64,000 bases of DNA from Bacteroidota bacterium (GCA_018816765.1 JAHIUX010000008.1:49964-113963), one strand, 5' to 3'; positions 1 to 64,000 are shown, counted from the first letter of the stretch. The notes: generated by a model not told the origin, from the letters alone. Numbers and translations: made by a program.

Positions 1-101
1 ATTTTCTGCTGATGCTGGGCAAAGTTCACCTGCTATGATAAATGATCAACACCATTTGTGGTTAAATTCATATTGATTTTAGAAAAAGTTGCTTCATGGT
101 T

Positions 102-126
102 GTAACAATGACAGTTTCAATACGTC
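102..126 (+). promoter_or_regulatory. candidate ECF-type promoter (GTAAC-N16-CGTC) in front of the ECF sigma gene
   Basis: GTAAC at 102-106 and CGTC at 123-126 with a 16-nt spacer, 25 nt upstream of the ATG at 151. Matches the generic AAC-N16/17-CGT layout of autoregulated ECF promoters. Confidence 0.4.
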
Positions 127-150
127 TTTTATGCAAAACCAGGTAAAGGG

Positions 151-729
151 ATGTCTCCGAATAAACAGCTTACGGATCACGAAACAGAAAGATTGATTGA
201 AGCATGCAGGAAGCAGAGCCGCGAAGCACAATGCGCCCTTTACACCAAATACTGCAAGGCCATGTATAATGTTGCCCTGCGCATCTCGGGAAACAGGCAG
301 GAAGCAGAGGACGTAATGCAGGAAGCATTTATTACCGCTTTCGAAAAGCTTCATACCTATGATGGCAAAGCAAGTTTCGGCAGCTGGTTAAAGAAAATCG
401 TTCTGCATAAGGCCATCGATCAATCCAGGAAACACAAAAAAATGATCTTCGATGATGTGGATGAACTGAATGTTCAACTGGCTGATGAAGACAATGACCT
501 TCCGCCGTATTTTAACCTGACCATTGACGCAGTATACAGCATCTTGCAGTCGCTCAAGCCCCAGTATCGCATCATTCTGAACCTGCGTCTCATAGAAGAG
601 TGCTCCTATGAAGACATTGCAAAATTGCTCGACCTTCAATACGGTGCAGTAAGAACACGCTATGCCAGGGCACGCAGTATATTGGCCGGCAAGATTTATC
701 AGGAAGCACAATCTAGCATGTTGAATTAA
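151..729 (+). CDS. ECF (group 4, sigma-70 family) RNA polymerase sigma factor
   Basis: 192 aa. Region-2-like segment (EAEDVMQEAFITAFEKL...FGSWLKKIVLHKAIDQSRK) and region-4 HTH (YEDIAKLLDLQYGAVRTRYARAR). Size typical of ECF sigmas. Confidence 0.9.
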   Translation: MSPNKQLTDHETERLIEACRKQSREAQCALYTKYCKAMYNVALRISGNRQEAEDVMQEAFITAFEKLHTYDGKASFGSWLKKIVLHKAIDQSRKHKKMIFDDVDELNVQLADEDNDLPPYFNLTIDAVYSILQSLKPQYRIILNLRLIEECSYEDIAKLLDLQYGAVRTRYARARSILAGKIYQEAQSSMLN

Positions 730-747
730 CTGGAAACTAAAACAACA

Positions 748-1296
748 ATGAATAAAATAGACGATTTATTCCGGCAGAACAACGCGCTTTTTGAGGGTGA
801 AGACCTGGAAGATGGTCACCTCGAAAGGTTTCTAGCCCGCCTGGATCAACGAAAACCAATAGCCAGGAAGAAGTCATTTTTCTTGCAACACCTCACAAAA
901 CTATCCATTGCAGCAGTATTGGTGATCGGGCTGGGTGTTTTGGGAATCCTGATAAAAAATAAACAATCGAACGTACAATCAACAGATCAGCTACACACCG
1001 AAGCGATTCAGAAGGCAGACCAATACTACACTGAAATTGCCAACGGCAAAATTGCAGAAATCGAAGCCATGGCACAACATTCTCCTTCGCGAGAAACCAT
1101 TGTAAACGAAGCAATTGCTCAGGTAAATGTGCTCTCTGCCATCAGCAAGCGGCTTATTGGCGAATATTTGCGGCTTAAAGGCGACGACCGGGTGTTCAGC
1201 GCCATCATGAGTAATTATATGCAAATGATTTCGGGACTTGATCTTGTTAAAGAACAAATTGAAACACACAGTAATATCACAACAATAAATCCATAA
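748..1296 (+). CDS. putative anti-sigma factor / single-pass membrane protein
   Basis: Starts 19 nt after the sigma gene. Short cytoplasmic N-terminus, one hydrophobic helix (LSIAAVLVIGLGVLGILI), extracytoplasmic C-terminus. No HxxxCxxC zinc motif, so the call rests on position and topology. Confidence 0.5.
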   Translation: MNKIDDLFRQNNALFEGEDLEDGHLERFLARLDQRKPIARKKSFFLQHLTKLSIAAVLVIGLGVLGILIKNKQSNVQSTDQLHTEAIQKADQYYTEIANGKIAEIEAMAQHSPSRETIVNEAIAQVNVLSAISKRLIGEYLRLKGDDRVFSAIMSNYMQMISGLDLVKEQIETHSNITTINP

Positions 1297-1300
1297 GACA

Positions 1301-2335
1301 ATGAAAAACAGATTAATGACTATTGTGTTAAGCCTGGTTATGTTGACGGCTTTCGGCCAGGCATCAGACGATTTCTCACAAACCATCCGGAAGGAATTCA
1401 ATACAACAGCAGAGACCACATTGGAGATTACCAATCAGTTTGGCAAGGTAAAATGCGAAAACTGGAACAAACCCATGGTTGGTGTAGTGGTAACCATTAC
1501 AGCGAAAACGGATAACAAGCAGAAAGCAGATAAAATACTGGCGGCCATCAGTGTTCAGATGGAACAAAAAAACAATGCCATCGCACTAGTTACCAAAATC
1601 GGTGATATGCCAAGTCGGAACAAGGGAGATAACTTCAACATTGATTTTGTGGTAAATTTGCCTGAAACAATGGCGCTGAGCATCGAGAATGAATTTGGCG
1701 ATGTGGTATGCGACCGCCGCAAGGGCGATTTTGAACTTGAACTTTCTTACGGTGCTTATCAGTTGCAGGCACTTGATGGCCAGCGCAACAAGCTCGAAAT
1801 TTCGTTTTCGAAGGGTGTCATCAATTCAGCATCAAACGCTGACATCACCTTAAGTTATTCAGGCTTGCAAATGGAAAGTGTCGGCACGGTCAAACTTCAT
1901 TCTGAATTTTCTGAACTTAGCCTGACCCAGTGTAACGCGCTTGACTTACAGTCGGCTTACGACAAGCTGAATTTCGAAAAAATTGGATCTTTCAAAGGTG
2001 AAACGGCCTTTTCAACGGTGAAACTTGGCGAGATTACGGCCGACCTGACAGCGGAGTTTGAATATGGTGCTGTCAGCATCAGAAAGTTGGCGTCCACACT
2101 TGGTTTCTTTGACGCAAGGTTCGAATTTTCTTCTCTAAAGATCGAAGATGTTGGCGCGATCAGGTTTAAAACCCTCGCGGTGGATATCGAGCATGGCAAC
2201 TTCAATTATCCGTCGGGGCTGAATGTGAAGGTCGAAAAGCAGGGTTATACTGAGGTTAAATACCGTGCTGAAGACGCAGCCGGAACAGCTAAATTTAAAG
2301 TGACAGCAACAAACAGCAATATTTCAATGCGATGA
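1301..2335 (+). CDS. secreted beta-strand-repeat protein (DUF4097 / putative-adhesin-like)
   Basis: Signal peptide MKNRLMTIVLSLVMLTAFGQ, then repetitive short-strand segments (ELSYGAYQL, LSYSGLQME, FEYGAVSI, IEHGNFNY) typical of DUF4097-type beta-helix proteins. Starts 5 nt after the previous gene. Confidence 0.55.
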   Translation: MKNRLMTIVLSLVMLTAFGQASDDFSQTIRKEFNTTAETTLEITNQFGKVKCENWNKPMVGVVVTITAKTDNKQKADKILAAISVQMEQKNNAIALVTKIGDMPSRNKGDNFNIDFVVNLPETMALSIENEFGDVVCDRRKGDFELELSYGAYQLQALDGQRNKLEISFSKGVINSASNADITLSYSGLQMESVGTVKLHSEFSELSLTQCNALDLQSAYDKLNFEKIGSFKGETAFSTVKLGEITADLTAEFEYGAVSIRKLASTLGFFDARFEFSSLKIEDVGAIRFKTLAVDIEHGNFNYPSGLNVKVEKQGYTEVKYRAEDAAGTAKFKVTATNSNISMR

Positions 2336-2454
2336 GTTAAAGAATTGAGTACCTTTAACATCGATAAGCAGCTGTGAGGAATGCCTCAGCAGCCGAAAAT
2401 CTTCATCAACACAAAATTTTAATCAATATTCAATTAATTAATACCATTCTTATC

Positions 2455-3189
2455 ATGAAAAAGACGATTCAAAAAAGCACCTTTGCCCTGATAGTTATGC
2501 TCCTATCCATGATGCATTTAGCAGGTGCCTGTGTGCTCAATCCATTTGCTATCAGTGGCAATGGGAAGATGGTGACCGAACAGAGGCAGGTAAGCAATTT
2601 TACAGCCCTGGAAGTCAGCAGTGCCTTCAGCGTTGAACTTAGCCAGGGAGATGCCGAAAGCCTGACCATCGAAGCTGATGAAAACCTGATGAAGTACATC
2701 CGTACTGAAGTCAGGGGAGGCGTACTGAAAATTTATGTTGACGAACCCGTCAACTCTTCCAGGGGACTCAAGGCCATACTGAATTTCAAATCGGTGGAGT
2801 CGATGGATTTCAGTGGTGCGGTTAAGGTAAAAGGCATGAACAGCTTGCATTTTGACCAATTGGAAGTTGAATTGAGTGGCGCAACCGAGTTAGATATGGA
2901 TATGACAGCCGCATCCCTTGATCTGGACGTTTCAGGTGCCAGTAAAATATCGCTGGTGGGTGAAGTTAAGCATGTTGATGCAGATTGCTCTGGTGCCTCA
3001 AAAATCTATGCTGAAAACCTGAAAACCAGCACTTTCAATTTTGAATCAAGTGGTGCTTCGAAGGCTGAGATCTGGGTGACCGATGAATTGCGCGTGTCGG
3101 CAAGCGGCGCATCCTCAGTCAGATACAAGGGCGAGGTCCAAAAAATCAAGGTTGACACTTCCGGAGCCAGTTCGGTCGAGAAGATGTAA
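2455..3189 (+). CDS. lipoprotein with DUF2807 / GIN-domain-like beta-helix repeats
   Basis: Internal ATG at 2455 gives MKKTIQKSTFALIVMLLSMMHLAGAC (lipobox-like). Five repeats of an SGAS(K/S) motif about 20 aa apart (SGATELDM, SGASKISL, SGASKIYA, SGASKAEI, SGASSVRY, SGASSVEK). Confidence 0.6.
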   Translation: MKKTIQKSTFALIVMLLSMMHLAGACVLNPFAISGNGKMVTEQRQVSNFTALEVSSAFSVELSQGDAESLTIEADENLMKYIRTEVRGGVLKIYVDEPVNSSRGLKAILNFKSVESMDFSGAVKVKGMNSLHFDQLEVELSGATELDMDMTAASLDLDVSGASKISLVGEVKHVDADCSGASKIYAENLKTSTFNFESSGASKAEIWVTDELRVSASGASSVRYKGEVQKIKVDTSGASSVEKM

Positions 3190-3231
3190 GGAGATGATTA
3201 CGCATTCCCGATGCATAGTTTTGGGATAAAC

Positions 3232-3271
3232 AAACAGCTGTATGTTCTTTATGAATATGCAGCTGTTTTTT
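3232..3271 (+). terminator. rho-independent terminator after the DUF2807-like gene
   Basis: AAACAGCTGTATGTTC / GAATATGCAGCTGTTT hairpin (9 perfect bp plus an extension with G-U pairs) running into a T-run at 3266-3271. Confidence 0.7.
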
Positions 3272-3303
3272 GTTCTATCAATCACTCTTTGAAACCGTGA
3301 TTT

Positions 3304-4119
3304 CTATTCAGTTAAATAATTGTGTTTGACCAACTGCACCTTGATGTTGCCCACCATAATTTTTGCCTCGATGAGCAGCGGCATATGGTGAGGCTCATCG
3401 GCTACCCAAACCGAAATTGCTTCTCCCGACCTGAAGGTATTGCTTTTTTCGAGTATGGCTTCGAACTTATGGCATTGATGTGGTTTCTGATCGGTGCCGG
3501 TAATGCTTTCCTTCCCCTTGTAAACGATCGGCAAGCGGATCGTTCGGCCGTCGAGGAAGACAATCGGGCTGAGTGTGTCGCCCTGACTAAGCTTGTGAAA
3601 CGGCATTGACCGCAGGGCATAGGTCGTTGTCAGCACATCCAGGGTTCCGGGTGCAAACCGGTTGATTTTCATGTTAATCGGTGTCTGTGAGTCTTCCAGG
3701 TTGCTGCTAACAGTCATTTTGTTATAATCGAAAACCGAGCTGTTGTTCATGAAAAAATTTCCTTCCTGGGTGTGCCTGCGATACTTCAGTGGCTTTAGAT
3801 CAGCTGTGCTCACCGTTTCGAAGGTGTCCCTTACTTTAAAAAACCAGTCATAGGCCTTAAAAGAATGGCCTGTACTCAGAAAATGAAAACTTTGCTTACC
3901 GGCTGTTGTTGATGGATTTACCTGAAAATCAACCTGCCCAACATCAATCCAGATAATTCCCCAATTGTAGGTAACCGTGTAGGTGAGCTGTTCATTAGGC
4001 CCGAAGGCCAGGCTGTCGTGCCTGAATTCCTGTGCCTGCCCCAGCGAGAATGACATCAGCATCATCATAAACAGGCATGAAATAAGGCTTGATTTTCTGA
4101 CAGTTTGTTCCATGGTCAA
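3304..4119 (-). CDS. secreted hypothetical protein (DUF3108-like)
   Basis: 271 aa. Signal peptide (SLISCLFMMMLMSFSLGQAQ). Beta-rich sequence with the LTYTVTYNWGIIWIDVGQVDF-type N-terminal segment I associate with DUF3108. Family assignment is from memory only. Confidence 0.45.
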   Translation of the reverse strand: MTMEQTVRKSSLISCLFMMMLMSFSLGQAQEFRHDSLAFGPNEQLTYTVTYNWGIIWIDVGQVDFQVNPSTTAGKQSFHFLSTGHSFKAYDWFFKVRDTFETVSTADLKPLKYRRHTQEGNFFMNNSSVFDYNKMTVSSNLEDSQTPINMKINRFAPGTLDVLTTTYALRSMPFHKLSQGDTLSPIVFLDGRTIRLPIVYKGKESITGTDQKPHQCHKFEAILEKSNTFRSGEAISVWVADEPHHMPLLIEAKIMVGNIKVQLVKHNYLTE

Positions 4120-4357
4120 AGCTAATTAATTTTCGTGGGCTTTGCCGCAAATTGTTGTTATCCACCATTATTTTTTAAAATGTTATTATTCAAGTACATA
4201 CAAACGGAATGCGGTTAATATTAAATTAATAATTTTTTTTGAATTTCATGGTTTCAGGTACTGGTTTTATTTATTATTGCATACCATATTGTATGGCATG
4301 AAAGATGTTGTAACAAGCATGTCTGCAAGCTATTAATACTGTAACCAATCTTCACTG

Positions 4358-5623
4358 ATGATTATTATGCTCCAAAATCAGATTTCGGATCAGGTTCCGG
4401 ATCTGAATGAAGAAGAAGAACCTCCGAGCCCCTCCGGCTTACAAACTGGAAAACAAACCCCTTTGCACGCCAATGGACAAGGTGTGACACAGCCGATTGC
4501 CGCCTCAGGCGTTTCGCTGGCTTTCATGAAAAAGCATTTTCCTGAAGCCACCCTGGCCGATTGGTCGAGTTGGCGCTGGCAACTGCGCAACAGCTACACC
4601 AGCCTGCAGTCGCTTCACAAGGTCATTGACCCTGCCGATGATGAACTGAAACCTGTTGATGGGGTGAACGATATGCTGCCAATCCGCATCACACCTTATT
4701 ACGCAAGCCTGTTGGCGGCATCAACGCCCGGACATCCTATCCGCAAAACAGTTGTGCCCACGGTGCATGAGCTAAACCTCAACGCTGGCGAAGTTTCTGA
4801 CCCGCTAGGCGAAGAGGATGACAGCCCTGTGCCAAACCTGGTGCATCGCTATCCCGACAGGGCCTTGTTTCTGTCGACGGGATTTTGTGCAGCCTACTGC
4901 CGTTACTGCACGCGCTCGCATATGGTGGCCAAGGACAAATGCCATATTGGTAAAAAAGCATGGGAACCAGCACTGGAATACCTTTCGCGGCACAGCGAAA
5001 TTCGCGACGTAATTGTTTCCGGAGGCGATCCGCTGAGTATGCCCGACAGCCATATCGACTATTTGCTTTCGCGCCTGAGGGCCATTCCACATATCGAAAT
5101 CATTCGGATTGGTACAAAAGTGCCCGTGGTTATGCCAATGCGTATCACACCGGCCCTTGTATCCATCCTGAAGAAATACCACCCGCTGTTCATGAGCCTT
5201 CACTTCACCCATCCGCTTGAGCTCACAGCAGAGACTTCTGCTGCCTGCGAGCGTCTTGCCAATGCAGGTGTTCCGCTGGGAAGCCAGACCGTCTTGCTCC
5301 GCGATGTAAATGACGATCCGGTGGTGATGAAAAACCTGTTTACAGGATTGCTGAAAATCAGGGTCAGGCCTTATTACCTGTACCAGTGTGATCCCATTCC
5401 GGGCTCATCACATTTCCGGACACCGGTTGCAAAAGGACTCGAGATGATCAAGGCCTTGCGTGGTTTTACCTCAGGTTATGCCATTCCTCAGTATGTGATT
5501 GATGCTCCCGGCGGCGGAGGTAAAATTCCATTGCTGCCTGATTATGCTCAGGGCTATGACAACAGTAATTTGTTGTTGAAGAATTATGAGGGAAAAATCT
5601 ACAAATACCCTGACGTAATCTGA
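4358..5623 (+). CDS. kamA: lysine 2,3-aminomutase (KamA-family radical SAM / PLP enzyme)
   Basis: CAAYCRYC (CxxxCxxC radical SAM cluster), VSGGDPL, YLYQCDPIPGSSHFRTP, VIDAPGGGGKIP. The two Asp residues (QCD and VID) are 37 residues apart, as for the lysine-binding Asp pair I recall in clostridial LAM. About 50 aa of low-complexity N-terminal extension. An alternative ATG lies at 4367. Confidence 0.85.
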   Translation: MIIMLQNQISDQVPDLNEEEEPPSPSGLQTGKQTPLHANGQGVTQPIAASGVSLAFMKKHFPEATLADWSSWRWQLRNSYTSLQSLHKVIDPADDELKPVDGVNDMLPIRITPYYASLLAASTPGHPIRKTVVPTVHELNLNAGEVSDPLGEEDDSPVPNLVHRYPDRALFLSTGFCAAYCRYCTRSHMVAKDKCHIGKKAWEPALEYLSRHSEIRDVIVSGGDPLSMPDSHIDYLLSRLRAIPHIEIIRIGTKVPVVMPMRITPALVSILKKYHPLFMSLHFTHPLELTAETSAACERLANAGVPLGSQTVLLRDVNDDPVVMKNLFTGLLKIRVRPYYLYQCDPIPGSSHFRTPVAKGLEMIKALRGFTSGYAIPQYVIDAPGGGGKIPLLPDYAQGYDNSNLLLKNYEGKIYKYPDVI

Positions 5624-5624
5624 T

Positions 5625-6623
5625 ATGGCAGCTGAAACGATTAAGAAATCACTCAGGATTGGCCTTACCTATGACCTCAGGGAGGCTTATCTGGCCATGG
5701 GATACTCTGAAGATGAGACGGCCGAACTCGACAAAGAAGAAACAGTATTGGGTATTGAAAAAGCCCTGACAGAACTTGGTCACCAAACCCAGCGTATCGG
5801 AAACCTGTTTCAACTGCAACAAAAGTTGCTTAGCGGTGAACGTTGGGATCTGGTGTTCAACATCTGCGAAGGCATGCACGGCATTGGACGGGAAGCCCAG
5901 GTTCCTGCCTTGCTCGATGCTTACCGCATTCCCTACACTTTTTCTGATCCGCTGGTGCTGTCGCTGACCTTGCATAAAGGAATGACGAAACGCGTGGTTC
6001 GTGATGCCGGAATACCCACCGCTGATTTTGCCATCGTTCAGTCCTCAGAGGATATTGATCATGTGAGCATTCCTTTTCCTTTGTTTGTGAAGCCCAATGG
6101 AGAAGGCTCAGGAAAAGGCATAGATGGCCGATCAAAAGTGAAAGACGCGACGCAACTGAAAGAGGTATGCCTGCGGCTGCTGAACGAGTATAAACAGGCC
6201 GTCCTCATCGAAGCCTATCTGCCTGGAAGAGAGTTTACTGTTGGAATCACAGGCACAGGAAATGAGGCTGTGTGCATGGGCGTGATGGAGGTGTGCATTG
6301 ATGAGCAGGCTGAAGAAAATGCCTATTCACGATTTATCAAAGAAAACTACGAGGGCAGGGTGACCTACCAAATGGCCGAAGAAAAGGTTGCACAGGAATG
6401 TGCCTCAGTGAGTCTGGCTGCCTGGCGAGTGCTGGGTTGTCGCGATGCCGGCCGTGTCGATGTGCGCTACAACAGCAAAGGGCAGGCTTGTTTTATTGAG
6501 GTGAATCCATTGGCAGGGATGAATTACATCCATTCTGACCTGCCAATTCTGATGTATAAAAACAATTTTGTGTTCAATGACCTGATCGGGTCAATTATCC
6601 AATCTGCCAGCAAAAGAATCTGA
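5625..6623 (+). CDS. ATP-grasp ligase, D-alanine--D-alanine ligase family (paralog 1)
   Basis: 332 aa. Ddl-like N-domain (VFNICEGMHGIGREAQVPALLDAYRIPYT). ATP-grasp motifs LFVKPNGEGSGKGI, LIEAYLPGREFTVGI, GRVDVRY...CFIEVNPLAGM. The ATG is 1 nt after the kamA stop. Confidence 0.75.
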   Translation: MAAETIKKSLRIGLTYDLREAYLAMGYSEDETAELDKEETVLGIEKALTELGHQTQRIGNLFQLQQKLLSGERWDLVFNICEGMHGIGREAQVPALLDAYRIPYTFSDPLVLSLTLHKGMTKRVVRDAGIPTADFAIVQSSEDIDHVSIPFPLFVKPNGEGSGKGIDGRSKVKDATQLKEVCLRLLNEYKQAVLIEAYLPGREFTVGITGTGNEAVCMGVMEVCIDEQAEENAYSRFIKENYEGRVTYQMAEEKVAQECASVSLAAWRVLGCRDAGRVDVRYNSKGQACFIEVNPLAGMNYIHSDLPILMYKNNFVFNDLIGSIIQSASKRI

Positions 6624-6624
6624 T

Positions 6625-7602
6625 ATGCAGTCACTTCGTGTTGTTATCTTACATAATCAGTTAAGCAAGGAGGCCCTGGCCGATGAGGCAGATGTAATGG
6701 AACAGGTAATGCTTGTTGAATCCTGTCTGAAACAGCTTGGGCACACTAGTTTTGTCCTGCCGCTTTCGCTTAACCTCGAAAAAGGAAAAGAGGCGTTGCT
6801 TGAACTGAAACCCGATCTGGTGTTTAACCTTGTCGAATCCTTTGAAAATAAGGGTGAGCTGGTGTACATTGCCCCAGCCCTGCTCGATGCACTTAAGATT
6901 CCTTACACCGGTACAGCCACGGTGCCAATGTTTCAGTCGGCGAGTAAAACACTCACCAAGGAGAACCTTTCCAAAGCCGGTATTGTTGTAGCCGAAGGAC
7001 TTGAGCTTGACCAGCTCGACCAATGCAAGCCCGAAAAAACGTACATCCTGAAACCAAGGTGGGAGGAAGGTTCGCTGGGCCTTGACGAGGATGCTGTTTT
7101 CAAAGGCGATAATATGGCATTTGTCAGCAGGGTCAAAGGGCTCAGTCACAAAGATTATTTTGTTGAAGAGTTTATCGAAGGGCGTGAATTTAACTGTGCA
7201 ATCGTAGCCACTCGCGAAGGTCCAAGGATTGTCGCTGTTGCAGAAATCACCTTCATCGATTTCCCGGAAGAAAAGCCTAAGATGCTGGGATATAAGGCAA
7301 AATGGGACGAAGAATCCTTCGAGTACAAAAACACGGTGCGTCGGCTCGATTTTGATGAAGAGGATAAAGACCTCATTCAGCTATTGGGCGCCATTGGGCT
7401 GAAATGCTGGACAGCCTGTGGCTTAGGTGGCTATGCACGTGTCGACTTCAGGGTCGATCAGCATAACCAGCCCTATGTGCTCGAAGTGAACTCAAACCCC
7501 TGCATCTCGCCCGATAGCGGATACTATGCTGCTGTAGAACATGCCGGCATGCAGTTTACCGATATAGTAAAGCTGATTGTTGAAGATGCCCTGAAGCATT
7601 AA
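6625..7602 (+). CDS. ATP-grasp ligase, D-alanine--D-alanine ligase family (paralog 2, divergent)
   Basis: 325 aa. YILKPRWEEGSLGLD, FVEEFIEGREFNCAIV, GYARVDFRVD...YVLEVNSNPCISP. The ATG is 1 nt after the previous stop, with the same AATCTGATATG junction as at 5615-5627. Confidence 0.7.
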   Translation: MQSLRVVILHNQLSKEALADEADVMEQVMLVESCLKQLGHTSFVLPLSLNLEKGKEALLELKPDLVFNLVESFENKGELVYIAPALLDALKIPYTGTATVPMFQSASKTLTKENLSKAGIVVAEGLELDQLDQCKPEKTYILKPRWEEGSLGLDEDAVFKGDNMAFVSRVKGLSHKDYFVEEFIEGREFNCAIVATREGPRIVAVAEITFIDFPEEKPKMLGYKAKWDEESFEYKNTVRRLDFDEEDKDLIQLLGAIGLKCWTACGLGGYARVDFRVDQHNQPYVLEVNSNPCISPDSGYYAAVEHAGMQFTDIVKLIVEDALKH

Positions 7603-7634
7603 GCGCCTGACTATTAACATTTTCATTGATCATT

Positions 7635-8129
7635 ATGGAAACCATAAGCTACCGTTCATATATAATTGATTCCGACCCTGATACCATTGAACGCATTGTA
7701 AGGTCGAGTGGGTTTTTTTACGAAGACGAAATTCCGATAGCGCGTGAGCTGGCTGAGGAAACATTGAAATTCGGCGAAAAATCGGGTTACCGCTTTATAT
7801 TTGCTGACCTGGGCAACACCACCATCGGCTATGCGGCTTACGGATTCATTGATGGCACCGACGGTAGCTATGACCTGTATTGGATCGCCGTTGACGAAAG
7901 TGCCAGAGGAAAGAAAATAGGCAAGGGAATTTTACGGGAAGTTGTTTCAGAACTCATAAAAGTCAAGGCCAGGCAACTGATCGCAGAAACTTCTTCATTG
8001 CCCAAATATGAACCCACCAGGGCTTTTTACCTCAACAACGGATTTGTGCAGCAGGCTGTTTTACCCGACTTTTTCAGGATGGGTGACGATAAGGTGTTTT
8101 TTGTGCTGCGTGTTGATCAAACGATCTGA
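7635..8129 (+). CDS. GNAT-family N-acetyltransferase
   Basis: About 164 aa from the first ATG (the track ORF begins at a TTG at 7626). Acetyl-CoA-binding-type segment WIAVDESARGKKIGKGILREV and C-terminal YLNNGF typical of GNAT folds. Confidence 0.75.
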   Translation: METISYRSYIIDSDPDTIERIVRSSGFFYEDEIPIARELAEETLKFGEKSGYRFIFADLGNTTIGYAAYGFIDGTDGSYDLYWIAVDESARGKKIGKGILREVVSELIKVKARQLIAETSSLPKYEPTRAFYLNNGFVQQAVLPDFFRMGDDKVFFVLRVDQTI

Positions 8130-8157
8130 GCAACTTGTTGTTATTCGTGATTAGAAA

Positions 8158-8838
8158 CTAGGAGTTAGTGCCATAATTTCTTTCGCCAAAAATGAGGCTG
8201 CCGATACGAACCATGGTCGAACCTTCTTCAATGGCAATTGGGTAATCGCCCGACATGCCCATCGAAATTTCGCAAAAAGCCTCATCATCCTTGAAAAACC
8301 TGCTTTTCAATTCCCTGAAATATGTCCTCAACTGACTAAACTCCTTGCGCAATTGGTTTACGTCATCCGTGTATGTAGCCATCCCCATTACGCCGCAGAT
8401 GCGGATGTTTTTCATGGCTTTGAAGGATTCAGAAAGCAGCATATCAACGGCTTCTGACAGGTCGAGGCCAAATTTTGTTTCTTCTTCGGCTATGTGAAAC
8501 TGCAACAGACAATCGATGCGTTTGTCGATTTTTGCAGCCTGCTTGTTGATCTCTGTTAAAAGCCTGAAACTATCAACCGATTCGATCACATTGACCACTT
8601 GAACCAGGGCTTTCACTTTGTTTGTCTGCAAATGACCGATAAAATGCCACGCGACATCTGCTGGCATTTCGGCCTGTTTGGCGATGAGCTCCTGAACCTT
8701 GTTTTCGCCAAACCGGCGCTGTCCCGCCTGGTAAGCAAGGTTCAATGCACTGACAGGCATTGTCTTTGAAACAGCAATGAGTTTTACGCCTGATGGGATT
8801 TCCTGATTGATTTTGCGAATATGGTCAGCAATCATCAT
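8158..8838 (-). CDS. yggS: YggS-family pyridoxal-phosphate homeostasis protein
   Basis: 226 aa. KLIAVSKT (PLP lysine), FGENKVQE, WHFIGHLQTNK, EISMGMSGDY, RIGSLIFG: the classic YggS/PROSC pattern. Confidence 0.85.
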   Translation of the reverse strand: MMIADHIRKINQEIPSGVKLIAVSKTMPVSALNLAYQAGQRRFGENKVQELIAKQAEMPADVAWHFIGHLQTNKVKALVQVVNVIESVDSFRLLTEINKQAAKIDKRIDCLLQFHIAEEETKFGLDLSEAVDMLLSESFKAMKNIRICGVMGMATYTDDVNQLRKEFSQLRTYFRELKSRFFKDDEAFCEISMGMSGDYPIAIEEGSTMVRIGSLIFGERNYGTNS

Positions 8839-8940
8839 GGTAGGTTTTTAATTTTTTTGTGGTGATGAATGGACCACAAAGTTAGCTTAATTAGCCGAAG
8901 TTGTGGCATATTTAGGGGATTGGCGGGTGAAGAATAATGC

Positions 8941-8948
8941 TATTTTTG
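8941..8948 (+). promoter_or_regulatory. Bacteroidota -7 promoter box (TATTTTTG)
   Basis: Exact TAnnTTTG match 18 nt upstream of the ATG at 8966. Confidence 0.4.
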
Positions 8949-8965
8949 CGCATTATTCTGATCAC

Positions 8966-10825
8966 ATGAAACTTGTATTATACGGGCTATTAAAGCGGTT
9001 ACTGTTCTGGATGCTGTTTTTTGCCCTCCTCCGGATGGTCTTTCTGGCATACTACCAGCAACAGATCATGCTCGAGAATATTGTTTTTCCTGATGTACTG
9101 GCCGTGTTCTGGCATGCCCTTCCACTTGATTTTTCAACAGCCTGTTACATTTTGTTGTTTTCTTATGTAATGTTGATGTTCAGACAACTGAATAACAACC
9201 GGCTCTATATCAGCATCGATAATTTTGTTGCTTTTGTGGTTATGCTTGTGTATGCGTTGATTTCGGTGGCCGAATTGGGATTGTATGGCGAGTGGAACAC
9301 AAAAATGTCGTTCAAGGCACTAAGCTATCTGAGCCATCCCGATGAGGTGTTTAATTCCATTTCAACGTTTTCGTTTGTTTTATTATTTGCCTTTTGGTTG
9401 ATGCAAACCATCATACCCTATATTTTCTATTCAAGGATGGCTGTAATTGAACCCAAATCGCGGCGCAAACGCTCCCCTTCGGCATGGTGGACATTGTTGT
9501 TTGTTCCCCTGATTCTGGTTCTTGGTACCAGGGGAGGTTTGGGTGAAATCCCGATCAGCACCAGTTCTGCTTATTTCAGTCAGCACCAGATTTTAAACCT
9601 CGCAGCGGTGAATTCAGGTAATAACATGATTGTAAGCACATTGAACTCAAGCGAGTTTGGCGATACCAATCCGTTTATCTCCATGCCAGAGGCCGAAGCG
9701 GATAGTATTGTACGACAAATGCACAAGGTTGAAGGTGACAGTACCTTGCGTATTTTGAAAATAAATAAACCAAATATTGTTGTATTGCTGCTCGAAAGCT
9801 GGTCGGGCGACCTGATCGAATCATTAGGAGGTGAAACTGGAATCACGCCTAATTTCCGGGAGTTGGAGAAGGATGGCCTCTTATTTACTTCATTTTATGC
9901 CAGCGGAAATCGCTCACAACAGGCCATGGGTTCATTGTTTGGGGGGTTACCGGGTTTGCCCATTACTACCATCACTGCCCACCCCGAAAAATATGCGGCA
10001 TTGCCAAGTTTCATTAAGGACATTAAGAAGGAAGGCTATCACACCGGGTTTTGGTTTGGGGGCCAGTTGATCTATGGGAATATCTTAAGTTACCTGATGG
10101 CCAATGAGTTTGATGAAATCATCGAAGGCAAGGATTTACCCGGAAATTTTGAACGGGGAAAGCTGGGGGTTCATGACGAGTTTATGTTGCAATACGTGGC
10201 CAAGTCGCTGGGAGAGCGGCCCGAGCCATTTTTTGCCACCATCTTTACCCTGAGTTCGCACTCGCCTTACGATTTTCCAATGCCTTCAACCATTCAATGG
10301 CCACAAAAGGAAAAGCCATTTGTGAATTCGGCTCATTATACGGATAAATCGCTGGGCGACTTTTTTGCCATTGCCCGACAGCAATCCTGGTATGACAGCA
10401 CCTTGTTTGTTATTGTGGCCGATCACAGCCACAACACCTATAAGAACCATCCGCTGGCATCTTTCGAATACCATAAGATTCCCCTTTTGCTATGCGGACC
10501 TGCACTCGCCGACAGCCTGAAAGGGAGCACCTACGACATGATAGCAGGAAATACTGACATCCCTGCCACGATACTGGCGCAACTGGGCATGGATCATAAG
10601 GCCTACACCTGGAGCAAGGATCTTTTCAATGCGAATTACAGCCCTTTTGCATTCTTTGAACTGAATGAGGGTTTTGGTTATATGCGGCCTGATGGATTTG
10701 TTGTTTGGGATCACATGACGGATCGGTTTATTCAAAAAAGCACCAGTCCAGAAAATGAAGCACTTTTACTGCGTGAAGGGCAGGCCTATGAACAGGTATT
10801 GTTCGGTGATTTCCTGAAATATTAA
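8966..10825 (+). CDS. LTA-synthase / sulfatase-family membrane protein (phosphoglycerol- or phosphoethanolamine-transferase-like)
   Basis: N-terminal multi-TM region followed by a sulfatase-type domain (VVLLLESWSGD, FYASGNRSQQA, TLSSHSPYD, VIVADHSHN). Start moved to the ATG at 8966 (MKLVLYG...), just downstream of the -7 box. Confidence 0.75.
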   Translation: MKLVLYGLLKRLLFWMLFFALLRMVFLAYYQQQIMLENIVFPDVLAVFWHALPLDFSTACYILLFSYVMLMFRQLNNNRLYISIDNFVAFVVMLVYALISVAELGLYGEWNTKMSFKALSYLSHPDEVFNSISTFSFVLLFAFWLMQTIIPYIFYSRMAVIEPKSRRKRSPSAWWTLLFVPLILVLGTRGGLGEIPISTSSAYFSQHQILNLAAVNSGNNMIVSTLNSSEFGDTNPFISMPEAEADSIVRQMHKVEGDSTLRILKINKPNIVVLLLESWSGDLIESLGGETGITPNFRELEKDGLLFTSFYASGNRSQQAMGSLFGGLPGLPITTITAHPEKYAALPSFIKDIKKEGYHTGFWFGGQLIYGNILSYLMANEFDEIIEGKDLPGNFERGKLGVHDEFMLQYVAKSLGERPEPFFATIFTLSSHSPYDFPMPSTIQWPQKEKPFVNSAHYTDKSLGDFFAIARQQSWYDSTLFVIVADHSHNTYKNHPLASFEYHKIPLLLCGPALADSLKGSTYDMIAGNTDIPATILAQLGMDHKAYTWSKDLFNANYSPFAFFELNEGFGYMRPDGFVVWDHMTDRFIQKSTSPENEALLLREGQAYEQVLFGDFLKY

Positions 10826-10925
10826 TTAGGATTTTGTAACATCCGGGTCATCAATGGTTTATGGCTTGCTTAGGTGGGATTAAAAAAAAAGATGGTACTT
10901 TAGGTGTTTTGTAAACTAAAATCCC

Positions 10926-10933
10926 TATTTTTG
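10926..10933 (+). promoter_or_regulatory. Bacteroidota -7 promoter box (TATTTTTG) of the TetR gene
   Basis: Exact TAnnTTTG match 20 nt upstream of the ATG at 10953. Confidence 0.4.
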
Positions 10934-10938
10934 TCGAC

Positions 10939-10952
10939 TGTTTAGTCAATCA
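10939..10952. promoter_or_regulatory. operator-like palindrome TGTTTAGTCAATCA (copy 1)
   Basis: TG(T/A)TT-AGTC-AATCA inverted repeat lying between the -7 box and the tetR ATG. An 11-nt identical core (TTAGTCAATCA) recurs at 11539-11552. Confidence 0.5.
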
Positions 10953-11516
10953 ATGGAAGAAAAGAAACAATTAATCCTGGAAGCAGCACTCGGGCTTTTT
11001 GTGACCTATGGGTTTCATGGCACTCCCACAAGCAAAATTGCGCAGGAAGCAGGTGTGGCAAATGGCACCTTGTTTCACTATTTCCCTACAAAAGAGGACC
11101 TTGTCATCGCCCTTTATGTCGACATAAAAAACCAGATGGGTTGTTATGTGACTGACAATGCCCCCATCGTACCAAACCTTAGGGAAACCTTGAGAAAGCA
11201 ATATTTAGCCTCCTTGTACTGGGCACTTGATCATCCCACAGAATTCCGTTTTATTGAACAGTTTGTCGCTTCTCCGTACCTGCAAAAGGTTGCAGCTGAA
11301 GAAGTTCAAAAGCGCATCAAGCCTTTTATGGAATTATTGCAAAAAGGCATGGATGAAAAAACCATTCGAACAATGCCTGTCGATTTGTTGTTTACCTTGA
11401 TCAGTAGCCATATCTATGGCATTAATAATTACCTGATCAATCACCAGATGCCTAAGGTACAGGAGCATGCGTTGATCAGCGACAGCTTTGAATGGCTCTG
11501 GAGCATGATCACGTAA
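10953..11516 (+). CDS. TetR/AcrR-family transcriptional regulator
   Basis: 187 aa. N-terminal HTH ILEAALGLFVTYGFHGTPTSKIAQEAGVANGTLFHYFPTKEDL is the canonical TetR signature. Confidence 0.88.
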   Translation: MEEKKQLILEAALGLFVTYGFHGTPTSKIAQEAGVANGTLFHYFPTKEDLVIALYVDIKNQMGCYVTDNAPIVPNLRETLRKQYLASLYWALDHPTEFRFIEQFVASPYLQKVAAEEVQKRIKPFMELLQKGMDEKTIRTMPVDLLFTLISSHIYGINNYLINHQMPKVQEHALISDSFEWLWSMIT

Positions 11517-11538
11517 TTTTTTTATCAATAGTATAGAG

Positions 11539-11552
11539 TGATTAGTCAATCA
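11539..11552. promoter_or_regulatory. operator-like palindrome TGATTAGTCAATCA (copy 2)
   Basis: Perfect 5-4-5 inverted repeat (TGATT-AGTC-AATCA) 28 nt upstream of the SDR gene ATG at 11580. Confidence 0.5.
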
Positions 11553-11579
11553 GAATTAAGGATAATTAATAATTAGGAA

Positions 11580-12392
11580 ATGAAAAAAGTTGTTTTAATT
11601 ACCGGAGCTTCATCCGGAATAGGCAGGGAATCGGCCAGATTATTGGCACAGGCTGGTCACATTGTGTATGCAGCTGCGAGGCGGACTGAGAAAATGCAGG
11701 ACCTTGCGCAGCATGGTGTGCAACTGCTGGCAATGGATGTAACCAACGATGAGTCGATGGTGAGAGGCGTTTCAACCATTCTTGGTAGAGAGCATCGCAT
11801 TGATGTGCTAATTAACAATGCTGGTTATGGCTCCTATGGTGCCCTAGAGGATGTTCCGATGTCCGAAGCCAGGTACCAGTTTGAAGTCAATATCTTTGGA
11901 CTTGCCCGACTCACCCAACTGGTACTTCCGGGCATGCGTAAACAGGGGTCGGGACGCATCATCAACATTTCATCCATTGGGGGGAAATTCGGCGAACCGC
12001 ATGGTGCCTGGTATCATGCAACTAAGTTTGCTGTTGAAGGTTTGAGCGACAGCCTGCGCATGGAACTAAAGCAATTTGGTATCGATGTGGTCATTATTCA
12101 GCCAGGCGCCATAATTACTGAATGGAATAGAATTGCACGTGAGAATTTGGAGAAGGTATCCGGGGCATCAGCTTATAAAAATCTGGCAGGCAAGCATGTG
12201 AAAATGCTTGCTACCGCTGACAAGCAGGGCTCACAGCCAGAAGTTGTGGCTAAGGTAATCGCAAGGGCCGCCACAGTAAAAAGGCCCTGTACACGCTATG
12301 CCACCGGGGGAGGAGCCAAACTGATCCTGTTTCTGCGCAGAATACTCACCGACAGGATGTTTGACAAACTTTTACTTGGTCTGATGCGATAA
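11580..12392 (+). CDS. short-chain dehydrogenase/reductase (SDR)
   Basis: TGASSGIG cofactor motif, NNAG, catalytic S...YHATK tetrad elements. 270 aa. Confidence 0.9.
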   Translation: MKKVVLITGASSGIGRESARLLAQAGHIVYAAARRTEKMQDLAQHGVQLLAMDVTNDESMVRGVSTILGREHRIDVLINNAGYGSYGALEDVPMSEARYQFEVNIFGLARLTQLVLPGMRKQGSGRIINISSIGGKFGEPHGAWYHATKFAVEGLSDSLRMELKQFGIDVVIIQPGAIITEWNRIARENLEKVSGASAYKNLAGKHVKMLATADKQGSQPEVVAKVIARAATVKRPCTRYATGGGAKLILFLRRILTDRMFDKLLLGLMR

Positions 12393-12413
12393 ATATTACC
12401 GAAACTGGTGTTG

Positions 12414-13520
12414 ATGAAAAAATACAAAAAGATGGTGTTAGCGTGTTCAATAATTTTCATGGTTGCCGTTGCTGCATTCGTTGGATTCATGCAGCAAAAG
12501 AAATTTGGTAAACTGCCGGCTGGTGACCGGATGCTGCGCATTCAACAGTCGCCGAACTACAAAGACGGTGCGTTTCAAAACGAGCACCACACCCCTGTGA
12601 TGACGGAGGGCGTGAGTTTCTTAAGCGCGCTGAAGGAATTCTTTTTTGCCAAAGGAAGAACACCGGCAAAGGGAATTCCTTCAATGAAAACGGATTTGCG
12701 CTCACTTGATCCGGCAATGGACGTATTGGTCTGGTTTGGACATTCATCTTATTTCATGCAGATCGGCGGTAAAACGTTTTTAGTTGACCCTGTGTTTAGT
12801 GGATCAGCTTCTCCGGTCGCTTTCACAACCCGGGCATTTGCAGGAAGTGACAGATACTCCACAGCAGACCTGCCTTATATTGATGTCCTTTTCATCACAC
12901 ATGATCACTGGGATCACCTTGACTTTGAAACAGTCACTGCCTTGAGAACAAAAACCAGCCAGGTGATTTGTCCGCTTGGTGTGGGCGAACACCTCATGTA
13001 TTGGGGGTTCGGTAGCGAGCAGGTAATTGAATTGGATTGGCATGATAGCGTGAGCCTTAAAGACGGAATATCGGTCTACGCCAAACCTGCCCGGCATTTT
13101 TCGGGCCGGGGATTCACACGTAACCAATCATTATGGGCCTCATTTGTGTTGCAAACCCCTCAGGGCAAAATTTTTATTGGGGGCGACAGTGGGTACGATA
13201 CCCATTTTGCAGCCATTGGCAACGAATTCGGACCATTCGACCTGGCAATACTTGAGAATGGCCAGTACGACAAAAGCTGGAAATACATCCATATGATGCC
13301 GGCTGAGGTACTTCAGGCGGCCTGCGACCTGAAGGCAAAACGCATTTTACCTGTTCATTCTTCGAAATTTGCCCTGGCCAACCATGCCTGGGATACACCA
13401 CTCAAAACTATAACAGCGATCAGTGAGCAAAATCGCATAGGGGTGGTAACGCCCATGATAGGGGAGGCTGTATTGTTGAATGAAACCAGTCAGATTTTTT
13501 CGAAATGGTGGGAAAAATGA
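12414..13520 (+). CDS. membrane-anchored MBL-fold metallo-hydrolase (NAPE-PLD-like)
   Basis: N-terminal TM helix. HxHxDH motif (ITHDHWDHLD) and downstream GGDSGY. First ATG is at 12414 (the track ORF starts at a GTG at 12408). Confidence 0.8.
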   Translation: MKKYKKMVLACSIIFMVAVAAFVGFMQQKKFGKLPAGDRMLRIQQSPNYKDGAFQNEHHTPVMTEGVSFLSALKEFFFAKGRTPAKGIPSMKTDLRSLDPAMDVLVWFGHSSYFMQIGGKTFLVDPVFSGSASPVAFTTRAFAGSDRYSTADLPYIDVLFITHDHWDHLDFETVTALRTKTSQVICPLGVGEHLMYWGFGSEQVIELDWHDSVSLKDGISVYAKPARHFSGRGFTRNQSLWASFVLQTPQGKIFIGGDSGYDTHFAAIGNEFGPFDLAILENGQYDKSWKYIHMMPAEVLQAACDLKAKRILPVHSSKFALANHAWDTPLKTITAISEQNRIGVVTPMIGEAVLLNETSQIFSKWWEK

Positions 13521-13674
13521 ACATAACACTGAAATAATTTGTGAGACCACATTCTGATTGCAATTCAAACGACGACCGTAACAAAATGTGATAGAAGTTG
13601 ATGGTGTTGTAAATTTATCTATATGATTACCACATCATTCTTTTTGTTACTTTCGGTGAACTAATTGCATTTTT

Positions 13675-14505
13675 ATGAAAACTATACAGGGCCCTCTGAT
13701 TACAATATTGATGCTTATTGTTACCATTAACGCAGTGTCACAGGAAAAAGGGCAATATACCTGGAATGGACATCAGTGTGCGGTAGCACTTACTTACGAT
13801 GACGGGTTAAATGTGCACCTCGACCTTGTTGCCCCGACGCTCGATAGTGCCGGCCTTAAGGCAACATTTTACATTCCGGGAAACGCATTGTCGTTGCGAA
13901 ACCGCTTGAACGACTGGCGCACACTTGCCAAAAACGGCCATGAGTTGGGAAACCACACCCTGTTTCATCCTTGCGCCGGAGACCTTCCTGGACGCGAATG
14001 GGTAAACCCCGATTATGACCTGAGTACCTATACAATGAAACGTATGCTGGATGAGATCAGGCTTGCAAACACCCTGCTACAGTCCATTGATGGCCGGACG
14101 AAAAGGACCTTTGCTTACACCTGTGGTGAAGAAATGGTTGAAGGAATGAGCCTGAACAGTGAAATTGCAGAGGATTTTGTGGGGGCACGTGGGGTAGTTC
14201 CCAAAACAATGGAAATTGGCGAAGTAGTAATGTTCGATATCGGTGCTTTTATGGTAAGCGGGCAAACAGGAGAAGCGCTCATTGCCATGGTTGAAAAGGC
14301 ACGGAAGGACTTTTCACTGATTGTATTTATCTTTCACGGTGTTGGCGGAGAGCATGCCATTAACGTAGATCTCGCAGAACACAATAAATTGCTGCGATAC
14401 CTGAAAGAAAATGAACGGGATATCTGGGTGGCGACCATGGCCGATATCGCAGAATTTGTGATGGCACATCAAATGTCGCTCGAAAGGCTTGAAGGTCACG
14501 AATGA
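13675..14505 (+). CDS. secreted polysaccharide deacetylase (NodB-homology, CE4-like)
   Basis: Signal peptide. LTYDDG (TFDD motif) and GNHTLFH (HxxxH motif). Confidence 0.8.
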   Translation: MKTIQGPLITILMLIVTINAVSQEKGQYTWNGHQCAVALTYDDGLNVHLDLVAPTLDSAGLKATFYIPGNALSLRNRLNDWRTLAKNGHELGNHTLFHPCAGDLPGREWVNPDYDLSTYTMKRMLDEIRLANTLLQSIDGRTKRTFAYTCGEEMVEGMSLNSEIAEDFVGARGVVPKTMEIGEVVMFDIGAFMVSGQTGEALIAMVEKARKDFSLIVFIFHGVGGEHAINVDLAEHNKLLRYLKENERDIWVATMADIAEFVMAHQMSLERLEGHE

Positions 14506-14645
14506 CAATGAATGTTTATCCTGACCAGAAAGCCAGCCGATCTTACGCACGAATAAATTCATTCCGCAACATACCTCTCCCGGGATTTGGCTGCCAATAA
14601 TGGCCATCAAGGCATTGTTTTTCTGCTTCCAAACCAATATTTTCC

Positions 14646-14653
14646 TACCTTTG
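14646..14653 (+). promoter_or_regulatory. Bacteroidota -7 promoter box (TACCTTTG) of ffh
   Basis: Exact TAnnTTTG match 28 nt upstream of the ATG at 14681. Confidence 0.4.
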
Positions 14654-14680
14654 CACCCTTAAAATTTATGCTGATATACT

Positions 14681-16018
14681 ATGTTTGAAGGCTTAAGCGA
14701 AAAACTCGAACGTTCCTTTAAAATACTGAAGGGGCAGGGACATATTACTGAAATCAATGTGGCTGAAACGCTGAAGGAAGTGCGAAAAGCCCTGCTCGAT
14801 GCCGACGTTAGTTTCAAGATTGCCAAGGACTTTACGACAACCGTAAAAGAAAAGGCACTTGGCCAAAAAATCCTTACTTCGGTTTCTCCCGGGCAGCTGA
14901 TGGTGAAAATTGTGCATGATGAACTGGCTGAACTCATGGGAGGCGACCAGGTCGACATCAACCTTAAGGCCAACCCCTCCATCATCCTGATTGCCGGTCT
15001 GCAGGGTTCGGGTAAAACGACCTTTTCGGCTAAGCTGGCCAGTTATGTTAAAAAGAAAAAAGGCAAACAACCATTGCTTGTAGCCTGCGACGTGTATCGT
15101 CCGGCGGCCATCAACCAGCTGAAGGTGCTTGGTGAACAGGTTGAAGTTGAGGTGTATACCGAAGAAGAAAGCAAAGATCCGGTTGCCATTGCAAGAAACG
15201 CAATCAAATTCGCCAAGGACAAAGGAAAAAATGTGGTCATCATCGATACCGCTGGTCGATTGGCCATCGATGAGATGATGATGAACGAGATTGCGGCTAT
15301 TAAAAAGCAGGTCAATCCGAACGAAATTCTCTTTGTTGTCGACGCGATGACGGGTCAGGATGCGGTGAACACTGCCAAGGCCTTTAACGATAAGCTTGAT
15401 TATGATGGCGTTGTGTTGACAAAACTGGATGGTGATACCCGTGGTGGGGCAGCATTGACAATACGCTCTGTCGTCGATAAACCCATCAAATTTGTTGGTA
15501 TTGGCGAAAAACCCGATGCCCTCGATGTGTTTTACCCAAAACGTATGGCCGACAGGATTTTGGGCATGGGCGATATCGTATCACTTGTTGAACGGGCACA
15601 GGAGCAATTCGATGAAGAAGAAGCCAAAAACCTACAACGGAAGCTTCAGAAAAACGAATTCAATTTCAATGATTTCCTGAAACAAATTCAGCAGATCAAG
15701 AAAATGGGAAACATCAAGGACCTTGCTGCGATGATTCCGGGAATGGGTAAGGCCTTGAAAGATACCGAACTCGACGATGATGCTTTCAAGGGAATTGAAG
15801 CCATTATCCACTCAATGACTCCAGCAGAACGCGAATCGCCGCGTCTGCTGAATGGCAGCCGCCGCAAGCGCATTGCTACGGGTAGCGGAACGGATATCGT
15901 TGAAGTGAACCGCCTCATAAAACAGTTTGAAGAAACCTCCAAAATGATGAAGATGATGACTGGCGGTGGTTCGCGAAAGATGATGCAGATGATGAACCAG
16001 ATGAAAAAAAGACGTTGA
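14681..16018 (+). CDS. ffh: signal recognition particle protein Ffh
   Basis: GLQGSGKTT, DTAGR, TKLDGD GTPase motifs. Met-rich C-terminal M domain (KMMKMMTGGGSRKMMQMMNQM). Confidence 0.96.
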   Translation: MFEGLSEKLERSFKILKGQGHITEINVAETLKEVRKALLDADVSFKIAKDFTTTVKEKALGQKILTSVSPGQLMVKIVHDELAELMGGDQVDINLKANPSIILIAGLQGSGKTTFSAKLASYVKKKKGKQPLLVACDVYRPAAINQLKVLGEQVEVEVYTEEESKDPVAIARNAIKFAKDKGKNVVIIDTAGRLAIDEMMMNEIAAIKKQVNPNEILFVVDAMTGQDAVNTAKAFNDKLDYDGVVLTKLDGDTRGGAALTIRSVVDKPIKFVGIGEKPDALDVFYPKRMADRILGMGDIVSLVERAQEQFDEEEAKNLQRKLQKNEFNFNDFLKQIQQIKKMGNIKDLAAMIPGMGKALKDTELDDDAFKGIEAIIHSMTPAERESPRLLNGSRRKRIATGSGTDIVEVNRLIKQFEETSKMMKMMTGGGSRKMMQMMNQMKKRR

Positions 16019-16039
16019 TAAACAATTTAAACTTTGTTT

Positions 16040-16927
16040 ATGGACCATAAAGTAATTGATGGAAAAGCCATTGCCGCTGCGATCAGAAAGGAAATCGCTG
16101 CCGAAGTTGCTGCTATGATCGATGCAGACCTCGAAGCACCACACCTTGCCGCTGTGATTGTCGGAGAGGATCCTGCCAGTCAGACTTATGTGGCATCGAA
16201 AGAGAAAGCCTGTCATGAGGTTGGGATTACTTCTACTGTTTATCGGCTGCCCGAATCTACCTCAGAGAAGGAACTGCTTGATATTGTTCATTTCCTGAAC
16301 AATGACCCTGAAGTGGATGGTTTTATAGTGCAATTACCTTTGCCTGACCACATTGACCCGAATACCATTCTCGAAGCCATTGATCCGGCAAAGGATGTTG
16401 ATGGTTTTCATCCGCGTAATATTGGCCGAATGACCCTGGGTTTGCCGGCTTACCTTCCTGCCACGCCTTACGGCATTGTTGAATTGATCAAACGCAGCAA
16501 CATCGCAATCTCGGGCAAACATTGTGTTGTGCTGGGCCGATCAAATATTGTTGGTACGCCCGTCAGTATTCTGCTTTCACGAAAACACGAAGACGCTGAT
16601 GCCACAGTGACCCTGTGTCACAGCCGGACAAAAAACCTGGCCGAAATTACCCGTCAGGCGGATGTGTTGATTGCTGCAATTGGTAAGGTTGAATTTGTTA
16701 CTGCAGATATGGTCAAGGAAGGAGCTGTGGTAATTGATGTGGGTATACACCGTGTCGCTGATACCCACTCACCCAAAGGATACAGGATTAGCGGAGATGT
16801 TGATTTCGCCGGTGTGCTTCCGAAAGTGTCGAAGATTACACCGGTACCGGGTGGTGTTGGTCCGATGACGATCGTTAGCCTGCTGAAAAATACCTTGCTG
16901 GCCCGTAAAAAGGAAGTCTACCCGTGA
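16040..16927 (+). CDS. folD: bifunctional methylenetetrahydrofolate dehydrogenase / methenyl-THF cyclohydrolase
   Basis: IDGKAIA...VGEDPASQTYV, DGFIVQLPLP, GRSNIVGTPV, PVPGGVGPMT. First ATG is at 16040 (the track ORF starts at a TTG at 16034). Confidence 0.95.
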   Translation: MDHKVIDGKAIAAAIRKEIAAEVAAMIDADLEAPHLAAVIVGEDPASQTYVASKEKACHEVGITSTVYRLPESTSEKELLDIVHFLNNDPEVDGFIVQLPLPDHIDPNTILEAIDPAKDVDGFHPRNIGRMTLGLPAYLPATPYGIVELIKRSNIAISGKHCVVLGRSNIVGTPVSILLSRKHEDADATVTLCHSRTKNLAEITRQADVLIAAIGKVEFVTADMVKEGAVVIDVGIHRVADTHSPKGYRISGDVDFAGVLPKVSKITPVPGGVGPMTIVSLLKNTLLARKKEVYP

Positions 16928-18180
16928 ATCGCCTCTTCTGCTTCAGCCTGATCATGCTTGCCTTTTTTTTGTTGCCTTGCAGCCTGGTCGTTGGTCAGCA
17001 GGCGGGATGCACCGATCCGTTGGCAACAAATTTTGATGCGCTGGCAATGACGAATGATGGTTCATGCAAATACCTCCCTGTTATTCATGACCCTGCCTTG
17101 GCATTCGAACTGCCGCTGGTCGTCAATGAAACTTCCGGGCTGGGGTACTTCAGAAATAAAATTTGGACATTCAACGACAGCCAGGGCGATGCTGTTTTGT
17201 TTGCATTTGATACCCTCAGCGGGAAAATGCTGCAAACAATGCGTGTGAGAAATGCCACAAACGTCGATTGGGAGGAAGTTACCTTAGACGATAACTACCT
17301 ATATATCGGTGATTTTGGAAATAACAACGGTACCCGCAAGGACCTGTGCATTTATCGCATCAGACTGGACCAGATTCCTGATCAAAAGGATGGCGCTGTT
17401 GATGCCGAGAAAATAAGTTTTAGTTACCCCGACCAAACTTCTTTCCTTTGGGATAAACAGCACAATTTTGATTGTGAAGCATTTGTGGCACTGAATAACC
17501 AACTTTATCTGTTCACAAAAAACAGGGGCGACCAGCATTCAAAACTGTATCGGCTGAATAACAGCCCGGGAATGCAGAAAGCTGAACTGATCACCTCCTT
17601 CGATACGCGCGGACTGATTACCGGTGCAAGCCTGAACAGACAGGACAAAGAAATTGTGTTAACAGGTTATGTGATGAAGGTGTGGACACCCTTTGTTTGG
17701 ATATTGTTTGATTACGATGGCGATGATTTTTTTAGCGGCAACAAACGCCGGATCGATTTCCTCAATTTAACCACGGTGCAAACGGAAGGGGTGTGTTACA
17801 CCACCGGCAAAAACCTGATGATATCTGCCGAGCAGACTTCGACCTTTAGTGCAAGGGTGTTCCGTTTCAGCACAGCAAGGTGGACCGAGCACCTGAGTCA
17901 GCTGAGTAAGAAAAGAAACCTCCGTAAGACGTTCATTACAATTGATGACTCAACGGATGCAGCTGATCGCCTGCGGATAATCCTGAACCGCGCTCCTGTC
18001 GGTGCTGCAAGGATCGACATTTCTGAACCTTCAGGTAAATTGCTCAAGTCGTCAGCCGTTGTTGTGCCAGACGAAAATGAATTTGGTGTGGAAATTGATA
18101 TCTCGACCCTCGAGCCTGGGAAATACCTTGTAAGCCTGATCTATGGCAAGAAAATTGTGTCTCAAGACTTTGTTAAATGA
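16924..18180 (+). CDS. secreted hypothetical protein with T9SS C-terminal sorting domain
   Basis: Signal peptide MNRLFCFSLIMLAFFLLPCSLVVGQQ. N-terminal GCTDPLATNFDALAMTNDGSC module. C-terminus ...RIDISEPSGKLLKSS...IDISTLEPGKYLVSLIYGKKIVSQDFVK fits the type A T9SS CTD. The GTG start overlaps the folD stop (GTGA). Confidence 0.6.
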   Translation: MNRLFCFSLIMLAFFLLPCSLVVGQQAGCTDPLATNFDALAMTNDGSCKYLPVIHDPALAFELPLVVNETSGLGYFRNKIWTFNDSQGDAVLFAFDTLSGKMLQTMRVRNATNVDWEEVTLDDNYLYIGDFGNNNGTRKDLCIYRIRLDQIPDQKDGAVDAEKISFSYPDQTSFLWDKQHNFDCEAFVALNNQLYLFTKNRGDQHSKLYRLNNSPGMQKAELITSFDTRGLITGASLNRQDKEIVLTGYVMKVWTPFVWILFDYDGDDFFSGNKRRIDFLNLTTVQTEGVCYTTGKNLMISAEQTSTFSARVFRFSTARWTEHLSQLSKKRNLRKTFITIDDSTDAADRLRIILNRAPVGAARIDISEPSGKLLKSSAVVVPDENEFGVEIDISTLEPGKYLVSLIYGKKIVSQDFVK

Positions 18181-18815
18181 AACCGATGAATACTGTGGCT
18201 GATTTGTTTGAAGGAGGTCGAAAACTTCCGTTAATGGAGGAGTTTTATACCCTGCAGGGCGAAGGGCACAATGTGGGGAAGGCAGCCTATTTTATTCGCA
18301 TCGGCGGGTGCGACGTCGGATGCCATTGGTGCGACACAAGGCCTTCATGGGATGCAACCCATTTCCCGCCTGTTTCTACTGATGAAATCATCGAAAGGGC
18401 AGCACAATATCCTGCCAAAACCGTGGTTGTTACAGGTGGTGAACCTTCGATGTATCCCTTGGCATATTTTACCTCAAAGCTCAGGGCAAGTGGTTTAAAG
18501 GCCATGGTTGAGACATCTGGTGCCCATGTACTTACAGGCGAATGGGACTGGATTTGCCTTTCGCCAAAAAAGAACTCACCACCCAAGCCCGGAATTTATA
18601 CCCGCGCGCACGAGCTGAAAGTGGTTATTGAAAAAGAAGCTGACCTCGAATGGGCCGAGAACAACGCCAGATATGTTTCAAAGGATTGTATGCTTTATCT
18701 GCAACCCGAATGGAGTGTGTCTGAACAAATTATGCCCTGGTTGACAAACTACGCAATGCAACACCCACAATGGAGAATCAGTCTGCAAAGCCACAAATAC
18801 ATGCATATTCCCTGA
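18177..18815 (+). CDS. queE: 7-carboxy-7-deazaguanine synthase (radical SAM, queuosine pathway)
   Basis: LQGEGHNVGKAAYFIRIGGCDVGCHWCDT cluster region, VVVTGGEP, C-terminal ISLQSHKYMHIP. About 210 aa. Confidence 0.85.
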   Translation: MKPMNTVADLFEGGRKLPLMEEFYTLQGEGHNVGKAAYFIRIGGCDVGCHWCDTRPSWDATHFPPVSTDEIIERAAQYPAKTVVVTGGEPSMYPLAYFTSKLRASGLKAMVETSGAHVLTGEWDWICLSPKKNSPPKPGIYTRAHELKVVIEKEADLEWAENNARYVSKDCMLYLQPEWSVSEQIMPWLTNYAMQHPQWRISLQSHKYMHIP

Positions 18816-18820
18816 TCCGG

Positions 18821-20752
18821 ATGCTTGGGATCTGGTGCTTGCTTTCTGTTTTGGTTCCGCAACAGCTTTTTGCACAGCAAGCTGAATATGAACTTAGTAC
18901 ACCATCTTCGAAAGCTAAAAAATACTACCTTAAAGCCGAGCAGGCTTTCATCGAAACCAACCGTGCAGATGCAGAACTATATCTGCTAAAATCATTGAAA
19001 GCAGATGAGCAGTTTGTCGAAGCCTGGCTGTTACTGGGCGATGTGTATGGCGAACTGGGCAAAGCTGATGAGGCCATTGAAGCCTACAAAAAAGCCATTG
19101 ACATCAGTCCTGATTTTTTTCCGCCTGTGTATTATTTCCTTGGAAAATTAAACTACAAAGCTGCTGCCTACGCTGAAAGTGCTGCTTATTTGCGTAAGCT
19201 GATCAGCTACAGCAATATAGCAGACGATATCAAAAAAGGGGCTGTGGATGTGCTTTCCCGCGCCGAATTTGCTGCTAATGCCGTGAATAATCCGGTTCCG
19301 TTCAACCCTGTAAACGTTGGTCCTGCCATCAACAGTGATGCGGATGAATACATCAACGCCATCCGGCTTGATGGCGGCCTGCTCCTGTTTACACGCCGCT
19401 TTGCCTTGCCTGATGAACCCGGAAGCAGCACCTTCATGAATGAACGTTTTTTTTACAGCCAGGATGCCGGTGGCTTATGGATGCCGGCAAACGAGTTGAT
19501 GACTAATTGGACCATAGCCGACAATATGGGTGCCATGACCATTTCTGCTGATGGCATGAAGCTGTATTATGCCGGATGCAGCTGGCCCGGAGGACTGGGC
19601 AGCTGCGATGTGTACCAGTCGGATCTCATAGCCATGCAATGGTCAGAACCCACTAACCTTGGATCATGGGTTAACTCGCCTCAGTGGGATTCGCAGCCTT
19701 CGGTTTCAGCCGATGGCCATGAGTTGTTTTTTGTGAGTCGGCGCAATGGGGGCCTTGGTGGTTCTGATATATGGATGTGCAGGCTGTTGCCCGATGGACG
19801 GTGGACTCGCCCAATCAACCTGGGTGAAAACATCAATACACCCGGGAATGAGATGGCACCCTTTCTGCATCCTGACGGAAAAACCCTGTATTTCTCGAGT
19901 ACCGGACTGGTGGGCTTGGGTGGAGCCGACCTGTTTGTAAGCCGCCGCGATGAAAGCGGCCGATGGTCAGTCCCGAAAAATCTTGGTTATCCGATAAATA
20001 CAGCTGCCGATGAAATCAATATCATCGTTGACGCAACCGGAAAAAAGGCGTATATCTCGGCCTTGAAAGATAGTGGTAGTGGCAGATTTGACATTTATTC
20101 ATTCGAAATGCCAGGCAACATCAGCCCTGATCCTGTTTCTTATGTGAAGGCAATTGTTGCTGATGCTTCCAACGGCATCAGGTTGCCTGCAGCCTACGTC
20201 ATTACTAACCTCGAAACCGGACAAGTTGTTGCTGAAGGGAATTGTGTGCTGCCCGACGGATCGTTTTTAGCTGTTTTACCCTCAGGAAATGACTATGGCC
20301 TGCATGTTCAGTTCAAGGGTTATTTGTTTTATTCTGAGAACTTTGCCTTGTCACAACACAGTGAAACCACGCCCTTTGTGTTGAATATTGGCCTGCAACC
20401 CATCAGGCTGGGTGCTGAGATGGTGCTCAGGAACGTGTTTTTCGACTACAATAAGGCAGAAGTGATGGCTTCGTCTAATGATGAACTCACAAAACTGGCT
20501 AATTTTATGGGAGAGAATCCCTTGTTAAAAATCGAATTAGGTGGCCATACTGATAGCCTGGGCAGTGAAGAGCACAATTTGCAGCTTTCGATGGAGCGGG
20601 CCGAAGCCGTGAAAAAAATACTGATCGGAAAGGGTGTGCCCGGGCGGCGACTGAAAGCAATTGGTTATGGCGCTTCAAAGCCTGTTGCTGATAACAGCAA
20701 CGAAGCCGGCCGTGCCCTCAACCGCCGCACAACCATCACACTGATTGAATAG
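18821..20752 (+). CDS. OmpA-family outer-membrane-associated protein with TPR and TolB-like (PD40) repeats
   Basis: Start moved to the Met giving the signal peptide MLGIWCLLSVLVPQQLFAQQ. TPR region; repeated PD40-like units (SADGHELFFVS, HPDGKTLYFSS). C-terminal OmpA domain (GGHTDSLGSEEHNLQLSMERA...NRRTTITL). Confidence 0.8.
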   Translation: MLGIWCLLSVLVPQQLFAQQAEYELSTPSSKAKKYYLKAEQAFIETNRADAELYLLKSLKADEQFVEAWLLLGDVYGELGKADEAIEAYKKAIDISPDFFPPVYYFLGKLNYKAAAYAESAAYLRKLISYSNIADDIKKGAVDVLSRAEFAANAVNNPVPFNPVNVGPAINSDADEYINAIRLDGGLLLFTRRFALPDEPGSSTFMNERFFYSQDAGGLWMPANELMTNWTIADNMGAMTISADGMKLYYAGCSWPGGLGSCDVYQSDLIAMQWSEPTNLGSWVNSPQWDSQPSVSADGHELFFVSRRNGGLGGSDIWMCRLLPDGRWTRPINLGENINTPGNEMAPFLHPDGKTLYFSSTGLVGLGGADLFVSRRDESGRWSVPKNLGYPINTAADEINIIVDATGKKAYISALKDSGSGRFDIYSFEMPGNISPDPVSYVKAIVADASNGIRLPAAYVITNLETGQVVAEGNCVLPDGSFLAVLPSGNDYGLHVQFKGYLFYSENFALSQHSETTPFVLNIGLQPIRLGAEMVLRNVFFDYNKAEVMASSNDELTKLANFMGENPLLKIELGGHTDSLGSEEHNLQLSMERAEAVKKILIGKGVPGRRLKAIGYGASKPVADNSNEAGRALNRRTTITLIE

Positions 20753-20808
20753 CCAAGCACCTTCGTCAGAAATTTGATGTCTTCAGCATAGTGCATTGGA
20801 GGCGAAAT

Positions 20809-21387
20809 TTAATGGGCCAGTGAAGCACTTTTGCTCATGGCCTGATCCAATAGCAGTGCTTTTAATTGCTTCGTCCTCAGTTTAATGTCGTCGGTAATTG
20901 CGTTAACCGAAATGGTGGCCCCCGAAATGGCATCAATTTGCTTCCCAACCTCCATCAGGCGGCTGCCATCATAGCCCCTGAATTGTTTTAACCAGCCCCT
21001 AGCAGTAATTTCCTGCCCGTGACTGGCCTGGTAATTAAATACTTTTACATGCAGCACCTGTATGCTGGCATCGAAAATGATGTAATAATCAAAGTATTCG
21101 AAGGCGTCAGCACCACCAACAGCACCACCAGACGAACAGCCACCAGCCCGGCAGCTATTCACCCTTCCGCTGTAAGCAAATCGTTTTTCCTGATTGTGCA
21201 CATTGCATGCTATCAACAGGAAGCTGCCCTGGGTATCCACCTGACCGCCTGCGCTTAATTCAGTAATGGAATATTCTGAGGGTCTGCAGATGCTGTTGAT
21301 TTCACGTGCCAGGGCATCGGGCACATTAAGCTGCGCCTGAGCTACACTGAGTAGGAGCAGGCTTCCGAAAAGGAGCAATAATTTCAT
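20809..21387 (-). CDS. secreted FMN-binding-domain protein with flavinylation motif
   Basis: Start at the Met giving the signal peptide MKLLLLFGSLLLLSVAQAQ. C-terminal KQIDAISGATISVNAI matches the Dxx(S/T)GA(T/S) FMN_bind flavinylation signature (Thr codon at 20914-20916). Confidence 0.65.
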   Translation of the reverse strand: MKLLLLFGSLLLLSVAQAQLNVPDALAREINSICRPSEYSITELSAGGQVDTQGSFLLIACNVHNQEKRFAYSGRVNSCRAGGCSSGGAVGGADAFEYFDYYIIFDASIQVLHVKVFNYQASHGQEITARGWLKQFRGYDGSRLMEVGKQIDAISGATISVNAITDDIKLRTKQLKALLLDQAMSKSASLAH

Positions 21388-21388
21388 T

Positions 21389-22597
21389 TTAAAACATATA
21401 GCCAAATCCAATATTCAGTGTTTTCGATGCCTTGGTGTCAGAAACTGACTTGCTAAACTGCAGATCGGCTTTAACAACAGCGCCTTTTGCCAGGGCCCAG
21501 CTGATTCCGGTGGTAATCACATTCACCTCATGTGATGCGGAGGCAACGAAGCCCGTTTCCATGCTATTCTGTGTGTTTGAATGTTCATACCTGATAAAAG
21601 GGATCAGCTCGTGTTGGGTGTTTTGGATATCCCTTAACACATTGTATCCGCCTTCGAGGTAATAACCAGCAAGCGAACTGCCGAGGTCGTTGGGTTTACC
21701 AGCGTCATTTGCAGTGAACACATTATATTGATCGGTGTTTGATAGCGAAGCGTAATAGAATTGACCACGCAGTTGTAGGCCTGCAATCTGGTATCGGGCA
21801 TCGAGACCGAACATGGCAATTCCGACGACCGAAGAATCAGCGGAGGCGAGGGCAGCTTCATCAGCCTTATCGAGCCTTTCAAAGAGTTCTGACTGGGACT
21901 TTCCAACATAGGCCGAAACCCCAAGGTTGAGTCCCCTAAGCCCGAAATACTCGACTTTTCCTGTGAAATTGGGTGAGCTGATGGTCGATTCAGCACCTTT
22001 CTGCCTGCCCCCCCTGAGCCCGTTTTTGCCATTGAATCGTGCCGAGCCGTCATAGCCGTTGAAGCCGTTTACTAGGTAAACCTGGTATTTCAGCGAGGCC
22101 GGAAGCAGGGTTCCGCTCATTCCGAAACCAATTTCGCGCCAGGTTGTCGGACTGATCTTGTTGTCGATCAGTGGTCGTTCGACACCGTTAAAGGCCGTTG
22201 GTTCATGAAATTCGTTGATGATGCCCATCGGAATAAGCAGCAATCCTCCCCTGAGGTTGATTGATTGATTGATTTTATACTGCAGGAAAGCCTGTTCGAC
22301 GAACACTTCTGAAACATGTTCATATTCAATTTCTGAAACAAACTGAACGCGCTTGCTGAACTGATAGCCAAACAGCATCACCAGCCGGTGAACGTCAAGG
22401 GTGCCGTTGTTTCTGTAATCCGGATCGAGGGCCTGGTTATAATGTACTTCACCGTATCCCCCAACACTTAGTTTCTGGTCCGATGAAAGCAGCTTGTCGG
22501 CCATATTTTGTGTTTGCAGGTCTTCTTCGTTTGACTGCGCAACAATTGCTGCGAATGGCAGGCAAAGTAAGCTGATGAAAATGGAAAATCGTAACAT
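21389..22597 (-). CDS. outer-membrane beta-barrel protein (porin-like)
   Basis: Start at the Met giving MLRFSIFISLLCLPFAAIVAQS. Alternating-hydrophobicity strands throughout. C-terminal ...NIGFGYMF (terminal Phe). The stop is 1 nt before the downstream FMN-binding gene ATG. Confidence 0.6.
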   Translation of the reverse strand: MLRFSIFISLLCLPFAAIVAQSNEEDLQTQNMADKLLSSDQKLSVGGYGEVHYNQALDPDYRNNGTLDVHRLVMLFGYQFSKRVQFVSEIEYEHVSEVFVEQAFLQYKINQSINLRGGLLLIPMGIINEFHEPTAFNGVERPLIDNKISPTTWREIGFGMSGTLLPASLKYQVYLVNGFNGYDGSARFNGKNGLRGGRQKGAESTISSPNFTGKVEYFGLRGLNLGVSAYVGKSQSELFERLDKADEAALASADSSVVGIAMFGLDARYQIAGLQLRGQFYYASLSNTDQYNVFTANDAGKPNDLGSSLAGYYLEGGYNVLRDIQNTQHELIPFIRYEHSNTQNSMETGFVASASHEVNVITTGISWALAKGAVVKADLQFSKSVSDTKASKTLNIGFGYMF

Positions 22598-22845
22598 GGT
22601 ATCGGATTTTAATTTACCGGCAAAAGTAAATGAGGCCGGCAATGCACTAAATACCTACATATAGTGATTTTGATCATATGTCACCTGATGAAGGCAATAA
22701 ACCCAAATTGCACATTGTGAATGCGTAATCGACTCTAAATTTGTTATTCAGCTCGCCATTGCCTGCCTCAATCAAATTTTAAGTCGCATTTACTTTAAAA
22801 AATCAGCCACTTCGGTTTTTCAAGCCTCCTGGTGATTAATGTGGT

Positions 22846-22884
22846 ATAAAAAAACCGTAACAGCGTGAATTTGCTGCTACGGTT
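22846..22884 (-). terminator. rho-independent terminator after the HD-domain gene
   Basis: AACCGTAACAGC / GCTGCTACGGTT hairpin (one mismatch, 8-nt loop), followed on the minus strand by an 8-nt U-run (A-run at 22847-22854 on plus). Confidence 0.65.
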
Positions 22885-22905
22885 TATATTCCATAAAACG
22901 GATTG

Positions 22906-23457
22906 TCAGAGTATTAACCTTTCTTTAAATGGAAGGAAGGTCATGAAGTCAGCGTGATGTACCACATAGGCTTCGGTGGTGCGTTTCACCTGATCGCCTT
23001 CACCGGCATGGGCAGCGATGATGTGACATACTTCAGGCGGACAGCCGGCTTCTTCGGCCAGGCTTACACCTGAAAAAGGATGGCGGATCAGCTTTCCGTA
23101 TTTCCCGACAACTGCTTTTCCGTTTGCATCGAGTTCATATTCAAGCAGTTTTCCTACATCAGCCAGGATGGCACCAGCAATGAGGATGTCCATATCACAA
23201 GTAAGCTCACCATGATACATGCTGTTGATTTTGTTTCCGGCATCGCGGGCTATGTGAACCACTGAACGTTTGTGATCCATAAACGTAACCTTGAGGTTAG
23301 GACCACATAGTAGCGTAAACGGGATTCTGTTCAGGTCTTCGGGTGTTAACACGCTGCGTTCGAGTGCAAGCTCCCAGGTGCGGGCAGTTTGCTCGCGCAG
23401 AGTGGCATTTTCGATCCACTCCAGTTCGGGCCATAAGGCCAGTACGGTATTATTCAT
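22906..23457 (-). CDS. HD-superfamily-like metal-dependent phosphohydrolase
   Basis: 183 aa. H...(A)D...D pattern (VVHIARDAG, AGAILADVGKLLE, IIAAHAGEGD, VVHHADF). The canonical HD dyad reads AD, so activity is uncertain. Confidence 0.5.
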   Translation of the reverse strand: MNNTVLALWPELEWIENATLREQTARTWELALERSVLTPEDLNRIPFTLLCGPNLKVTFMDHKRSVVHIARDAGNKINSMYHGELTCDMDILIAGAILADVGKLLEYELDANGKAVVGKYGKLIRHPFSGVSLAEEAGCPPEVCHIIAAHAGEGDQVKRTTEAYVVHHADFMTFLPFKERLIL

Positions 23458-23468
23458 GGTTTTGGTGC

Positions 23469-24665
23469 TTAGAGTTTTGCAATTATAGCATCTGCCATCT
23501 GCCGTGTTGATGCGGCACCCTGTTTCACAACATCGGGTGAACCTTTCATCTTCAACATATCGTAGGCCCTTACTTTTCCTTCTGCAACGACCTCGGCTAC
23601 GGCTTTGCGGATCTTGGCTGCCATCTCCATTTCATTCAGATGCTCGAGCATCATCACAGCCGAAAGGATCATGGCTATTGGATTTACGATGGAAGTATCG
23701 TAGCTCGCATATTTCGGTGCTGAGCCATGGGTAGGTTCAAACACGCCTATGCCTGATTCAGGATTGAACTGGGCGCTGGTGGCAAAGCCAAGTCCGCCAA
23801 TCAATCCGGCAAAAGCGTCCGAAACGATGTCGCCAAACATGTTCCCGGCAACAATCACATTGTAGTTTTCAGGGTTTTTGGTCAGCCACATCGTCATGGC
23901 ATCGATGTTCACATCTTCTACCCAGATATGTGGGAACTCGTTCTTACTCATCTCCTGGGCAACTTTCAGCATCATGCCCGAGGTTTCGCGGATCACATTG
24001 GGTTTTTCGCACACAGTGATCTTGCTGAAGCCGCGTTTGTGCGCGTACTCGAAGGCAGCCCTCACGATGCGTGTGGTGTATTTCTTTGTAAAGATGCGGG
24101 TCGAAACAGCCAATTCAGGCCTTGGACACCAGGCGAAATTCTGTTTAAACTTGGGATGCGACATCAGTGCATCGTATACCTGATCGCCTGGATTGGTCCA
24201 TTCGACACCACCGTAAAGGCCTTCAGTGTTTTGCCTGAAGATCATCACATCAATCACCGGCTCATCAACTCCGCCGTCTTTTGCCCTGCGGATAAAATTC
24301 AAGGGGTTTCCGGGAAGTGTCTGACAGGGGCGCATGCAAATATCCAGGTCAAAATGCTGGCGCATGGTGACGATGGGGCTGTAGTAGGTAAAGCCTTTTC
24401 CCTGTAGTTCAGGTGCAAGTTCGGCTGCGGTTTTGTCTTTTGGTTTGGAGGTGATGGCGCCAAACAATGCAAGTTTGTGTTTCTTTAGCAACGCGATGGT
24501 CCTGTCGGGCAGCGGATTTCCTTCCTTGCACCAAAATTCCCATCCGATATCACCTTCAACATATTCGGCTTCAAAACCGGCTGCGTCAAGCACCCTGATG
24601 GCTTCTTCCAACACAACTTTTCCAATGCCATCTCCGGGCAATGTAACAATCGTTCTTTTCAACAT
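23469..24665 (-). CDS. isocitrate / isopropylmalate dehydrogenase-family oxidoreductase
   Basis: TLPGDGIGKVV N-terminus, NTEGLYGG, GNMFGDIVSDAFAGLIGGLG, FEPTHGSAPK. Substrate not assignable from sequence alone. Confidence 0.8.
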   Translation of the reverse strand: MLKRTIVTLPGDGIGKVVLEEAIRVLDAAGFEAEYVEGDIGWEFWCKEGNPLPDRTIALLKKHKLALFGAITSKPKDKTAAELAPELQGKGFTYYSPIVTMRQHFDLDICMRPCQTLPGNPLNFIRRAKDGGVDEPVIDVMIFRQNTEGLYGGVEWTNPGDQVYDALMSHPKFKQNFAWCPRPELAVSTRIFTKKYTTRIVRAAFEYAHKRGFSKITVCEKPNVIRETSGMMLKVAQEMSKNEFPHIWVEDVNIDAMTMWLTKNPENYNVIVAGNMFGDIVSDAFAGLIGGLGFATSAQFNPESGIGVFEPTHGSAPKYASYDTSIVNPIAMILSAVMMLEHLNEMEMAAKIRKAVAEVVAEGKVRAYDMLKMKGSPDVVKQGAASTRQMADAIIAKL

Positions 24666-24913
24666 AAACTAAATTTTATTTGATGATTAATAATCGCGCA
24701 AAATCAGCATTCTATCTGAAAAAACTTACGTCATTCGTTAATGCGCATCAAAAATAAGCAAGGCATCCCGAATGACCAAGGCAGATAGTGAAGTTATAAT
24801 CAGTCTAAATAATTCAGCAATAATATTTTCTGCTACGTTTTATTCAAAAAATCAGCCAGTAAGGACGGCATTGTACGCTTGAAACGCCTTGTAGTGAATT
24901 CGTCAGGATTTGT

Positions 24914-24921
24914 TAATTTTG
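24914..24921 (+). promoter_or_regulatory. Bacteroidota -7 promoter box (TAATTTTG)
   Basis: Exact TAnnTTTG match just upstream of the ATGs at 24928 and 24937. Confidence 0.4.
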
Positions 24922-24927
24922 TGCCCC

Positions 24928-26394
24928 ATGACCGATATGAATAAATTTGTTTCCGGCCCATTGTTTCGCTCCATTGCTGATGTTTGCCAGCAGCTTGGTG
25001 TGGAAGCCTTTGTCATTGGTGGCTATGTGAGGGATTGCCTGCTCAGGCGACAATCGAAAGACATCGATGTGGTGGTCGTAGGGAGTGGCATCGAGGTGGC
25101 CCAGGCCCTGGCCGTTCAGCTCGGACACCATACCGAAGCCAAATACTATGGCCAGTTTGGTACGGCCATGATTCGTTATAAAGGCTATGTGATCGAATTT
25201 GTTGGGGCACGGAAAGAATCATACAAGCTCTATAGCCGTAAACCAGAGGTTGAAGACGGTAGCCTTTGCGACGACCAGAACCGCCGCGATTTTACCATCA
25301 ATGCGCTGGCCATCAGCCTGAATGCAGCTGACTTTGGTCAGCTTCTCGATCCTTTCAACGGACTGTCGGACCTGGATAAGAAAACGCTACGGACTCCACA
25401 GGACCCTGATATAACTTATTCCGACGACCCGCTGCGCATGATGCGAGCAGCAAGGTTCGCCGCACAACTCAGCTTTACCATCGATAAGGCTTCTTTTGAC
25501 GCCATTGTCCGTAACCGCAACCGCATCAGGATTGTTTCGCCGGAGCGGATAACGGACGAAATCAATAAGATCATGTTGTCCGCAAAGCCATCGATTGGGT
25601 TTAAGATCCTCTTCGACTGCGGACTGCTGGCCATTGTCTTTCCTGAACTGAACGCCATGCATGGCGTCGAAGTGATGCAGGGAAAAGCGCACAAGGATAA
25701 CTTTTATCATACACTTGAGGTCCTCGATAACCTTGCCCGCAAATCTAACGACCTATGGCTGCGCTGGTCGGCCTTGCTGCACGACATTGCAAAACCCCCC
25801 ACAAAAAAGTTCGATCCCCAGCTGGGATGGACCTTTCACGGACATGAGTTCCGCGGAGCTAAAATGGTACCACGGCTGTTCAAGCAACTCAGGCTGCCAC
25901 AGAATGACCGCATGAAATTTGTCCAGAAAATGGTGCTGTTGCACCTGCGGCCGATCGTGCTTGCTCAGGAGGTGGTCACAGATTCGGCCATCAGAAGACT
26001 GCTGTTCGATGCTGGTGACGATATCGACGATCTGATGACGCTTTGTGAAGCTGATATCACCTCCAAGAACGAATACAAGGTGAAAAAATACCGCGATAAC
26101 TTCCAGCTGGTCAGACAGAAACTCAAGGAGATTGAAGCCAAGGATAAAATCAGAAACTGGCAGCCGCCAGTGAGTGGCGAAATCATTATGGCTGTGTTCG
26201 GACTGAAGCCAGGAATAGAGGTTGGAAAAATTAAAACAGCCATCAGGGAAGCCATCCTCGATGGGGTCATTGGCAACAATTTTGATGAGGCACTTGAACT
26301 CATGAAAAAAGAAGGCCAGGCCCTGGGATTGACCATCGTGAGTGAGGCTGTGAAGCCTGTCGAAGTGAAGTCGAACGGTCCATTACCCCTTTGA
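24928..26394 (+). CDS. tRNA nucleotidyltransferase / poly(A) polymerase-family protein with HD domain (CCA-adding-like)
   Basis: GGYVRDCLL...KDIDVVV nucleotidyltransferase head, RRDFTINALA, HD region (FYHTLEVL...LLHDIAKP). The start may instead be the ATG at 24937, given how close the -7 box is. Confidence 0.85.
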   Translation: MTDMNKFVSGPLFRSIADVCQQLGVEAFVIGGYVRDCLLRRQSKDIDVVVVGSGIEVAQALAVQLGHHTEAKYYGQFGTAMIRYKGYVIEFVGARKESYKLYSRKPEVEDGSLCDDQNRRDFTINALAISLNAADFGQLLDPFNGLSDLDKKTLRTPQDPDITYSDDPLRMMRAARFAAQLSFTIDKASFDAIVRNRNRIRIVSPERITDEINKIMLSAKPSIGFKILFDCGLLAIVFPELNAMHGVEVMQGKAHKDNFYHTLEVLDNLARKSNDLWLRWSALLHDIAKPPTKKFDPQLGWTFHGHEFRGAKMVPRLFKQLRLPQNDRMKFVQKMVLLHLRPIVLAQEVVTDSAIRRLLFDAGDDIDDLMTLCEADITSKNEYKVKKYRDNFQLVRQKLKEIEAKDKIRNWQPPVSGEIIMAVFGLKPGIEVGKIKTAIREAILDGVIGNNFDEALELMKKEGQALGLTIVSEAVKPVEVKSNGPLPL

Positions 26395-27314
26395 CAATGG
26401 CATCGGATAAACCTTTGTTTGTGCTTGTTTTGGCCGGGCCAACCGCTTCCGGGAAGACAAGCATGGCCATCAGGCTTGCCCGGCACTACCACACAGAAAT
26501 CGTTTCGGCCGATAGTCGGCAGTTTTACCGCGAAATGCGCATTGGAACAGCTGCGCCAACGGCCGAGGAACTAAAATCGGTTCCCCACCATTTCATCAGT
26601 CACCTGACGGTTGCTGAACCCTATGATGTAGCCAGGTATGAAACCGAGGCGCTCGCGCTGTTGAGCAAATTGCACGAAAAGCACCAGCTGGTTGTGCTTA
26701 CTGGAGGTTCAGGCCTTTATATTGACGCGGTTTGCATGGGACTTGATAATATTCCGGAAACCTCAGCGGAAGTGCGCAATAAGGTGAATGCATTGTTTCA
26801 GCAGCAAGGCCTCGAAGGTCTTCAACTTATGCTCAGTCAACTCGATCCTGCATATTACAAAGTGGTCGATAAGCGCAACCCGAGACGCCTGCAGCGTGCC
26901 ATCGAGGTGTGCCTGCAAACAGGAAACCCTTATTCGTTCTACCGCAAACGGCTGGTGCAGCCACGACCATTCAAGGTGATCTGGACTGCCCTGGAGGTGG
27001 AACGGGTTGAGCTGATCAACAGGATTAACATGCGGGTGGAGCATATGCTCAGCCTTGGATTGCTCGATGAGGTCAGAAGCCTTTATCCATACCGGCACCT
27101 TAATGCACTGAATACAGTGGGCTACCAGGAGCTCTTCCGATACCTCGACAAAACATCAAGGCTTGAGGAAGCCATCAGCGAAATCAAGGTAAATACCAGG
27201 CAATACGCCAAACGTCAGATGACCTGGTTCAGAAAAAACAAACAATACCAATGGTTTGATTCATTGGCATTTGACCGCATTGTAGCTGTTGCCGATCAGC
27301 AGATGAAAAGCTGA
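26391..27314 (+). CDS. miaA: tRNA dimethylallyltransferase
   Basis: GPTASGKT P-loop, SADSRQFYREMRIGTA, GGSGLY, NTRQYAKRQMTWF. 4-nt overlap with the upstream gene. Confidence 0.93.
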   Translation: MTMASDKPLFVLVLAGPTASGKTSMAIRLARHYHTEIVSADSRQFYREMRIGTAAPTAEELKSVPHHFISHLTVAEPYDVARYETEALALLSKLHEKHQLVVLTGGSGLYIDAVCMGLDNIPETSAEVRNKVNALFQQQGLEGLQLMLSQLDPAYYKVVDKRNPRRLQRAIEVCLQTGNPYSFYRKRLVQPRPFKVIWTALEVERVELINRINMRVEHMLSLGLLDEVRSLYPYRHLNALNTVGYQELFRYLDKTSRLEEAISEIKVNTRQYAKRQMTWFRKNKQYQWFDSLAFDRIVAVADQQMKS

Positions 27315-27340
27315 AAATCCCTGAGCAACAGGCTTCCCTT

Positions 27341-28189
27341 TTAATGCTGGCTGATGCCATGATAGGCAAGCAGCCCTTTACTTGGCGAAGCCATGATGTT
27401 TCCGGCCGTTATTCCGGCAAGCGAAAGCCTTTCGGAGAGTTCTTGCCTGAAATGAAATGCCACAGAACCCACAAAGCCGATAGGCAACTGCTGGTAGGGT
27501 GGATATTTTGACAACTGCACGCGGATAAAATCATCGAAGGAACCAGCCACAAGTGCATGGCACCAGGGATCGGCAATGTGACGGCCGACAAAACTGGCAA
27601 AGCCGGCCAGGAACTTTCCGGGCTGTGGCTTGCTGTACACATGATTCAGGATATCTTCGAGGCTTAAGGGGTGGTGCCTATAGAAGTCCGTCCTGATGTG
27701 ATCGGGAACTTCGTTATACAACAAGGCTGTGATGAACTTCTTTCCGATGTACAAGCCGCTTCCTTCATCGGCAAGCATATAACCAAGGGATGGCACGTTC
27801 ATCACAATGTTTACGCCATCGTATAGGCAGGAGTTTGAACCTGTGCCCAATATGCAGGCGATGCCCGGGCTTCGTCCCAGCAGGGAATGGGCAGCACCGA
27901 GTAAATCGTGGTGGATGGTAATGCTGGCTTGCTTGAAAAGCTGGCTGAAGGCATCAGCGACAATACCGCAGTTGGTGGGGGTGGAGCAACCCGAACCATA
28001 ATAAACAATCTCGCGCACATCGCTGCGTACCAGGCTTTCCGGAAAATCATGCTTAAGGATTTGCAGTATGGCTTCCCCCGAAAAATAGTAAGGGTTAAAT
28101 CCGGCAGTTTTAAACTGCATCATCAGCCTCCCTTCGTGGGCAAGGCTCCATTCGGTTTTTGTAGATCCGCTATCGGCTATGAGTATCAT
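27341..28189 (-). CDS. BadF/BadG/BcrA/BcrD-type ATPase (N-acetylglucosamine-kinase-like)
   Basis: MILIADSGSTKTEW N-terminus and ILGTGSNS phosphate-2 motif of the ASKHA sugar-kinase-like family. Confidence 0.7.
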   Translation of the reverse strand: MILIADSGSTKTEWSLAHEGRLMMQFKTAGFNPYYFSGEAILQILKHDFPESLVRSDVREIVYYGSGCSTPTNCGIVADAFSQLFKQASITIHHDLLGAAHSLLGRSPGIACILGTGSNSCLYDGVNIVMNVPSLGYMLADEGSGLYIGKKFITALLYNEVPDHIRTDFYRHHPLSLEDILNHVYSKPQPGKFLAGFASFVGRHIADPWCHALVAGSFDDFIRVQLSKYPPYQQLPIGFVGSVAFHFRQELSERLSLAGITAGNIMASPSKGLLAYHGISQH

Positions 28190-28270
28190 GTAATGCGTTA
28201 TGTGCGGCTAAGATACGCATAAGGAGCCTAATGCCTAGTACCTAATTCATGGCTATGCAGGGGAAATTGC

Positions 28271-28307
28271 AAATTCCGCTCAGCGCGAACCGGAAATTCC
28301 GCTCAGC
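28271..28307. repeat. two exact 14-nt direct repeats AAATTCCGCTCAGC (period 23 nt) in the divergent intergenic region
   Basis: Copies at 28271-28284 and 28294-28307, with a partial third copy GGAAATTGC at 28262-28270. Confidence 0.8.
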
Positions 28308-28428
28308 AACACCCATTATTTCATGATTTACAAACATCGCATGACAAACTTTGATGAAGCTGATAAAACAATCACATTATCAATTTGTTATCATTGTAAA
28401 AAAAGAGTCCATGCAAAATTATTTTTTG

Positions 28429-28436
28429 TAGTTTTG
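28429..28436 (+). promoter_or_regulatory. Bacteroidota -7 promoter box (TAGTTTTG) of speA
   Basis: Exact TAnnTTTG match 78 nt upstream of the ATG at 28514. Confidence 0.35.
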
Positions 28437-28513
28437 CAAATGACTGATTGCAGCCCACTGGCGCTGTTTCAGCAAAAACAACCAGATATTCACTTATAAG
28501 CCTTTTTTATACT

Positions 28514-30406
28514 ATGAGAAAGTGGCGCATCGAAGATTCAGCAGAATTGTATAACATCAATGGGTGGGGCATCAACTATTTTTCGATCAACGAAAAGGGC
28601 AATGTCACGGTGACTCCCCGGAAAGATTGTCCGCCAATCGACCTCAAAGACCTGATTGATGAGTTGCAGTTGCGCGATGTCTCAGCCCCGGTACTGCTTA
28701 GGTTTCCTGATATCCTCGATAGCCGCATCGAACAAATGAGTTCGTGCTTCAAGGTTGCCGCCGAAGAATATGATTTCAAGGGACAGAACTTTACCGTTTA
28801 TCCCATCAAGGTCAACCAGATGCGCCCTGTGGTGGAGGAGATTGTAAGCCACGGCAAGAAGTTCAATATCGGCCTCGAAGCCGGGTCAAAACCTGAACTT
28901 CATGCAGTGATTGCCATCAACACCGACAACGACTCACTCATCATTTGCAATGGATACAAGGATGAGAGTTATATTGAGCTTGCCCTCCTTGCCCAGAAAA
29001 TGGGTAGGACCATTTTTATTGTGGTTGAAAAGCTCAATGAACTGAAACTGATTGCGCGCGTCGCCAAACGCCTGAAAGTGAAGCCAAACCTGGGCATCAG
29101 GATCAAACTGGCAAGTTCGGGCAGCGGCAAATGGGAAGATTCGGGTGGCGATGTGAGCAAGTTCGGCCTTACCTCGAGCGAGTTGCTCGAAGCCCTAGAT
29201 TACCTCGAGAAAAACAAGATGCAGGATAGCCTGCGCCTGGTGCATTTCCATATTGGAAGCCAGGTGAATAAAATCAGGCGCATTAAAATTGCCCTGCGCG
29301 AAGCAGCCCAGTTTTATGTGCAGATCCGCAAAATGGGCTTTAACATCGACTTTGTGGATGTTGGCGGCGGTTTGGGTGTCGACTACGACGGCACCCGCTC
29401 CTCTAACAGTGGCAGCAGCGTGAACTACAGCATCCAGGAATATGTGAATGACGCCACCTTTGCCATGGTCGACGCCAGCGACAAAAACGACATTCCACAT
29501 CCGAACATCATCACCGAATCAGGACGTTCGCTCACTGCCCACCACTCCGTACTGATTTTCGAGGTACTCGAATCGGCCACCTTGCCGGTTTGGGAGGATG
29601 ACGAAGAGGTGCAGCCCGACGACCATGAGTTTTTACACGAACTATACAACGCCTGGGAATCGCTGAACCAGACCACCATGCTCGAAACTTGGCATGATGC
29701 GCAGCAGATACGCGAAGAAGCCCTCGATATGTTCAGCCTGGGCATGCTCGACCTTACCACACGCGCCCGCATCGAAAGGCTGTTTTGGTCTGTTGCAAAA
29801 GAAATTCATTATATGGCAACAGAAATGAAACGCCCGCCAGAAGAGTTGTTAAACCTGCCTAAGTTGCTGTCGGATAAATATTTCTGTAATTTCTCCCTAT
29901 TTCAGTCATTGCCCGACTCATGGGCAATTGACCAGATTTTCCCCATTATTCCGATTCACAGGCTCGACGAAAAGCCTGACCGCAACGTAACCCTTCAGGA
30001 CATTACCTGCGATTCGGATGGCAAAATCGACAACTTCATCTCTACCCGTAACTTTTCTCATCACCTTCCGGTTCATTCAGTCAAGGCGCGTGAATCGTAT
30101 TATATCGGTGCGTTTCTGGTTGGTGCCTACCAGGAAATCCTGGGCGACCTGCACAACCTTTTTGGCGACACCAATGCTGTGCATGTTTCTGTCGATTCAA
30201 AAGGCTATTATATCGATCAGGTTATTGATGGTGAGACAGTTGCTGAGGTGCTCGATTATGTTCAGTACAACTCAAAAAAACTTGTACGGACGGTTGAAAC
30301 CTGGGTGATGACAGCTGTGAAAGCTGGAAAGATCACCGCGGAAGAAGGCAAGGAATTTTTATCGAATTATCGTTCTGGATTATACGGTTATACCTATCTC
30401 GAATAA
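28514..30406 (+). CDS. speA: biosynthetic arginine decarboxylase
   Basis: Start at MRKWRIEDSAELYNINGWG (typical SpeA N-terminus). YPIKVNQ (PLP lysine), HFHIGSQ, GGGLGVDYDG. About 630 aa. Confidence 0.93.
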   Translation: MRKWRIEDSAELYNINGWGINYFSINEKGNVTVTPRKDCPPIDLKDLIDELQLRDVSAPVLLRFPDILDSRIEQMSSCFKVAAEEYDFKGQNFTVYPIKVNQMRPVVEEIVSHGKKFNIGLEAGSKPELHAVIAINTDNDSLIICNGYKDESYIELALLAQKMGRTIFIVVEKLNELKLIARVAKRLKVKPNLGIRIKLASSGSGKWEDSGGDVSKFGLTSSELLEALDYLEKNKMQDSLRLVHFHIGSQVNKIRRIKIALREAAQFYVQIRKMGFNIDFVDVGGGLGVDYDGTRSSNSGSSVNYSIQEYVNDATFAMVDASDKNDIPHPNIITESGRSLTAHHSVLIFEVLESATLPVWEDDEEVQPDDHEFLHELYNAWESLNQTTMLETWHDAQQIREEALDMFSLGMLDLTTRARIERLFWSVAKEIHYMATEMKRPPEELLNLPKLLSDKYFCNFSLFQSLPDSWAIDQIFPIIPIHRLDEKPDRNVTLQDITCDSDGKIDNFISTRNFSHHLPVHSVKARESYYIGAFLVGAYQEILGDLHNLFGDTNAVHVSVDSKGYYIDQVIDGETVAEVLDYVQYNSKKLVRTVETWVMTAVKAGKITAEEGKEFLSNYRSGLYGYTYLE

Positions 30407-30410
30407 ACCC

Positions 30411-31346
30411 ATGAGGCGTGTCATCGCTTTTGGCGAAACGGTGCTTGACAAAATTTTCAGGGGCGATGAATTTATTGCTGCCTGTCCGGGTGGATCGGTT
30501 GTAAACACAGCAATTTCGCTGGCCAGATCGGGTGTTCAGGTTGAGTTGCTAACCGAAACCGGAGGTGATGAAAACGGCGGGTTTATCCGCGATTTTCTAC
30601 ACCAAAACAATATCTCACTGCGCTACTCACCCATATATTCCTCCCGCAAAACGGCTGTTGCTTTGGCCACACTGGATGAAGATGCCAGGGCAAGCTACCG
30701 CTTCGAAAAGGATTATCCCCAGCAGCGTTTCACCTGCGCTTTGCCGGTTTTAGGTGAAAATGACCTTTTTGCTTTTGGCTCCTTTTCGTCCATCGAACCT
30801 GCGCTGCAAGTGGCTGTTGAATCCCTGCTTGCTAAAGCCGGCAGGCACAACACACCCGTGTTTTATGACCCGAATATCCGTCAGCACAAGGTTAACGGAA
30901 ACGCTGCTGCCATGGCCGCCTTGCAGAGGAATTTCGCGTCGGCACAGCTGATCAGGGGGTCAGACGAGGATTTTCAGCAGATTTTTGATACTGATGAGGC
31001 ATCCGCCTTGTGGCAGGCCATTCAGCCTTCGGTATGCAGGTTGCTGGTTGTTACCCGAGGGAGTAAAGGCCTGACGGCTTTCGATGGGGTAAACGAATAT
31101 TCCCAGGAAGTAATCCCGGTTCAGGTGGTGAATACCATTGGAGCGGGTGATTCATTCAATGCGGGGATGATCGCTGCAATTTGCTACAAGGCCGCCTTGT
31201 ATGATCACCAAAAAGGCTTCGACCCTGAGTTGATCTCATTGATGCTGAAGGCAGGTATGCATTACGCTGCTGCTGTTTGCCAAAGCCACGAAAACTTCAT
31301 TGGCCAGACATCAGTCGATACGCTGACGGGAATCCTGATGAGGTAG
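30411..31346 (+). CDS. PfkB-family carbohydrate kinase (fructokinase-like)
   Basis: GGSVVNTA N-terminal motif and TIGAGDSFNAG anion-hole motif. Confidence 0.8.
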   Translation: MRRVIAFGETVLDKIFRGDEFIAACPGGSVVNTAISLARSGVQVELLTETGGDENGGFIRDFLHQNNISLRYSPIYSSRKTAVALATLDEDARASYRFEKDYPQQRFTCALPVLGENDLFAFGSFSSIEPALQVAVESLLAKAGRHNTPVFYDPNIRQHKVNGNAAAMAALQRNFASAQLIRGSDEDFQQIFDTDEASALWQAIQPSVCRLLVVTRGSKGLTAFDGVNEYSQEVIPVQVVNTIGAGDSFNAGMIAAICYKAALYDHQKGFDPELISLMLKAGMHYAAAVCQSHENFIGQTSVDTLTGILMR

Positions 31347-33776
31347 TGGTTTGTTTTTCTTGAAATATTGCCAGTCGATATAGTACAACAGTTTGATGAC
31401 AAAACTGTTGTGTGCGGGTGACAGGAAAAGGTTATGCAGGTTGTCGAAATACTTATCTTTCAGTTCAGGTGACTGGGTGTTTTCGTACACGGCGTTTTTC
31501 CAAACAAGCAATAGCTCACTTCCAGGAGCAAAATCCCATTTAAACACCATGTCAATATTGAAAGCGTTGATACTGAAATTATGGTTTTCATTGTAGGAAG
31601 AAGGGATCAATGAGCCATCAACCTGCAAATCATAGAATTCGAAGTAGTTGACCCGCAGCCAGTAATGCCGCAGGCGGAACGAAAGCGAAGTGCTGCGGCT
31701 AAATACATAGTCGGCGCTGATCGAAGTGGTAATATTTTTAACGTCCCTTCGGCCGAAAATAATCACATGTTCCAAATCCGCGTTCAGGCTGTCGGTTACA
31801 TAGCCTCTGTTATTCGAGTTAAAGTCCATTTCGAGCCTCGGACGGATCAGCAGGTGGTTGTTAAGGCGAATGCGCGGGTATATTTCGGTCCACCACGATG
31901 TCCTGTTATCCCCAAACATTGTCCACACGCCAAGGGTTAAGTCAACCAGAAATTTCTTCCTGTAATCGGGTGAACTCCAGGCATTGACATGAAAATTAGC
32001 TGGTTCACTAAACACGCGTCCCGGGACACGGGCTTCGAAGTAATCGTTGGTTTTAAAGGGTTTAACCTCAAAATTACCACCGATGGTGAGGTTGTTTGTA
32101 AATGTGGTTACATTGTTACCACCAATTTCGAACAAGCTAAATTTACGTGGATTGTAGAGATACGACAGCGATGCATAGGCGGAATTGTACATCTTAAGAA
32201 TCGTGCCGGTGGGTTCGTAAATATTGTATCTCACATTAATACCCGTTGAGAATTCGTTGTTGTTCATCAGGAATCCCATATCATTCGGATCATAGGTGTC
32301 CGATTCAATGTTCAGCCATCCATTATACTTCCATGAACCGGCAACCTGACCTGTCTGAAGGAAGATTTTGTGACCGATTGCAGGACTTGACTTTGGACCG
32401 TAATGTTGACTGACATTCACGATGCCACCGAGTTCATATCTGTTGGTGCCGTTGCGAAGCCTGAAGTCGGTTCCGCTTACATTGGCATTCGTGCCTTTTT
32501 CGGGCTGATAAACAGAGGTGTTATACACAGAGATATACGAATTGTTCTTCAGTGACTGATCAACAATGAACATATTGAAATTCGTAAAAGGCTCGGTGAG
32601 GATGTCTCTTTTCTGGCCCGTTGAGTCTTTAATGGTTGCATAGGTGTTGGCTGTCATGGCATTGAACACGCCAACTCCCAGCCCGCCGGATGTTTTTCCG
32701 GAAAGCTTTGCTGCATTGATCAATTGGGTTGATTCAGGATTGGAGATTACCTCAGCCGCACCCTGATCGCTGTATTTGCTCGAATAGCCTGAGGGTTGCG
32801 CACCTATTCTCCTCGAATAGAATACATTTCCCTTGCTGAACAACTCGGTTCCTTCGGTGAAGAAAGGCCTTTTTTCCTCGTAAAACGTTTCGAAGGGTGA
32901 AAGTGAGAAAATGCGGTTATCTGACTCAACCTGGCCAAAATCGGGTATCAGTGTCATGTCGAGCGTAAAACTCTCGCTCAGGCCGCACTTCAGGTCAAGA
33001 CCATAATTGGCAAATGTGTTCCAGCTTTCATTGCCATGATTTTCGGCGTTACCCGACAAATATGGGGTGGCGCTGAGCCGCAAGGGTGGTTTTACGTTGA
33101 TTAAACCAGTCAGTTCACCGGCTTGTGAAAGTTCACTTTTTACTTTCAGGTCGATGTAATTCCATGAGTCGAGCTCCCGCAGGCGCTGGATCGACCGGTA
33201 AAAGTTCACGCCCCACACAGGATTTTGTTGTTTGGAAAAGCGAATGGCTGAATATGGAATCATGAACTCGACAGCCCAACCGGAATCATTCACCTGAACG
33301 CTGCTGCGCCATACTGCATCCCATGTTTCATCTTCCTCACCGTCTTTATTCGTCTTAAAATCAAGTTGTACGCCCCTGGTGGTGACAAAGAAGCCAAATG
33401 AATTCAGTCCGTCGTTGTAAGGATCTATTTTCAGACCAAAATGATCGGCCATCCCGGTATCGTCGCGCCTGGTGAGCTCCAAACCAAGGCTATCGGGTTT
33501 GTTTTCTGTCATGATGGCTCCAATGTAAAGCCCTTTATTGTCATATAACACTTTGACAATGGTCGATGCACTGCCGGGTTTTCCATTGTACGGACGCACC
33601 TGAACAAAATTACCTGCAGTCTCTGCCTGCTGCCATATTGCTTCGTCCAAGGTGCCGTCGATGGCAATTTGTTGGTCGAGTCGAAAAGCTTCTAATTTCT
33701 TCTTCTCTTGAGCGAAACCTGAAACGGGCAAAAGTAATCCCGCTAGTAAGATGATTATCAAATGTTTAATGGACAT
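31311..33776 (-). CDS. large secreted protein, CBM9-like N-terminal domain plus DUF5916-like beta-rich body
   Basis: Signal peptide MSIKHLIIILLAGLLLPVSGFAQ. IAIDGTLDEAIWQQAE segment typical of CBM9/DOMON-like modules. 821 aa and beta-rich. Family assignment is from memory. Confidence 0.55.
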   Translation of the reverse strand: MSIKHLIIILLAGLLLPVSGFAQEKKKLEAFRLDQQIAIDGTLDEAIWQQAETAGNFVQVRPYNGKPGSASTIVKVLYDNKGLYIGAIMTENKPDSLGLELTRRDDTGMADHFGLKIDPYNDGLNSFGFFVTTRGVQLDFKTNKDGEEDETWDAVWRSSVQVNDSGWAVEFMIPYSAIRFSKQQNPVWGVNFYRSIQRLRELDSWNYIDLKVKSELSQAGELTGLINVKPPLRLSATPYLSGNAENHGNESWNTFANYGLDLKCGLSESFTLDMTLIPDFGQVESDNRIFSLSPFETFYEEKRPFFTEGTELFSKGNVFYSRRIGAQPSGYSSKYSDQGAAEVISNPESTQLINAAKLSGKTSGGLGVGVFNAMTANTYATIKDSTGQKRDILTEPFTNFNMFIVDQSLKNNSYISVYNTSVYQPEKGTNANVSGTDFRLRNGTNRYELGGIVNVSQHYGPKSSPAIGHKIFLQTGQVAGSWKYNGWLNIESDTYDPNDMGFLMNNNEFSTGINVRYNIYEPTGTILKMYNSAYASLSYLYNPRKFSLFEIGGNNVTTFTNNLTIGGNFEVKPFKTNDYFEARVPGRVFSEPANFHVNAWSSPDYRKKFLVDLTLGVWTMFGDNRTSWWTEIYPRIRLNNHLLIRPRLEMDFNSNNRGYVTDSLNADLEHVIIFGRRDVKNITTSISADYVFSRSTSLSFRLRHYWLRVNYFEFYDLQVDGSLIPSSYNENHNFSINAFNIDMVFKWDFAPGSELLLVWKNAVYENTQSPELKDKYFDNLHNLFLSPAHNSFVIKLLYYIDWQYFKKNKPLPHQDSRQRID

Positions 33777-33884
33777 TCAGCAAATAGACAAAAATTTTTT
33801 ATTGTGAATTGAATAACATGCCAAGCATGAAGCGAAAATAGGCATATTCTGCGATTCGCGAAATGAAATCCTGGAATTCTTAGG

Positions 33885-34391
33885 TCAAATTATTGCCTTG
33901 TAATGCGAGGTGTTTTCATCATCATAACAAACGAAGATTACTTTATCAGGCAGGCTGTTTGCAGCGAGGAATTGCTTCACTGCATTGCAGGCAATTGAAG
34001 CCGCCTGATCTTTTGGATAATGATACACACCGGTCGAAATGGCTGGAAAGGCAATGGTCATACAGCCGTGCGTCATGGCAAGTTTAAGGCTGCTGGCATA
34101 ACAGCTGGCAAGCAGTTCGGGTTCTCCATTTGAACCACCGTGCCATACAGGCCCCACCGTATGAATCACATAGGTTGCTTCAAGCCTGAAGGCAGGTGTC
34201 ATCCTGGCTTCTCCTGTCGGGCAGCCCCCGATTAAGGCACAGGCTTTCAGTAATTCCGGGCCGGCGGCCCGGTGAATGGCGCCATCGACCCCGCCACCGC
34301 CCAACAGGCTGCTGTTGGCAGCATTTACAATGGCATCGACAGCCATCTGGGTGATATCGCCTTTTATGACAGTTATGCGCGGTTCTTTCAT
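33885..34391 (-). CDS. macro-domain protein (O-acetyl-ADP-ribose deacetylase, YmdB-like)
   Basis: [39 protein letters not shown] is the canonical macro-domain signature. The ATG at 34391 shares one base with the upstream nfeD-like stop (TGATG). Confidence 0.85.
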
Positions 34392-35779
34392 CAGCACTTT
34401 TTCACAAACAACTGTCCGGTCTGGTAATACACAACTTCAATGGCTTCGCCAGCATCAATGAAGCTGCTTGTAGCCGTTGCATCGTAGTATTCATCATCAA
34501 TATTGATTTTGCCGGAGGGCCTGAGCATGGTGTGTGCGATACCGCGTTTACCCACCATGTCGGCATAACCCTTTGTTGCCGAGGTAAAACCCTTGTCCTT
34601 GTCCTGGATTTTCTCGAGGGCAAGGTGCCCAAAACCGTTTGTGTCGAAGAGCTTCTTGCTGAGGTATATCGAGCCGGCCATGGCCAGAAAGACAGCGATA
34701 ATCACCGTAAAGAAAGCCCGGGAAAGCTGCATTATGTCCACACTGAACACTGAAGGTTCAACGCTTTCAACCATAGCCAGTGTAAGCCCGGTGATGATGA
34801 ACAATATCCCAAGAATGCCGGTGACACCAAAGCCGGGTATGGCAAATATTTCGATCAGCAGCAGAGCGACTCCAATTACGAAGATGATAATCTCGATGTT
34901 TGTGGCCAGCCCTTCGAGGTACAGCGGGGCAAAGTAGAGGAGTGCGGCAGTGATTGAAGCCAGCAAAGGGAAGCCAACACCTGGTGTCTGGAGTTCAAAA
35001 TATAGTCCACCGACAATCACAATTATAAGTAAACCGCTCACAACCGGGCTGATCAAAAAGTTGATCAGCACATCGAGCGGACTTAATTTGTGTTCAATGA
35101 GTTCATAATCATCAATGCCTGCAAGCTGCATCACCTGTGCGATATTCTCAGCCTGGCCTTCGCAGAAATGATTGCGTATGGCTTCGCTGGTGGTGAATGT
35201 TAACACCCTGCCTGTGTCGATTACACCCTCAATGTATATCCTGGGGTCGACCATGGCCTGGGCAATTTCAGGATCGCGTCCGGTGGCTTCGGCTGTTGAC
35301 CGCATCATCGATCGCATATACGACTGAAACTTGTCGGGCACAACCTCCCCGCTTTGGTTTACCACTGTTGCAGCGCCGATATTGGATCCGGGTGCCATAT
35401 ATATGCTGTCGCAGGCAATCGAAATCAGCGCTCCGGCCGAGGCAGCGTTGTTGTCGATGAACACAAAAACCGGAATGGGCGAATTCAGAATCTTGGTACG
35501 GATTGAATCGGCCGCATCCACCATGCCACCATAAGTGTTCATGTGGATAAGTACAAGGTCGGCCTGCTGTTCTCCGGCCTGCTGAAAAGCCTTTTGGGTT
35601 GTGCGCCAGACCGGAGGAGCAATCATTTCCTTGATGTCGAAAGTGTAAACCTTTATATGACCTTTTAAAAGCGAATTTGAGGGCTTTTCAATGCTGAGGG
35701 TATCGGCACCTAAACTGCTAAACGCGGTGGATATCAGCATCAGGAATGCCATTATCATTGGCCTGACGAAATTTTTCAT
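34391..35779 (-). CDS. NfeD-family membrane-bound serine protease (ClpP-class N-domain, C-terminal OB fold)
   Basis: Start at [17 protein letters not shown]. ClpP-like region ([10 protein letters not shown]...[12 protein letters not shown]), several TM helices, C-terminal [38 protein letters not shown]. Confidence 0.75.
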
Positions 35780-35953
35780 GGCGTGGTGTTTAATGTGTAA
35801 AGGTACAAAATTCAGCGTGATCAGGATGACAGTTTCTGCTTTCCGGTATTTTTCGTTGAATTTCAATCCTTTCGCATGGCTTTCATCTTGTAGCAGGTAA
35901 CGTTCACTTAATCAGCGAAGTAGTTTTCGGGCTGTGAAGTGCCCAAAAATGGC

Positions 35954-35961
35954 TAATTTTG
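35954..35961 (+). promoter_or_regulatory. Bacteroidota -7 promoter box (TAATTTTG) of hypCDE
   Basis: Exact TAnnTTTG match 29 nt upstream of the hypC ATG at 35990. Confidence 0.4.
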
Positions 35962-35989
35962 TGGCTTCATTTGACTAATAATTGACATT

Positions 35990-36259
35990 ATGTGTTTAAG
36001 TATCCCGGCAAAAATTGAACAGATCGAAGGCGATATGGCCTTATGTACAGTAGGTGGCGCTGAATACCATGCGAGTATTCAGATGCTTGATTATGAAGAG
36101 CTTAATGTTGGGGATTATGTGCTCCTGCATACCGGATTTGCCATACAGAAAATCAGCAAAGAGGAAGCCGACGCAACGCTAAAGATATTCAACGAGTTTG
36201 AGAAACTGAATGTATCTCTCGACGAAGAGGAAATACAGACTGGAAAACGCATCGTATAA
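35990..36259 (+). CDS. hypC: hydrogenase maturation chaperone HypC/HybG/HupF family
   Basis: N-terminal MCLSIPAKI motif (essential Cys2). 89 aa. Confidence 0.9.
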   Translation: MCLSIPAKIEQIEGDMALCTVGGAEYHASIQMLDYEELNVGDYVLLHTGFAIQKISKEEADATLKIFNEFEKLNVSLDEEEIQTGKRIV

Positions 36260-36269
36260 AGTAGAAATA

Positions 36270-37358
36270 ATGAAGTATATTGACGAATACAGGGATAAGG
36301 ACAAGGTACTTTCGCTGGCGGAACTCATCAGAAAGACATCTGTAAAACCCATCCGACTGATGGAAGTTTGCGGTGGTCACACCATGTCCATACAACGTTT
36401 TGGGATTCCAAGCCTGTTACCTGAAACCATCGAACTTGTTTCCGGCCCCGGATGCCCGGTCTGTGTCACCAGCCGTTCCTTTATCGATCAGGCAATTGCT
36501 TACAGCAAGCTCGAAAATGTGATCATCACCACTTACGGTGACCTGATCCGCGTGCCTGGATCCACATCAACACTCGATAAGGAAAAAGCGGCAGGTGCCG
36601 ACATCAGGATGGTGTATTCGATTCTCGATGCCCTGAACATTGCCAAGGCAAACAAGCATAAAAAAGTAATATTTCTGGGCATTGGATTTGAAACCACCTC
36701 GCCAGCCTCAGCGGCTGGAATCATCAAGGCCCAAATGGCAGGATTGTTTAATTTTTCGGTCTTTAGCGCGCACAAGATCATGCCACCTCCGATGGCTGCA
36801 CTTATTGATGAAGGTGTGAATATCAACGGCTATATCGGTCCCGGTCATGTGAGCACCATCACGGGATCACATATTTACGACTTTATTCCGCAGAAGTACG
36901 GTCTGGGCGTGGTGATCAGCGGATTTGAACCACTTGACCTGTTACAGTCGGTGTATATGCTTGTTAAACAACATGAAACAAACAGTCCAAAAGTCGAAAT
37001 ACAATATTCAAGGGTGGTGAAGCCCGAAGGCAACGCAAAGGCGCAGGACATGCTGGATGAGGTGTTTTACCTGCGGAAAGACTGGTGGCGCGGACTGGGT
37101 GAGCTCGAAGCAAGTGGCATGGGTATCCGCGATAAATATGCTGAATTTGATGCTGAAAAGCAGTTCGATGTTGAAGTAGAGCCAACAAGGGAAGACAAGG
37201 GCTGCATATGTGGTGACATTTTGAAAGGGCTTAAGAAGCCATCTGACTGCAAATTGTTCGGAAAAGCCTGTACTCCAGCCGAACCCGTTGGTGCCTGCAT
37301 GGTTTCCAACGAAGGGGCCTGTCACGCCTACTACCGGTATAATAAGGATAGCCAATGA
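36270..37358 (+). CDS. hypD: hydrogenase maturation Fe-S protein HypD
   Basis: Start at MKYIDEYRD. EVCGGHT, GPGCPVCV, GFETTSP motifs. Confidence 0.93.
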   Translation: MKYIDEYRDKDKVLSLAELIRKTSVKPIRLMEVCGGHTMSIQRFGIPSLLPETIELVSGPGCPVCVTSRSFIDQAIAYSKLENVIITTYGDLIRVPGSTSTLDKEKAAGADIRMVYSILDALNIAKANKHKKVIFLGIGFETTSPASAAGIIKAQMAGLFNFSVFSAHKIMPPPMAALIDEGVNINGYIGPGHVSTITGSHIYDFIPQKYGLGVVISGFEPLDLLQSVYMLVKQHETNSPKVEIQYSRVVKPEGNAKAQDMLDEVFYLRKDWWRGLGELEASGMGIRDKYAEFDAEKQFDVEVEPTREDKGCICGDILKGLKKPSDCKLFGKACTPAEPVGACMVSNEGACHAYYRYNKDSQ

Positions 37359-38377
37359 TGAAGAAGAATGATAAAATATTGCTGGGACATGGGAGCGGAG
37401 GGCGTTTGTCGCACGAGCTGATCCGCGATCTGTTTGTAAAACACTTTTCGAACCCAACCCTGATTAAGCAATCTGATGCAGCGCTTTTGCAACTCGGATC
37501 AACACATGTGGCAATGACAACCGATGCCTTTGTTGTCGACCCGTTGTTTTTCCCCGGAGGCAATATCGGAAACCTGGCCATTGCAGGAACAGTGAACGAT
37601 CTAAGCGTTTCAGGCGCGATTCCTCGTTACCTTAGCGCTTCCTTTATCATCGAAGAAGGTTTGCCCTTTGAAGCGCTGGAACAGGTAGTGATCACTATGG
37701 CCGAAGAAGCCCGGAAAGCGTCAGTTGAGATTGTTACCGGCGACACCAAGGTTGTCGACAGGGGAAAATGCGATAAGCTCTTCATCAACACTACGGGTAT
37801 CGGAGAAATTCGGGCAGGGGCAGGCAACATTGCTTCAGGTGACCTGATCAAAGCAGGCGACAAAATCCTGGTCAATGGGTTTATTGGTGACCATGGCATG
37901 GCAGTCATGAGCGCGCGCAACCAGCTGCACATCAAGGCTCCTGTTGAGTCTGACTGTGCCTGCCTGAATGGCCTCATTGACCATGTTTTTAATGCAACTG
38001 GGGAGGTGCACTTTATGCGCGACGCCACCAGGGGAGGTGTCGGCACAGTAATGGCAGAAATCGTAGCTTCAAGGCCATGGGGCATTCAGTTGTTTGAGGC
38101 TGAAATTCCAATCAGGCAAGCTGTTCGCGGAATATGCGAATTGCTTGGTTTTGATCCGCTTTATGTTGCCAATGAAGGAAAGGTGGTCATGGTGGTTGAT
38201 GGTGCTTTCGCCGATAAAGTATTGCAACAGCTTAAAAGTCATCCGCTTGGGCAAGATGCCGCCATCATTGGTGAAGTTGTGGAGCGGCATCCCGGCAAAA
38301 CCTGGTTGCAGACCAGCATTGGCGGTAACCGCATCGTGGACATGCCTGCCGGTGAACAACTTCCCCGAATCTGCTAA
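37355..38377 (+). CDS. hypE: hydrogenase maturation carbamoyl dehydratase HypE
   Basis: LGHGSGG N-terminus, PurM-like fold motifs, C-terminal PRIC (modified Cys). 4-nt overlap with hypD. Confidence 0.93.
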   Translation: MMKKNDKILLGHGSGGRLSHELIRDLFVKHFSNPTLIKQSDAALLQLGSTHVAMTTDAFVVDPLFFPGGNIGNLAIAGTVNDLSVSGAIPRYLSASFIIEEGLPFEALEQVVITMAEEARKASVEIVTGDTKVVDRGKCDKLFINTTGIGEIRAGAGNIASGDLIKAGDKILVNGFIGDHGMAVMSARNQLHIKAPVESDCACLNGLIDHVFNATGEVHFMRDATRGGVGTVMAEIVASRPWGIQLFEAEIPIRQAVRGICELLGFDPLYVANEGKVVMVVDGAFADKVLQQLKSHPLGQDAAIIGEVVERHPGKTWLQTSIGGNRIVDMPAGEQLPRIC

Positions 38378-39189
38378 ACGGTATCTCCATTTTTATTCAC
38401 ATTGATGATGGCCAGAATTTCGCTGGCAATTTCTTCGATGGGTTTGTTGGTTACTTTTACCACAGGCCAGTTTCTCTGTCGGTTAAACACCGAATGGGCA
38501 TAACTCAGTTCTTTTTGCACGAACCCGGGATTGGCATAGTCGCCCGATCCCCTTCCAAGGCGTTCGAGCCTTGAATGCCTGAGGGTTGACAGGTTTGTGG
38601 CATTGTTGGTAAGGCAGATGACCCTTCCCTCAGGCAGGCTAAACAACTCTTCAGGTGGCTCAATGCCAAGAACGATAGGTACATTGGCAACAAACCAACC
38701 CTTGAAAGCCAGGTAAATGCTCAGGGGTGTTTTAAAGGTGCGCGAAACGCCTACCAGCACAATCTCTGCTTTGTTGAGTTCTTCGTAACGCAAGCCGTCA
38801 TCATGCTGAAAGGCAAACTGCATGGCGTCGATGCGCTGAAAATATTCCTTGTTCAACTCGCTGAACAAGCCAGGCTTTTCAGATGGTGTGCGGGTGAGTT
38901 TTTCAGAAAGCCTGCCGAGCAGCGGACCCATGAGGTCGATGGTTTCTACGTTGAAGGTGCGGCTGCAGTTAATCATGTATTCACGCAATTCGTTCGAAAC
39001 CATGGTGTGCACGATGAAGGCTTCCTGGGCCAGTGCTGATTCAACGGCGCTCAGGATCATGGCTTTCGAGCGGACTTCCTTGTGCAGGATGATTTCGACC
39101 TCCTGTGATGGAAACTGGGTGAGGGCTGCACTCAACGCCTGAGTTGCAGTGCGTCCGGTTCCGTCAGAAACGATGTAGATGATTGGCAT
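38374..39189 (-). CDS. ppsR: pyruvate,water dikinase / PPDK regulatory protein (DUF299 kinase/pyrophosphorylase)
   Basis: IYIVSDGTGRTA N-terminus and VGVSRTFKTPLSIYLA P-loop. 271 aa. Confidence 0.85.
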   Translation of the reverse strand: MPIIYIVSDGTGRTATQALSAALTQFPSQEVEIILHKEVRSKAMILSAVESALAQEAFIVHTMVSNELREYMINCSRTFNVETIDLMGPLLGRLSEKLTRTPSEKPGLFSELNKEYFQRIDAMQFAFQHDDGLRYEELNKAEIVLVGVSRTFKTPLSIYLAFKGWFVANVPIVLGIEPPEELFSLPEGRVICLTNNATNLSTLRHSRLERLGRGSGDYANPGFVQKELSYAHSVFNRQRNWPVVKVTNKPIEEIASEILAIINVNKNGDTV

Positions 39190-39223
39190 AGTTTGCTAAT
39201 AAATGGAAACAACAGGGATAAAA

Positions 39224-39258
39224 TTAAAAAATACATCCGCCCGAAAAGAGCGGATGTG
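39224..39258 (-). terminator. rho-independent terminator after the Cys-rich gene
   Basis: Perfect 8-bp stem ACATCCGC / GCGGATGT (39233-39240 / 39250-39257) with a 9-nt loop. Followed on the minus strand by ATTTTTTAATTTT. Confidence 0.7.
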
Positions 39259-39303
39259 AATTTTTAAGTCCAATGAAGGTCAATATCCTGAATGGAGCTG
39301 AAA

Positions 39304-39705
39304 TCAGAACCCATATTCATAATAGAACTTGGAAAGTTCAGCAGAAATATCTTTAAACACTATGTGGTGATTCATGCAGCCATTGCGTGAGCAAATGCGC
39401 ACTTCACCTCCGGCCCTGATGACAAACGAAACCATAGGCGCTTCGCATTCAGAGCATTGCTCGTTTGTAGATAGTTCCTTGTTGCATTGCGGGCAGAAAA
39501 AATCAACAATTTCCTGTTCCGCAACTTCAATATCCATTTTCTTTTCATTACATCCATAGGTTGAACATAGATGCAATACACCCCGGTCCGATTCGGTTGT
39601 GATATTGACTTTAACACTTGGCTTTCCGTTCAGGATAACTGATTCATCCATCAACGATTTGCTGCACAGCGGACATTTCACATGCAGGGAAATTCTCTTG
39701 TCCAT
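39304..39705 (-). CDS. Cys-rich double zinc-ribbon-like hypothetical protein
   Basis: 133 aa, 10 Cys. Two homologous halves, each CPxCxKxL ... (L/I)CSxxGC; the second half has an extra CSEC. Own terminator, and a divergent promoter region shared with hypA. Confidence 0.6.
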   Translation of the reverse strand: MDKRISLHVKCPLCSKSLMDESVILNGKPSVKVNITTESDRGVLHLCSTYGCNEKKMDIEVAEQEIVDFFCPQCNKELSTNEQCSECEAPMVSFVIRAGGEVRICSRNGCMNHHIVFKDISAELSKFYYEYGF

Positions 39706-39808
39706 GGGTTTGATGATTGATTAATTGTTGTTTTGAAATCCGTTAATTTCTTTGTTAAATGTAGCACTTTAGCGGACCTAACACAAGTTAAGCGTCTAAT
39801 TTATAATG

Positions 39809-39823
39809 ATTCTTAATAAGAAT
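39809..39823. promoter_or_regulatory. perfect palindrome ATTCTTA-A-TAAGAAT in the divergent Cys-rich gene / hypA promoter region
   Basis: 7-1-7 inverted repeat read directly from the sequence, 46 nt upstream of the hypA -7 box. Confidence 0.35.
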
Positions 39824-39868
39824 TAGAACTTTAACGGGGAAATCCAGCATTTGACCCCGCTAATTTGT

Positions 39869-39876
39869 TAATTTTG
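39869..39876 (+). promoter_or_regulatory. Bacteroidota -7 promoter box (TAATTTTG) of hypAB
   Basis: Exact TAnnTTTG match 19 nt upstream of the hypA ATG at 39895. Confidence 0.4.
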
Positions 39877-39894
39877 CCAAACAAAACGGACCCT

Positions 39895-40242
39895 ATGCAC
39901 GAGTTAAGCCTGGCAATGAATATTGTTGAGATAGTGACAGAAGAGGCGGATAAAATTGGACGCTGTGCTGTGAAACGGATCGACCTTGAGATTGGTAGTC
40001 ACTCTGGTGTTGTGATGGAAGCGCTTACCTTTGCTATGGATGAAGCCATCAAGGGAACACCATTGGCCGAGGCAAAAATCAATTACCATTGGGTTGAGGC
40101 AGTCGCAGCCTGCCAGGAGTGCTGCCAGGAGTTTAAACCCACCGAATTTGATCACATTTGCCCTCACTGCAACAGCATGCAAACCTACCTTATTCATGGC
40201 AAGGAGCTGAAAGTGAAGAGTGTAGAATTAAAAGAGTTATAG
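39895..40242 (+). CDS. hypA: hydrogenase nickel-insertion protein HypA
   Basis: MHELSLAMNIVE N-terminus (Ni site) and CQECCQEF...CPHCNS zinc site. About 115 aa. Confidence 0.9.
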   Translation: MHELSLAMNIVEIVTEEADKIGRCAVKRIDLEIGSHSGVVMEALTFAMDEAIKGTPLAEAKINYHWVEAVAACQECCQEFKPTEFDHICPHCNSMQTYLIHGKELKVKSVELKEL

Positions 40243-40262
40243 AAACCAATACCCCCCAGATT

Positions 40263-41192
40263 ATGTGCGGTACATGCGGATGTGGAGACGATGAACACAT
40301 CACCTACAGAAAACCAGGTCAAGGCCATTCAGGCCATCACCATAATCACGAGCATACCCACCACCATGGCATTATGGAACACAGCCATGTGCACATCCAT
40401 GAACATGCACATGATGGGCATCACCATCACGCAGAAGACGACAATGCGCATGCGCATGCATTTCATGCTGACGGGTACGACCACCATCACAATCACGAAC
40501 ACGATCATGGCCATGGGCACAGCCATGGCGAGGAAGGGCACACACACACCATTCAGCTGGAGCGCAATATTTTGTCGAAAAACGACCTGATTGCCGAGCG
40601 CAACAGGGGCTTTTTCGATGCACTGGATGTGCTGGCACTTAATTTGGTGAGTTCACCTGGCTCAGGCAAAACAAGTATCCTCGAACAAACCATCAGGGAA
40701 ATCGGAGCGTCACTACAGGCAGTAGTAATCGAAGGGGATCAGCAAACGATGAACGATGCTGAACGCATCAAGTCGGCTGGTGCGCCTGTTATCCAGGTGA
40801 ACACAGGAAACGGCTGTCACCTTGATGCACTGATGGTTAGCAAAGCAGCCAAAGCACTCGAACTGAAACAGCATAGCACCTTGTTTATCGAGAATGTGGG
40901 CAACCTCGTTTGTCCATCGTTGTTCGACCTTGGCGAAGCAAAACGCGTGGTCATTATCAGCGTGACTGAAGGCGACGACAAACCGGCTAAATACCCGACC
41001 ATGTTCGCTTCAGCACAACTTTGCCTGATCAACAAGATTGACTTGCTGCCTTATGTGGATTTTGACGTTGAAAAAGCAAAAAAGTGTGCGCTGAAGGTAA
41101 ACCCAGGCTTGGAATTCATCAGCCTGAGTGCTAAAACCGGCGAAGGAATGAACGATTGGTATGGCTGGGTGAAACAATTGAAAAAAAGTTAA
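40263..41192 (+). CDS. hypB: hydrogenase nickel-incorporation GTPase HypB with long His-rich insert
   Basis: Start at MCGTCGCG (high-affinity Ni CxxCGC motif). His-rich stretch, then SIMIBI GTPase domain (SSPGSGKTS, ENVGNLVCP, NKIDLL). Confidence 0.93.
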   Translation: MCGTCGCGDDEHITYRKPGQGHSGHHHNHEHTHHHGIMEHSHVHIHEHAHDGHHHHAEDDNAHAHAFHADGYDHHHNHEHDHGHGHSHGEEGHTHTIQLERNILSKNDLIAERNRGFFDALDVLALNLVSSPGSGKTSILEQTIREIGASLQAVVIEGDQQTMNDAERIKSAGAPVIQVNTGNGCHLDALMVSKAAKALELKQHSTLFIENVGNLVCPSLFDLGEAKRVVIISVTEGDDKPAKYPTMFASAQLCLINKIDLLPYVDFDVEKAKKCALKVNPGLEFISLSAKTGEGMNDWYGWVKQLKKS

Positions 41193-41313
41193 CATTATCT
41201 TCTGCTTAGCACTGTTTTATAGCGCAGGATTACTTGTTTCTCGTATATCATTGCAGTCCGTAAAACCTGTGAGAAATCTGAGTTTTTATTGATTTTACTG
41301 CTATTTCCTAACA

Positions 41314-41331
41314 ATGTTAACTTTTTAACAA
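41314..41331. promoter_or_regulatory. Rex-box-like palindrome ATGTTAA-CTTT-TTAACAA upstream of rex
   Basis: 18-nt 7-4-7 inverted repeat. 11/14 half-site positions match TTGTGAAnnnnTTCACAA (13/14 versus the TTGTTAAnnnnTTAACAA variant). It ends 30 nt before the -7 box at 41361. Confidence 0.45.
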
Positions 41332-41360
41332 AAAAACTTGCGATTGTAAATAAGTGAAGT

Positions 41361-41368
41361 TATTTTTG
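41361..41368 (+). promoter_or_regulatory. Bacteroidota -7 promoter box (TATTTTTG) of rex
   Basis: Exact TAnnTTTG match 34 nt upstream of the ATG at 41402. Confidence 0.4.
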
Positions 41369-41401
41369 CTGTTCATTAGTTAACAGCAGACCATAACCGT
41401 A

Positions 41402-42040
41402 ATGCCCATGAAAAACCTGCCTCACAAAACCATTGAAAGGTTGAGCCAGTACAGAAGAGCGCTTCTCATTTGTCTTGAGAGCGGAAAAACACACATTTAT
41501 TCGCATGAAATTGCCAAGATCCAGCACATTACTGCCGTTCAGGTGCGGCGCGACCTGATGTTGATCGGTTACACCGGAACCCTTAGAAAAGGGTATAATG
41601 TGAAAGAACTGATTGACCTGATCGGTGAAATCATCGATTCTGACGAAGGAATTCATGTAGCCATTATTGGTATGGGTAACCTTGGGCGTGCGCTGATCAA
41701 TTATTTTTCTGGAAAGCGTACCCAATTATCCATTGTTGCAGGTTTCGATATTAACCCCGACAAGATTGGCAATACCATGTCTGGCGTACCTTGCTTTGGT
41801 CTTGATGACCTTGATCGGCTGATTCAAACGCTGGATATTAAGATTGGCATCATGACGGTGCCGGCTGATTTTGCCGTTGAGGTTGCCGACCGCCTCGTCA
41901 GGGCAGGAGTTAAGGGAATCTTGAATTATACACCAAAACCGGTGAATGTGCCTAAAGGAGTCTATCTCGAAGAGTATGACATGATTACATCGCTCGAGAA
42001 GGTGGCCTTCTATGTCAAGATGCACAATGATGAGGAATAG
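41402..42040 (+). CDS. rex: redox-sensing transcriptional repressor Rex
   Basis: TIERLSQYRRAL, winged-helix SHEIAKIQHITAVQVRRDLMLIGYTG, Rossmann VAIIGMGNLGRALINY. 212 aa. Confidence 0.9.
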   Translation: MPMKNLPHKTIERLSQYRRALLICLESGKTHIYSHEIAKIQHITAVQVRRDLMLIGYTGTLRKGYNVKELIDLIGEIIDSDEGIHVAIIGMGNLGRALINYFSGKRTQLSIVAGFDINPDKIGNTMSGVPCFGLDDLDRLIQTLDIKIGIMTVPADFAVEVADRLVRAGVKGILNYTPKPVNVPKGVYLEEYDMITSLEKVAFYVKMHNDEE

Positions 42041-42155
42041 CTGTTAACGAGACATTGTCCTTTTTAAGTTGCTTGTAGCGTGATTCATCACTGGGACGTC
42101 TGATGATATTTGTCCGGCTGTAATGTCACGTTATGTTCCCATAAAAGATGCCTCC

Positions 42156-42188
42156 AAAAAAAAACACCCTTCAAATAGAAAGGTGTGT
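42156..42188 (-). terminator. rho-independent terminator after carbamate kinase
   Basis: ACACCCTT / AAGGTGTGT hairpin (one bulge, 8-nt loop), followed on the minus strand by a 9-nt U-run (A-run at 42156-42164 on plus). Confidence 0.5.
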
Positions 42189-42227
42189 TACTTTCATTGT
42201 GGCAGAATCGCCCATTTGCTGTGAGCG

Positions 42228-43181
42228 CTATACAATGGTTACCCTGGTTCCGCCATTATCAACGCCAAGCAAATTGGCTTCGGTAATGATGGTGTCCTTG
42301 CCGCTGCGCTCGACAAAATGCACTGCAGCCAAAATTTTTGGAGCCATACTGCCTTCGCCGAACTGACCTTCGCTTAGGTAGCGTTTTGCTTCGGCTATCG
42401 TCATCTTGTCAAGTGTTTTTTCCTGAGGTGTGTTGTAGTTGAGGCAAACTTTCGGTACATCGGTGAGGATAAACAACTTATCAGCCCTGATCTGTGAAGC
42501 GAGCAGTGAAGATGCCAGGTCTTTATCGATCACGGCATCAATGCCCTGCAATTTGTTCGACTCGATATAGAAACACGGAATGCCACCACCACCAACGGCG
42601 ATAACGATATGGCCTTCGCGGGCAATTTTTTCGATGGACTGCCGGTTGAAAATAACCAGCGGAGTCGGTGAAGCAACCACTTTTCGCCAGCCTCTGCCGC
42701 GGGCATCTTCTTTGTAAACTGAACCTGACTCCATCGTGAGCTTTTCGGCTTCATCCTTCGTGTAAAAAGGCCCAATGGGCTTTGTTGGATTGTCGAAAGC
42801 CGGATCGTCTTTGTTTACCAACACCTGGGTAATAATGGAAATAATATCCCTGTCCATATCCTTGGCCATCAACACGTTTCTAAGCTGTTGCTCGATCACG
42901 TAACCGATAAATCCCTGTGAGTAAGCTACACTGATGTCGAGAGGCATGTCCGGAATACCATACAACTTGTTGCCGGCTGTGTTTGCCAGAAGAATATTGC
43001 CTACCTGTGGGCCATTTCCATGCGTTACAACAATATTGTAGTTTCGCTCCATTAATTTTGTCAGGTTTTCACATGCGGCATAGGCATTTGCTTCCTGCTC
43101 ATCAATCGTCCCTTTTTGATTTCCCCTTAATAAGGCGTTTCCACCAAAAGCTACTACTGCAAGTTTTTTCATATCAGGCAT
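42228..43181 (-). CDS. arcC: carbamate kinase
   Basis: KKLAVVAFGGNALL, VVTHGNGPQVG, IAVGGGGIP motifs. 317 aa. An alternative ATG lies at 43172. Confidence 0.88.
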   Translation of the reverse strand: MPDMKKLAVVAFGGNALLRGNQKGTIDEQEANAYAACENLTKLMERNYNIVVTHGNGPQVGNILLANTAGNKLYGIPDMPLDISVAYSQGFIGYVIEQQLRNVLMAKDMDRDIISIITQVLVNKDDPAFDNPTKPIGPFYTKDEAEKLTMESGSVYKEDARGRGWRKVVASPTPLVIFNRQSIEKIAREGHIVIAVGGGGIPCFYIESNKLQGIDAVIDKDLASSLLASQIRADKLFILTDVPKVCLNYNTPQEKTLDKMTIAEAKRYLSEGQFGEGSMAPKILAAVHFVERSGKDTIITEANLLGVDNGGTRVTIV

Positions 43182-43215
43182 TGTTAAAATTCAATTGTTT
43201 CAAGAAAAAAGAACA

Positions 43216-43223
43216 CAAAAGTA
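43216..43223 (-). promoter_or_regulatory. Bacteroidota -7 promoter box (TACTTTTG on the minus strand) of carbamate kinase
   Basis: CAAAAGTA on the plus strand, which is TAnnTTTG on minus, 35 nt upstream of the ATG at 43181. Confidence 0.4.
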
Positions 43224-43251
43224 ATCATTTTCGATGAAATAGCCGATTTAC

Positions 43252-43269
43252 TTGTGATTGATTTCACAA
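43252..43269. promoter_or_regulatory. near-consensus Rex box TTGTGAT-TGAT-TTCACAA
   Basis: 13/14 half-site positions match TTGTGAAnnnnTTCACAA. Lies 29 nt upstream of the carbamate kinase -7 box and 92 nt upstream of the divergent DASS transporter ATG. The rex gene is 1.2 kb away. Confidence 0.6.
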
Positions 43270-43360
43270 TAAGTTTTATTTGAATAAAGTCCGGGTTGAA
43301 TAATATTTCTTAACTTTACTCGCAATCAACATGATAACGGCTAACTTAACCCTGTGACAA

Positions 43361-44869
43361 ATGAAAAAAATTCCAACGGCCCGTGTAATTGGCCTGGTCG
43401 CCGGCCTGGCCTGTTGTATTATTTTTAGCCTGATTGATATAGAACCATCGAAGCCCCAGGTGGGCCGTATGCTTGGGGTTGCCTTGCTGATGGCCATCTG
43501 GTGGATTGCTGAGGTTGTACCACTGGCAATTACCTCATTGATTCCAGTTGTGCTGTTGCCGTTTCTCGGTATCAGCAGCGGCAGGGTGGTGTCGACAGCC
43601 TATTTCAATGATGTGATTTTTTTATTCCTCGGTGGTTTCCTACTGGCACTGGCCATGCAGAAATGGCAATTACACAAACGCATTGCCATCAGAATTCTGC
43701 TCCTGACAGGAACCAAACCCTCGGGTGTGCTGATGGGCTTTATGGGTGCGACGGCTTTCTTGTCGATGTGGATTTCAAACACAGCCACTGCCATGATGAT
43801 GGTGCCAATTTTACTTTCAGTAGTACTCAAGCTCTCGGAAAATGCCACTGAAAAGCAAAAAAGCAATATGGCCGCCGGAATGCTGCTGGGTGTTGCATAT
43901 AGTGCTTCCATAGGCGGCATTGCAACCCTTGTGGGTACCCCACCAAACCTGTCATTTGTGCGGATCTTTCACATCATGTTCCCACATGCACCAGAAGTTG
44001 GCTTTGGACAATGGCTGATTTTTGCTTTACCTGTTTCCCTGCTGATGCTTGTATTTGGGTGGGTCTATCTGTCGAAATTCTATTTGCCTGCGAGCCTGAG
44101 TGGTTCTCCGGGAAAAAAGGTGCTTAGTGACCAGTATAAATCTCTTGGAAAAATGAATTATGAAGAGCGCGTTGTTTTGGTCGTATTTATTGCACTGACT
44201 TTCCTGTGGACGTTCAGAACAGATATTGACCTTGGTTTTATGGTGTTACCCGGTTGGGATTTTATCCTTGCCTATCCTGATATGATTACCGATGGAACGC
44301 TGGCCATCGCACTGACGATTCCATTATTCATCATTCCTTCAAAGAAAACACCTGACACATACCTGATGGACTGGCAAACAGCTTCAGAACTGCCATGGGA
44401 CATTGTTCTGCTGTTTGGCGGTGGTTTCGCATTGGCTGGCGGCATCCGCGATTCAGGTCTTGCGCAATGGATAGGAGAACAATTGGTGTGGATGGGGTCA
44501 TTGCACCCGGTCGTGCTGATCATCATTGTGGTTACCATGATTACTTTTTTAACCGAACTCACATCAAATACAGCGACCACTGAAATGATCCTCCCGATAC
44601 TTGCAGGGCTCTCGGTAAGCGTAAACCTTAACCCGCTCCTGCTGATGGTGCCGGCAGCCATCGCAGCCTCAATGGCATTTATGCTTCCAGTGGCTACGCC
44701 GCCCAATGCCATTATTTTTGGCACAAGGCTAATCACTGTAAAGCAAATGGCAAAGGCAGGCCTTGTAATGAATCTCATAGGAATCGTTGTGCTTACTGTG
44801 CTCGTTTGGTTTTGGTTGCGCATTGTATTCGGAATTGAAGCGATTGAAATGCCTTCAGGCTGGCATTAA
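43361..44869 (+). CDS. DASS/SLC13-family anion:sodium symporter (di/tricarboxylate or sulfate)
   Basis: 502 aa polytopic membrane protein with two SNTAT-type re-entrant motifs (WISNTATAMMMVP and ELTSNTATTEMILP). Confidence 0.85.
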   Translation: MKKIPTARVIGLVAGLACCIIFSLIDIEPSKPQVGRMLGVALLMAIWWIAEVVPLAITSLIPVVLLPFLGISSGRVVSTAYFNDVIFLFLGGFLLALAMQKWQLHKRIAIRILLLTGTKPSGVLMGFMGATAFLSMWISNTATAMMMVPILLSVVLKLSENATEKQKSNMAAGMLLGVAYSASIGGIATLVGTPPNLSFVRIFHIMFPHAPEVGFGQWLIFALPVSLLMLVFGWVYLSKFYLPASLSGSPGKKVLSDQYKSLGKMNYEERVVLVVFIALTFLWTFRTDIDLGFMVLPGWDFILAYPDMITDGTLAIALTIPLFIIPSKKTPDTYLMDWQTASELPWDIVLLFGGGFALAGGIRDSGLAQWIGEQLVWMGSLHPVVLIIIVVTMITFLTELTSNTATTEMILPILAGLSVSVNLNPLLLMVPAAIAASMAFMLPVATPPNAIIFGTRLITVKQMAKAGLVMNLIGIVVLTVLVWFWLRIVFGIEAIEMPSGWH

Positions 44870-45071
44870 GTGGTGTGGCCTGCGTTTTGACGACAATTGC
44901 TATTGTCACAATATTGGCAGAAAATCAATGTTTGTCAGGTCAATCAGGACCCTTTGCAGATAACAGAATAGTTAGCTGACAGACCATTCTTAAAAAACAG
45001 CAACATTTGGGTTCATTTTGAAAACAATTTGTGATATGGGTTGTTATATTTGTTCATCAATTTCTACAATC

Positions 45072-45770
45072 ATGATAAAAAATCTTCTGATCGTCGTTGC
45101 CTTAAGTGTGTTCATTGGAAGCGCTTCACAAGCCCAAAATGATTCCGCAACCGGAACCGGACAAGGGTATGTGTTTGCACCACTGCCGTTTGCCTATGAT
45201 GCGCTTGAGCCGAACATTGACAAACAAACAATGGAAATTCATTACGACAGGCACCATCGGGCCTATTACAATAACTTCGTGAAGGCGATTGAGCAAACTG
45301 ACATCAATGGCATGCCAATCGAAGATATTTTTCAACGCATTGAATCGCTGCCCGAATCCATCCGAAACAATGGTGGTGGGTATTATAACCACACTTTATT
45401 CTGGTCATTTATGTCGCCAAAAGGTGGTGGCAAGCCAAAGGGAAAGCTGGCCGAAGCCATTGACAATACATTTGGTTCACTGGAAGCCTTTAAAACACAG
45501 TTTGAAACAGCCGGAGCCAAACGTTTTGGCAGCGGTTGGGTTTGGTTAAGTGTTGATGCAGCAGGAAAATTGTTTATTTCGACAACAGCCAACCAGGACA
45601 ACCCCCTGATGAGCGTCGTTGAAGAACGTGGCCAACCTATCCTCTGTGTCGATGTGTGGGAACATGCCTATTACCTGAAGTATCAGAACAAAAGGGCTGC
45701 TTACCTCACTGCTTTCTGGAATGTAGTGAACTGGGATGAAGTTGCCAGCCGATACGAACCTGCTAAATAG
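45072..45770 (+). CDS. Fe/Mn-family superoxide dismutase with signal peptide
   Basis: Start at MIKNLLIVVALSVFIGSASQAQ. HYDRHHRAYYNNF and DVWEHAYYLKYQNKR metal-ligand motifs. Confidence 0.9.
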   Translation: MIKNLLIVVALSVFIGSASQAQNDSATGTGQGYVFAPLPFAYDALEPNIDKQTMEIHYDRHHRAYYNNFVKAIEQTDINGMPIEDIFQRIESLPESIRNNGGGYYNHTLFWSFMSPKGGGKPKGKLAEAIDNTFGSLEAFKTQFETAGAKRFGSGWVWLSVDAAGKLFISTTANQDNPLMSVVEERGQPILCVDVWEHAYYLKYQNKRAAYLTAFWNVVNWDEVASRYEPAK

Positions 45771-45796
45771 CTGACGCAGCAATCACACAACATTAA

Positions 45797-45825
45797 CCCG
45801 ACAGCCATGCTGCCGGGTTTTTTTT
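45797..45825 (+). terminator. rho-independent terminator after the SOD gene
   Basis: CCCGACAGC / GCTGCCGGG hairpin (one mismatch) followed by an 8-nt T-run at 45818-45825. Confidence 0.7.
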
Positions 45826-45874
45826 ATCGCTGAAATGCGTGAAACTATCGTTGCCCTTGATTACATTTGCAGCT

Positions 45875-46789
45875 ATGACACAACAGGCGAAATCAACTTT
45901 GCTGGCCTTGCTGGCCGTACTTTTCTGGTCAACCATGAGCACGGCTTTCAAACTCAGCCTGCGTTACCTTGCTTTCGATCTGTTGTTGTTCTGGTCGGTT
46001 TTTTTTGCCCTGATTGCGGTTGCGCTGATCATGTTGCTGCAGCAGAAGTTCGGTTTAATCGGCCGGATGAGTAAGCGGGATTTCCTGCGCTCAGCGCTGA
46101 TGGGACTCATCAATCCATTTCTTTATTACTTAGTCCTTTTTAACGCTTACGACTTGCTGCAGGCGCAGGAAGCAGGGGTGCTTAATTATACCTGGCCAGT
46201 GATTCTTGTGCTGCTGTCAGCAGTGGTTTTGCGGCAGAAAATCAGTTTATTGAATTTCATGGCCATTATCGTGAGTTTTTCGGGTTTGCTGGTTATCAGT
46301 ACCAAAGGACAGGTTTTTACCTTGAATTTCACCAACCCAACCGGTGTTGGACTTGCTATCGGAAGCGCCTTTCTCTGGGCTTTATACTGGATTATCAATA
46401 TGAAGGACCAGCGCGAAGCCGTCAGCAAAATTTTCGTCAATATGCTGTTCGGGTTTGTGTATATTCTGCTGTATATGCTATTGTTTTCTAAACTCAATAT
46501 TCCTCAGTGGCACGGCCTGGCAGGAGCCATGTATATAGGCGCTTTCGAAATGGGCTTCACCTTCGTGATCTGGCTGTTGGCACTTAAGTTCGCAGCGAAT
46601 ACGGCAAAAGTCAGTAACCTGATTTTTCTCTCACCCTTTATCGGTTTGTTTTTCATCCACTTGTTTGTCGGAGAGCAGATACTGGTTTCGACCTATGTGG
46701 GTCTGGTGCTTATTGTGGCAGGCATCATGCTTCAGCAGCTGAAACCAAAATCAATGCTCAGGCGCATGTTTAATGGATTTGTTACATAA
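45875..46789 (+). CDS. DMT-superfamily (EamA-like) transporter
   Basis: Ten predicted TM helices in two EamA-like halves. Start taken at the first ATG (MTQQAKSTLLALLAVLFWST); the track ORF begins at a GTG at 45839. Confidence 0.8.
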   Translation: MTQQAKSTLLALLAVLFWSTMSTAFKLSLRYLAFDLLLFWSVFFALIAVALIMLLQQKFGLIGRMSKRDFLRSALMGLINPFLYYLVLFNAYDLLQAQEAGVLNYTWPVILVLLSAVVLRQKISLLNFMAIIVSFSGLLVISTKGQVFTLNFTNPTGVGLAIGSAFLWALYWIINMKDQREAVSKIFVNMLFGFVYILLYMLLFSKLNIPQWHGLAGAMYIGAFEMGFTFVIWLLALKFAANTAKVSNLIFLSPFIGLFFIHLFVGEQILVSTYVGLVLIVAGIMLQQLKPKSMLRRMFNGFVT

Positions 46790-46806
46790 CCTTCACTTGC
46801 AACGAT

Positions 46807-47961
46807 ATGTACCCACGATTAAGTGATTTTGTGAATGATATGCTCGGAACAAAGGTCGAATGGCCTGTTCAGAGTTATGGTTTTTTTCTTGCAATGGCTT
46901 TTGTTGCCGGAGCATGGTTTCTGCGCCTAGAGCTAAAACGGGGGGAGACTCAGGGAAGCATCCGTGGCAGGGTTTCGAAAACAACAAATTCCAGGTCAGG
47001 CCTGATTGATTATGCGATTTCTTTTCTGGTTGGCTTTATCATCGGTTTCAAGGTGTATTTGCTGGCCACCGATTACAATACGTTTGTTGAAGATCCCCAG
47101 TCGGCGCTATTTTCGATGAAAGGGAATGTGTTTGCTGGATTTTTGCTCGCTGCCGCCATGGTAGGTTGGACCTATTACACCGATCACCGTTCACGAAACA
47201 AAATGGTAAGTGATCAGTTTATTCATCCCTATGAGCTCACACCGGTGATCGTGCTGATTGCTGCGGTGACCGGGATTCTTGGTGCTAAACTCTTTCATAT
47301 TCTCGAAAATCTGCAAGCTTTTGCAGGCAATCCAGCGGGTATGCTGTTCACCTTCGACGGGCTTACATTTTATGGCGGATTGCTCACTGCTGCCTTTGCT
47401 GTCGCCTGGTACGGACAAAAAAACGGGATTCACTGGCGGCAGTTAGGCGATATGATTGCACCCAGCCTGATCCTTGCCTATGGCATTGGACGCATCGGCT
47501 GTCAGTTTGCCGGTGATGGCGACTGGGGAATAGTGAACACCATGCCAAAACCAGCATGGCTGTCATTAATACCCGATTGGCTCTGGGCCTACCATTATCC
47601 GCACAACATCCTTGGCGAAGGAATACCTATTGCCGGATGCACTGGCCGCTATTGTTTTCAGCTCGAACAGCCCGTTTTTCCCACTCCGGTTTATGAAACC
47701 ATCATGAGCCTGGCATTATTTGCCATCCTTTGGCTGATACGCAAGCGACTTGCTGTTCCAGGCATGCTGTTTGCTGTTTACCTGATATTGAACGGGATGG
47801 AACGTTTTTTAATCGAGCAAATCCGGATTAACAATACCTTAGACCTGTTTGGTATTATGGTAACGCAAGCCCAGCTTATTTCAACAGGCCTCATCCTTAC
47901 AGGGATCGTGCTACTAGTAATTTTTCAAAAACACCCTGAGATAAAATCAATGCCCTCATGA
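46807..47961 (+). CDS. lgt: prolipoprotein diacylglyceryl transferase
   Basis: Polytopic. SYGFFLAMAFVAG N-terminus, FYGGLL, GRIGCQFAGDGDWG Lgt-type motifs. Long (384 aa), as in many Bacteroidota. Confidence 0.8.
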   Translation: MYPRLSDFVNDMLGTKVEWPVQSYGFFLAMAFVAGAWFLRLELKRGETQGSIRGRVSKTTNSRSGLIDYAISFLVGFIIGFKVYLLATDYNTFVEDPQSALFSMKGNVFAGFLLAAAMVGWTYYTDHRSRNKMVSDQFIHPYELTPVIVLIAAVTGILGAKLFHILENLQAFAGNPAGMLFTFDGLTFYGGLLTAAFAVAWYGQKNGIHWRQLGDMIAPSLILAYGIGRIGCQFAGDGDWGIVNTMPKPAWLSLIPDWLWAYHYPHNILGEGIPIAGCTGRYCFQLEQPVFPTPVYETIMSLALFAILWLIRKRLAVPGMLFAVYLILNGMERFLIEQIRINNTLDLFGIMVTQAQLISTGLILTGIVLLVIFQKHPEIKSMPS

Positions 47962-48755
47962 TTGTAGATTACCAACTACTTACAACAGAAGTTATTTTGC
48001 TGAGCCGGAGGGTGGGTGGCTTTATCAGGGAGCAGCGTCAGGTATTTCAATTCAGTTATGTAGAAGAAAAGGGGCTGCACGACCTTGTTTCTTATGTTGA
48101 CAGGCAGGCTGAACAGATGCTGATCGAAGGGTTGCAGGCATTGCTTCCCGAATCAGGATTCATTGCTGAGGAAAGTGGCACAAAACCAGGCAACAAGTAT
48201 TGCTGGATTGTTGACCCGCTGGATGGTACCACCAACTTTGTGCATGGAGTTCCTGTGTTTGCCATCAGTATTGCGCTTCAATACCTTGATCAGACGGTTG
48301 TTGGACTTGTGTACGAAATCAACCTTGATGAGTGTTTTTATGCGTTTCAGGGTGGAAAAGCCATGCTCAACGGAGTGGAAATCAGCGTGAGTAAAGCCGC
48401 CAGCCTCGACAAGAGTCTGCTGGCGACAGGTTTTCCATATTATGATTTCACACGCCTAAAACCTTATATGGGTTTGTTTGCCGAGCTGGTTGAAACAAGC
48501 CGGGGAATGCGCAGGCTAGGCTCGGCAGCCGTTGACCTGGCCTATGTGGCGTGTGGCCGTTTCGAAGCTTTTTATGAGTATGGGCTTCATCCGTGGGATG
48601 TGGCTGCAGGTGCGTTTATTGTGACACAGGCAGGAGGGAGGCTGAGTGACTTCAACGGTGGTAAGGAAGTTGTTTTTGGAAAAGAAATTCTCGCTACCAA
48701 CGGACTTGTTCATGATGAATTTCTTGTCCGCACGGCGAAGTACTTTGGCAAATAA
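47958..48755 (+). CDS. suhB: inositol monophosphatase-family protein
   Basis: EESG, VDPLDGTTNF, WDVAAG motifs. ATGA overlap with lgt. Confidence 0.85.
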   Translation: MIVDYQLLTTEVILLSRRVGGFIREQRQVFQFSYVEEKGLHDLVSYVDRQAEQMLIEGLQALLPESGFIAEESGTKPGNKYCWIVDPLDGTTNFVHGVPVFAISIALQYLDQTVVGLVYEINLDECFYAFQGGKAMLNGVEISVSKAASLDKSLLATGFPYYDFTRLKPYMGLFAELVETSRGMRRLGSAAVDLAYVACGRFEAFYEYGLHPWDVAAGAFIVTQAGGRLSDFNGGKEVVFGKEILATNGLVHDEFLVRTAKYFGK

Positions 48756-48756
48756 T

Positions 48757-49971
48757 CTATTTGCGTGGCTTGCTGTTGCGTCTTGGGATGAACTTCCTTT
48801 TTCCCGGACTTCGTTTGAAATCTTCCGGTTTGGGCCCTTCTCCAAGTCCTTCTGGCAATTTAAGCTTGATCACCGTGCTTTGAATCAATTGCTCGATGCG
48901 GGTGAACTTGCCGTATTCGTTTTCATTGATGAAGGTAATTGCGAGGCCTGATTTTTCGGCCCTAGCCGTACGCCCCACGCGGTGAACATAATCTTCGGCA
49001 TCGCCGGGAACATTAAAGTTAATCACCAGGCTAATGTCGTCGATGTCGATTCCACGCGATACAATGTCAGTTGCGACGAGAATTTGTATTTCCCTGTTTT
49101 TGAATTGATTCAACACCTCTTTGCGCTGCTCCTGCTCAAGGTCAGAATGGATGGCCTTGACATTGAATGCACGCTGTTTAAGCGCTTTCTCGAGTTCCTT
49201 CACATGGTTCTTTGTGGCAGAAAAGATCAGAATTAATGGCAGGTCGCGCTTTGCAATCAGGCTCTCGATCAATGGAATTTTCTGATGGTCATATACAAAA
49301 TAAGCACCCTGTAACACATTTTCAGCCGGCTTTGAAACGGCCAGGTTGATTTCCTCGTGATTGATCAGTATCCCTGATGCCAGTCGCCTGATTTCGGCAG
49401 GCATCGTAGCTGAAAACATCAGCGATTGCCTTGTTTTTGGTAAATGGCTCAGGATCTTTTGAATATCAGGAAGAAAGCCCATATCAAGCATCCTGTCAGC
49501 TTCATCCATGATGAAGTGTTTCAGTCCGCTGAAATCGACATAACCCATATTGAGGTGCGAGATCAGACGGCCTGGCGTGGCAACGATGATTTCAGCTCCG
49601 GAAGTAAGTGCCTTTTTCTCAGCTTCGTAATCCATACCGGTGCCACCACCGTAGATGGCAATGGAACTGATGCCGGTGAAGTACGAAAATCCCTCCATTT
49701 GCTGGTCTATCTGGATGGCAAGTTCCCGCGTCGGGGCAATAATCAGGGCTTTGACCTTGTCGTTTCGTTCAGCTGCAGTGATGATCTGATGGATCACAGG
49801 AAGCAAATAGGCAGCTGTTTTTCCTGTGCCAGTCTGTGCACAGGCAATAAGGTCTTTGCCTTCAAGAATAATGGGAATGGCCAGTTCCTGTATTGGGCTG
49901 GGGGCGGTATAGCCGATAGCAGCTATGCCTTCGTTGACGGACTGATTGAGCTTGAAATCTTCAAAATGCAA
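48757..49971 (-). CDS. DEAD-box ATP-dependent RNA helicase
   Basis: AQTGTGKT, PTRELA, MDEADRMLD, SAT, HRVGRTARA motifs. Basic C-terminal tail. Confidence 0.93.
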   Translation of the reverse strand: MHFEDFKLNQSVNEGIAAIGYTAPSPIQELAIPIILEGKDLIACAQTGTGKTAAYLLPVIHQIITAAERNDKVKALIIAPTRELAIQIDQQMEGFSYFTGISSIAIYGGGTGMDYEAEKKALTSGAEIIVATPGRLISHLNMGYVDFSGLKHFIMDEADRMLDMGFLPDIQKILSHLPKTRQSLMFSATMPAEIRRLASGILINHEEINLAVSKPAENVLQGAYFVYDHQKIPLIESLIAKRDLPLILIFSATKNHVKELEKALKQRAFNVKAIHSDLEQEQRKEVLNQFKNREIQILVATDIVSRGIDIDDISLVINFNVPGDAEDYVHRVGRTARAEKSGLAITFINENEYGKFTRIEQLIQSTVIKLKLPEGLGEGPKPEDFKRSPGKRKFIPRRNSKPRK

Positions 49972-50049
49972 GGAGGAAAGGTATTAGGTAATCACTGTTA
50001 AGCGCATGCAGAACCTGTTAATCGGTCCGTTTGGTATGCTGACTTTTTG

Positions 50050-50057
50050 CAAAGGTA
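50050..50057 (-). promoter_or_regulatory. Bacteroidota -7 promoter box (TACCTTTG on the minus strand) of the DEAD-box helicase
   Basis: CAAAGGTA on the plus strand, 79 nt upstream of the ATG at 49971. Confidence 0.35.
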
Positions 50058-50113
50058 CAATTATTCACTGTATTCTTGATATTTGCTGTGATTCCAAATT
50101 TACAACAGTTTCT

Positions 50114-52378
50114 TTAAATGGATTTGTTCTCCAGGTATTTTGCGGCAATGGCCATTTGACCTAAGGCAATGCCGCCATCGTTGGACGGAACAGCAGATTG
50201 TGAGAAAACCTCAAAACCCTGCTCAGATAACAATTGTTCACAAACCGATAACAGGTATTTGTTCTGGAAGCTGCCACCAGAAAGAACCACTTTTTTGCAC
50301 CCGGACTCGGTGTTCATTTTTCGGGCAATTGTGAGCACTATACTGACAATGGTGTTGTGAAATTTCGCACTGATGACGGCCTGGTCCACATTTGCGTGTA
50401 TGTCTTTGATCAATTGGTAAAACATCTTTCTGAAAACGATTCTGTTTTCGATAACCTCCACAAGATACTTACCTTTAATACCCTTTGCCATGATGGATTC
50501 AAGCATCATGGGTGCTTCGGCATGAAATTTCGTCTGCGTGCACAGCCCGGTTAATGCTGCAACGGCATCGAACAAACGTCCTGCACCTGAGCTCAAGGGG
50601 CAATTAAGGTTCCTGTCGAGGGCCTGAAGCACAAGGTCCAATTCTTCAGGGTCAATACCGGAAAGAAAGGGCAAGGTGTTCCAGTTTGCCTGAGGACCCA
50701 TATACTTATGCAAATAAGAAACAGCTGTGCGCCAGGGGTAAGCGGTCACCAGATCGCCTCCCGGAAGCGGAACAGGATCAAAATAACAGCTTCGCTGAAA
50801 GCTGCTCAGGTCGGCAGTTAGAAACTCACCGCCCCAGATTGTGCCATCAGGGCCATAACCGGTGCCGTCAAAGGCAATGCCAATGACTTGTTCATCGAGC
50901 CCGTTTTCGGCCATACAGGAGGCGATATGTGCATGATGGTGCTGAATTTCGAGTGTTTCAACGCCAAGTGAGCGGGCAAACTGAGAGGAGAGGTAATCAG
51001 GATGCAAGTCGCAGGCAACCAAACCGGGTTGAAACCTGAAAAGGGCAGTGAACCTTTGGTACGATTCTTCATAAAAGGCAAGGGTTTCCGCATTTTTCAG
51101 GTCACCGATATGCTGGCTTAGGATAGCCTGACTTCCTTTGCCAATGGCAAAAGTGTTCACAAGTTCAGCGCCGGCAGCGAAGATGCCTTCCGTGTTTAGT
51201 TGAAGGTTGACGGGTGAAGGTGCCCAGCCCCTTGATCGCCTGATCAGCCGGTCTTTTCCGTTGATCACCATGGCAACAGAATCATCGGTTCTGTTGTGAA
51301 TTTCACGGTTATAGCTCACAACCACATCTGCAACTTCAAACAGCTTTTCGAGGGCTAATGCATCAGAAATAGTCACGGGCTCATCGCTGAGGTTCCCGCT
51401 GGTGAGCACAATCACTTCGGTTTTTACAAGCTCAAACAACTGAAAATGAATTGGCATATAGGGCAATACAAGTCCGGTGCTGTTTAAGCCTTTACTCACC
51501 GAAGCCGCAAGTGGATTTCTGTTGTTTAACAGCACGATGGGACGTCGCCATGATAGCAACAAGCCTGCTTCCTGCTCTGATACCTGAAAATAGTCTCTGG
51601 CCTTCTCAAGCGAGCCTGTCATCACTGCCATAGGTTTCCCTTCGCGGTTTTTCCGTTCCCGAAGAAGTGCAACGGCATCTTCATTCAGGGCATCACACAC
51701 AAAGTGATAACCACCAATGCCCTTTAATGCTACGATTAAACCCTGGTCAATGTATTGGGATAGCTGTTCAACAATGTGGTTATTCATTGGTGCATCAAGG
51801 CCCTTGCGGAACATGGTATAGTGAGGGCCGCAATGCAAACAGGCCACTGGCTGCGCATGAAACCGGCGATCGAGGATGTTGGTGTATTCCTGTTTGCAGG
51901 TTTCGCACATGACAAAGGGTTCCATGGTGGTCAGGTGCCTGTCGTATGGAAGGGCTTTGATGATTGAAAACCGTGGACCGCAATTCGTGCAGTTGATAAA
52001 AGGATAGGCAATGCGGTGTGCCTGGGTGCGCATATCGCTCAGGCAATCGCTGCATACAGCAATGTCAGGACTCACTTCAGTCACGGCGTCGGAAACACTG
52101 CTGCTTTTCCGGATATTGAAATCAGGATAGCCGTCAAATGCTTTTTCCGAAACTTCAATTGAGTTTATCAGTGAGGCAGGTGGTGCCAGTTGCCTGATGT
52201 CGGCTATAAACTGAGTTAGGTTTTCGTGTCTGGCCTCAGCCATTATGCGCACACCTTCGTTGTTGTTTTCGACCCAGCCCCTGATATCGTTGGCCAGTGC
52301 AATGCGGTATATGAATGGCCTGAATCCAACACCCTGAACCAATCCCTGAATCCTGATGTCCCATGAAATCAGGCCCAT
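50114..52378 (-). CDS. hypF: carbamoyltransferase HypF
   Basis: N-terminal acylphosphatase domain (IQGLVQGVGFRPFIYRIA). Two pairs of CxxC zinc fingers (CSDC...CTNCGPRFS, CETC...CLHCGP). YrdC-like and Kae1-like C-terminal domains. 754 aa. Confidence 0.94.
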   Translation of the reverse strand: MGLISWDIRIQGLVQGVGFRPFIYRIALANDIRGWVENNNEGVRIMAEARHENLTQFIADIRQLAPPASLINSIEVSEKAFDGYPDFNIRKSSSVSDAVTEVSPDIAVCSDCLSDMRTQAHRIAYPFINCTNCGPRFSIIKALPYDRHLTTMEPFVMCETCKQEYTNILDRRFHAQPVACLHCGPHYTMFRKGLDAPMNNHIVEQLSQYIDQGLIVALKGIGGYHFVCDALNEDAVALLRERKNREGKPMAVMTGSLEKARDYFQVSEQEAGLLLSWRRPIVLLNNRNPLAASVSKGLNSTGLVLPYMPIHFQLFELVKTEVIVLTSGNLSDEPVTISDALALEKLFEVADVVVSYNREIHNRTDDSVAMVINGKDRLIRRSRGWAPSPVNLQLNTEGIFAAGAELVNTFAIGKGSQAILSQHIGDLKNAETLAFYEESYQRFTALFRFQPGLVACDLHPDYLSSQFARSLGVETLEIQHHHAHIASCMAENGLDEQVIGIAFDGTGYGPDGTIWGGEFLTADLSSFQRSCYFDPVPLPGGDLVTAYPWRTAVSYLHKYMGPQANWNTLPFLSGIDPEELDLVLQALDRNLNCPLSSGAGRLFDAVAALTGLCTQTKFHAEAPMMLESIMAKGIKGKYLVEVIENRIVFRKMFYQLIKDIHANVDQAVISAKFHNTIVSIVLTIARKMNTESGCKKVVLSGGSFQNKYLLSVCEQLLSEQGFEVFSQSAVPSNDGGIALGQMAIAAKYLENKSI

Positions 52379-52436
52379 GACACACGGTATTTATGTTGAA
52401 TCCTTAATATGCTGTACCGATATTTTATCTTGTGAA

Positions 52437-53267
52437 TCATAGTCCTCCGATATGAATCAGTTCTGTGCGTGCCATCCTGGGTAAGGTCCTGATGCTTGTG
52501 TCCGGATGAAGGTTTATGTTCTGTTCGGTCAGTCTATTTCTGAGCGTGCTCAGCACTAGATTAGCTGTGTTGTTGTGCTCACTCAGGTGGCACAACAGGA
52601 TGTGTTTCATGCCAGGGTGGTAATTTTCAGCCAGAAAATCAGCTGTTTGATTGTTGCCAAGGTGGCCTTTGTCGCCCCTGATTCTGTTTTGCAGGTAAAC
52701 TGGATATCTTCCGTTGGTCAGCATTTCTTCATCGTAGTTGGATTCAAGCACCAACATACTTGCCTTTTTCAGGTAATGGCCCGCTCGATCCCCGATATGA
52801 CCGAGGTCAGTGGCCAGGCACAGGCTGTGGTGGCTGTTCAGCACATGAAAGCCTACAGCACCGCTCGCATCGTGCGAAACGCTGAACGGGGTTATTTGAA
52901 ACCCAATCAAAAGCAGGGTTTTTTCTTCGGTTATGGGGCAGTGTTTTTCGGGCGATATGTCGCTGGTGGCGCGGTTATTGCTGATGCCTTCCCAGGTTTC
53001 CTTTGTGGCATACACCGGCAGGTTCATTGAGTTGACAAGCGCACTTAGTCCCCGGATATGGTCGATGTGATCGTGGGTGATAAACACGGCTTTAACCTGT
53101 TTGAGGGCAACACCGATTTCTTTCAGCCGCTTACGGATGCTCCTCAGGCCAATGCCTGCATCAATCAGTATGCCTTCGTCGCCATTGCCCACATAATAGC
53201 AATTTCCATTGCTGCCACTGGCAAGGCTGCAGAAAACAAAGGGTGATAATGCGGAAAAAAGGTCCAT
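52437..53267 (-). CDS. MBL-fold metallo-hydrolase (YycJ-like)
   Basis: Start at MDLFSALSPFVFCSLASGSNGNCYYVG. FITHDHIDHI (HxHxDH). About 276 aa. Confidence 0.8.
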   Translation of the reverse strand: MDLFSALSPFVFCSLASGSNGNCYYVGNGDEGILIDAGIGLRSIRKRLKEIGVALKQVKAVFITHDHIDHIRGLSALVNSMNLPVYATKETWEGISNNRATSDISPEKHCPITEEKTLLLIGFQITPFSVSHDASGAVGFHVLNSHHSLCLATDLGHIGDRAGHYLKKASMLVLESNYDEEMLTNGRYPVYLQNRIRGDKGHLGNNQTADFLAENYHPGMKHILLCHLSEHNNTANLVLSTLRNRLTEQNINLHPDTSIRTLPRMARTELIHIGGL

Positions 53268-53345
53268 CAGCAGTTGTTGAATTCGCGGCAAAAGTACAGT
53301 TTATTGCGCATTTTTTGCGACTTTTGCCAAAACACAACACGCACC

Positions 53346-54386
53346 ATGTCGGAAATGAATTTTAATCCTAGCTCAGCTGCTGTAATGGATTCAGGACTTT
53401 TTGGTTTACCATTTGACGAAAACCAATCTTTGATTATCATTATCCCAGTGCCCTGGGAACTCACAGTCAGTTATGGCAAAGGAACGGCTTCAGGGCCGGA
53501 AGCCATACGCGAAGCTTCCATGCAGATTGATCTCTACAACCACAATTATCCTGAGCTGTGGAAAAAAGGCATCTGGCTGGATCAATTTCCTGATGAATTA
53601 AGCATGCTTCACATTGAATTGAGGCATCAGGCCGATGCAATCATCGAAGCAATCGAGCAAGGTATTGATGTTGAAACACTTCCTGAGTTTCAGCAACGCT
53701 ACGAACAGATCAATGCAGGAACCGAAAAAATGCAGGCCTGGCTGTTTGACCGCATTCGCTTCTGGCGTTCTCAAAACAAGGTTGTTGGTTTGTTGGGTGG
53801 CGACCATAGCATTCCACTGGCCTTTCACCGTTTGCTTTCAGCCGAGCAGGAACATTACGGCATCCTGATGGTTGATGCCCACCTTGATTTACGGAATTCC
53901 TATGAAGGTTTTAGGTTTTCTCATGCCTCTATTTTTTACAATGCACTACAAATGAACACGGTGGAGAAACTGGTGCAGGTTAGTATCCGCGACTATTGCC
54001 ATGAAGAAGTGCAGTTTATAAGAAGCAACACTGAACGGATTAAGGTGTTTTTTGACCGTGATCTGCGCAATGAACAATACGAAGGAAAGCGCTGGCAGCA
54101 ACAGGTTGACGAAATGCTGGCCTTGCTCCCCGAAAAGGTATATGTTTCCATCGATATCGATGGCCTCGACCCAACCTTGTGCCCCAACACAGGTACACCT
54201 GTTCCTGGCGGACTGCAGTACGAGGAGCTGATGTACTTGCTTAATCGCCTGTTTGCTGCGAACAAGGAAATTGTTGGTTTCGATTTGTGTGAAGTGTCTC
54301 CCGGAGCCGATGGTCAATGGGACGGCAATGTTGGAGCTCGGGTGTTGTTTCAGCTTTGTGGCCTGGCCTCGCGCAGCTCCCGCTAA
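53346..54386 (+). CDS. arginase/agmatinase/formimidoylglutamase-family ureohydrolase
   Basis: Start at MSEMNFNP. GGDHSI, VDAHLDLR, SIDIDGLDP Mn-ligand motifs. Confidence 0.8.
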   Translation: MSEMNFNPSSAAVMDSGLFGLPFDENQSLIIIIPVPWELTVSYGKGTASGPEAIREASMQIDLYNHNYPELWKKGIWLDQFPDELSMLHIELRHQADAIIEAIEQGIDVETLPEFQQRYEQINAGTEKMQAWLFDRIRFWRSQNKVVGLLGGDHSIPLAFHRLLSAEQEHYGILMVDAHLDLRNSYEGFRFSHASIFYNALQMNTVEKLVQVSIRDYCHEEVQFIRSNTERIKVFFDRDLRNEQYEGKRWQQQVDEMLALLPEKVYVSIDIDGLDPTLCPNTGTPVPGGLQYEELMYLLNRLFAANKEIVGFDLCEVSPGADGQWDGNVGARVLFQLCGLASRSSR

Positions 54387-54636
54387 TGACTGAAATGTCT
54401 TGTTGTAAAATTTTCAGTAATATGCGTTTAATTGGTGACCTGCGTACTGGCATAAAATGAAATGCCGGGGAGAAGTATTTATGATCCAAATTGATACTTT
54501 CAATCCAATGTTCAGATCTGAATATCCCTCATAAATACCTTCCCCGGATTTCACACCACTTTAAAACACCAACTTAAACACTACTTAAAACAAAAATTGC
54601 CAAGTAGTCTGTCTTCAATATTTTTTTGTTTTACTA

Positions 54637-56118
54637 CTAATCCCATACCAAAGTGGCTACGGAAACACCCGGAATTGAATAGGTAATATTTTTTTTGTGT
54701 TGCGTTATTGTAAATGATTTTAAATCAAGTCCGTAGTTACAAAAGACCAGTACTTTGCTGCCATCAACATTGATAAAGCCAACGGCTTCTGCATTTGGCA
54801 GGCTTTGTGGTATTTGCACACCAACGCGCCTTGCACCAGGTCTGACAAATTTCGAGAAGTGCCCGATGGAGTAATACTCCTCGTTGTAAGTAAGCTTGCC
54901 ACTTCCTGTGTTTAGGGTAACCACCCCTCTACAATCCTGGCAACCGTTGTTTTTTGGCCCGTGATTCTGATCGAGCACAAGGTTCCACAACAGGGCTGTT
55001 TTCGACCAGTTGCGCGCAGTTCCGATGAAAATATTGCTCATATTCCACATCAGGTTGTCGTCAAAATTTGTTGCCCAATCACCTCCGGAAATTTCTGTAA
55101 AATACACATGTTTATCCGGAAAGGCATTCTTCACAGTACTCATCGCAGAAACATTACCGGCATAGGCGTGAAAAGCTGTTCCATCAATGTATTGGGAGGC
55201 TTCTGGATCATTCAGTATGCTGGTGGCATAATCCGTAACATCCCAGTTATGGTCGTAAAGTATGATTTTTGTCTGGAGTCCGGCAGCAGCAAAAGCTGGT
55301 CCCAGGCTGGTTTTAATGAATGCCTGCTGTTCGCCTGCCTGCATTTCCATACACGGATAGGCTGCACTAAAGTACAAAGGTTCATTTTGAGGTGTAACTG
55401 CATCAATATGAATACCCTCCGTTTGCATTGCCTGAATATATTTAACAAAATAAGCTGCATACACCTCATAACATTCCGGTTTAAGCTGACCACCTTTGAG
55501 GCTCTCATTGGTTTTCATCCATGCAGGCGGGCTCCAGGGAGTTCCCATAAGGCCAATTTCAGGGGCCAGCGTGGTTATTTCCTTCAACACAGGAACAACA
55601 TCGTCACGGTCCTGACCAAGGCTAAACTGGGCGAGCTCATAATCGGTATTGCCTTGTGCAAGGTCGTTGTAGGTGAAATCAGACAACGAAAAGTCGGAAG
55701 CTCCCATGGTCAGCCGCAAATAGGAAATGCCAATACCTGCATCAGCGTCAAACAAGTCCTTCAGCAAGGCCTGGCGTGTTGTTGCGTCCATCTTTTTATT
55801 GATCAGGTAAGCCGAAGAGCCGGTTAGTGCCGCGCCGTAGCCGTCAACTTCCTGAAACAGTATGCTGGTATCCATTTTGACCACCGGCCAGTTTGCCGGA
55901 GGCACAGGCTTCACTGAAAGGTCTGTCTGATGGCTCAACAGCCTGCTTTTATCACCCGATGTAACCCAAACCTGGGCTTTGGGCAAGCCATCATCCGGAT
56001 CAGGGCCTGGAGGAGATGTGGTATCCTTTCCATTACAACCCGATATCGCACCGAAAATCACCAGTAAAATGACAGTCAGTGTTGTGATTGTTACAGAAAA
56101 TGTTACCGCTTTTTTCAT
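54637..56118 (-). CDS. glycoside hydrolase family 30 lipoprotein (glucosylceramidase / beta-1,6-glucanase-like)
   Basis: Lipoprotein signal (...IFGAISGC). VDGYGAALTGSSAY, TPQNEP (acid/base) and YFTEISGG (nucleophile) motifs. Confidence 0.8.
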   Translation of the reverse strand: MKKAVTFSVTITTLTVILLVIFGAISGCNGKDTTSPPGPDPDDGLPKAQVWVTSGDKSRLLSHQTDLSVKPVPPANWPVVKMDTSILFQEVDGYGAALTGSSAYLINKKMDATTRQALLKDLFDADAGIGISYLRLTMGASDFSLSDFTYNDLAQGNTDYELAQFSLGQDRDDVVPVLKEITTLAPEIGLMGTPWSPPAWMKTNESLKGGQLKPECYEVYAAYFVKYIQAMQTEGIHIDAVTPQNEPLYFSAAYPCMEMQAGEQQAFIKTSLGPAFAAAGLQTKIILYDHNWDVTDYATSILNDPEASQYIDGTAFHAYAGNVSAMSTVKNAFPDKHVYFTEISGGDWATNFDDNLMWNMSNIFIGTARNWSKTALLWNLVLDQNHGPKNNGCQDCRGVVTLNTGSGKLTYNEEYYSIGHFSKFVRPGARRVGVQIPQSLPNAEAVGFINVDGSKVLVFCNYGLDLKSFTITQHKKNITYSIPGVSVATLVWD

Positions 56119-56160
56119 TGTATGGCGTGGTTGATGCAGTGCTTAAAATATGTCAAACGA

Positions 56161-57621
56161 TTAATACCCTGGATTTTGTACCAGTTTGGTATTGTTGTCT
56201 AGTTCTGTTTGTGGAATGGGCCACACAAGCCTGTTTTCGGAAAGGGTATATCCAAAAATATTGCCATCAGGTCCGGTTGTCGCATTAATAACCGTGATTG
56301 CCCTGTTGGTCCGCTTGAGGTCGAACCAGCGGTGGCCTTCGAAAGCCAGCTCCAGCCGGCGTTCTTTTTCAATGGCAAGCTTCATGGTTTCAGTTGTTGC
56401 GGCCTGTGTTGCAGGCAGATTCACCCTCGAGCGAACCTGATTCACCAGCGTTGCAGCGCCCGAAACATCACCACTTGCATTTAAGGCCTCTGCCTTTAGT
56501 AGCATAATATCGGCAAGCCTGATCAGGATGTAGTTTTGAGGGCTGTTATTGGTAAAAATACGGTATTTGTTCACAAAGGGGAAATTCGTTTGAGGCCAGT
56601 AAGGATCTGTCCATTTGCCCGACACATCGAGGTAGATGATTGAGGCTTCTTTTCTGATCACATCCTGTTCATTATCGAAGGCCCTTACAAGGTCGTTCGA
56701 AGGGGTGTTGAACTTTTTCCAGTCGAGGCCCCTGAACATGCTTGCTCCCCAGTTTCCACTGGCGCTGGTGCCTTCGTAATTGATTTCAAAAACCGACTCG
56801 GCACAGTTTTCATTCTCGTTGTTCCATAAATCATCATAGTTTGGCATCAGGCTGTAGCCTCCGGCAATAACGGCGTCGCAATACTGATTCACTTTGTCCC
56901 AGTTGACGGGCTGAACAGTAGCATACACCTTTGCCAGCATTGCATTGGCTGCACCTTTGGTGGCATAGCCTTTGTCGGGCTGAACCGTTTTAACATTTTC
57001 GGCAGCCAGCTGAAGGTCGGCAATAATCTGGTCATACACTTCTGCCTTGGGCGCCCTTGGCGGAAACATAATCGGGAACAACTCAGGCAGTAACTCAACA
57101 CTGATGGTGGTCACTTCGGTTAACTGAAGTGGCACATCGCCCCAAAGTTGCACCAGCTGGAAGTACATAAACGCCCTGATGAAAGCAGCTTCACCCTTGA
57201 TTTCCTTCTTGCGGCCCTCAGATAGTTCAGGTACGGCTTCCACATTATTGTACACGGCATTGGCTTTCCCGATGGTGGCATACAGGTAAGCCCAGTCGCG
57301 GCTTACATTGCTGTTGGTGGCATCAATGCTGTATTCATCTATCTGGAAGTTTGCAGGATTGTCGGCGCCGGCATAGGCGTCATCCGATTGCGCGTCGCCA
57401 TTGACAAAATAGTCCAGCGAATAATACTCATTCCTGAAGTCGGCATAGGCGCCGGCAAGTGCAGCTTCAACTTCGGCAGGTGTTTTGTAAAGCAGTGAAT
57501 CAGCTGAAGTGTTACTGATGGCAATGCTTTGTGAACTTGGCTGGATGTCGAGGTAATCTTTACAGGCGTGCATAAGGAGCACTGCTGGCATGATGATGAG
57601 GAGATATTTTAGCGTTTTCAT
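56161..57621 (-). CDS. susD: SusD/RagB-family nutrient-binding outer-membrane lipoprotein
   Basis: Lipoprotein signal (AVLLMHAC). TPR-like helical N-half, ERRLELAFEGHRWFDLKR signature. Immediately downstream of SusC. Confidence 0.9.
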   Translation of the reverse strand: MKTLKYLLIIMPAVLLMHACKDYLDIQPSSQSIAISNTSADSLLYKTPAEVEAALAGAYADFRNEYYSLDYFVNGDAQSDDAYAGADNPANFQIDEYSIDATNSNVSRDWAYLYATIGKANAVYNNVEAVPELSEGRKKEIKGEAAFIRAFMYFQLVQLWGDVPLQLTEVTTISVELLPELFPIMFPPRAPKAEVYDQIIADLQLAAENVKTVQPDKGYATKGAANAMLAKVYATVQPVNWDKVNQYCDAVIAGGYSLMPNYDDLWNNENENCAESVFEINYEGTSASGNWGASMFRGLDWKKFNTPSNDLVRAFDNEQDVIRKEASIIYLDVSGKWTDPYWPQTNFPFVNKYRIFTNNSPQNYILIRLADIMLLKAEALNASGDVSGAATLVNQVRSRVNLPATQAATTETMKLAIEKERRLELAFEGHRWFDLKRTNRAITVINATTGPDGNIFGYTLSENRLVWPIPQTELDNNTKLVQNPGY

Positions 57622-57633
57622 GGTTGTAATAAT

Positions 57634-60564
57634 TTAAAATTCAACATTCAGGCCCACAATGATCGATCGTGACTGAGGGTAGGTCCCATAATCGATTCCC
57701 ATCTCAGTTGCGCTGTTATTAAACGCATTTACTTCGGGGTCGAATCCGCTGTATTTTGTGAATGTCAGCAGGTTACGTCCGGTAACATAAACCGAAAGGT
57801 TCTGGATGGCCTTGAATTTCGGATTGTGATCAAGCACCTTATACGAAAGCGTCACGGATTTAAGTCGGATATAGGAACCATCTTCCACAAAGCGGGTTGA
57901 GTTGCGCACATTATTTACATTACCACCGCCAACAGCCCTCGGGATGTCGGTGATTTGGCCGGGAGTTGTCCACCGCCTTAGCACATCAACGGATTGGTTT
58001 TTACTGTCAAACATTCCTTCAAGGTCGATGCGGGTGGCATTATAGATGTCGTTCCCATAACTTCCCTGGAAGAAAATATTGAAATCAAAACGCTTATAGG
58101 TCAATGTATTGGTGAACCCAAAGGTAAAATCAGGTTGTGCATTACCAATCACAGTGCGGTCGCCGGTGTCGAAGATTCCATTGTTGTTCAGGTCTTTGTA
58201 TTTGATATCGCCTGTTTGAGGGTCAACGCCTTCGGAAACATAGCCGTAAAATGAGCCTAGCGGCAAGCCAACCTTAACGATGGAAACATCCTGGTTGTTG
58301 CTGTAAACACGGCCGTAAAAATACACATCAGTATATTCAAGCCTGGTGACCTTGTTTTTGTTGAACGACATATTGAAATCGGAAGTCCATTTAACTGCAT
58401 TAACCAGGTTCACTGTATTGAGGTTAAATTCAAAACCTTTGTTTTCAATACTTCCGTTATTGGTTTGAATGGTGGTGATGGGCAGCGAATTGGACAACTG
58501 AACATTGAGCAAAACATCGTCTGTTTTCTTCACGTAAGCATCCACATTCAGTGTAACCCGGTAATTCAGCATCGACAGATCGAAACCTATATTGGTCTGG
58601 TTGGTTGTTTCCCAACGCAGGTCGGGATTGCCATAGGTCACCTGCACAGAAGATGGACCTGACAACGGGTTTGTGACGGGCCTGCGGTAATAATTAACCA
58701 AGCCATAGCGGGCATAATTGGGAATGCCTTCCTGGTTGCCATTTTTGCCCCATCCACCGCGCAGTTTAAGGTCGGAAATGAAGTCGAGTCCCTGCATAAA
58801 CGATTCTGACGAAATGCGCCATCCTGCAGAAAATGAGGGCATGGTTCCCCAGTGATGGGCAAGTTTGGATGAGCCATCACGGCGCAATGTTCCAGTGAAA
58901 TAATATTTGCTGTTGAAATCGTAGGTTACCCTGCCGAAGAACGAAGCCAGCGCCCACTCTTCAACCCAGGTACTTGCCGAAATGATATTTGCGGCATTAA
59001 GGGTAGTTACATTGATATCAGTAGGGTAGTCGGAGCCTTCAATATAGGAGTTGTTGCTCTTGTATTTCTGGGTGCTGTTTCCGGCCATGGCCGAGAAGTT
59101 ATGGAGACCTGCTTTTTTAATATAATTCAGTGTGTTCTCCCACAAAACCGTGTTACTGTTGGTTTTGTCGGCCCTGCCGATGCCGTTGTTGTTGCGGCCA
59201 TAGTTGGTGCGGAACGGATCGAGGTAATAGTCCCACTGGTGTTGGTTCAGGTCGATACCGAGGCGAGATGTAAATGTAAGTCCTTTGGTTAGGGTAATAT
59301 CAGTAAAAACATTGCCAAACAGATGGTTGTCAGTGGCTTCCTGGTCAGGTCCTTCCATATAGGCAACAGGGTTTTCCCATGAAGGCTGGAAAGGGTTTGG
59401 ATCGAATTGTCCGCTGCCATCTTTTTTATAAATACCCAGGAAAGGGGGAGTATTGAGGGCACTCATGATGACGCCTCCACGTCCTGAACTGGCATTGTCG
59501 GGTGTGTCTTTGGTTTTCAGGTGCAGTACGTTAATGCTTGTCCCTACCTTCAGCCACGATTTAAGGTCGTTGTCGATATTCAATCTGACTGAATAGCGGT
59601 CGAAACGTGCAGGCTTAACAATGCCCTGGTCGCTCAGGTAGCCGAACGAAAGGTATTGGCTTGATCTTTCGGTGCCTCCCCTGTATGACAGCTGATACGA
59701 CTGGGTGTTCCCGGTTCCGAAAACAATATCGCTCCAGTTGTTGAATGCTGTCTGGGTTGGATCAAGTCCTCCGGGTATAATTTCTTCCATGAGGTCGCGG
59801 TACTTTTTCGTATTCAGCACCTCAATGGTTTTACGCAGGTTCGAAACGCCATAGTAGGAGCTGAAGCTAATTTTCGGATCATTCTTCAGGCCTCTTTTAG
59901 TGGTGATGATCACGACACCGTTTGCGGCCCGTGCTCCATAGATGGCTGACGATGATGCGTCTTTTAATACACTCATCGAAGTGATGTCGGTTGGGTTAAT
60001 GCCCCTGATATCGGTTGTTGGAACACCATCTACAACATATAATGGCTCGTTGCCGGCGATCACTGAGGTTGCACCACGCACCCTGACAGAAAGCTCTGAA
60101 CCAGGCTTTCCTGATGGCTGAACAACCTGAACGCCTGCGGCTTTGCCTTGCAAGGCTTCAACAGCCGACGACAGTGGCCTGTCTTTGATTGATTTTTCAT
60201 CGACAACAGAAACGGCTGTCGTTAAGTCTTTTTTCTTTTGTGTGCCGTAACCGATAACAACAACCTCGCTCAACAGCTCGGTGTCTTCCAGCATGACAAC
60301 ATCAATTTGGTTGCGCCCTTTTGGTTCGATAACCTGGTCAACGAATCCGATGAAACTGAAGGCGAGTGATTCGTTGCCGACATTGATTTGGTATTTACCA
60401 TCAATATCGGTGATTGTTCCGATGGTTGTTCCGACAAGTTGAATAGATACTCCGGGCATTGGCATGCCTGCTGCATCGGTAACCCTGCCGGTGATAACCT
60501 TGGTCTGTGCGAAAACCGACACAGAAAGCAGGATCAGTAACATTGTGGTGTAAAGTTTAGACAT
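57634..60564 (-). CDS. susC: SusC/RagA-family TonB-dependent outer-membrane transporter
   Basis: Start at MSKLYTTMLLILLSVSVFAQ. Carboxypeptidase-regulatory-like domain (ITGRVTDAAGMPMPGVSIQ), plug (VVVIGYGTQKKKDLT), C-terminal ...IVGLNVEF. Confidence 0.94.
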   Translation of the reverse strand: MSKLYTTMLLILLSVSVFAQTKVITGRVTDAAGMPMPGVSIQLVGTTIGTITDIDGKYQINVGNESLAFSFIGFVDQVIEPKGRNQIDVVMLEDTELLSEVVVIGYGTQKKKDLTTAVSVVDEKSIKDRPLSSAVEALQGKAAGVQVVQPSGKPGSELSVRVRGATSVIAGNEPLYVVDGVPTTDIRGINPTDITSMSVLKDASSSAIYGARAANGVVIITTKRGLKNDPKISFSSYYGVSNLRKTIEVLNTKKYRDLMEEIIPGGLDPTQTAFNNWSDIVFGTGNTQSYQLSYRGGTERSSQYLSFGYLSDQGIVKPARFDRYSVRLNIDNDLKSWLKVGTSINVLHLKTKDTPDNASSGRGGVIMSALNTPPFLGIYKKDGSGQFDPNPFQPSWENPVAYMEGPDQEATDNHLFGNVFTDITLTKGLTFTSRLGIDLNQHQWDYYLDPFRTNYGRNNNGIGRADKTNSNTVLWENTLNYIKKAGLHNFSAMAGNSTQKYKSNNSYIEGSDYPTDINVTTLNAANIISASTWVEEWALASFFGRVTYDFNSKYYFTGTLRRDGSSKLAHHWGTMPSFSAGWRISSESFMQGLDFISDLKLRGGWGKNGNQEGIPNYARYGLVNYYRRPVTNPLSGPSSVQVTYGNPDLRWETTNQTNIGFDLSMLNYRVTLNVDAYVKKTDDVLLNVQLSNSLPITTIQTNNGSIENKGFEFNLNTVNLVNAVKWTSDFNMSFNKNKVTRLEYTDVYFYGRVYSNNQDVSIVKVGLPLGSFYGYVSEGVDPQTGDIKYKDLNNNGIFDTGDRTVIGNAQPDFTFGFTNTLTYKRFDFNIFFQGSYGNDIYNATRIDLEGMFDSKNQSVDVLRRWTTPGQITDIPRAVGGGNVNNVRNSTRFVEDGSYIRLKSVTLSYKVLDHNPKFKAIQNLSVYVTGRNLLTFTKYSGFDPEVNAFNNSATEMGIDYGTYPQSRSIIVGLNVEF

Positions 60565-60723
60565 CTTGGCTTTGGTGTTTAACAAAATGGCAATAAAAGC
60601 GGTGGTTAAAAAGTAATATCTCAAAGAAGTTTAACTGACAATAAGAAAGAAAATCATTATTCGTGAAAAATCAGGAATGGGCACTCATCGCCCATTCCTG
60701 ATTTGAAATTGATATCCAGAAGT

Positions 60724-62487
60724 TTATCTGACCGGACGCTCAAGAATAGCTGACCAGGCCGATGTTCCGCTATGATCTGCTGTAAGGTCAACAGAAACAA
60801 ACAAATATTCCATGGTTGAGCCTTTGGCATAAGCCATAACTTCATACCTGTTTGTAGCATTGCCACCATTAGGAGCGATTGAGTTATCCGTATTTTCACC
60901 ACCGTAGTAACCTTTGTAGAAGCCGATAAAGGCAGCACGATCGGTACCGTTGGTTAAAATGATGACAGGACGGTCAGTTCCATTGGCAGGTGTAAAGGTG
61001 TAGCTGTGGGTGCCAGAACCAAAGAATGATCCATTGCCGCTGGCAGCGATTTCTGCATCAGAGATACAGCCGTTGGTGCCGCCGAAATATCCGTCGTTGC
61101 GTGCCGAACCTTTGGTGTCGTATGTAAATACACCACCAGCACTGAAGGTGAATTCGTCATCGGGCATACATGACCAGTCTTCTGTGCCAGTCGATGATCC
61201 ATCTAGGAATGCCAATGGTACTGACCACCAGTTGCTGTGTCCCATGCCATCACCAACAAATACTGATTTTTCTGCGACCCTTACGCGCCATGCACCACCC
61301 TGGAGCAGTTCATCTGTGAGGACTGTTGACGAGATAAATGCTGATTGAACTGTTGTGCTGGAGCCAAGGTCGTTAGTAGCTGTGAGGCTGATCGAGAATA
61401 AGCCTTCTTCGGCATAGGTATGGGTTGGGTTTTGTTCGGTTGAGGTAGCGCCATCGCCAAAATCCCACAGGTATGAAGTAGCATACAAGGAGGTGTTAGC
61501 AAATGTAGCTGTCAAGCCTTCAACGGTATAGGTGAAAGAAGCTGAAGGTTGGTTGCCGGGAATTGGAGGTTCGTCGTTCGGGTTGTCGTAATGTACAAGG
61601 ACAAAACGCCAGTATCCGCCTGATTGTGCCGGATCCCAACGATAAAGGCCTTCCAGAACCAGGGTGTCAACATCACCATCGGTGAGTTTCAACACATTGT
61701 AGGTAACTGATTCCTGAGGAACTTTAACTTCAGTGCCATTGCCAAGCTTGCTGATGCCGACATAGGCACCTAGGCCAATGGCTTTAAGTGTTGTTGTTGT
61801 GCCAGGTGTGAGTTCGAAGGTGTGGTTGCCATCGCCCCATGCTGACAGGTCGTCACCATCAACGCCAACCATATGGTCAGTGGTTGCGCAGGTGTTTGCT
61901 GGATCGTAAACGCCACCTTCGGCCCAATAGTCGCCATTGGTGTTGAATACCATGCTTCCGTCGCGGCCAAATGTCCACTCATCATTGAGAATACAAGGAC
62001 GCAATGCAAGTTCGTCGTTGTTCAGACCCATTGCCCACCAGATTTGTGAGTAATCTTCTGGTCCAACTTCGAGTGGGTAGCGGCCTGTGCTTACATCGCG
62101 GAGAAGTTTCCATGTTTTTGATGTTTCGCCAACGAGTTTTGTTAATTCTTCGTTAGGATCGGCAATGGTAACTTTTGATGTAAAAACGTCGGTAAGTTTA
62201 CCATCAAGTGAAGTTGCGGTTAAGGCAACAGTGAATTCCCCAACACCGGCGTAAGTATGCACTGGGTTGGCTTCGGTAACGGCGGCTGAATTGTCACCAA
62301 AATTCCACGACAAAGCCGAAAAATTCTGTGATTCATTCGTAAAGGTGACTTTCTTGAAGTCAGTGGCGTCGACAGCAAATGTAAAGCTGGCGATAACCTC
62401 TGGTTGGGGGTCATCCTTCTTACAGGAAGTAAGGAACGTAAACAGCACCAGGAAAAATGCGGCGCTAATTCTAACTGTTTTTTTCAT
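60724..62487 (-). CDS. surface lipoprotein with two [PKD domain + about 200-aa glycan-binding-like domain] modules
   Basis: Lipoprotein signal (FTFLTSC). Two PKD signatures (WNFGDNSA...NPVHTYAGVGEFTVALTAT and WDFGDGATS...NPTHTYAEEGLFSISLTAT). Each is followed by a homologous domain (C..NDEWTFGRDG / C.PDDEFTFSAGG). Confidence 0.75.
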   Translation of the reverse strand: MKKTVRISAAFFLVLFTFLTSCKKDDPQPEVIASFTFAVDATDFKKVTFTNESQNFSALSWNFGDNSAAVTEANPVHTYAGVGEFTVALTATSLDGKLTDVFTSKVTIADPNEELTKLVGETSKTWKLLRDVSTGRYPLEVGPEDYSQIWWAMGLNNDELALRPCILNDEWTFGRDGSMVFNTNGDYWAEGGVYDPANTCATTDHMVGVDGDDLSAWGDGNHTFELTPGTTTTLKAIGLGAYVGISKLGNGTEVKVPQESVTYNVLKLTDGDVDTLVLEGLYRWDPAQSGGYWRFVLVHYDNPNDEPPIPGNQPSASFTYTVEGLTATFANTSLYATSYLWDFGDGATSTEQNPTHTYAEEGLFSISLTATNDLGSSTTVQSAFISSTVLTDELLQGGAWRVRVAEKSVFVGDGMGHSNWWSVPLAFLDGSSTGTEDWSCMPDDEFTFSAGGVFTYDTKGSARNDGYFGGTNGCISDAEIAASGNGSFFGSGTHSYTFTPANGTDRPVIILTNGTDRAAFIGFYKGYYGGENTDNSIAPNGGNATNRYEVMAYAKGSTMEYLFVSVDLTADHSGTSAWSAILERPVR

Positions 62488-62644
62488 GACAATGAATTAA
62501 TTAATGAATAAAAATGGTTATTTAAAGGGTAATTGAGTAATTACTTGATCTTTGGTCAAAGGGTGACAATATCTCTTTCAGGAGCTGTCGCAGAAGCCCT
62601 GTTTGTATGTGCTGTGTTTTTTATGTTTCATTTCTTTTCAGGTT

Positions 62645-64000
62645 TTAAAGCGCTGGCGGAGAAACAACATTGGTTTGGTCCACCTGAATGTTGGTTTGCA
62701 ATGTTCCTACGTGTAATTGAAATGCTCCTTTTTCAACAAGCCATTGATTATCAGTTCCCACAAATGCCAGTGCGTTAACCGGAACTTCAAAGGTAATCAA
62801 TTTATTTTCACCGGGCAATAGCATTGTTTTATTAAATGCACGCAAGCGTTTCACAGAGGGTGTTACTGATGCAACCTTATCGGAAATGTATAACTGAATC
62901 ACTTCTTTTCCGGCTATGGCTGAGGTGTTTCTGATGCTTACTTCCAACTTGATTGTTTCTCCGGGCAGATAGTTGGTTTTATCGGTTTTCAGTCCTGAAT
63001 ACTCAAACTGTGCATAGCTAAGTCCGTAGCCAAAAGGATACTGTGGATTGTACTGCGTTCCGGTAGGTGAACCTGCAATTTCGAGTTCTTCGGCATGCTT
63101 GTGATAATAAGGTTCGAGGCTGTTTGGAAACCTTGGGTAGGCATAGGGTAATTTTCCTGATGGATTTTCGATACCGAACAGGATTTTTGCCACTGCTTCG
63201 CCACCATAGTTGCTGGTGAGGTAGGCATGCAAAATTGCCGATGCCACAGGCTCTATTTTGCTGATTACCCTTGGCCTGCCTTCGACCAGAACCAGGACAA
63301 CGGGTTTGCCTGTTTTGGCAGCCAATTTTACCAGTTCCTGCTGGTTTTCGCTGAGGTAAAGGTCTTCGAGGTCACCTGGTTTTTCGGTGTATGAATTCTC
63401 TCCGATGCACAGTACAACAACATCTGACTGGGCTGCTTTCCTGGCAAACAGGTTCAAGTCACCCACAATTTCGTCGCGGTAATCGTTGGTTGCGGCATAG
63501 GTGATGCCCTCGAAAAGCTGCACCTGATCAGGGTTTGATGCATTGTCGCGGATGGCTTCATAAATGGTCTGGTATCGTTCGGTAAATTCGTCGGCGAGTT
63601 CACCCTGCCACGAATAGCTCCAGCCGCCATTGAGTGCACGCATACTGTTTGCTGCCGGACCACCTACAAGAATGCGCAGGTTTTTGGCCAGGGGCAGCAT
63701 ATTGTCTTGATTTTTAAGTAAGGTAACCGATTCAAGCGCTGTTTTGCGGGCCGATTCGGCAAATTTCTCTGAACCGAAATCAGGATAATCTTCCAGCTTT
63801 GTGTATGGTTTATCGAACAAACCGAGCAGAAACTTAACCCTCAGGATGCGGGTTACAGCATCGTCGATCCTATCCATCGGAACTTCACCGGCTTTAACCA
63901 GCTCAACGAGGTATTTTGCAAACTCGAAGTTATACGGAACCATCGACATGTCGATACCGGCATTGATGGCCATTTTCACAGCTTCTTTCTGCGATTCAGC
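62645..64000 (-). CDS. glycoside hydrolase family 3 beta-glucosidase, 5'-truncated by the window edge
   Basis: INAGIDMSMVP, DDAVTRILRVKFLLGLFDKPY, and C-terminal alpha/beta and Fn3-like domains (VVLVLVEGRP, FGYGLSY). The reading frame stays open to position 64000, so the N-terminal catalytic part lies outside the window. Confidence 0.85.
   Translation of the reverse strand, partial: AESQKEAVKMAINAGIDMSMVPYNFEFAKYLVELVKAGEVPMDRIDDAVTRILRVKFLLGLFDKPYTKLEDYPDFGSEKFAESARKTALESVTLLKNQDNMLPLAKNLRILVGGPAANSMRALNGGWSYSWQGELADEFTERYQTIYEAIRDNASNPDQVQLFEGITYAATNDYRDEIVGDLNLFARKAAQSDVVVLCIGENSYTEKPGDLEDLYLSENQQELVKLAAKTGKPVVLVLVEGRPRVISKIEPVASAILHAYLTSNYGGEAVAKILFGIENPSGKLPYAYPRFPNSLEPYYHKHAEELEIAGSPTGTQYNPQYPFGYGLSYAQFEYSGLKTDKTNYLPGETIKLEVSIRNTSAIAGKEVIQLYISDKVASVTPSVKRLRAFNKTMLLPGENKLITFEVPVNALAFVGTDNQWLVEKGAFQLHVGTLQTNIQVDQTNVVSPPAL

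Follow-up and report, generated by a model that had tools for sequence, protein, structure and literature searches.

Beta-lysine is put to several uses in known systems. In AblA/AblB systems of methanogens and some bacteria, a lysine 2,3-aminomutase (LAM)-type enzyme and an amine-acetylating GNAT encoded in one operon make N-epsilon-acetyl-beta-lysine. EpmB, a LAM paralogue without the C-terminal multimerisation domain, supplies beta-lysine to ATP-dependent ligation by EpmA, a LysRS paralogue. Beta-lysine is also built into the antibiotics streptothricin, viomycin and capreomycin, a fate missing from the first-pass annotation of the DNA studied here, which had counted only three. In streptothricin, amide bonds link the beta-lysine units, and resistance GNATs acetylate a beta-lysine amino group. 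N-acetylation is coupled to ATP-grasp peptide bond formation in NAGGN, which is reportedly made by Ngg, a bifunctional GNAT and ATP-grasp protein, together with AsnO. To our knowledge the Ngg ligase domain is not Ddl-like.

Here we analyse a four-gene cassette within a 64 kb stretch of DNA (the window). As in AblA/AblB, a LAM-type aminomutase and a GNAT share one operon, but here two Ddl-fold ATP-grasp ligases are inserted between them and in related loci are fused to both. No description of the cassette was found in curated family models or searchable literature.

Results

ORF calling placed kamA, grasp1, grasp2 and a GNAT gene on the + strand at 4358-8129 with intergenic gaps of 1, 1 and 32 nt, in agreement with the first-pass annotation. 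The features are as follows.

4358..5623, + strand: kamA-type lysine 2,3-aminomutase, ORF of 421 aa (Pfam Radical_SAM and LAM_C)
4409..4435, + strand: codons for NEEEEPPSP (KamA aa 18-26), a conserved acidic-E-P-P-[S/G] short motif
5617..5627, + strand: junction 1, AATCTGATATG, with the kamA stop TGA, 1 base and the grasp1 ATG
5625..6623, + strand: grasp1, Ddl-fold ATP-grasp ligase, ORF of 332 aa (Pfam Dala_Dala_lig_C)
6617..6627, + strand: junction 2, AATCTGATATG, with the grasp1 stop TGA, 1 base and the grasp2 ATG
6625..7602, + strand: grasp2, second Ddl-fold ATP-grasp ligase, ORF of 325 aa (Pfam Dala_Dala_lig_C)
7635..8129, + strand: GNAT acetyltransferase, 164 aa from the ATG at 7635 (Pfam Acetyltransf_7 and Acetyltransf_1)
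8158-8838, - strand: yggS, adjoining the cassette downstream

The GNAT could start at an in-frame TTG at 7626 or at the ATG at 7635; public gene calls take the ATG, giving 164 aa. No + strand terminator was found within the cassette. The 11-mer AATCTGATATG occurs twice in the window, at the two 1-nt junctions, against 0.02 occurrences expected. The identity of these junctions, noticed in the first pass, is consistent with translational coupling. It is a local trait of this genome and not family-wide, as the sequence was not kept in homologous loci and gap lengths vary there. The downstream position of yggS on the opposite strand was likewise confirmed, but among related loci this adjacency is limited to those of the same species and of one close relative (L004), and the link to the cassette is coincidental. 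No mur or fts genes were found near the cassette.

The four-gene operon is real and occurs in hundreds of species, mostly anaerobic, from at least eight phyla. Almost all of the 80 related loci, which come from Bacteroidota, Desulfobacterota, Acidobacteriota, Planctomycetota, Ignavibacteria, Spirochaetota, Fusobacteriota and Bacillota, show the same gene order, so that the arrangement first seen in a single sequence proved strongly conserved across phyla. Relatives of grasp1 were found in at least 536 species. In 66 of the 74 loci with enough flank kamA lies directly upstream of grasp1, and grasp2 follows directly downstream in 62 of 68; the GNAT gene is adjacent in 49 of 58 and lies further along the locus in six more. 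About 40 protein clusters are KamA-grasp1 fusions, one of which, in Syntrophobacteraceae DRH4, is followed by grasp2 and GNAT. Tandem grasp1-grasp2 proteins are common, whilst grasp2 and GNAT form a single polypeptide in one planctomycetal locus only (L011). Every neighbouring pair thus occurs fused, which shows that the four proteins work as a unit. In two Bacillota loci (L019 and L080) kamA-grasp1 stands alone, which singles out grasp1 as the enzyme that uses beta-lysine first. The grasp1 protein is the cassette's most conserved ligase and is the direct partner of KamA. In five loci (L014, L029, L030, L039 and L042) grasp1-grasp2-GNAT is retained alongside a truncated kamA or none at all; here beta-lysine may come from elsewhere in the genome, or the ligases may use another substrate. 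No transporter, signal peptide or further gene was found to be conserved across phyla in the 80 loci. According to record titles, carriers come from fresh-water as well as marine sites and thus give no specific pointer to salt.

The KamA translation carries all four motifs of the KamA signature that had been reported for it (CAAYCRYC, SGGDPL, YQCD...HFR and VIDAPGGGGK). Searches with Pfam and NCBIfam profiles agreed with the first-pass assignment of all four genes, recovering Radical_SAM and LAM_C in KamA, Dala_Dala_lig_C in both ligases and a GNAT domain. KamA passed the NCBIfam KamA family model TIGR00238 (344 bits, cut-off 199). Its best-scoring model was that for AblA-type LAM, TIGR03820, at 455.9 bits and under the equivalog cut-off of 525.4. 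Scores also fell under the NCBIfam cut-offs for glutamate 2,3-aminomutase (413 bits against 650), arginine 2,3-aminomutase (358 against 600) and EpmB (242 against 369). Alignment with the crystallised LAM of C. subterminale (2A5H) was gapless over 359 aa with 49% identity. KamA D345 and D382, whose spacing of 37 residues had already been remarked on, align to Asp293 and Asp330 of 2A5H. This pair binds the lysine epsilon-ammonium in LAM, and glutamate 2,3-aminomutase has other residues in its place. Equivalents of Arg134 (alpha-carboxylate binding), Lys337 (PLP-binding) and the three [4Fe-4S] cluster cysteines (CxxxCxxC) are also present, so that KamA has all the residues with which the clostridial enzyme binds lysine and cofactors. 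Together with the Asp pair, all are invariant in 61/61 cassette KamAs from other loci.

The assignment of KamA as a lysine-type 2,3-aminomutase, predicted to convert L-lysine to beta-lysine, is well supported by these profile scores, the 2A5H alignment and the 61/61 invariance, and upholds the original proposal. Glutamate 2,3-aminomutase was rejected as an identity on its score and the retention of both Asp residues. EpmB was rejected on its score and because neither efp nor epmA was among the conserved neighbours in the 80 loci. The 2A5H alignment stops at residue 367 of the 416-residue chain and KamA ends two residues further; it is without the last ~47 residues of the clostridial enzyme, a multimerisation segment. 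Given this missing segment and the sub-cut-off AblA score, substrate or stereochemistry could differ. At its N-terminus, KamA has a disordered ~60-aa extension ahead of the radical SAM/PLP core, with pLDDT of ~30 over residues 1-43 of the AlphaFold model. The motif [ED]PP[SG] was found in 50/61 cassette KamAs against 0.3 expected, the rest of the tail being variable.

The two ligases are paralogues with ~26% identity. Against Pfam Dala_Dala_lig_C, grasp1 scored 93.6 bits and grasp2 67.2, the latter also giving a weak TTL-family match. Their best NCBIfam Ddl scores were 148.6 and 105.6 bits, respectively, against a cut-off of 243. The predicted structure of grasp1 (AlphaFold, pLDDT 90.3) had DdlB and DdlA as top Foldseek matches, with TM 0.72-0.77 and 20-26% identity. 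In a MAFFT alignment, equivalents of DdlB K97, K144, E180, E187, K215, R255, D257, E270 and N272 were invariant in both ligase families. On these residues both ligases look active and, as fold and catalytic residues are shared with Ddl, the acyl-phosphate mechanism is presumably shared too. The DdlB specificity positions differ. Y216 is replaced by E/A/D in grasp1 and by an invariant W in grasp2; L282 becomes an invariant D305 in grasp1 and an invariant G in grasp2, where G276 is also changed to C. The S150 position is altered in the cassette ligases as well. The N-terminal GGxSxE motif of Ddl is replaced by IGLTYDLR...AEFD in grasp1 and ILHNQLS...DEADV in grasp2, in a part of the alignment that is uncertain at 20-26% identity; the DdlB reference was matched to a PDB alignment over residues 74-303. 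With scores far under the cut-off and specificity residues changed, canonical Ddl was rejected as the identity of either ligase; the earlier description as Ddl-like stands. No other Ddl homologue was found in the 64 kb window.

The GNAT gave no match to AblB (TIGR03827) or other equivalog models even at E<=10. It is a full-length orthologue (130 bits) of PDB 2R7H, a structural-genomics GNAT without assigned function whose PDB title reads putative D-alanine N-acetyltransferase. A PF00850 deacetylase domain, from the family of acetylpolyamine amidohydrolases, is fused to or adjoins the cassette GNAT in L014, L049, L051, L066 and L076, with fusion to the GNAT in L066 and L076.

Discussion

We propose that the cassette is a self-contained cytoplasmic operon making an N-acetylated beta-lysine peptide or amide that could serve as a compatible solute or polyamine-like cation, and give this reading a probability of about 0.55. 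The interpretation offered in the first-pass annotation is partly supported. In the proposed pathway KamA turns L-lysine into beta-lysine, the well-supported step. Beta-lysine would then pass straight to grasp1, which would form an amide bond via an acyl-phosphate. Ddl, the ancestor of grasp1, couples two copies of one amino acid, which makes a second beta-lysine a natural candidate partner; another amino acid or an amine is equally plausible. A further unit would be attached by grasp2, and the GNAT would N-acetylate a free amino group with acetyl-CoA as donor. The product would be small and retained in the cell, with compatible solute or polyamine-like cation as candidate roles. A singly acetylated beta-lysine homo-oligomer would still be cationic and hence a poor fit to a classical neutral osmolyte. 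In some lineages the fused or adjacent deacetylase may take the acetyl group off again; acetylation would then serve either for protection or as a regulatory switch.

Each described system differs from the cassette. Compared with AblA, KamA scores under the cut-off, ends before the LAM C-terminal segment and carries an additional tail at its N-terminus, whilst the 164-aa GNAT is without similarity to the AblB model. NAGGN synthesis shares with the proposed pathway N-acetylation, an ATP-grasp peptide bond and a small cytoplasmic peptide, a logic that had been suggested for this locus and is echoed by the grasp2-GNAT polypeptide of Planctomycetota. The cassette, however, has two ligases, both Ddl-like, and a beta-amino acid made by a radical SAM enzyme as building block; it is without an AsnO-type amidotransferase, and no asparagine-synthetase-like gene is conserved nearby. 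Fold and catalytic residues link its ligases to Ddl and Van enzymes, from which they are set apart by low identity, sub-cut-off scores, the replaced GGxSxE, the altered Y216, S150 and L282 positions and a kamA rather than mur/fts context. As in EpmB/EpmA, a LAM relative without the C-terminal domain would supply beta-lysine to ATP-dependent ligation, but the ligase is an ATP-grasp enzyme and not a LysRS paralogue, and KamA is much nearer LAM than EpmB and has no efp link. Streptothricin shares the amide-linked beta-lysine and GNAT acetylation of its amine that we propose here. It is, however, made by NRPS-type adenylation enzymes from an actinomycete antibiotic cluster, whereas the cassette is compact, highly conserved and spread over anaerobes from many phyla, and is not accompanied by an exporter or other natural-product genes.

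Other explanations were weighed against the same data. The ligases might couple beta-lysine with a polyamine or diamine, much as glutathionylspermidine synthetase joins glutathione and spermidine. The GNAT and deacetylase would then control acetylation in the manner of the SpeG-type acetyltransferases and acetylpolyamine amidohydrolases that act on polyamines. The PF00850 domains beside the GNAT fit this idea, and the invariant D305 and usual E240 of grasp1, at positions of the Ddl second-substrate site, would suit a cationic nucleophile. These acidic residues would be just as well matched to the second amino group of either beta-lysine or lysine, however, the N-terminal Ddl alignment is uncertain, and genes for polyamine biosynthesis are not among the cassette's conserved neighbours; we consider a polyamine conjugate unlikely. 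Attachment of beta-lysine, followed by another unit, to a protein or other macromolecule, as by EpmA/EpmB on EF-P or by the tail-modifying ATP-grasps RimK, LysX and TTL, with the acidic EPP[S/G] tail of KamA as docking site or acceptor, seems less probable still. Beta-lysine modifies EF-P in gammaproteobacteria, and many carrier phyla are without a known EF-P modification system (Bailly and de Crecy-Lagard 2010, PMC2821294). The C-terminal LAM domain is missing in KamA as in YjeK/EpmB, an acidic diproline motif is conserved in its disordered tail, and grasp2 weakly matches TTL. Yet KamA is 49% identical to LAM, against 33% reported for YjeK (Bailly and de Crecy-Lagard 2010, PMC2821294), and scores well below the EpmB cut-off. 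In Syntrophus a separate yjeK reportedly adjoins efp, the conserved neighbours in the 80 loci include neither efp nor epmA nor any candidate acceptor gene, and the Ddl fold belongs to a family working on small molecules. The spread also seems patchy rather than clade-wide, an impression from MAG record titles.

Least probable of all, and very improbable on the data, is that the ligases have no tie to their neighbours, or else make D-Ala-D-Ala for the cell wall, and that the GNAT acetylates D-alanine. Database annotations do read lysine 2,3-aminomutase and D-alanine--D-alanine ligase, the 2R7H orthologue bears its D-alanine name, and KamA and GNAT could simply be an AblAB pair. The GNAT does not match AblB, however, both ligases score far under every Ddl cut-off with changed specificity residues, mur/fts genes are absent nearby, and in nearly all loci the ligases sit between kamA and GNAT, with fusions to both.

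The peptide or amide pathway that we favour would, more tentatively and at slightly less than even odds, represent an undescribed and widespread fate of beta-lysine. In anaerobes from many phyla, N-acetylated beta-lysine peptides or amides built by ATP-grasp ligases may serve as a cytoplasmic solute or polyamine surrogate, their enzymes working in a channelling complex held by the conserved acidic EPP[S/G] motif of the disordered KamA tail.

Four adjoining genes encode a lysine-type aminomutase, two ligases and an acetyltransferase

The cassette consists of four same-strand genes:

4358-5623, + strand: KamA (gene 1), 421 aa
5625-6623, + strand: grasp1 (gene 2), Ddl-like ATP-grasp ligase, 332 aa
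6625-7602, + strand: grasp2 (gene 3), Ddl-like ATP-grasp ligase, 325 aa
7626/7635-8129, + strand: GNAT acetyltransferase (gene 4); public gene calls start at the ATG at 7635, giving 164 aa

ORF coordinates and sequence confirmed the tight packing described in the first-pass annotation. The intergenic gaps are 1, 1 and 32 nt, and both 1-nt junctions read AATCTGATATG, an 11-mer without a further copy in the window (0.02 expected). In homologous loci the gaps between cassette genes are short and variable and the 11-mer is not retained. The translational coupling proposed from these junctions thus fits this genome only. No terminator-like site was found on the + strand inside the cassette in a sigma-70 and terminator scan, the promoter part of which is uninformative for Bacteroidota, and no Rfam family, including riboswitches and other RNAs, matched anywhere in the window. 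The source is a Bacteroidota metagenome-assembled genome, and identical loci are present in three public assemblies on contigs of 41-173 kb.

KamA combines the Pfam domains Radical_SAM and LAM_C. The only NCBIfam cut-off it clears is that of a KamA-family subfamily model. Its top-ranked equivalog was the AblA-type lysine 2,3-aminomutase at 455.9 bits (cut-off 525.4), and the glutamate 2,3-aminomutase, arginine 2,3-aminomutase and EpmB models gave 413 (cut-off 650), 358 (600) and 242 bits (369), respectively. In the PDB its single sequence relative is the lysine 2,3-aminomutase (LAM) of C. subterminale, 2A5H, with 49% identity over 359 residues without gaps. The three cluster cysteines, Arg134, Asp293, Asp330 and Lys337 of 2A5H are all kept in the alignment, and the same seven columns are invariant in 61/61 full-length KamAs of related loci. 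The 37-residue spacing of the Asp pair, from which lysine had been proposed as the substrate, was correct, and the pair aligns to Asp293/Asp330. Glutamate aminomutase identity was rejected on its low score and the presence of these two residues.

KamA ends (window 5560-5623) at LAM residue ~369 of 416 and hence lacks the LAM C-terminal segment. This segment has been termed a multimerisation domain and is likewise missing in YjeK/EpmB, which shares 33% identity with LAM (Bailly and de Crecy-Lagard, PMC2821294). At 49% identity KamA is much nearer LAM. EpmB identity was therefore rejected, the model score falling below its cut-off and the core being far closer to LAM. We conclude from HMM scores and active-site residues that gene 1 encodes a predicted lysine-type 2,3-aminomutase in a clade of its own. 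Its product is likely beta-lysine.

Both ligases matched Dala_Dala_lig_C in Pfam (grasp1 93.6 bits, grasp2 67.2 bits) and are only ~26% identical to each other. Their PDB sequence matches were exclusively Ddl or Van enzymes (E 1e-21 to 1e-6). The AlphaFold model of grasp1 (pLDDT 90.3) most closely resembled DdlB and DdlA in Foldseek (TM 0.72-0.77, 20-26% identity); as these matches were Ddl enzymes only, they give no hint on substrate. Residues were compared in 41 sequences per family, including the window protein, aligned with E. coli DdlB. In both families the DdlB residues for ATP, Mg and the acyl-phosphate (K97, K144, E180, E187, K215, R255, D257, E270, N272) are invariant, and the Ddl specificity positions are changed as follows.

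Residues of the two ligase families at DdlB specificity positions
Y216: grasp1 E/A/D; grasp2 W, invariant
L282: grasp1 D305, invariant; grasp2 G, invariant
S150: grasp1 T/S; grasp2 G/A

In place of the N-terminal GGxSxE of Ddl, grasp1 carries IGLTYDLR...AEFD and grasp2 ILHNQLS...DEADV; Glu15 of DdlB is matched by a Glu in the ligases, in a region where the alignment is uncertain. With catalytic residues kept and specificity positions altered, grasp1 and grasp2 look like active ligases for non-Ddl substrates. Canonical Ddl identity was rejected for either enzyme on these positions and on best Ddl model scores of 148.6 (grasp1) and 105.6 bits (grasp2), far below the NCBIfam cut-off of 243. The 64-kb window holds no further Ddl homologs.

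Gene 4 is a generic GNAT in Pfam. At a threshold as lenient as E<=10 it still had no match among the NCBIfam equivalogs, and this holds for AblB too. PDB entry 2R7H is a full-length orthologue of it (130 bits). This structural-genomics protein is titled 'putative D-alanine N-acetyltransferase', a putative label only, which probably comes from the adjacent Ddl-like genes. At two related loci the cassette GNAT is the C-terminal part of a 755-770-aa protein whose other domains are a GNAT-like one at the N-terminus and PF00850, the histone-deacetylase/acetylpolyamine-amidohydrolase family (254.8 bits):

L066, 5182-7449: GNAT-like, PF00850 deacetylase and GNAT in one protein
L076, 8158-10470: the same fusion

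At three others (L014, L049, L051) a GNAT-like-deacetylase protein is encoded by a separate adjoining gene.

The gene order is conserved across phyla and reinforced by fusions

Genomes, one for each species, were scanned by back-translation with an alignment of grasp1, and relatives were confirmed in at least 536 stretches. A plasmid collection contained no grasp1 relative. The best 80 of these loci belong to Bacteroidota, Desulfobacterota/Syntrophia, Acidobacteriota, Planctomycetota, Ignavibacteriales, Spirochaetota, Bacillota and one Fusobacteriota MAG. Conservation of the operon is at 55-60% identity over at least eight phyla. Its carriers number at least several hundred species, and uncultured anaerobes of sediments, groundwater and digesters are frequent among them.

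The four window proteins were searched against the best 80 loci by tblastn. Among loci with enough flank, kamA directly preceded grasp1 in 66/74 and grasp2 directly followed it in 62/68; the GNAT was adjacent in 49/58 and farther along the locus in 6 more. The proposed operon order therefore recurs across phyla. Median identities to the window proteins were 59% for KamA, 57% for grasp1, 43% for grasp2 and 42.5% for the GNAT. When all neighbouring ORFs were clustered, no other family occurred in more than 10 loci and no transporter was conserved, indicating that the conserved unit is these four genes.

The window cassette is preceded at 151-3189 by genes for an ECF-type sigma factor, two ORFs without family match and a DUF2807 protein, and followed at 8903-10825 by a sulfatase/LTA-synthase-family gene whose product is a membrane protein of 640 aa. 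In other phyla the cassette keeps none of these flanking genes. DUF3108 and sulfatase neighbours were rejected as pathway parts because they are lineage-specific, recurring no further than the species itself or its closest relative. A gene for a YggS-family PLP-binding protein (8158-8838, - strand) converges on the cassette across a 28-nt gap. The first-pass annotation had drawn attention to this neighbour, yet outside the same species it adjoins the cassette in just one close relative (L004), and its position is probably coincidental.

When 1.84 billion representative proteins were searched exhaustively with grasp1 by HMMER, 613 matched at E<=1e-30. Across the analyses, every neighbouring cassette pair was found joined in some fusion protein. 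KamA~grasp1 fusions formed about 40 clusters of 640-880 aa in a follow-up search. They are exemplified by P0261, one of the 613, whose 746 aa comprise Radical_SAM, LAM_C and Dala_Dala_lig_C domains, and by an 819-aa protein of Syntrophobacteraceae bacterium DRH4 whose gene is directly followed by grasp2 and GNAT. The cassette fusion protein P0397 is encoded at 7001-9460 of L084. About 35 of the best 150 of the 613 representatives were grasp1~grasp2 tandems of 560-790 aa with two ATP-grasp stretches; in the three checked the Ddl-type domain was present twice, and one of them (P0241) had a clearly grasp2-like second half. In the Planctomycetota locus L011 (4313-5890) grasp2~GNAT forms a single 525-aa protein, followed by grasp1. 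The fusions place all four proteins on one pathway, with grasp1 as the first user of the KamA product.

Reduced forms also occur. Two Bacillota loci (L019, L080) have kamA-grasp1 only, and L015 and L079 have grasp1 alone. No kamA lies within 6 kb of the cassette in L030, L039 and L042. In L014 (3755-4213) and L029 (5438-5770) kamA is reduced to a short ORF 5' of grasp1, an N-terminal remnant that keeps a DDEEPPS motif and the NWxW core start without the radical SAM domain.

KamA carries a conserved motif in its N-terminal tail

KamA extends beyond LAM by ~60 N-terminal residues (aa 1-60, window 4358-4540). The extension is variable and low-complexity apart from a short motif in which acidic residues precede E-P-P-[S/G], identified by comparison among cassette KamAs:

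4409-4435, + strand: NEEEEPPSP, KamA aa 18-26

[ED]PP[SG] occurred in 50/61 cassette KamAs, spread over many phyla, where neighbouring proteins led to an expectation of 0.3, and most of the others have near-variants. It is missing in the two Bacillota loci limited to kamA-grasp1, in the Ilyobacter locus (L073) and in L049. A median of 52 residues separates it from the LAM core. Residues 1-43 were modelled by AlphaFold at pLDDT ~30, so the tail is predicted to be disordered and the motif within it to be a linear one. The motif could serve to dock the partner enzymes, could cause an EF-P-sensitive pause at its diproline, or could act as an acidic tail of the acceptor kind.

Regulatory genes adjoin the cassette in other lineages

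Several Desulfobacterota loci have, ahead of the cassette, a gene for a sigma-54 enhancer-binding protein together with one or two small ORFs (82-98 aa) that matched no family. A -24/-12 promoter-like element of GGCAC-N5-TGC type lies 5' of the small ORF or cassette in five loci (L012, L061, L068, L072, L084). The sigma-54-type upstream regions are:

L084: 4314-6781
L012: 1018-2700
L068: 2515-2909
L061 and L072: 5' of the small ORF

In five Rikenellaceae/Tenuifilaceae/Bacteroidales loci an Lrp/AsnC-family regulator gene is directly 3' of GNAT (L029, 8640-9140; L031, L039, L042, L044).

A predicted pathway from beta-lysine to an acetylated amide

Judged by the enzyme families, KamA would convert lysine to beta-lysine, grasp1 and grasp2 would perform two ATP-dependent amide ligations via acyl-phosphates, and the GNAT would N-acetylate the product from acetyl-CoA, reversibly where the deacetylase is present. 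As the cassette comes without export functions, the product is probably intracellular. We put the probability that this product is an N-acetylated beta-lysine peptide or amide for cytoplasmic use at about 0.55. A candidate ligation partner is a second beta-lysine, which is attractive because Ddl joins two identical amino acids and because grasp1 has invariant acidic residues at positions that shape the second-substrate site of Ddl. Polyamines or other amino acids would suit just as well as partners; a polyamine conjugate, a sub-variant of the same model, is rated as unlikely. By analogy with N-epsilon-acetyl-beta-lysine or NAGGN, acetylation could neutralise a charge. The deacetylase fusions suggest that the acetyl could instead be a transient protecting group.

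Two further explanations depart from a small-molecule amide of beta-lysine. The C-terminal truncation that KamA shares with YjeK/EpmB would suit a cassette that modifies a protein such as EF-P, but with the EpmB assignment rejected we consider this improbable. Ordinary AblAB or Ddl functions are less probable still, given a GNAT that no AblB model recognises and ligases altered at Ddl specificity positions. The cassette resembles both AblAB and NAGGN synthesis, yet belongs to neither.

Beta-lysine has known roles in fermentation, where it is an intermediate, in the modification of EF-P, as a precursor of osmolytes and as a building block of antibiotics. Databases name the cassette proteins only as 'KamA family radical SAM protein', 'lysine 2,3-aminomutase', 'ATP-grasp domain-containing protein' or 'D-alanine--D-alanine ligase', and no NCBIfam equivalog covers any of them. 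Searchable literature joining '3-aminomutase' and 'ATP-grasp' comprised one unrelated review only, a D. alaskensis G20 transposon-library paper does not mention the cassette genes, and a compatible-solute review has no beta-lysine peptide among its solutes. The pathway logic is thus without description in the searched literature. Iyer et al. 2009 (Mol Biosyst) reportedly surveyed ATP-grasp and GNAT amidoligase neighbourhoods and may have noted this one computationally. We found the combination of these known enzyme families and this known precursor described nowhere.

The cassette itself is solid, widespread and directly testable, with four small genes and one predicted precursor; its product and physiological role are what we infer from it. 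If correct, an operon feeding beta-lysine to two dedicated ATP-grasp ligases would be a new branch of beta-amino-acid metabolism. It would provide new ligases for beta-amino acids, a role for the GNAT of crystal structure 2R7H, and a function for two large families that currently go by the names 'D-alanine--D-alanine ligase' or 'ATP-grasp domain-containing protein'.
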